Of a stretch of 46,936 nucleotides of DNA, positions 1-46,936 are shown in pieces. Numbering within the stretch: position 1 is the stretch's first letter; every line of letters starts with the position of its first letter. Under the pieces are notes generated by a model, which was not told the origin of the DNA, ran no database searches, and was given only the letters and a program-made list of their open reading frames with translations. This stretch comes from Pelomyxa schiedti (Eukaryota; Protista; Evosea): assembly GCA_020536535.1 (NCBI GenBank), contig JAHLWZ010000214.1, positions 1 through 46,936 of the forward strand, read 5' to 3'. The position numbers were made by a program, and so were the translations under genes.

Positions 1-827
1 AACAGATACTGGATATCAACTCCGGGAAGGGCCCCTCTTGTTGTACTTATCACGAACAGAGATCCACTGCAGTAAGAGCGTCTGAGATTGATCAGCATGA
101 AGCATAGAACTACGGTTTTGTGAGACACTACACTTGTAAATAACGTCACCACATCAGGGTCCTTGTCGTCAAGTATAATCCTATGATCGCGGATGCCCTG
201 ACAAGGAATTTCGAACTGAATGAAAGGGAGATTCTCTGCCCATGTGCCCACAATCTGGTTTTGTTTCATCCTCCTTCCTGCTCTTTTCCTGTTGATCTTG
301 TTGGGAATTGGCTTCAACAGTGTGATTATCAGGTTTACACTCGCTGCGATCTCATGGCACTTCACATCCCATAACCTCGGCTCAGAACACGAAATTTTTT
401 GCTCACACAATTTTACACCACGTGTGATTCCGCACAACGGAGACGCCCCAAAAGTGATTTTCCGCTCCCACTTTTCACAAGTACTGGCACTAGTGGAACT
501 CCCCACAATCTCAACGACGAAGTTCCTCTCAGTAAACAACACGGCGATGTAATCCCACAATTGGGAGACGAGGGAGTGCCCGTGCGCGGCCAGCAGCCTC
601 GCCGGCGACCCCGCGCCGCACCGAGAGTGCGTGCCCACGACGAGCAACGCGTGAAGCACGGCCCACGTGCCTGGCATCCACGTGCGCAGCCACGTCCGCT
701 GGGGAATGACGTCATCCATTGAGAGGCAGAACGACGACGACGCCACCAGTCCGCGCTCGTTCTTTGACATCATTCGCCACGTCATCGTCGTGGCTCCTTG
801 TGCCGCCGTTTGATCGGTTCGCCGCAT
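1..827 (-). CDS. HxRCG-box family protein, tandem paralog of 874..2160; 3' end runs off the window
   Basis: Manual translation from ATG at 827: MRRTDQTAAQGATTMTWRMMSKNERGLVASSS...LLVVGTHSRCGAGSPARLLAAHGHSLVSQLWDYIA...ITFGASPLCGITRG. Nucleotides ~545-680 are nearly identical to ~1845-1980. No intron seen in the part read. Confidence 0.85.
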   Translation of the reverse strand, partial: MRRTDQTAAQGATTMTWRMMSKNERGLVASSSFCLSMDDVIPQRTWLRTWMPGTWAVLHALLVVGTHSRCGAGSPARLLAAHGHSLVSQLWDYIAVLFTERNFVVEIVGSSTSASTCEKWERKITFGASPLCGITRGVKLCEQKISCSEPRLWDVKCHEIAASVNLIITLLKPIPNKINRKRAGRRMKQNQIVGTWAENLPFIQFEIPCQGIRDHRIILDDKDPDVVTLFTSVVSHKTVVLCFMLINLRRSYCSGSLFVISTTRGALPGVDIQYL

Positions 828-873
828 TTTTTTCTGAGGAAAGAGCGAAAAAAAAATCGTTTGGGATCTTATC

Positions 874-2160
874 TCAAGAGATCAACAACACTGCGGGAGC
901 GTACATCTTGGGATACCCATTTGTAATCACAGACATAACACTGCGCCCAGTTGTAATCTCAGTAATTTCTAGACGGAATCTCGTTGCGCTGAAAACGAAG
1001 CCCCCAACGGTAGTTGTAAAATCCTCGTCACGCCACGGGAAAGTTGCCACTACTCTTGTGCTTAGTTCCTGACATTCCCAGATTTGGTACGAGTTTAGTG
1101 GCGCTGAAACCAAGCAGAACTGGTACTCATTAAGCTGATGCAGTGTAAGCAAGCCCGAGGCCTCGGCATCGGCAATCTCAATAGGCGCTTGTGCACCTTC
1201 CTCCAATTCAAGGATTTTGCACCTCCCCCCAACTGCCACAACGTTGAAAATAAGCTCGTGCCTGGCATGGTGGCCATTGCTCCTCATAAAAATCACATCA
1301 AGTTGGAGGTACTCGTACTCTGAAGGGATCCTGTACTTTGTTTCCTTTAGCACACTGAGGTATCCGGTGATGAAAGAACGTCTCACGTCAATCCGCAAGA
1401 ACAACAAGTTATCGGACGTCCTGGTAAGTAAATAGGCCAAGTCGGGGTCCTGGTCGTCAAGCTGCACTTCTCCATGGTATCCACCTCTCACATCAGGAAT
1501 ATCAAAGTGAATCTCTCTACCGTGGTCCTTCCTCTTCCCCCTTATTCCCTTGTTTTGGTTCGTCCTTGTTATTTTCGGTGGACCCACAAGTGACCGAATT
1601 ATAAGGCGTCCCAACGCCAGACCATTGTACACTAACTTGGCAGCCCACGGCTTGGTCCCAGTGCCCTCAGGCTTTCCCGCCCCATACTCGAAACTGCACT
1701 GCGATGGGCCCCTCGTTATCCCACACAGCGGAGACACCCCAAACGTGAACGACTGCGCCCAGCTTCTGATGGAATCATCACTGTCCCCACAGACATCCCA
1801 GCCACCCGCCTCGACGACAAACTTCCTCTCGGTCAACAACAAGGCGATGTAGTCCCACAATTGGGAGACGAGGGAGTGCCCGTGCGTGGCCAGCAGCCTC
1901 GCCGGCGACCCCGCACCGCACCGGGAGTGCGTGCCCACCGCGAGCAACGCGTTGAGCGCATTCCACGTGCCGCGCATCCAAGTTGAGAGCCACCCACCGC
2001 GCAGGGGAGTGACGTCACCGCAACCCTTGGAGGTGAGGCAGATTGCAGACGAAGCGACGAGCCCGCGTTCGTTGGTTGACTTCATCCGCCACGTCATCAT
2101 CGTGCGCCCTTGTGGTGCCACCGTCGCCCCATCGACTGATGTGACTGCACTGGGTTGCAT
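874..2160 (-). CDS. HxRCG-box family protein (intronless; conserved N-terminal box plus beta-rich C-terminal region)
   Basis: ORF 874..2340. The likely start is ATG 2160 (MQPSAV...) by alignment with the neighbouring paralog. Motifs GTHSRCGAGSPAR, FGVSP, IDVRRSF..G, YQIWEC, EITTGRSVMSV. Confidence 0.85.
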   Translation of the reverse strand: MQPSAVTSVDGATVAPQGRTMMTWRMKSTNERGLVASSAICLTSKGCGDVTPLRGGWLSTWMRGTWNALNALLAVGTHSRCGAGSPARLLATHGHSLVSQLWDYIALLLTERKFVVEAGGWDVCGDSDDSIRSWAQSFTFGVSPLCGITRGPSQCSFEYGAGKPEGTGTKPWAAKLVYNGLALGRLIIRSLVGPPKITRTNQNKGIRGKRKDHGREIHFDIPDVRGGYHGEVQLDDQDPDLAYLLTRTSDNLLFLRIDVRRSFITGYLSVLKETKYRIPSEYEYLQLDVIFMRSNGHHARHELIFNVVAVGGRCKILELEEGAQAPIEIADAEASGLLTLHQLNEYQFCLVSAPLNSYQIWECQELSTRVVATFPWRDEDFTTTVGGFVFSATRFRLEITEITTGRSVMSVITNGYPKMYAPAVLLIS

Positions 2161-2444
2161 GTTCTTTCGCTGAAGTGACTTTTTGTTGTCATCGAGGGAT
2201 GAGGAGTACCAACAGGCATATTGTTGCTTGTACTCCGCAAAACGCACCTCATTTCCTTGATCACACAGAGAACCGGCGAGGAAGGAACGTCTGGGGTCGA
2301 TCACCAAGTCAGAGTCCTCGTCGGTGTCGCCAAGTCGCACAGTTCTGCACTCTTTTTCACTGGTTCTATCATACTGGAGAGTGGTTTGCTGAAAGAAACA
2401 AGAAACAAACCTAGAACTTTAGACGTGGTCAATGGTTTTACAAC

Positions 2445-5400
2445 TTAGCTGATTATGCAGCCTGGTCTGGAAGGAGTAGTAAATGTTGGGAGTGGGAGTG
2501 GCGCCGTCGGGTCACCACCGTCATCACCACCATCAACAACAACGCCATCACCACCCACTGTGAATGGTTTGTGGCCCTGAATTCTCTGGAAGGCCGCACG
2601 CCTGCCCTCTGGGGTACCTAGTACTGGTCTAAGGAGGTTCCTAAGTTCGCGCTTTAGGGCACCCCTGGTGTATGGTATTGAACTGTCTGTGCAGCACAAG
2701 TCCTGATTTGCGCAGTAATGGAAAATGAGAGCCTTTGCATTAACGAGTTAGGATTTTTTGTGCCTTGCGGAAATAAGAGAAGATAACCTGTTTTCTGTCC
2801 ACAAACAAAGCGGGGTGGCAGAATACTCTGGCTTGACCGTTGGTTGTTCTCCTTAGGTAACTCTGAACACTCCCTATGTGATGAATTGGGTGTCCATAAG
2901 GCTGGCAAGGATAGGACACGCTATTAACTGCATCTTTGTGGATAAATATCTGGTTTGGGATTATTGAATTGATACGGTGGAGATACGAACCTGAAGCATA
3001 TTTCCGGGTGGGTGATCCTCTGAGCCGGTGGGTGAGAACCCAACATAAGAGGCCGATTTGTAATGAGAAGTTGGAAGGTTGTACTTTGCGCCGATGTCCA
3101 CTGCTCGTTGTATTACATCTTCAAGCTCATGTCCTGTATTTCAGTCAAATTAATTTGGGTGCATGACATGGCATTTACCAGAAAATCCACAAGCCTTAAG
3201 TAAATCAGTGAGTAGCGTCAACCACTGTACGTCTCCACATGAATAGCCTTGCATGAAACAAGAAAGAGGCTGCATCTCACTTGCACTTGCAAAAAGCCCA
3301 TTGCTTACGGATATGACCAATGCCCGAAATCTTGGATCATGATCCTAGCTCACCGTATTCCTTGTAAGAGCAAATGGAGAAAACAGTGTCCACTTACATT
3401 ACCAACCATAGACTTGAAATCTTTCATAAGCAATCCCATTGTTGGCTTTTCATCAAAGGCGGCCTGCAGTAGCCTTTGGGAAATTCAGTATACAATCACA
3501 AAATGCGGTAAATAACCGGGGAAGTGGCGGGAAATCAGTTGGCAAGCCATATAATACAGCCGCTATTTCCGAATTCAATTCATAAAGTAAAGAGGCAAGG
3601 GAATACTTTTTAATGCCACATTACAATTATGTTATTATTTAATATATTGTGTTTTTTTACCGAATGGTAGAAGACAAAGTAATCTGAAAAATACTGCTGT
3701 TCTCTCTCCAACATGGAGCTGAAGCAGTAGGCACAAAACTGAGCATCCTTCGCCGGAAGAGTTGCTGTCAGAAGGTCAGCTGGATCACCCTGTATGTTCT
3801 CAGTTCAAATCCATGGATGTGAGAAGGAAGGGTTACACTCAATCCTATATATGACTGGCATGGAGCAGTCTTATTTATTCGGAAAACTACCCCATTCTTG
3901 GTGACCACAACAGATTTTCCTGTAACTGGTTTGGCAACAGCACTTGGGTCGTATGGTGCGTCAGGACCACTTACATTTTCCGGTGGCATGGCGGTTTCCC
4001 CCATTAAAAGGGCTACCGCTACATTGAGATCTCCATGGCTTGAGAAGAGGATGTGTAAAATATCTGATTGATGGGCATGGGTATTAGTTACCTCTCGTCC
4101 ATGGCAGTCTTAAGGGCCGATAGTTCAGTTTTTGGGAAAATATGCATGAGACGCCGCATATCCGGGTGAACATCTTCTCCTGCAGCGGTGGTGAGTGGGA
4201 AGACTGGCACATAAAGGAAACCAACCGGTAATTGGAGTGGGGGGAGCATCCTCTGGAAACAAATTTGTTGGTCTTGAGACTCCCAACAATACTGCAACAG
4301 CTTGTTCCACATTCCCTCCAGAGGATACTAATGTCTCCTTCAGAAGAGCATCATCAAGATGCGGTAACATCTCTCGTAACTATTTTGTTGGTGAGTATTG
4401 TAGAGACAATAGGCAAGCTACAGTAATAAGATCGAGGGTCATAGTTCCTAAGGAGTCATGATCAGACGGCTTTGACGGGCAGTGATCAGTGTGCTCTTGG
4501 AACTCACATTACAGATTAGGGAAAGAAGATAAAGACTATTTAATTTTAATGGATATTGGGCTCCTGCTACCGTTGAGTGGGGGATACTTTGGTAACAGAA
4601 TGGACAGCTATCGAAATCATCTTCTACCACAGGGCGCTTTGCTGGGGTCTTTATAGGCGTTGAAACAGGGGGTCTACAGGTCGGTACGTGGGCAAAAAGC
4701 TTGTGTAATACTTTTATGTTAGCTCTTAGGACTAGATTGTTTTTGGGATACCTCTTCTATCCCAAAGACCTTTCCACAAGACGGGCATGGCTCAGAAGCT
4801 ACGGTAGTTGTAGTGGTGACAACACTGAACGGTGGGGTGACAGGTCTTGTGGTAGTTGCAGATGGAGGTGTTTTTGGCCTTGTGGTTGATAGTGGAGGTG
4901 GTGTTACAGGCCGAGTGGTGGTTACTGGTGTTGGTTTGGGTTTAGGCTCAGATTCCACAAGACATGCATTGACGTGATCTTCAATCTTGCCAAAAAGGTG
5001 TTAGAATAAGCTGTTTGGCACAAGAACAAGTGTTACCATGGTTGTGGGAAATTGTTTGGAGCATATGGGACAAGTTTCAAGAGGTGGTCTTGGGGGTGCA
5101 GTTGAATGTACAGGTTCAACACGAGGACGTTTTGATGGAATGGTACCATCACATGTGGCAGCATGTCTGCCGATCTAGGAAGCCATGTCAAGGTGGTTAC
5201 AGTTTCATACAAAAAACCTCTTGGATGGGAAATGGTTGTCTACAAAGAGGACACTCTACGCTTTCTTCAACACGACTTAGGATTGATTTAGCAGGGGAAC
5301 AAAAATGATTGAAAATATACCTTGGTTTTGGGTCGACATTAGGTCGCGTTGGTGTTGAGACAACAGGAACTGAAGGAGTTCGAGTAGAAGGAGACGCCGG

Positions 5401-6865
5401 AGTTGATTTTGCTGCTGGAGAGGACACCATCGTAAGTGCAGAACTTGTAGGTGAAAGCTTTGCCATTATTGATTGTATCATTTCTTGTTGTTGCCTGATT
5501 AGCTCTTCCATTGAAGGTGCCTTGGCTGGTGGTGAAGATGTTGAAGTTGAGGAGCTAACTGGCTTCGTCGGAGTTGCTATTGCAGCTGATGAACTAGACG
5601 GCACAGGTACTGTTGGAACTGGTGTCACTGGTGCAGCAGCTGTGGCAGACGGAACGTTCTTTTGCGTTGGTGTGAAAACAGAGTCCAGGAAATCCAGAGA
5701 TAGGGTAGAAGACGCCAACTTTGGAGTTTCCATTGGCTGAGGAGAGATATCCAATGAAACTGGTGTGATGACTTCAGAGGTTGATATTGGGGACACCAGT
5801 GGCAGGATAGGAGGTACTGAGGGAGCGGGAGGGGAATCGAACATCAAGTCAATTAAGTTGTTTGATTGCGATTTCGATACCGGTACCGATGTTGGCAAAA
5901 ACGGGTTCGGTCCTTGCAGAGTTGTGGGTGATGCCGGCACTAAAGTTGTTGATCCTGTTGGTGCTGATAATTGGGGTGCTGAAAAGGGGGATGTTNNNNN
6001 NNNNNNNNNNNNNNNNNNNNNNNNNNNNNNNNNNNNNNNNNNNNNNNNNNNNNNNNNNNNNNNNNNNNNNNNNNNNNNNNNNNNNNNNNNNNNNNCGATA
6101 CCGGTACCGATGTTGGCAAAAACGGGTTCGGTCCTTGCAGAGTTGTGGGTGATGCCGGCACTAAAGTTGTTGATCCTGTTGGTGCTGATAATTGGGGTGC
6201 TGAAAAGGGGGATGTTAATAGCACCTGTTGTTGGACAAGTGGCGGGGCTGTTGGTAATAACGCGACAGGTGTTGACCTTGTGTTTGGTGGTTGCATAGCT
6301 GGTAGAGGAGGTGCTGTTGGTGAAACTGTTTGTGTCACAACAAACAGTGGTGCCGTTGGTTGTAACGGTAGTGGCGATGGCGATGGTGATGGTAGTGGTG
6401 GTGCTGTTGGAAACATGAACGCGGATTCACCTGGTGGCGGTGTCATCAACGTACTAGTAGCAGGAGAAGTGGTGGCGGTGATGATGGTGATGCCTGTGGG
6501 TACAACCTGCGGGGGTGGTGAGGGTAGCCCCCCCGCTCCCATAATGTGCATGATGGTGTTGGTGGCCGCAGGAGTGGGTGACATGAACGCCGATTCTACA
6601 TGGTCTGCTGAAAATTGAGGAGGTGTGGGTGCTGGTGAGGGCGTGATGGTGTTGGTGGTGGTGGTGGTGGTAGGGGGCTGTTGTGTCTGTGATGGCGTAC
6701 TACTAGTCGGTGAAAGAAATGTGGATGCTACTACAACAGGTACACTTGCTGCTGTGGCACACAAGTACCATATATGTTACGACTGAGGGAATACAACTTT
6801 TAAATAATATGTGTCGCGTTTTTTTTTCCCATGAATGTGCATGGTGAGTTACCTTGCGTTGCCAT
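2445..6865 (-). CDS. Multi-exon ubiquitin-binding protein: Pro/Thr-rich N-terminus, 4 UBZ-type zinc fingers, 2 CUE domains, unassigned C-terminal globular domain
   Basis: Spliced by eye through GT-AG introns. Fingers: CPLCRQPFPIQEIGRHAATC, CPICSKQFPTTMIEDHVNAC, CPSCGKVFGIEELFAHVPTC, CPFCYQSIPHSTFQEHTDHC. CUEs: LREMLPHLDDALLKETLVSSGGNVEQAVAVLL and LMHIFPKTELSALKTAMDESHGDLNVAVALL. The start (MATQ, 6865) is tentative. Spans gap 5996-6095. Confidence 0.75.
5875..6216. other. Scaffold gap (100 N) flanked by a 121-nt direct duplication; assembly artefact
   Basis: 5875-5995 is repeated at 6096-6216. The same pattern occurs at gaps 24830-24929, 30978-31077, 39977-40076 and 46072-46171. Confidence 0.9.
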
Positions 6866-7126
6866 CGATGTCGCCACGACCGGTGAATGTGATACCCTGC
6901 TTTACACGAAAATTGTCGTTCAGAGATCTCAACGTCTACGCTCACAAAACAAAAAAAAGCGTGGTGTTTAGATACTAAAAAGGAGGTCCGCCCACACCAA
7001 GATGGACATCCCCAAGCACACCCCCAGACCAAAACCTGTTTCAACCTAGGGATGAGCTTCTGTGGATGGAAATGCCCACAATTCCACCAAGTTTGGCCCC
7101 CGGCACCAACGCTGGCGTTTAACGAC

Positions 7127-7181
7127 TCCGCCCACAGAGGGGGGAGGTGGGGGAAAACCACCTCCCCCCTCTGTGGGCGGA
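7127..7181. repeat. Perfect 24-bp inverted repeat (GC-rich hairpin) with 7-nt loop
   Basis: TCCGCCCACAGAGGGGGGAGGTGG (7127-7150), loop GGGAAAA, CCACCTCCCCCCTCTGTGGGCGGA (7158-7181). Confidence 0.95.
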
Positions 7182-7346
7182 TGGGCGTTCACAGGGAAAA
7201 TGGTGGAAATTGTAAGCGGACCCCAGTTATGCAATCACCGGAACCTCGGGAAAAGAGCAATAAAACCACCCAAAACTGCATTGTGGGCAATTTTTTTGAA
7301 TTGAAAAAAAAAAGCACGCTGTTATGGGGTTTGGGAGATAAAGGTG

Positions 7347-7686
7347 CTAATTATTGGCCATAGCAGCCTTGAATTCCTCAAAAGATATTTTACCGTCTCC
7401 ATTGACATCAGCCTGGCCACAATTAGTTTATTGCGCAAGGAACTGTGGCGTATTTCAAGGGATAAAGAGTCGACATACATTTTTCATCAATGCCTTGGCC
7501 ATAGCGTCCCTTCTTTGTTGTGGTATTCCTGCTTTACCCAGCATTGCTATCACCTCGTTAACGGTTATAGCACCATCGCCGTCCCTACATTTTCAATGTT
7601 AAACAAACGACGGGAGAAAAAAAAAACTGGTGCAGGCACTTGTCCCAGGTTGCGAATTGCTGCCGAACCGCTTCATCACTATCCAT
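7347..7686 (-). CDS. Small two-EF-hand calcium-binding protein (~72 aa, 3 exons)
   Basis: Spliced: MDSDEAVRQQFATWDK-DGDGAITVNEVIAMLGKAGIPQQRRDAMAKALMKN-ADVNGDGKISFEEFKAAMANN*. Two canonical EF loops and two GT-AG introns. Absent from the ORF track. Confidence 0.9.
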
Positions 7687-8349
7687 GCTTTGTTTGTATT
7701 ATTTCTCTACACCCAATGGCGTTTGTATGTTTTTGTTTGTTGTACTTCTCAGACAACACAACCCCGCTACGTTTGAAGTAATGTCGCGTTTCCAGGAATC
7801 TGTCAGGCAAGGAGGAACAGCAATCCCATCACTACTAGCTTTGACATGTCCAAGGTGCAAGAACTATTGGTGACTCCTACTCACCCTCAGGAGTGGATCA
7901 CGATTGTGAGCCTCAGTCTTGGGGTTGTGATCTCGATGCAAATCACGGTTTGGAAATAGAACAAAATTTAAAAATGTAGCATGAGTTTTTTTCTTTTTCC
8001 AGAGGGCCCGATGTATTGAAGACATCGCAGAGACCCTGATGTGTTACGTGCACTGATAAAGGCTAGAAAAAAAAAATTTTTTTTGACGTCGCGCGGGTGC
8101 TACCTACCAGGTTGGTTGTGCCCCAAACGACAACAAACGCCAACCATTTGACACCATTCCCCTGCTCCTTCGTTCTTTCTCCAACCCGACGTCGTTTAGT
8201 TTGTTTTTTTTATTATTTTTCTTTACCCCCCCTTTGGTGGCCTGTCTCGTTGCGTATGTGTCCCGAGATCTGTTGTCTTGTTGTTATTACTGCGGATAGA
8301 TAACCTGACACCGACGCACAGGATAACCTTTGACAAATAGACCGCTACA

Positions 8350-16842
<8,493 letters not shown>

Positions 16843-17022
16843 ACCACTAACAAACCAACAATCCCCAAACAACACAACCCAAAAAAGCATTTGTTTGTTT
16901 TAGACATAACTAAGAGAATCCAATTCTATTTTATTTACAAAGTTAAGAAAGAATCACGGGGTTGAGCCCTGCACAGTGACAGAAGATCGGCGCCCCCATC
17001 TTGAGATAATATGTTGTGTTAG

Positions 17023-17786
17023 TTAGAAATGGAAAGGAGAGTGGAATTGACCGTACTTTATGAGGAGGTCTTCAAAGAGGAACAAGAGTACTACAAACAA
17101 GACCAGCCAGCACATATGCTTACTGGAGCCTATATGCGCAAGTTGCTTGAGACGCGCAGAAGCTCCTCCTACCGCCCCTTGTGCTGATGTCATCTCAGTA
17201 TCCTGATGATAAGTGAGGCCAAAGCATTCTCGAAACTGACATAATACTTGCTTGATTATTAACACAACAATTACATTCTCTTCTAGAAAGAAATAATAAA
17301 TTTAAGGGAATGCCTACGAGCTCCTTTGTTACAGTTTTGCTTGTATTGATTTCGTTCTGCATTCCCTCAGCCACCTGGTAACTTACATTAGCAATCCGGA
17401 TATTTATTGATTTAATTTATATATATCATTAAGTATCATAATCCGTCTATTTCTATCGTTCCCCATAATACACGCCATCCGCCACCCATAATATACTCAT
17501 AGCACCAAGAGTGCGCGGGATAAGGGGGGCGGGTACACACGAGCCTTACGGCGGCGACCTGGTCCACGAGCACCTGCAGCTGCGCCTCGTTGTCGGCGAG
17601 AACGAGTCTCTCCTCTTCCTTCTGCTGCGCGTCGCCGTCGTTGCCCCCGCCCCCGCCAGGGCCACCTCCCCAGCCTCCCCCGCCGCCTGGGGCCCCTCGC
17701 TGCGTCGTGGTGGGTGTCGTGAGGGGCAGGGGTAGCCCTGCCTCCCGCCGCAGCAGCGACGACCGTCCCCCTCGCATCGTAGTCAT
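17023..17786 (-). CDS. Bet1/GS15-like Qc-SNARE (3 exons)
   Basis: DNEAQLQVLVDQVAAVRL | VAEGMQNEINTSKTVTKEL | DTEMTSAQGAVGGASARLKQLAHIGSSKHMCWLVLFVVLLFLF: a SNARE coil plus C-terminal transmembrane anchor. Confidence 0.8.
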
Positions 17787-18334
17787 GTCGCACCGCTGTG
17801 GTTTATAAGAATGTGACAAGGCAGAGTGTAGAATCTGACTTCTGAGGACGCAGAGAAACAACAACAAATGAGACCCAGTAGTACACGGACCCCACGAGGG
17901 GTGTTTTGTGCATGATCGAGCTACCCTTTTTTCTTCCCTGATCAGCCCATAATTTCGCTTGTCATCAAGTCGGGGGAACTCCGAGGGAAGTGGGATTGTG
18001 ATACTTCATATACCTTCTCGGCCTTTTGGCTAAGATCAAGTGTAGTATCTGTTCTTTTCAGCTTAATATATTCTGAAAGCTGCCCATTGGGCAGCATCGA
18101 TATTAATCTTATTTTTTCTGGGGTTGCTTGGGGGGTGTCCTCTTGGTGTTGTGGGGCTTGCTCTGCCACCAAGTTAGGTGCCCTCCTGATTGCCCAGGCA
18201 CTGCACTGCTGCCTCGTGTGGTCAGCCCCCACTCCACTACAAACTAAAACTAAACTTCCTTCTGAAACTGAAAGAGTGGTTCTTTCAGCAACCATAACTA
18301 CATAACTTTCAAATCACAAATAGGGTCACTGTTG

Positions 18335-19588
18335 TCACTCAAATGAAAGGTGGGATGTGATCCTCCTAATTTTGAGGAGCTTCTTCTTCCTCCTGTTAAA
18401 TGTGAGGTTGAGAACTACAGTACGAGAGAAGGGCTCCATCATCTGTATCCTCTTCTTGGTGACTTTGAAAAGGAAACCAGACCCAGCCACAAACTGATTC
18501 AACTTTGCAGGGCCAGGACTCCCAACCAACAATGGACGTGTGGGGCAGTTGCAATCCCATATTTCGTAATTGTATGAACTGGCTGAGTCAACACAGAAGA
18601 GGGAGCTGTTCAACTGTGATAGGTGTGACATCAGGCCCTCTTTACTGCAGAAAGTAAGTTGCGTCACATCTCCAGTGCCCAAATCATACTGGTGAATGAC
18701 TCCTTGGAGCCCCTGAAGAGACCCAACAATGACAACATAATCACCATTTCGTTTTCTCATCAACAGTGAATGGGTGTAATCACGAAAATCAAAAGAAGCT
18801 AAGCACAGTGAATTGATGCAATGCCTTTCATGTGTTTTTGCCACGTCGATGATCTGGAATGACACTGATGTTGGACTTCTGTAAGTGTGCTGAACAACAA
18901 GCATTTCGTCGGGAAGTGACTTGTTGAAAAGGAGGTGAGTTGAAACATTTGTCTGTGACTTTTTTGGCCAAAAACCAGAAATAACTGTGATTTTGGCCTC
19001 GTCAGGATCCAGAATCGGCCTGATCACCAACGCACTTGGGTCATCATCAGGAGAAATCAACACCCACCACTTTCCATTGAAAGCAAAACAACCAGATGCA
19101 CTCGGTGTTGCAAGTGGCCAGCTGCGGGCCTCGTTGTAGCTCCCATAATGGGGGCTGGTGCCACTGCCACTGGTTGCTTCCTCAACTCTGAATCGCCTCT
19201 CCCAGTCACCTGTTCTTGTGTTTCTGTGCCCCTCCTGCACCACGCAGTGCGCAGAGCTCACCCATAATTTGCGGGTGTTGTTGTTCAACAACCCTTTTAC
19301 GTCGTAGATGCCCTTCAGCAGTGGGCAAACTGCGATCAAAACAGACATCAACTGATCCGTGGTGGTGGTTACGAGGAAGCTGAACCACGTCCGGGCGCCA
19401 GGGCCCACTACGGCCACGTCCCATAGTGCCCGGAGCATCTGGGAGTGCTGGCCGAGTGTCCTCGCCGCGCTGTGGCCTCCGCACCGTGCGTTGGTAGCAG
19501 TGGCCAACGCCAAAATCTGCTCACGAACATTGACTACGGGTTTCCAAACAACTTCCCCCGCTCCCGGTTCTTCATCGTCACTGATCAT
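18335..19588 (-). CDS. HxRCG-box family protein (intronless)
   Basis: 417-aa ORF with REQILALATATNARCGGHSAARTL..LRALWD, NGKWWV, IIDVAKT, YEIWDC, MMEPFSRTVVL. Confidence 0.85.
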   Translation of the reverse strand: MISDDEEPGAGEVVWKPVVNVREQILALATATNARCGGHSAARTLGQHSQMLRALWDVAVVGPGARTWFSFLVTTTTDQLMSVLIAVCPLLKGIYDVKGLLNNNTRKLWVSSAHCVVQEGHRNTRTGDWERRFRVEEATSGSGTSPHYGSYNEARSWPLATPSASGCFAFNGKWWVLISPDDDPSALVIRPILDPDEAKITVISGFWPKKSQTNVSTHLLFNKSLPDEMLVVQHTYRSPTSVSFQIIDVAKTHERHCINSLCLASFDFRDYTHSLLMRKRNGDYVVIVGSLQGLQGVIHQYDLGTGDVTQLTFCSKEGLMSHLSQLNSSLFCVDSASSYNYEIWDCNCPTRPLLVGSPGPAKLNQFVAGSGFLFKVTKKRIQMMEPFSRTVVLNLTFNRRKKKLLKIRRITSHLSFE

Positions 19589-19779
19589 AGGAAAATCGTT
19601 CTCGAAAAGCTCATTATAGTAACAACACTACTACCCATCGGCAATGGACTCGTTTCAGTCTGGTGTTTATGTTTTTCGATGTTATTCTTATCTTCTTGTC
19701 AAGTGGTGAAGCAGAGTCTTGATCACTGCAAGAACGCCATGGGCCGTGATGAATTATCAACTCTCAGGGCAATGTAGTG

Positions 19780-20200
19780 AGTGGTGTTGCACAGAGCCCA
19801 CCGAAAATACTCAAATTCCCGAAACTTCAGTGATTGAAACACATCCACCAGCCAGAAGGAGACCTGGCGATGTTCTGACATTACAGTGATGTTCTGTCTC
19901 AAGTAACAAACATCTCTTTTGTAAAGAACACACCAGACAGTGACGGGGGACCGCCGCCGTCGTCGGACCCCCCAATACGCTGCTACGTAGTCGGTGACAC
20001 CCCAAACATCGACACATTGTTCCTGTCGCTCATGCAGGCGGGCGTCTGCACGTTCCGCCACGCGCCAAATCCGCCACACACAAAAGCAACAGTAACCCGG
20101 ACCACGCCCGCGTCGGACACCGATGCGGCCCAATGCCTGGCGGACGATGCGGTGCGAGGGTGTGACAAAGTGACATTCTGGAACAATGAGACCACCGCAC
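19780..20200 (-). pseudogene. Degraded HxRCG-family relic
   Basis: Fragments TLSHPRTASSARHW...MFGVSPTT* followed by a stop, and FWLVDVFQSL in another frame. These match the family HPR, GVSP and (I/V)DVxxS motifs. Confidence 0.45.
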
Positions 20201-20217
20201 ATGACAAAACTGGAACG

Positions 20218-23200
20218 ATGAAAGTCGGGTATATCTTCTACCGATGTGGCAGGGATGACACGCTAGCAAAAGCTGCTCAGCATATTCTCACCGAGTACAC
20301 TCCTTTCCTTTTTTCTGTCTATTTCTAAGAAGCTTTACCACAGTGGCCCCAAGCACCTGAAAGGAGTGGTGCTCATGTTGCACACTGTTGAGCAATCCTT
20401 TACAAGTGACATTCTGCTCAAATTGCTGGACCCATCACCGATTGGTGCCGAACCTCCTCCACATGCCCCCCTTCTCATGGTCAACCTCAGTGCACAATGT
20501 GAAGAAGAAGTGACAGGACGAAAGCTACTTGGCACAGTTAGGTGGATTTCGATTGCTCTTGAGGTCTGTGAGCTTCCCCCCAACTTTTTTCTAAGCACTT
20601 ACCTTGCAGTTTTGTGCATTCGAGATTGTGAAGTGGACACCAGCAAAAAGTGGGGCAAACTTAGGTTCACTGTTATCGTTTATAAAAGAAGCCTCGAATC
20701 AACCAGCCAACCTGTATGCAGTCCCGCAGATGCACAAGACGCGCCTGGGCACAACAAGAGTCCCAAGGCCATTTTTCACTGCACCAGTGATTATGAAAGT
20801 CAACTCTGCCAGTGTCACAGAAGCTCACATGATCATGAAGCTAGTTTACGATTATAGTGGACACTTTCCAGGACTCACAGTGGAAATGGCCCTGAGGATG
20901 TGGGTGAGAGCAAAGAACTGGGCTGCTGTTGGTGTTGTGTGCCGTGCTCACTCTTTCACCCAGTTTGAAGCCATTGACCTTTCCCACTTGTCATTGGAAT
21001 CAGTTCCAGAAGAGTTGAGGGGATTGTCATTCAAGACACTCAACCTGTCAGACAACAAGATCACCAAGATTCCCAAATGGTTGGCTGAAATGCCCAATGT
21101 GATTTGGGGGGAAGGTCCACGTAGTATGATTCTCCATGAAGTGGAGAAAAGGAGAAATTGTGTGAAGATAGACACACACAAACTTGTGTTTGTTGGTGAT
21201 GGTGGTGCTGGGAAAACAACACTGTTGAAGTGCATGATGAAGAATCTGAAAAAATTGAGAACAAAGCACGTTCCCACAGGCCTTTCTGTGTATTACAATG
21301 TGAAGTTCAGAGACAAGACCAAGAGTTGGACTGTGTGGGACCTCGGTGTGTTGAAATCCTTTTCCATTCCAAAACACTCACGCAAATTACAGGAGGGGAA
21401 TCTCAGGAACTGTTTCACCCATGGTTCTTCCTCAGCAAATCAACATTCATCGTTGTCTTTCATTTTCTTGCATTGAGCACCGAAAAATTTCGGGAGCCCC
21501 GGTTGAATTATTGGTTGAATGAACTCTCAGTTGCAAGAAGCAGGGGTGACAAAACAAAGAGAACCATCATCCCTGTTGGAACTCACGTTACTGAGGAAAT
21601 ACTCAATTCAGTCAATTTTCATCTGGAGAGAATCTTCCAGCATGAAAGCATCCCGGTGGCATTCTTTTTGCAACTCAGTGATGGACAAGGGTGGAAGTGC
21701 TCAGGTGTACCAATTCAGAAGCAGCATAGTCCCAAAGGTGTGAATATGCTTTTGTCTCACCTGGAAACTGATTTGGCTGATTGTTCTGTTCCCCAAAGCT
21801 GGGTTGTTCTCAACAAGAAACTCACAAAATCAAGAGAGAAAGGGGGGATTTCCACGCTATCCTGGACACAGTTTGTTGAGCTAGCCTCCAGTTGTGGTGT
21901 TGCAACAACAGAGGAGTGTGCCCCCTTCTTGGCCGAAATTGGTACCATCATTCACTTCAGGTATCCCTTTTGGTTGCTGTCTCCCAACCACCCTGGTACA
22001 GCTGCAACACCAGGTCTTCCTGAGTTGGTCATTGTGGAGCCTCATTCCTTTTTGGTTCGTCTCCTTTCTGACCTCCGTTCGCGTTCCCAGCCAAATCTAG
22101 TAACCTCAAAGCCTGTGTTCAACTCTCAAACAGAACCAGCTCTGAAAACGATTATGTATGAATTCGGAGTCATCATTGAACATCATCTCCTTTCAGATTA
22201 TGTTCCATCAGCAGAGAAATATCTTTCCTTTCTCAACCCTCCCCACTCTACAGACAAGTTGTACAAATATTTCCATTCGTTCTGGCAGGCGCCAACAAGC
22301 CCCTCCATCACTTATCGCCTCAATGGGGTAGTGATCCAGTTCGCCCTGTTCCCGGAGGACCTATTCCTCAAGCTCATTTCGAGAGTTGCAAATGTTTACC
22401 CTGGTCAATGGGACCTACAGTTCTGGTCAAGGAGTGTTGTTTTCTTTTCAAACTCTGACCTTGGCGCACTTTTGTTCCTTACATGCAACGATGAAAGACT
22501 TACAATTTGCCTGAGATCAACAGACAGGGATGACTGGAGTGCACTCCAACGGAATGTGTGGACCTCCATTATAAGCACTATTCACAGTTTCTTTGATTTT
22601 ATGCATTGTCAATATGAGGAAACCTCGCAATTGTTTGATTGGGCTGCAATTGCAAAGGAACGCTCGCCTTGTCCTCATTGCTTGCTCAAAGGTCTGACTT
22701 CACAAGATTCCTGGCTCAACCCTTCCAGGTCAATTTTCCTACCACCCACTGCAGAGTGGAAAAGAAATGACATCCTTGGAGTCTTGAAATCCGGAGGACG
22801 AGAAATGCTCTGTGGCACACTGAAAATTCCCATTCTGAGCATTGCACCTGATCTTATACCGCGATTCGAATCTTGTTCCGGTACCGAACCGGTTACCACA
22901 GTCACCACACAACTCAGTGACATTCTTGGCCAAAGAGTCGAACAACGCACTACCTTGGAGGATCTGCTCACCACACTCATTGAAAAAGGGAATGGAACTA
23001 CGTCTGTTCTGGACCAAGTGATTCCGAATGGCTTGCGGTTGAAGATACTCAGGGATGTTGCCCAAGGTCTCGGGGACCTTCACAGACGAGACCCACCCAT
23101 CATTCACGGTAGAATTTCACCAGGTATCGGTCTCAAAATTCTTTATCTGACTCACAAACATGAAAGCTTACATCCTTGTTCTGTCTCTGGATGATTCTGG

Positions 23201-23829
23201 AACTGGCCCCAGGGCAAAGGTTCCAATCCCGAGCTCTTTTATTCTCTCACCAATCTCCAGATCATGGACTCTGACAGAGCGTGCACTGTCTTCTCTCACC
23301 GGACAAGAATTCCTGAATCACTTTCACGCGATGAGATGAAATTCGTTGCACCAGAGGTTCTTTCACACTCGTTCTTTGACACAAAGGCCGATGTTTGGAG
23401 TTTTGGTATATATCTCCCAACGTTTTCATCCACTCTGCAACTCACTATTTTCAATATATCCGGATTTTTCTTCCAGGAATGACTTCTTTGCTGACACTGA
23501 ACCCACTCAATCAACCATTCACACACATCACATCAAACCGCAAATATAGGTGCACTGACTACAACAGCCCCGCAACCGGCACCGCCACCACATCCCACAA
23601 TCGCAACAAATACCGGCTTGGACTTAACCAATATACTGTGGGCAGAGACCTCCTCAAGGGTGCCATCACTCCATTCCCTCCTTCCACAGCAGATAGCCGG
23701 ACCCACAATCTGGAGATTCACGACCGACTGAGGATGCAGATCGCGTCCCTATGTCTGGGCAGTAACCCAGACACCAGGCCCTCAATGGATAACATTGTAA
23801 AAATCTGGGACTACTTCCAGCCACCATGA
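20218..23829 (+). CDS. ROCO-family protein (short LRR, Roc GTPase, COR, truncated pseudokinase)
   Basis: LRRs IDLSHLSLESVP and LNLSDNKITKIP. Roc KLVFVGDGGAGKTTLL and WDLGG. COR VPQSWV, FLAEIGTIIHF, FPEDLFLKLI, CPHCL. Kinase C-lobe LRDVAQGLGDLH, HGRISP, APE, KADVWSFG, RPSM. 5' exons and start are uncertain. Confidence 0.8.
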
Positions 23830-23980
23830 TAATATTATATCATCAAGAGAAGATAGTTGCAAGCACACAACCTAATTTTTCCCAAAAAAAAGTTTTATGT
23901 TATGGCAAAGAAATGTGGGAGTGTACAATTTGTTTTTGCTTTGGTTGGTTGTTGTGTCAGCATATATATGTTGTCAGGGT

Positions 23981-24630
23981 CTAGTATCTGCGCTTAGAGT
24001 GCCGGCTTTGAGGGGACAGTGAAGTGTCACGGTGTGGCCTGTGGCTTGATGATGACGACGTTGTTGTGTTTGATACTTCGGATGATGCACCTCCTCCGCG
24101 GCCGTGGCGTCTGGTAGTAGAGGCACCGGCCTGGAACGCCCAGTCAACGTAGAGCGGCTGGCCCATGAACATAGTCCCGTTCATTACCTGTTGGGTAAAT
24201 GTTATTATTATTGGTATTACTGTTGGTGTTATTATTGCTTATGTGGCTTGTGCGGTTTGGTTTGTGGGTTGGTGTTGGATTTGCGGGAGTAGAAACCCTA
24301 ATGGCGCTCTCGGCTTCCTTCTTTGATTCATATTCCACCAACGCGTAGCCTTTTACAAAACCGGTGCGCCTGTCAAGAGGAAGAGTCAGGTTGCGAACTT
24401 CACCAAACTCCCCGAATTTGTCATGAAGATCATCCTCTGCTGCTTCCTTTTTTGTGGAGAGAAATAGTATTGAATTAAGAATTGTTAAATAAGCAGCGTA
24501 AGAGAAGTAGGGTGTACCTCGTTTACATTCGTTACAAACACCAACCATCCTTCGATTGACCTCCCTGGTCCACTGTCCCCCGATTGTTCAATTTCTTCAA
24601 AGTCCCCACCTTGGATACAAGTTAAAACAA

Positions 24631-24707
<77 letters not shown>

Positions 24708-25102
24708 ACAACAGCAACAACAACAACAACAACAAACAAAAAAGGGAAACAATAGGGTAAATAGGGTATATAGCATACCCTTTCCGGTGTATCTTCCATC
24801 GAGGTCGTTGCCCTCCACAATTCCCCTGCNNNNNNNNNNNNNNNNNNNNNNNNNNNNNNNNNNNNNNNNNNNNNNNNNNNNNNNNNNNNNNNNNNNNNNN
24901 NNNNNNNNNNNNNNNNNNNNNNNNNNNNNCAACAGCAACAACAACAACAACAACAAACAAAAAAGGGAAACAATAGGGTAAATAGGGTATATAGCATACC
25001 CTTTCCGGTGTATCTTCCATCGAGGTCGTTGCCCTCCACAATTCCCCTGCCTCTCTTTTTCATTCTGACCTCGGGCGCCACGTGCTCGTCCGTCGCTGCC
25101 AT
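23981..25102 (-). CDS. RBM8A: RNA-binding protein 8A / Y14, exon junction complex core
   Basis: KKRGRG...[18 protein letters not shown]|[39 protein letters not shown]...LYVDWAF. Three introns. Spans gap 24830-24929. Confidence 0.95.
24627..24735. repeat. (CAACAG)n/(CAA)n microsatellite inside RBM8A intron 1
   Basis: Direct reading. The polyQ/polyC/polyL ORFs in the track are just translations of this repeat. Confidence 0.9.
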
Positions 25103-25486
25103 CCCCACTCGTCGCAGTCACTCAGTGAAAAAAAATGTTGCTTGTGCTTTCCGGTTGTCAAAATCGCAAACACAAAGTGTGACCACGAGGTGTCGCACGC
25201 CCCTTGCTTGTTGCTCACTAAGAAAGAAGGGAAAAAATGATTTTTCCTCTCTCAGTCTTGTCCAGACTCCGATCTGCCTGAGCTGCCCCGTCATCTCGCC
25301 GCCTCGAGGCGGCGAGAGGGTTGTTGTCTCTCGGAGGGGAACAAGGACAAGATCCTGCCTCGTTCGGTGATTGCTGATTAGAACTAACAGATACCAGCGT
25401 TTTTTGTGGGGTACGACCGGGGTTTCATTGTGGTTGTTTGCGGGTAGTGCCAAGCGTTGCGTGTGTGCGGAGATCGAGATCTATCG
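25103..25486. promoter_or_regulatory. Putative bidirectional promoter between RBM8A and SMC3, with a central 24-bp perfect palindrome
   Basis: Head-to-head ATGs at 25102 (-) and 25487 (+). TCTCGCCGCCTCGAGGCGGCGAGA at 25294-25317. Confidence 0.6.
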
Positions 25487-28400
25487 ATGGTGTTTATTAA
25501 GAGGGTGTTGTTGCACGGGTTTAAGAGTTATTATGACCAGACGTCGACTGCCGATACGTTCCACCCTGGCTACAATGTGGTAGGTACGTGACCTCTCTTT
25601 TTTTTTTTCTGTCGCAAGAGTACGGTATCATCGATTTTAACCTCGGAAAGTTGGGGATAACGGATCCGGCAAGTCCAACCTCCTCGATGGTGAGTCTTCT
25701 TTCCTCCCCCCGGCCCCCTTTTTGGTTTCTCTCTTACTGTGTTAGGTATTAGGTTTGTTTTGTTCGATGAGAAGTATACCAACCTGCGAGTTGGTGAACG
25801 CAGTGCTCTCATCCACGTGCGTTCAGTTCCCTCTTCATTTTTTAGCAATCTCCTGTGATGACAACGTATAGCAACCACCAAGTGGAGAAACTTTACTGTC
25901 CGCTTTTGTTGAAATACACTTTGACAATTCAGATGGCCGTTTTCCTGTAGGCAATAATAGAATTATGACTAAATTTCAACGAATAGAATTTTTTCAAAAA
26001 TAACCCAAAAAACACTTCTAATGGTGAGATTTTCAGACAGAAGGTCAAGAAGTTGTTCTCAGAAGATCCATTGGTGCAAAAAAAGATGAATACTATTTAG
26101 ACAGAAAGCACGTAACGTACGATACCTAGCTGTGGCTTTATTGTTGTAAACTCTGGTAGAAAAGCTGATGTGGCAAATATACTGGAGAGTGCAGGAATAA
26201 GCAAAAGCAATCCATACTACATTGTTCAGCAATTCCGAGTTACGGAGCTCAGCCTCATGCGGGACTCAGACAGACTCGAATTACTCAAAGACGTTGCTGG
26301 CACAAGAGTTTATGATGAAAGAAGAGAGGAGAGCTCCAAGATCTTGCGTGACACAAGTTGAACTCCCGATTTGCCTTTTGTTTATTTACATCCTTAGAAA
26401 ACAAGACTGAAAATATTGACTCAGTTTTGAAATACATACAAGACAGGCTAAGAGAGTTGGAGGAGGAACAAGCAGAACTTGGTGAGTATGAGAAGCTCGA
26501 TAAACTGCGGAGATCCCTGGAGTATTGCCTTTACAATAAGGAGTACACCGAAGCATGCAATGAACTTCAACAGGTGTGTTTGAGACCAATGGATTCCCAG
26601 CTACCCTAAACTTTCCAGTTGGAAGAAAACAGAAGCAATAAATCGGAGAAAGCAGCCGAACTGACGGGACAGTTGATTAAACTGCAAGACACCATTCACG
26701 CCAACGAGAAGCGGGCTAAGGTTGTACTTGTACTTGTATTAGTAATGCACTTCTCACAACAAAAAAAGGAGTTGTCACGTGAATGTGCCGTACTGAATAG
26801 GGACAAGGAGGCCATAGAAGATGACAGGCAAGAGCTCATCCAGCGCAGAACTATTATCAATCTAGATGTTATTGATAAGAAAGAGAAACTAAGCCGAGAA
26901 ACAGAAAAGAGGGTATGTATGCATCTCTCCTTCTCTTAGTGTTTTACCACATCAGGATGCTTTGGATAGGGAAATTGAAGAAGTTGATGCACAGATAGCT
27001 GCAGCAAACAGTAAGCTTAAGAGTATAACCCCACTCTGTATTTCTGCAGCCCAGGAATATGACACTCTCAGAAAACAGTACTAACTTCCGTAATTTTTTC
27101 CGCGTTCACCTTATATTGTCAAGAATTGACGCCTCTGAAAGGCGGATTGCTGAGCTTTATGCTAAACAAGGTCGTGTTTCCCAGTTTAAGACTGTCCAAG
27201 CGAGGAATGAATGGCTTACACGTGAGATCACTGAAAATAAGAGGCAATTAGCAGCGAAGAGCCAGCAAGCAAGCATCTTGTTCTCCTCTGACACTTTTCT
27301 TATTGTGGTTAGCTCAGAGAGAGTGAAGCCGAGGCGTCCAATCTGAAGACGGCACTCGAAAAAGATAAATTGTCCGTTACTCAAGGGGACAAGAACATGG
27401 ATGAATGGCGTCAGCATATAGCTAAAGCAAAATCGGATATTGCAACACTTAAAGGAAGACGGGATGTACTTCAGAACTCAAAAAAGTACAAGAAGCTTAC
27501 ATAAATGAGCCAACCCGTAATACAAAAAAAAAGGGAACACCAACTTCTGTTATATGAAAAAACTTCAAAAGTTGGCAACATCACACACGAAAGGCAACGT
27601 GCTGAACGTTTACTTGAGGCTTCAATGAATAAGGTAGACTTAAACTTTGTGCCCTTTTCTTATAAATTGTTTTCCCAAATAAGGTTGTTAGTCAGGGATT
27701 AACTGCAATACAAAGAATCGTCAGGGAACAGCCAAAATACCGCTCGGACTCTCCAATCAAAACTGTGTATGGCCCGGTTATTGAAAACTTTGAGGTTCCA
27801 GATGAATTTATGACAGCAGTTGAAGTAACAGCGGGAAATAGGTTGGTCACGTTTAAGTCTACAAACTAAGTAACACCTTTCTCTTCCCAGTTTGTTTCAT
27901 GTAATAGTTAAGTCTGATGACATTGCTGCTCAGCTTCTCGAGGAACTAAACAAACGAAAAGTAGGTTCCTTTTCCGAATACCATAGCTCACATTTCAAAG
28001 GAAGGAAGAGTTACTTTTATGCCGTTAAACCGCCTGCTTGCAAAAGAAGAGGCCCTACCACAAACAAGTGATGTGGTACCTTTACTGCAAAAACTCACGT
28101 TTGCACCCGAGCTACGCCGGGTTTTCGTTCAGGTTGACTCAACTTCCCTCGAACCTCTTTCTGAATTTTCTTCTAAGCTTTTTGGAAGAACGCTTGTGTG
28201 CAGGAATTTGGAAATAGCACAGGCATTTTCCAAGAGCCACAACTGCAATTGCGTCACTCTAGACGGTACTTCTATTACTACATTTCAAATTGTATCTGAA
28301 TAATATCTTGCAGGAGACCAAGTTAACCGTCGTGGAGTTCTTACAGGAGGCTTCTATGATGTGCACAAATCTCGCATGAAAGCGCGAAACACAATCATAC

Positions 28401-30537
28401 AAATTGCTGGTCAAGCAAAAGAACTGGTGGAAGAGCAGCAGAAGGAACATGCATTGGTGGCAGGTGAGTTCTCTTCTTACGCAACATTTTTTAACATTTG
28501 AATGAGATATGGAACTAAAGCTGAACACTGTACTTGGAGAAATACAGAAGAAGGAAGCTGAACTGCAAAGAACGCTTGATGCATACCAGCGATTACTTGT
28601 TGACCAGGCATCACAAACAAAGGATGTTCAATCTCGTGCACAAATTCTTGACCAAAAGGTAAGTGCCTTCTTAATTATCTTTAACTTACTTTTATTTCTG
28701 CAGCAACTTGTGGTGTCACAAAACCAGGCAACCATTGCACAAATCAAGTCAGTGATTTCTTCCCTTGAAACTGAGGTTGTTTCCTTTACTTTTCATATCT
28801 TGTAATAACCCTTTCCATGTACGGTAAAAAAGATGAGTTCTCCTCTTCAATCTCAGCTCAGTGCAATGGAAGAAGAAGAGTTGCAGAAACTTCAGGCCCA
28901 GACCACAGAAGGGAAGTCAAAGCTTATCTCACTTGCTCCTGAACGGACAAAGGTCTGCAACTGCCTCCTGTTTACACACGCAAATAATCTCCAATAGCTT
29001 GAGAGTGAAATGATTGCTCTTCGTACTCTGCTTGATAATAACCTTCTGAAGCGCCAGCAAGACCAAAGGCAACAAAGAGTCAATCTTATCATAAGTGACA
29101 CAGAAGGAGCCTTACAGTCCTCCATCTCAGATCTTGAGAGTGCAACCGCCGCTCTTGAAACAGCAAACAAGCAACGTGATAGTAAGCAGAAACAAGTCAA
29201 CTATCAAAGCCTGACTAGGACTTGTAGGTTTGGTCGAAAAAATAGAGGGGAATTTGAAGAAGACACAAGAAATCAAGGAGCACACAGAAGAGCTGAAGCA
29301 GGAAGAGAAAAGGCACCAGGTACCAAAATACATCGTTTCCAAACCACAGTGATTTGACTCCAACACAGGCAATACTTTCTGAAGAGGCTCGGAAAACGAC
29401 AAAGCTTCTGACTAGGCACTCGATCCTTCAGCAAAAGAAAGAAGAAGGTGCCCGGAAAATACGAGGTAAACGAGGATTGTTCTCTGTTCCTATGACCTGA
29501 GAACCTCTAGAACTGGGCTCTGTTCCTGGGGATGCTGCACAGTATGCGGCTAACAGTAGGACAGAATTAATGAATCTTCTTCAAACAACGAACACAAAAC
29601 TCGCGTCATTCAGTCATGTAAACAAGAAAGCAAGGGACCAATATGTCATGTTCACAAAGCGTCAAGAGGATTTACAGGCAAGACGGAAGGAACTCGATGA
29701 AGGGGCCATTGTACGTTATTACTGCTTTTTTTAACTGTTTACTCAACATACCGTATCAGGCAATCAGAGATTTGATTGACCAACTGGATCAAAAGAAAGA
29801 TGAGGCCATTGAGCGAACTTTCAAGGGAGTCGCAAAGTTCTTCTTGGATGTATTTCAGCTCCTTGTTCCAGGCGGGAAAGCATCTTTGGTCATGCAAAGA
29901 AAGGATCTTCCCAATACTGAGGATTCATCATTGTCCTCCCAATCTCAGGGAGAAGCATCCCAAGCATCCCAGACACAATCCGGCAGACCCACTGCAAAGG
30001 GAAAGATGAGTGAGTATATTGGTGTAGGAATAAAGGTGATACCTACGTAACAAATGCGTAAGTCTAACAGTTTGTCTTCAGGTTTCATTTCCAGGAAGCA
30101 GTGAGGCCATTAACATGCAGCAGCTATCCGGAGGCCAGAAAACCGTTGTAGCACTTGCCCTTATCTTTGCAATTCAGGTATTGGTCTTCTCTTTATATTC
30201 TGCTTATTCATGGCTCACAGAGGACAGACCCGGCCCCCTTTTACCTTTTTGACGAAGTTGACTCATTCCTCGATGAAACTTACCACACCCGAGTGGCCGG
30301 TGTGCATCTTCTTTACCGGTTCGAATTTCCCTTCTTACTGATTTTCCAACAGACATGATCAAGGAGCAAGCAAAGCAAGCGCAGTTCATTGTCACATCGT
30401 ATCACAACGAACTGGTTGATGGAGCGGACAAGTGGTACCTTGCCCAGGTCCACAACAAAGCCAGCACAGTCACCGTTGTTGACAAAGCCACCGCGTTGCA
30501 GGTGGTCCAAGCTCGGAACGTTCACCCTGTGAAGTAA
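25487..30537 (+). CDS. SMC3: Cohesin subunit SMC3 (>25 short introns)
   Basis: [15 protein letters not shown]; Walker [10 protein letters not shown]; [16 protein letters not shown]; [11 protein letters not shown] (acetyl-lysine pair); SNPYYIV; [15 protein letters not shown]; hinge [11 protein letters not shown] and [11 protein letters not shown]; [11 protein letters not shown]; signature QLSGGQKT; [10 protein letters not shown]. Confidence 0.96.
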
Positions 30538-30695
30538 GCATAATAAAACAACAACTACTCCAAATTGAGACATACCACTGAGTTCTAACACAACCACAAC
30601 CACAGGCCCACTGACGACGAAGAAAGAATCGATGAAGATGAAGCCTAATCAACAAAGCCGCGGGCTTGATCCTGTTTGTTTTTGTAGGAAGAAAC

Positions 30696-30719
30696 TTATT
30701 ATAACTTAAGTTATAATAA
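30696..30719. repeat. Perfect 24-bp AT-rich palindrome in the intergenic spacer
   Basis: TTATTATAACTT|AAGTTATAATAA. Confidence 0.95.
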
Positions 30720-30841
30720 CAAGAGTTCCCAAAAGAAAAGAACAAAAAACCTTTGTCCATTGACAATACCAAAGGCCCGTTGTTGGGTTCCTCATCATCA
30801 AGAGGAGCCTTTCCCGTAACTTTCCGATCGATTCTCCGGAA

Positions 30842-33494
30842 ATGACCGAAGGTCTTCCGCAACAACGACAAGCACACATCGACTGGGCCGTCCACGTGGC
30901 CGGTGTTGTGTGGCAGCACGTCGTGGTGCCCCACCTCGTGCCCCCACCATTCGGCGCCGTGACGCCGGACCAGGCCANNNNNNNNNNNNNNNNNNNNNNN
31001 NNNNNNNNNNNNNNNNNNNNNNNNNNNNNNNNNNNNNNNNNNNNNNNNNNNNNNNNNNNNNNNNNNNNNNNNNNNNNCCGCAACAACGACAAGCACACAT
31101 CGACTGGGCCGTCCACGTGGCCGGTGTTGTGTGGCAGCACGTCGTGGTGCCCCACCTCGTGCCCCCACCATTCGGCGCCGTGACGCCGGACCAGGCCAGG
31201 GCAGATCGCGCCGAGGCGTGCAGGGATCTGGTGAGGGCGGGGGAGGGGGTGTGGCCGCTGGCGGGGCTCGCGTGCAAGCTGGCGGTGGGCGTGGCGTCGC
31301 GGCCGTGGTACTCGTTGCCTGGGCCGGGGTGCGCGGGGGTGGCCCACAGCGGGTGGTACCACGCGCTCGTGGTGGCCGCGAGCGCGACGGGGGACCCGCG
31401 GTCGAGGTGCGTGTCGTGGCTGGTGAGGAATATCGACCGCGGGGCAACGAGGTATGGTTTGTGTGAGTGCTTTGCGTTTTGTTTTCGTTTTTTTTTTTTT
31501 TTTTTGGAGTTGTGGGGGAATAAATACTGGTGATAGAGTTATATAATATTAGGAATATTTTTTAATAAGTGAAAAAGAAATTTCTAATGCACAAAATAAA
31601 TAAGCAAAAATTAATTCTTCATGACTTTCTTTGGCAGGGGGTCACTGAAGAAGAACAGAAAGCCAAAGGAGTCAATGGCAGTGATGTTTGGTCTGTGCAT
31701 TGGCGGCCACTTGTCCGCTGCGAAGTCTTTCTTTGAAAGCGGATCTGGTGTGGGTGTCAGCATTGACTCCACTGGACTTGTGTGGGACAAGAGGCCAGAC
31801 AGTGAACACATGCAGGATGCGAGAGCCGGGAACTTTGGCGAGTTCGGTCTTCTACCAAGAATCTGTGAAGCAGGACACCTAGAAATGCTGCAGTGGGTCA
31901 CAGGCGCATTTGGTATCAAAGAGTCTTGGCAGATGTTTGCGCCCCTCCGTGCCGCACTAAGAGGAGGTAGCCTGGAAATTACCAAATGGATTCTGGCCAA
32001 ATTCGTGGGACTGGAACAAAAGTTGCATCAGAGGGAATTCTCAAGGATTGCCTTGGACCTTGCCATGGCATGCGCTTCTGGGAAAGATCCTCACTTGACC
32101 AGGTGGTTAATGGAGCAGTTCTCGTTTCTCAGTGAGAATGACTCATCAGTCTCGGCAGTTTGCGATATTCTTCTGAACCAGGTCCTTTGCAACAAAGGCA
32201 GCACCTTGGAGCTATGCCAATGGATGACGAACCACCTCAGTTTGTATTCATCGCGACTCTATTTTCACGTTACTCTCATCAACACTGAAATTAGGCACTG
32301 GGCCACCACAAATTTCCCAAAGAGACTGATCTATGGCAACCTGAGAACTTTCTGCCGTGTGGGAACAGAGGTGCAGTTTGCAGAATGGCTTGTTTCTGAG
32401 GGGAAGGCCACACCAACAACACAGGATTTCGTGGCTTCGTGCTGCAACCAGTATGGAAACCTGGAACTCACCAAGTGGGCCTCATCCAAAGTTGTACTCT
32501 CCCCTGACGACCTGAAACAGGGACTTCTCTCAGCATTGTCCCACAGCAACATCAGAATCGCCAACTGGTTGGAGCAAACTTATTCAGTGATGAAAATGAT
32601 CAACTCTCAGGGTTCAGGTGCTGTTTCCAAGGCATTTGTAGAAATACTCAAAAGCAAGAACAGTGGTGAGGATACTGTGGATGGAATTGAGTGGTTTGTT
32701 GGTCGACTGACTGCTGCTGTTGAGCTTGACAAGTACACTGCATTGGAGCAGCTTGATCAAGCAGCAACAAAAATGCGCCCAAAACTCACCCTCTACATCA
32801 TCAAGTCATTTCGCATCCTACTCTCAATATGTGCCAGTTCTGACACAACAACTAAAGGAGGCCTCTTGGCGAAGTTGCTGAAGTGTGTTGCACAGTGGAG
32901 CCTGAGTGCTGTGAAAGAGCTCACCTCTCTGTTGCCTTTCTCTGTTGAGGATGTTGCACAGGCACTGAGTTCAGACAGTGTCGTGTTCTTGTGCTCTGAT
33001 GCGGTGAGGTGGCTTGTGGAGACATACCACCTCACATCAAGTCACATCAAGGCGAACCACAATGTTGTGCTTTATCAGTTGATTCTTTCAAACAAGAAGG
33101 GCTGTGCCGAATGGCTCATTGATTCTTTTGGAATTTGCTTGGATGACGTGTGTTCTGAACAAACAATTCTTGTCTAAAAAAACCGAACCCCTAGGTTGTG
33201 GACATGTTCATGAAATGGCTGAAAGTAGACCCAATAATAAAGCTGCATGTGTCAACATGGAGGATGATTATCAGCAAGTTCCCAGAGATGGACTGTGACA
33301 CTGCTTGGAAGATAATGCGGCGTCTGGCAAACATGGCGAGCATTGCCGAATACACACTTAAGTGGTATCATGTGGAAGAAAACAGTGACACAGAACAGAC
33401 ACTCCTGCACAACCTCTCAAAGTGTTACTTAGCAAAGACTTCCAACGAGTTTCAACTGTGGAAAGCTGACAAAACCGACAGGCACTTGGGGTAA
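30842..33494 (+). CDS. Degenerate ankyrin-like helical-repeat protein, probably a lineage-expanded family
   Basis: Exon 1 MTEGLPQQRQAHIDWAVHVAGVVWQHVVVP... (spans gap), introns ~31452-31638 and ~33148-33194. Repeated GHLEMLQW, GSLEITKWIL, GNLELTKW and SNIRIANWL units. Confidence 0.7.
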
Positions 33495-33791
33495 CACAGT
33501 GGAAAACAAAGAAGCAAAGATCGGGTTTTGCTGCCATCGTCCAAGCACCACTTAAATCAGCACATTCGATTTGGGTCTGTTGTGATACATGTGAGGCAAC
33601 CTCTGGCTACCGTGCAGGGGAAAGTCCTTTTTCCTGCTTGATCTATCAAATCAATTCAAACAAATCAAGATGGAAGACGGATCCCTGGGGGGGATAGCCG
33701 AATTTGAGTCTCTTCCATTGTCTACGGAGTGCGCAGTTTTGCTTCCCCAATCAATTGATTGACATTTCTCGGAAAGTACCACGCGTAGAGA

Positions 33792-36700
33792 ATGGCCACG
33801 ACGGTGCGCGCGCATAAAAACACATTAACGGGGGTTGTTGGCATTATGACGAATTGAATTTGACACAACACAGCAGCAAGGACAACCACAAACTGGCAAG
33901 ATTAAGACACGGGGGTTGGTTCTCACCAGGGAAGATGCCAGATCTGTAGTACCCCCTCCGTCGATGCCTGTTTTGGCGGCGTCCCCTGCTGTCGCCTCTC
34001 AATCTGGTATTTCCTCCTTTTTTTTTTTTTTTTGTAAACAGCATTCTTTTCTTCTTTTCTTAATCGTTTTAAGCAACTTATGCAAGCAACGATAAAAGAG
34101 ATTTCTTCTTTGTGATCGACAACTTTGTCAAAAGAGCGGGGTCAACTGAGTCTGCCAACATGTTTGTTTCAATTTCAAATTGCAAAAGGTCCTGTTAATT
34201 ACCGCACATGCACAGAGAATGGAAGTTTCGAAGTAACATTTGGACTTATGACTGTGTCAAATGGTTTTGGATTTATTTCTCCTGCTGGTGTTAAAGTTTG
34301 TTTTTACAGGCGATGCAAAATCGTGCTGGCGAATCCCTCTGCTCACCGGCAGGCAACTCAAGCTTCTGTTTACTTGCAGATAAAGAATGGTGGAGATTTT
34401 GTCCCCCCATGGACTTTGGATGCCAGTCTAACTGTGGAACTTGTCAACCACCTCAATTTCCGAAAATCCATTGTAAAAGGTCAGATACCCCTGAAAATTT
34501 GTTCTTCCAGTTAATGGTATTTCTTCTTGGATCCTTGCAGAGTGTCATCATGTGTTCAACCAAGATGAGTGGATTTTGAATTGGGGATTTTCTGATTTTG
34601 TATCCATTTCTCATCTTTTTGATCCTGAGAGGGGCTTTCTTGATGGAAGTGGTTCCATTGTATGGAAGATTCACCATGTGGAGCAAATACTGTCTCCTCC
34701 TCATGGTAATTTTTTCACATCCTGATTAAATGACTGTTGATCTTGAGCAAGTCATTTCTGTCAAGCTGTTCACGGAAGAGGACATGTATATCAACAATGC
34801 TGGGCCTGACATTGTCTTATATCCTGGAAAGATACCAGCTTTTTCAATGGTGAACAATTTTTCCGGTCGTGATCTACAGGTAATGAGGGGAGATTGGAGC
34901 AATAGGTTTCTGATCCCCTTTCCAGGTCCGCGTTGCAGAGCATCTTGCTATACAACCGCACTTGATGCAACTGTGGATGTTCAGTGACACCGAGCCCGCG
35001 AATCAGAGAAGACAAGAACCCCAGGAAAGTAAAAGAGGACCGGAAAGACCCACAATTCTTGTGTCTGAGACCACTCAAAATTACCGGTACAGTGCATCTA
35101 TAAATAAAAGTGAGATCAAGTTCTGATTTCCCGTTCAGTATTGGCAGCAAGTACCTCCATCTCTTTGTCGAAATATCTGATCTTCCAATGTCGTGCCCCA
35201 CAGATGTGCGTAATGTAATTACGGGAAAATAACACCTAACAGTAATCTAAAGACCATTGCCTTCCCAGAGACTGACTCTTTCATTAAACTGTACTTCAAG
35301 TTCTTCAATGTCTCACAGAATAAGCTCTTGTATGGACAACCTCAAAGGCAAGACATCTCATCTTCCTATCAGATATGTTGGGTCATTGTACTGTTATCCA
35401 ACACAGTCATTAGCCCAAATCGTACCGACACTAAGACTTCTTGCGTCACTTGACTCAAAGGAAGAACTTCAGCTTTTCAAGGTGCGCACCTATTTGGTTG
35501 GTGTGTTCTCACAATTTTCAAAGGAATCTCCAAGTTTCCAAGTTGACCAACTTCCAACAAGCACTCCCTTATCCTCACTCAGTTCAGGAGGTTGTTTGTT
35601 TCCCTCTTACAACTTGCCAGGACTCATTATGTACGCAGATGTTGTTGTTTTCCAACCTAGCAGAACCAAAATGGCTTGTTCCAACTGGTACACTCGCGCA
35701 TCACAGTGTGTAGTTGTTGTATTTTACCTCGCAGAATATTACACCACCTGCCAACAAGTGGGGCATCCAGCAGCAACTCCAACTACCACTACCACATCCA
35801 CAAGCTCTTCGAGCACAACAGCTGCATCTTCTGGATTTCTTGAAAGCCGCGAAGGATTGAAACTTGTGCTAACACTCAAAACTGCCAAGACTTTCACGTA
35901 TGTCGTGGAAAAATTATGCAGAAGGCTGCGAGGAGTAGTGATTGACCCCACAACCGTATCTATCCGCTGTATACCATTTGGGCTTCCAATGTAATACTTA
36001 AACACACGCTTTAGCGATTCCTTACATACTCTGTTCAGAGCGAGAAGTCAAGGTGTACAAGACATACTGAAATTACTTGAACAAAATGTGCTATTTTTCG
36101 ATGTACAAAATACTTCTATTTCCGATTTTGTCGAGGCATACAACAATGTTTTCCACGTTATCCCCTGTTGAAAATCTTACAATACCTTCAGCAAAGCCAA
36201 GTTCCATACTTTGCTCTTGGAGGGGCGGATATGGACCTTATCTGCAACGTTTGCAGAAAGTATCTCACTGATCCTGTACTTCACAGCACATGTGGCGAGA
36301 TGTTGTGCGCTGAATGTGCTGCGGTACGTGAGTTTTCATGCACCAACCTTTTTACATGAGCACAGGTTGGAAAATGCCCAGGGTGTAGTGGTACAATTAG
36401 CCCCCGTACTATCAGTCCAGCGGTTCCTACTGTAATTCGCAACCGATTGTTGTCAGCCAATGTTGTATGCACTGTATGCTGCAAAGTGACGCAAAAGAAG
36501 AATAGTGCTTCACACCTCCAGTCTTGCAAGTGCGGTGTGTTCCGCCTTCCTTCTCAACCTGTTCTGAACTTCACCAGTTTGTGCCGACTGCGGAATGAAA
36601 TACCGACCGCAATACTTCAAAGAGCATACATCAATATGTGTTGCTCAGATGACTAAGTGTGGGATCTGTGGTGTCAGTGCCAAACGGGGTCACATTGTGA

Positions 36701-37307
36701 CAACCCATTTGTTGATCTGCCCTTGCTGTGTGTACTATCTTTATACCTTTCATGAAGCACTCTCAAACTTTCTTTTAGCCTGTGTCCACGGCTGTGGCAA
36801 AATAGTTTGCACTCTTACTCAACCCTCGCATGACAAACAATGCCCAGCAAAGCAAATCAAGTGCCCGAAATGCGGACTTGTTGCCCAGCGCTCCGTAATT
36901 CAAGACCCAAGCCATTGCGCCCGTGTGTATCTAACCCGCCCAGTCACTCTCCTAACATATTCACAGCCTGCCCCAGGCAATGCGGTGTACAAGTTGCACA
37001 GGGGTGCTCCGAGGCGCACGACGCCCAATGCGGCGGAGTTACTGTGCCGTGCCCCGCGAGTGACGCCATGTGCCCGTGGCGTGGGCCGCGGTCCGGGCTC
37101 TCGCAGCACATTGGGAGCTGCGCTTTCATGCTGTGCCGGTCGGCACTGGTCAGGATGCTCCAGGAGAATGCCACGTCGACGGCTAGGCTCAACTCACTGG
37201 TGCAGAGCACTCGCCAGAGGGCCGCTGAGGTGGCTGTCCTCTGTGAAGCAGTTCAGGCAAAATGCACAACAGCCACAACTACTACTAGTACAAGTTCCTC
37301 CAGCTGA
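33792..37307 (+). CDS. MATH + USP7-like UBL1-3 + RING + TRAF-type zinc-finger protein (no USP catalytic domain)
   Basis: MATH: FFFVIDNF...ASVYLQ...LVNHLN...HVF...NWGFSDFVSISHLFDPERGFL. UBL-like segments: HVISVKLFTEED...MQLWMF; IKLYFKFFNVSQNKLLYVG...ADVVVFQ; LTLKTAKTFTYVVEKLCRRL. RING: CNVC...HSTCGEMLCAEC...CPGC. Several TRAF-like CxxxC...HxxxC fingers and a coiled coil. The start exon is tentative. Confidence 0.75.
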
Positions 37308-37517
37308 ACCATAAAGTACCGGCTTCTTCTTTCTCTGCGTTTGATATTCCTTTGCCTCTGGCAGGTCATAGAACCAACCTCTGTCTCCTCTGGTTGGAAA
37401 ATGTGCTTCTTGTGGTGTCGCGCACCACATCCATGCAACCGTTGTAGCGTCGTGTTCGCACAGATTCCGACATAATCAACAGCAAGTTTTTAGTTGAAAA
37501 GGTAAAAACCAGTATTT

Positions 37518-38814
37518 GATGGGGAAAGGGAAAAAGAAACGTGCGCCACCGCGCCCATCGTTCACGTGTTCTGGAGGCTACGTCACCCTGCGCGACCAGG
37601 TGCTGGCCCTGCTGGCCTCGTGCCACCCACGCTGCGGCGCGCGCAGCCCCGCGTCCCCGCTGGGCCGCGGCGTCATCAGGCCCATGGCCGAGTCCTGGCT
37701 CCGCGACACCGCCGTGTTCCACGCCCACGTCATCGGCGGCGCCCCCGTCGCCCTCGGGGTGTCCAGGGCCACGCTGGGCGTCACTGTGCCGCCCCACTCG
37801 GTCCAGTCGCTCGCCGGGCCAAAACACAGCTACATCGCCACGTGGGTGGACTCGAACCACTGCGTGACTCTCGGGAGAGAAGACGACTGCGGCGGGTCGC
37901 ACAGCCTGCCGTTTTGGGACTGGGTGTACGTCGACGCGAGGTCCGGCGCCCGCAAGGTACTGCCTCCGCCCCCCCCGGCCGATTACGTCGACGTGCCGTG
38001 GGACAGTGCCACTGGGATCAAGATATCCCAGCTGAGAGAAAGGTATCGCCCGAGAACGGCGGCGCTGCCTGCCAACGAGCGCTGGATGGTTGTCGGCCGC
38101 CCGCTGTGCGTGTTCAAGCTGGACGAGAACATGGCCCCGGTTGGGCCGCTGCTGCTGCGCGACGGCGGCGGCGACGAGGTGCTGTGGGGGTTTGACAGGT
38201 TTGTATCCCGGGACCTGCTGTCTGCCTACTTTGGGCTCGGTCCCACCTCCATCAAGCTCATCGATGTTGAGCGGTCTTTCGCCTCTGGCCAGCTGGTGGT
38301 TGTTGACTCTATCTCCCTGGGTACTGCACATATCACGCACATTACATGCTACTGGCCACAGAAACTCGTAGTTGGGATGCACAAGAAGAGTATTATTTCC
38401 ATCAACAGGTCTGGAGACAGACGCACTCTGTCACATGCACCCGGCCGAGTGTCATTCTTGGAGTCCAGCTTCTTTGTCCAGCAGTTTGACCACACCGAGC
38501 ACTATGACCTCTGGCAGTTCCTTGACGACTCTCCTGGGACTCTCCCAACCCACTGTTCCACGTGGAAGCCTGTGCCTGTGCTCCAGAACCTTGACCACAA
38601 TCAGAGCACTGGACGTCCGAAGTACAGGAATAATGACGTGGATGTGTGGTTCCCCCTTGCTGGTGACTTGGTCATTGCTTCAAAATATGAAAGACTGGCT
38701 GTTGTTGACCTTACGAGTGGCAGGACACTCATAGCCTTGACCTCAAACCCTGGATTCTCCTGGAATCCTTCTTACACCTTCTGTTGTGCACTGGGCAAAT
38801 TCACAACCTCATGA
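37518..38814 (+). CDS. HxRCG-box family protein (intronless)
   Basis: ORF with LRDQVLALLASCHPRCGARSPAS, LGVSRATLGV, ANERWMV, IDVERSFASG, YDLW, VVDLTSGRTLIAL. Very GC-rich 5' half. Confidence 0.85.
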
Positions 38815-38942
38815 TCACTGACACTGGCCTCCAACTCCTCACCCTCCTTTTTATGTAAACCAATTCCCCCAAACAAATAATTCTAGATGAAATGTGTTAG
38901 GGAAAAAAGTTTTTTTCGTTTGTCACATTTTGCTCAGCAACC

Positions 38943-39218
38943 TCAAGAGAGAGCCGAGATAATAATTGGGAGATACTCAGCAGCCATCTTGAGGTACTTT
39001 TTAGCATCTTTGTGCTTCTTTCCTTTTCCAAGGAGCTTGTGCCTCCAACTACGTAGTAGTAAGTATTACCGTTAACAACAACAAGAATTGAATGGGAATG
39101 AGACACACTCTTTTGTTTTGTTGGCATGTCTGTGAATGCCGTGCTTTCGGCAGTGTTTGCACCTGCCATGCTTTACTGCATCGTTCATGCAGCCATCAAT
39201 GTGACACTTCTTTGCCAT
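38943..39218 (-). CDS. Small basic Cys/His zinc-finger-like protein (71 aa, 2 exons)
   Basis: Spliced via GT-AG intron 39108-39049: MAKKCHIDGCMNDAVKHGRCKHCRKHGIHRHANKTKDWRHKLLGKGKKHKDAKKYLKMAAEYLPIIISALS*. Confidence 0.55.
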
Positions 39219-39693
39219 TCAACTTGTGGTTTTTATTATTATGAACGAAAACGTCCCTTATAAACCGCGGATCGCGGTTTCACTTGTACCAAGTCACCAC
39301 CGATACACCAGCCAAGTTGATACTTCTCTCAGTGCCTCAGAGAACTTTCTCCCTAAAAAACATTGGGAAATTGTCGAACCTCCGATGCTACCTCAGTAAC
39401 TAATCACTGAGGAGGGAACGACCAAGGAGTGGGTCCTGAGAGATCTGTGGGTTGATATTTTTTATTTCTTCGCGTTAGAGGAAAAGCGAATCAATCAAGT
39501 GCGGCGATTGGTTGCGACTCTCTCTTGGTTTCCTAATCAACCGACGACGACCAGCAGTAGTGGATATATCAATATAGTTTTATATTGATACGTCGTCTCC
39601 TGCTGTTACACAAAGGTTTTTTTTTCTTTAGGGGTAGTAATTAATTACAATTAACCAAACGTATGTGTGTTGTCGTGTTACAGAAAAAAATCG

Positions 39694-42600
39694 ATGATTT
39701 ATCCACGCGGTGTTATTGATGCCAATATGGGGTTTGGAAATGTTAATAGCTCACAACAACAACAAACCTACACAAATAACAACAGCATCACAACACCTGA
39801 TTACTTCGCACTACTACACCAAGCACAACAGCAGCAACAACAACCACTGCCACTACCACTACCACCACAGCAGACATTCACAACACAGCCACAAGTGCTG
39901 GGGCTGATGGGTGTGAGTGGAATCGCTGAGCAACCGGACCAGACTTCACGCAAGCGCCCACGTCGCTTGTCTGAGCNNNNNNNNNNNNNNNNNNNNNNNN
40001 NNNNNNNNNNNNNNNNNNNNNNNNNNNNNNNNNNNNNNNNNNNNNNNNNNNNNNNNNNNNNNNNNNNNNNNNNNNNCCACTACCACCACAGCAGACATTC
40101 ACAACACAGCCACAAGTGCTGGGGCTGATGGGTGTGAGTGGAATCGCTGAGCAACCGGACCAGACTTCACGCAAGCGCCCACGTCGCTTGTCTGAGCCCT
40201 CAAACCCTGCCTTCAATGTCAGTCCAAATGCCCTTGCTGCACTGGGATTGACCGCGGCACAGCTTCAGCAGCCTTCACAGTCTCAGGTTCTGTCACAATC
40301 TCAGGGCGCTCCTCAGCCACCGCCACCGCTTCCTGTTGCCCTGGGATCGTCACCTTCACCGCCTGGGAATCCTACGGCAAACTTGACGTCAAGCTACTCC
40401 CCACCTTCTCAGCAGCTTTCTCCATTGCCTCAACTCAATCAACTGTTGATGGACATGCAAGTACAGTTTCAACAACAACCGCACCAGGAGCAGGCTCAGC
40501 AACAGCAACACACTGACCCTATGTCCACAGCTAACTTGTACCAGGCAACCTCTTCAACATTACCAGCGTTGCAACTTTCCTCAGGGCAGATACAGCAACT
40601 GCAAATGCAACTTCAAAATCCTTCCCTTTTACCACAATTTGCTCAATATTTGCAGGAGCAGCTAGTGAGTACAAAACTCTCTGTAAACTCGTCTCACTCA
40701 TTGTGTAATAGATTGCCACACCACAACACCATACCGTGCCTAACCAAAACCAAAACTCTCCGTCACCACCTGGTTCTTCACAAGTCGCCAATTCGTCATT
40801 ACAGACACAAAACCCAGCGTGGGGATCCCAATGGCAGTCACAACCAACATCACAACCCCTTTTAGGGAGCTCCCAATTCACAAAGCCTTCATCGTTTATT
40901 CCACAACCATCCAACCAAAATCTGCAGCCCCAAGGCAACCGGTCAGAACCAGCACTTAAAGCAGACCAACTCCCACCTCCCACTAGGTAAATCAATTTAC
41001 TAACTTAATACCTAAACTAACAACCAATCAATTTAGTAATGATATCGCCAACTCTGCAATGCATGCAGAGTCGCTCCAGGTACAACTTTTTCCATGTGCA
41101 AAATTGTTTGTAACTTTTTCCAGCTTTTAAATCACAACACCAAATTCTCTCTTTTCTCTGAGCAACTTCAGTTGCTGAGACAACAACAGCACGTAGCCGC
41201 ATCAAGTATCGCACAATCACCCTCGTTTTATCAGGCTACTCCCTCCACAGTACCACAAAGCCCCATTACACAACTGCTTCCCTCTTTTCATTCTACAACA
41301 CAAATGCCACCACCCTCACTTCCAGGGAACCAAGTCACCCCAGCGGATGCTAACCCTCTCCCACTTGGAATTTTCCCATCTACGTTGTATTCCTCTGGTT
41401 TCCCTCAAGGCTGACTTTTTTCCTTAAAGATACTCCCTGGATAAAAGTGGCACTTCAACTCCACAACTTAACCGATATAACAAAGAATTTGCCTCCCAGG
41501 TTTCCTCTTTGAGTATTTCCTTCTCTTACCTACTGTCAGATCTTAGCCACAACGTCTTCCAATTTGAAAGTATTTTCCTCGTGTCTAGAAAACTTGAGAC
41601 AAACACAACAACAAATTCTTGGAATGCAACTGCCCATTGAGTCCCCTGTAGCATTCCTTTTCTCCCTCCACAAGTGAATTCACTTAATATTTTCTATTGT
41701 TAGCAACTGGAAAACTTATCTCAGCAGCATCGTCAGCTCTTTAGTGCAATGGATAAGCAACACATCACACTTGTGCACTTATTTGATGAATGCATTTTAT
41801 CTCCAACCGATTTATATTCTTACAAAAAAATCTTACTTGTATGCATCCGTCAAGTTTTTTTTTGTCTCACTGCTGCCCAAAGCAAACCCAAAAACACATG
41901 AAACAACTGGAGCTATTTCAGAATGAACTGTCCCACTATATTAGTTCCGATTCATCGTTTTGGTTTGTTATTTTAGCACATGCATATGTGTCTTTACTAG
42001 TTTCTTCCCAGTCCTGCGGTACTCTTTCTCACTGAACAACCATTCCCGCGAACCATTGTAAAGGGTCAACTGGTTCCAATTGATGCCCAGTTACTACTGG
42101 CCTCCAGAGCCGATATACGGTATTACATCGTTTCTCAGAACCCCATTAAACTCTGGTTAAGGTCCATTGGAAGTGTGTCAGCAATTATTGTTCAATCACA
42201 GTCTTCCAAAAAACCTGGCAAGGGAATAACTACCTCTGTATCCCTGGAATGCAATCCTGAGCAAATCGATAACGAGGGGAAGGTGCCACTTCAATAATAA
42301 TTTAAAAAAGCCTTCTCAATCTAAAAAAACAGGTCCGTGTCAATGTTAAGTTTATGGTTGGCACCAATAAAAAACCTGTAACTCTGAAACTCCATGTCAA
42401 CATAAAGCACACTCCACTGAGATCTCAAAAAACTCCATTTGCGGTATTCTTTTCATGTACTTTTTTGAACTTACCCATATTCACCCTCTAGCAACCAGAA
42501 CTGCGAGCTATAGAGAGCAATCATTCACGCCCATTTATTATAACAACTAATTCCATTCAATGGCGGGACTCAGAAGGAATGCTTCTTCGCACGGATACCT

Positions 42601-43650
42601 TTGGGGAAATGATTGATGTGTCATGGGAACGATTCGCTAACACTTTCCAGTCCTATTATCTGGTTAGAGATATTTAAAAAAAAAACCAAACTTACACAAC
42701 AAAGGCTGCTACTCGTCAACACCTCGAATTTCCAACACGAGCATTGACAACAAAAGACTTAGACTACCTTGCTGCCATCAAATTTGATAATAACAGGCTT
42801 GTCAGTGCTTCGCAATTTGACAGGTTCTGGGAATGGTTTGGACCAGCTGTAGAAAAGCTCCGGCATCAAAGAGGTCTGTGCCCTATGTGGCAAGCTGGTC
42901 TGGTGTATGGCTTTATGTCCAAGCGGGAATGTGAAACAGCACTCACCGGGTGTGAAGATGGTGTCTCAGTTGTGAGATTTAGTGACACATATCCTGGAAG
43001 ATTTGCGCTTGCCTACGTTTTTAAGGTGTTTCTACTTCATCTAAAATTCTGCTCCTAAGAAAAGCCCCAGGGTGAGGTGCATCACTCTCTTATGAAAGAT
43101 TCCGATGTAGCTGGGAATAAGAGGTCACTTGTGGATGCTCTTCACGATGTTCCGAACATACGAACGATATTACAAATGAAGTCTGACTTCACCGGGAATA
43201 TTACTTCCTCAAAAGTATCCAAGGTACAACACCGGTTCTTCTTCCTTAATTCTAACTACCCTTCAGGAGGAAGTTATGCGGGAATTCTTCACCGAGAAGC
43301 CGGACCCACACACACCCGGCTATGAGGACTTCCCCTCCCTAGAATACCTACTAGAGGCCTCCTCGTCCTCCCCACCACAACCACAACCACACACCTCCCC
43401 GGAGCTATCACCCGGCACATCATCATTATCACCAGTGGACCGTTCCGCATCATCATCCACATCCACATCCACATCCACAGCAGCAACCACATCAACATCA
43501 ACCGGCAACACGAATTCCACAACTGCGGCAGCAAATAGCAACAGCAACAACAGCAATGCAACATCACCCAACTCATCGCCACTGTCACCATCACCATTGT
43601 CTATGAACTACAACCCCTATGCACCTTTTCCAAACCAAAACGACGTCTAA
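39694..43650 (+). CDS. Dictyostelium-type STAT transcription factor (Q-rich N-terminus, coiled coil, DNA-binding, linker, SH2, Tyr tail)
   Basis: ILSPTDL, EQPFPRTIVKG, SRPFIITTNSIQW, VSWERFANTFQSYY, FDRFWEWFG, VYGFMSK, VVRFSDTYPGRFALAY (SH2 Arg kept) and a C-terminal PGYED, matching Dd-STATa-type motifs. Spans gap 39977-40076. Confidence 0.9.
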
Positions 43651-43928
43651 GTACAAACAAAACTCACAACATGCACCCCAATTGTGGAGGTACCACTTTC
43701 TTACTAGAAATGTACAAATGAATATCGTTTTACTTAATGTTCCCATTTCGTTGTGATAAGAGAGGGACCCAGCACCACTAGACTGAGAGATTCGTTTCTT
43801 CTCGAAAACCCGAAATACAACGTACAAGGAATTGCAGCTGAGACGAGACCAAATGTTTTTTTGAAGAACAATTTTTTCTCTTTATTTTAAACAAACACGC
43901 CCTTGGTGGTACGCACGTAGATCTGACC

Positions 43929-46319
43929 ATGGCAACTTCAACACCAACAGCCGCATGGAAACCAAAGTCCGCAGAGGAGACTCTCGAGGCAACTGTTAAT
44001 TTGTGCCGAGGTTTTTTTTTTCTTTTTTTTTTGTTTTGTATTGTTTGTTATTGTGGAGGCTCACTTTTTCCAATTTAAGAGGCTGGAATTTTGTTGCCTA
44101 CATACGCGATGATGAGAGACCCAACTCTGATGCCTGCGTGTGTCAACACATCAAATATTGGTTTTTTTTTTTTTTTGACATCACGTCGACAGTAAGGTGA
44201 AGGAGGAGTTGAGCCACATTGGCCTGTGGGAAGTCAACCCACGCAACTTGTTCCGTATTACTTGGAAGAATGAGCCGACCATGACCGGCGGGTCGTTTGG
44301 TGGTGTCAACTTTGTTGAGGTTGCGTCTTTTACAAGCTCTTTTAAAATTTGACTTTCTCTACTCTAGGTGCCTAGCGTGTTGTCAGGTGTGCCTTGCCGC
44401 ATTTTCCTCCTCATTGGCAAGTTTTTCCCAACTGGAAGCCACAAGGTTTGATCATGATGTTGGCAGCGAATTCCCCCTGACCCAAATAGGTTGGTGCTAC
44501 ATTTGGCCCTCTTGTTGAGCGACTTACAAGCGGCAAGTTTGATCCCACCACCCAGAAGGCTATGTGGCCCAGGTACGCTTTTTCAACAGTGATATGCAGC
44601 TCACTCTATAAGCACTGGCAACTACTGCCGAGGAGGAGCATTCAACTCTGCACTGCTTCGCTCTCCATGCATAGCCGTTCTGCCGGCTGGAATGTCCCAG
44701 GAGAGATTTGATTGGTTGCACTCTATAGGTAACAAGAGAACATAATCTAATGATTCGACTAATGGGCGTAAAGGTGCGGAAGTCGTTGCCACTCCTGGTT
44801 GTGAATCCAACGTCAAAGAAATTTTTGACAAGAACAACCAACTCGTCAGGGAAGGAGGGGGCAAAGTTGTCTCCCTCAATCAATTCGAAGAGTTTGGCAA
44901 CCCACTGTGGCATTATGCTGTATGTTTCTCAATAACTCTGCAAAAAACTGATCCCTTCTCTAAAGGTCACTGGTCCGGCAATGGAAGAAGTTTTCCGTCA
45001 GAATGCTCGGGTAATTGTCACTCAAAGATCAATTCCATTTTCTTACTGAATGCATTCAGCCCGGACAGAGGTTCTCTGGTCTTTGCCTTAACCAGGGTAG
45101 TGCTGGAACACTTGGCTCTGCAGAATACTTGCGTAAGGTATTCCCGCATCTGAAAGTAGCCGCGAGTGAGGCATGGCAATGCCCTACTCTTCTTCACAAT
45201 GGATTTGGTGATCACAGAATTGAGGGTAAAACAAGTCACTTTCCTTATTAGTAACCTAATTCGTACTTTCCAGGCATTGGAGACAAGCACGTACCTTGGG
45301 TGCTCAATGTTAAAAACATGGATAATGTTGTTGGCATTGACGACGATCTTGTCATTAGGACAATGCACTTGTTCAATTTCCCCGCCGGCCAGGCCTACCT
45401 ACGTGAATTGGGCGTTCCTGACGCTTTCATTCAAAAGCTTAATCTTTTGGGCATATCCAGCATTGCCAATATGATGGCGTAAGTGGAAGGCTCTTTTTAA
45501 ATTTACTTCTAATTGTGCACAAGATGCATCAAGCAAGCCAAGTACTATGAGTGGAATGCGAACGACTGCCTCTTCGCCGTCTGCACTGACTCTATGGAAA
45601 TGTAACTGGTCTTTTATTTTTACTATTCTTTCTCATGTGCAATAGGTACCAGAGCCGCATGAGGGAATACACAAGGGAGTACACACGTGATACAGCCATT
45701 GCCGATTTCGCTGAATGCCTCCATGGGTTGACAAGTGACCATCTGATTGAGATGACCTATCTGTATAGCTTCCATTTAAACAGCTTCATTTTTTACAAAT
45801 TCCCATAGAGATAAGAAGAGGATGCACAACCTTAAATACTTCACTTGGGTGGAGCAGGTTAGCACTTGTGGTTCAATTCTCAACGCTAACTCCTATGCAG
45901 CAAGGCAAGAGTATGGACGAATTGAACAGGCAGTGGTTTGACGAACACTACTGGGAGCAGGAGATTGGAGACGAGAAGCTCCGCCGGTGGGACGAGCAGA
46001 TCATGGCCTTCAACAGAAGGACCGGTGTGTATCCTGACTTACAAACACTTTTCCTCTTCTTACACTCAACANNNNNNNNNNNNNNNNNNNNNNNNNNNNN
46101 NNNNNNNNNNNNNNNNNNNNNNNNNNNNNNNNNNNNNNNNNNNNNNNNNNNNNNNNNNNNNNNNNNNNNNNCTGGGAGCAGGAGATTGGAGACGAGAAGC
46201 TCCGCCGGTGGGACGAGCAGATCATGGCCTTCAACAGAAGGACCGGTGTGTATCCTGACTTACAAACACTTTTCCTCTTCTTACACTCAACAGGAATGGC
46301 CCAGAAGTACGGAATGTGA
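43929..46319 (+). CDS. Fold-type II PLP-dependent enzyme (cysteine synthase/TrpB superfamily), bacterial-type subfamily, ~14 introns
   Basis: [18 protein letters not shown] (PLP lysine), [74 protein letters not shown]. Spans gap 46072-46171. Confidence 0.88.
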
Positions 46320-46683
46320 GAAGCTCTTTCCCCTACCACTCCAACCACAAAACACCCTCGCACCAGAGGTAAACAAGAAAATCCCACATTTCATTTTTCA
46401 CACTCTTTCTGCTTCCACATTCTCGTCTGTTGTTTGTATAAGATACCGCCAGGCTCATGGTAGGCGTACTAACAGGCATAACAACCCACCGTATACACTG
46501 ACGGCACAACACATTACGTTCGTCATTAGACCCCTTCTTGTTTGTTCCCACACTAAGGGGCAAAGGAACCCACGAAAATTTTTCCTCCGTTTCGTTTCTA
46601 ATCTAATCAGAACACCCACAGTTGCAAAAACTTGTTAATTGCACCTCGGCAGCACCCTGCCCTTACTCGTGACAGACGCACAC

Positions 46684-46936
46684 ATGCAGGCCAAGAAGAG
46701 GAAAATAAAGCTGTCCACCACGACAACAGCTTCGGCCAAATCGGCATCGTCGCAGCAGCCACGTTCCGCAGCACCACCCAAAAACACCGTGGTAGATGAG
46801 CCCGCCGAGGAAGTCGTTGCAACGAAAGTGTGTTCCCCTCTCTTTTAATTTTTTTGCCGTGGTCAACCCTACATTTTCCTTCCCCTTACGCGTGACAGAC
46901 GAGCGCAAAAGCCGCCACCAAGGAAACGGCAGCCAA
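46684..46936 (+). CDS. 5' end of an unidentified gene (basic, low-complexity N-terminus), truncated by the window
   Basis: MQAKKRKIKLSTTTTASAKS...EEVVATK, then a GT-AG intron (~46828-46898), then TSAKAATKETAA. Confidence 0.5.

Follow-up and report, generated by a model that had tools for sequence, protein, structure and literature searches.

The present locus raises two questions, namely whether a single protist gene joins ubiquitin-binding modules to a domain resembling the ADP-ribosyltransferase (ART) fold and, if so, what such a protein might do. It lies in a stretch of 46,936 nucleotides of Pelomyxa schiedti contig JAHLWZ010000214.1 (hereafter the window), which is eukaryotic DNA with short introns. 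The peptides quoted in the initial annotation are all present in the minus-strand spliced frame, and its call for a check of the splicing against RNA is answered by assembled RNA-seq contigs (Logan; three runs, representing one sample of one study), from which 15 introns are spliced out. These lie between 2733 and 5320, measure 41-68 nt, include 4986-5036 and, read on the minus strand, each begin with GT and end with AG. For all 15 introns the intron-skipping joints are absent from the contigs of DNA run X4. The frame is free of stops from 5874 to the stop codon at 2447-2445. The gene runs beyond the 2600..5260 first given for it, and we infer a start near 6865 with a first intron from 6852 to 6752 or 6749 (Table 1). 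The frame agrees with the database protein P0001, entered as 'E3 ubiquitin-protein ligase DTX3L [Pelomyxa schiedti]', without a mismatch over 647 aa starting at 5039; the start of that model is misplaced in the middle of finger 2, and RNA carries the frame on upstream. One Pelomyxa paralog, P0002, has a comparable length of 1,217 aa; this protein and the paralog P0003 are known solely as protein matches. Between 6187 and 6636 an RNA contig from run X2 shows 11 differences from the window, many of them common to DNA run X4, and these probably represent a second allele or strain. Further runs of N, apparently flanked by duplicates like the one verified at 5996-6095, occur at about 24700-24900, 30960-31060, 39900-40000 and 46300.

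Table 1. Features of the gene and of its predicted product, in window positions.
Feature	Position	Strand	Description
Whole gene	2445..6865	-	~1,118 aa, provided the inferred first intron is correct; 5' end inferred
Run of N, flanked by exact 121-bp duplicate	5996..6095	.	Assembly artefact; X4 DNA contig joins 5874 to 6096
Pro/Ser/Thr-rich N-terminal arm	5321..6865	-	P 20%, S 15%, T 15% over ~413 aa; partial RNA coverage
CCHC finger 1	5151..5253	-	UBZ-type spacing; phase-0 intron inside
CCHC finger 2	4962..5072	-
CCHC finger 3	4676..4787	-
CCHC finger 4	4479..4606	-	Asp at His+2, like RAD18 finger
CUE domain 1	4275..4442	-	Pfam PF02845, best stretch P0001 148-181
CUE domain 2	3996..4174	-	Boundaries by eye; the other PF02845 stretch, with a weak UBA_8 match at 221-247
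Conserved C-terminal domain	2574..3914	-	~330 aa, P0001 272-605; predicted decorated ART-like fold
Strand 1, F-Y-H-S-Y	3603..3672	-	His339 in 129/130; putative ART strand-1 His/Arg position
P-R motif, loop between strands 1 and 2	3473..3521	-	Arg370 in 129/130
D-H (396-397), strand 2 I-S-V-S (406-409), Glu418, F-x-x-G-Y (425-429)	3243..3344	-	Glu418 in 124/130
Strand 3 G-x-x-L-Q-I-F, strand 4 Y-x-[SAC]-x-P-x-G	2893..3005	-	Gly494 and Gln498 invariant; Tyr511, Gly517
Strand 5 G-Q-A-R, then Pro544	2812..2838	-	Gln537 in 129/130; Arg539 and Pro544 in 130/130

That the C-terminal domain belongs to a separate gene, the fusion being a splicing artefact, had been named at the outset as an outcome that would undo the proposal. 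Something can be said for it, as one RNA contig stops at about 3864 and the next begins at 3886, so that the CUE part and the C-terminal domain are never joined in a single contig, and many relatives of the domain have no recognisable partners. However, both contig ends lie within the open exon 3837-4038, the spliced frame has no stop there, and the order of fingers, CUE and domain is shared by the paralog P0002 and by P0229, a transcript-derived Mastigella protein with five fingers, a CUE and the domain. The open frame and the shared order support the fusion, and we regard two separate genes as very improbable.

The N-terminal part consists of a likely disordered arm followed by four fingers and two CUE domains, which likely make up six ubiquitin-binding modules, as originally proposed. 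The CUE domains score 46.7 bits against a Pfam cut-off of 21.1 (PF02845, E 2.4e-12, two stretches). The name UBZ given to the fingers agrees with their C-x2-C-x11-H-x3-C spacing, which is that of the RAD18 finger and is found in all four, but their likeness to RAD18 is weak (E 0.46 for finger 4 and 0.031 for P0229) and they score under the cut-off of every Pfam UBZ model. The helix residues vary, with Asp in finger 4, Ala in finger 1 and a terminal Leu in finger 2; of the ubiquitin-binding helix residues looked for, the RAD18-type Asp or the DxHxAxCL of UBZ fingers (excerpt of PMC4267625), finger 3 has none, and a complete motif occurs in none of the four. Each finger is interrupted by a phase-0 intron at the same site, 12 residues from the first Cys (4479-5253, minus strand), which suggests duplication of one intron-bearing module.

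The C-terminal domain is real and conserved, although the ~270 aa at 3760-2600 originally assigned to it proved too small. It matches no Pfam family and, in the eight proteins compared, no NCBIfam entry; its profile retrieves nothing from PDB sequences at E<=10, Foldseek finds nothing in the PDB at E<=0.001 with either model, and the top ESM Atlas feature score (0.85) went to unrelated short proteins, giving no usable match. In one structural comparison, every listed match with at least 84 aligned residues has an ART fold (RES, DarT, diphtheria, cholera, Tpt1, DUF952 and PARP types), and the predicted fold also resembles proteins of Hokovirus (E 3e-7) and Mimivirus LCMiAC02 (E 2e-6). His339 lies on the first core strand, where ART folds carry His or Arg, in a register taken from the starts of the structural ranges with no gap assumed. 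The ART likeness noted initially is supported in part. No conserved acid is found on strand 5 in 186 domains, 180 of which have Q-x-R there, and the S-x-S is conserved only in part, the strand-2 residue being Ser or Cys. Motif I reads H-S-Y, with Tyr in 127 of 130 domains, and in the same 130 domains Tyr338, His339, Tyr341, Tyr348, Glu349, Arg370, Asp396, Glu418, Phe425, Gly428, Gly494, Gln498, Tyr511, Gly517, Gln537, Arg539, Pro544 and Arg575 are near-invariant. We conclude that the domain probably represents an undescribed, non-canonical ART-fold family. The resemblance might instead be a superficial arrangement of strands in an unrelated enzyme of ubiquitin or DNA-damage signalling, but we consider this quite unlikely, given that the long structural alignments all lead to ART folds, of seven types, that a chance match would have no need of an invariant His at the strand-1 position, and that the partner domains described below include ADP-ribose readers of three kinds.

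Within the ART superfamily the domain finds no ready place. Members of the H-Y-[EDQ] clade (PARP, diphtheria toxin, DarT) share a motif I of the form H-x-[ST] and carry a strand-2 Tyr, Gln being allowed on strand 5 (excerpts of PMC7955679), and the Pelomyxa domain has H-S-Y and Ser or Cys; the R-S-E clade of cholera toxin type disagrees with its strand-1 His, partial S-x-S and missing Glu, and the H-H-h clade of Tpt1 with the lack of His in strand-2 columns 405-409. Because of motif I and the strand-2 residue, it departs from all three clade triads in those excerpts. RES toxins (ParT, MbcT, NatT, P. putida RES) carry Arg rather than His on strand 1, and in comparison with them the Pelomyxa domain is about twice the size, has large helical inserts, is eukaryotic and is accompanied by no antitoxin; its Glu418 falls in a predicted loop and is missing in the viral protein of locus L001. 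A RES assignment (PF08808) was rejected, with no Pfam match, a null hhalign result against a 5-sequence profile and parallels in spacing alone. DarT, a component of bacterial toxin-antitoxin systems, gives the longest structural alignments (134-155 residues) and shares the strand-1 His, yet its strand 5 reads [QM]-A-E in five of five sequences where the Pelomyxa domain has Q-A-R, so that the catalytic Glu is replaced. DarT membership (PF14487) was likewise rejected on null hhalign results, against 1- and 5-sequence profiles, and for want of that Q-A-E Glu; profiles of one or five sequences are thin and weigh little on remote kinship. PARP enzymes of the H-Y-E clade, such as the WWE- or UIM-bearing mono-ARTs, are similar in being eukaryotic, in having the catalytic domain C-terminal to ubiquitin or PAR readers and in the strand-1 His. 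Unlike Tpt1/KptA, the Pelomyxa domain has no strand-2 His, recognised RNA lobe or sequence link to that family. A Deltex/DTX3L E3 ligase was also rejected: in a Pfam scan both RING and DTC are missing, and the name DTX3L on P0001 and P0003 is therefore a misannotation, possibly derived from the Deltex C-terminal domain of the distant relative P0125. By the features compared, the family is outside PARP, ARTC, Tpt1, RES, DarT and Deltex.

A search of 1.84 billion representative sequences at E<=0.001 placed the family at 310 clusters (50% identity), the best 150 of which were listed, and two word searches added more. Named members come from Archamoebae, choanoflagellates, Euglenozoa, a dinoflagellate and giant viruses, and include Pelomyxa, Mastigella, Mylnosiga, Salpingoeca, Entosiphon, Lacrimia, Bodo, Neobodo and Polykrikos; as most matches are unnamed, this range is a lower bound. 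The initial annotation had suggested intracellular bacteria and giant viruses as places to look for homologues, and giant-virus members were found. A giant-virus bin holds an intronless member, and giant-virus bin G001 yielded neither a ubiquitin gene nor a DarT gene. Eight related proteins that we grouped as virus-like fall together with a support of 100 in a FastTree tree, which is affected by composition bias. Viral scans returned a single locus three times. Pattern scans, which are insensitive, yielded no prokaryotic homologue among 56 and 11 candidates in genome contigs and none in phages or plasmids. At 11 of 44 metagenome loci the open reading frames were viewed, and those with recognisable neighbours appear eukaryotic by eye. 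As to single viral members, the virus-like P0219 carries a PF10544 'anti-repressor' domain as a fusion partner, and at L001 a short open reading frame resembling the P0219 N-terminus (1709-1930) lies upstream of the family gene (2734-3921).

A Pfam match at E<=0.001 was obtained for 41 of the 158 relatives scanned. Ubiquitin-type readers (CUE, UBA, DMA or a RanBP-type finger) account for 20 of these and ADP-ribose readers for 15 (WWE in 10, PBZ in four, DTC in one), the remaining six having other domains; FHA_2 additionally occurs in three CUE proteins. WWE, PBZ and DTC are types that read ADP-ribose (excerpts of PMC4756826 and PMC12687431), and three unrelated kinds of such partner recur. In the tree, CUE-type and WWE/PBZ-type members occupy separate parts with few changes of label, pointing to a handful of fusions and not to 35 independent ones. 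Segments of P0099 and P0103 resemble diverged WWE domains beneath Pfam detection, and fusions to PAR readers may therefore be undercounted.

Taking fold and partners together, we put forward, with about an even chance of being right, that the spliced protein of four fingers, two CUEs and ART-like domain is a ubiquitin-docked enzyme of mono-ADP-ribose transfer. The finger and CUE region would dock on ubiquitylated proteins, presumably by avid binding of ubiquitin chains, and the predicted ART-like domain would cleave NAD+ there and place a single ADP-ribose on an acceptor. His339 would bind NAD+ like the ART strand-1 residue, with Gln537 and Arg539 on strand 5 standing in for the catalytic Glu, whose absence would speak against polymer synthesis and for a non-canonical mono-transfer. 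This reading was chosen because ART-fold enzymes lacking that Glu are known: MbcT and NatT, NAD+ phosphorylases with essential arginines, which in NatT coordinate a phosphate (excerpts of PMC6436930 and PMC11535050), and Tpt1, which modifies 5'-phosphates (excerpt of PMC8120803). Sister subfamilies may reach poly(ADP-ribose) through WWE or PBZ instead, and the FHA_2, PBZ and RAD18-like partners suggest a setting in DNA damage or stress.

Which strand-5 residue would take the catalytic position bears on a different outcome, in which an ART-like domain performs no macromolecular transfer and is an NAD+ hydrolase with Gln537 at that position, or a reader or eraser of ADP-ribose or ADP-ribose-ubiquitin. 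In PARP and diphtheria-toxin numbering, the short helix that follows the catalytic Glu comes at +5. The same spacing separates Arg539 from its short helix, which slightly favours Arg over Gln as the catalytic-position residue and would count against the hydrolase, although the structurally aligned ranges end at varying offsets around both residues. Gln-type NADases exist, TNT being an example. Moreover, strand 5 is free of acids, Gln is permitted in the H-Y-[EDQ] clade (excerpt of PMC7955679), and partners that read ubiquitin and PAR are as compatible with an eraser as with a writer, while an NADase lacking regulation yet joined to docking modules would be less economical. On balance we hold such an outcome to be less likely than mono-transfer; a dead pseudoenzyme is opposed by the many invariant polar residues.

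Mono-ADP-ribose transfer remains our preferred reading, of which we also consider a bolder version, unlikely as it is. The family would then be an undescribed ART clade of old eukaryotic origin whose centre is H-S-R, the invariant Arg370 and Arg539 replacing the Glu and holding a phosphate acceptor (phosphorylated DNA or RNA ends, phosphoproteins or inorganic phosphate) in the manner of Tpt1 or the RES phosphorylases. Interchangeable readers would direct it to sites bearing ubiquitin or PAR, and it would have been lost from model organisms and taken up by giant viruses without the readers.

Eukaryotic ART-fold families are few, the PARP, ARTC, Tpt1, NEURL4, LRRC9 and TASOR types being those in the table of PMC7955679, and full-text literature searches listed no description of the present family, a scope outside which lie the ART surveys of Aravind (2012, 2015) and the supplements of PMC12522546, which could name it. 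If the proposal is true, a further ART family extends across giant viruses and more than one protist supergroup, and its strictly conserved centre, which fits no clade, would imply new NAD+ chemistry. Cross-talk between ubiquitin and ADP-ribose has been studied almost only in mammals (excerpt of PMC12687431), and the alternation of ubiquitin and PAR readers would then mean that microbial eukaryotes own dedicated cross-talk enzymes. Members that are both compact and intronless exist, which makes the proposal cheap to test.

Elsewhere in the window, open reading frame pieces read by eye point to a CHD-type chromatin remodeller with chromodomains and SNF2 helicase (8341-16842, plus strand), a possible ROCO protein with LRR, GTPase-like and kinase-like pieces (20267-23829, plus), an RBM8A/Y14-like RRM gene (24144-25117, minus), an SMC3-like piece (29622-30050, plus) and a TRAF-type zinc-finger gene (36568-37314, minus). 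Four long open frames, at 3-881, 874-2418 and 18335-19627 on the minus strand and at 37498-38814 on the plus strand, share a similar N-terminal segment and, judged by eye, may form an expanded lineage-specific family.
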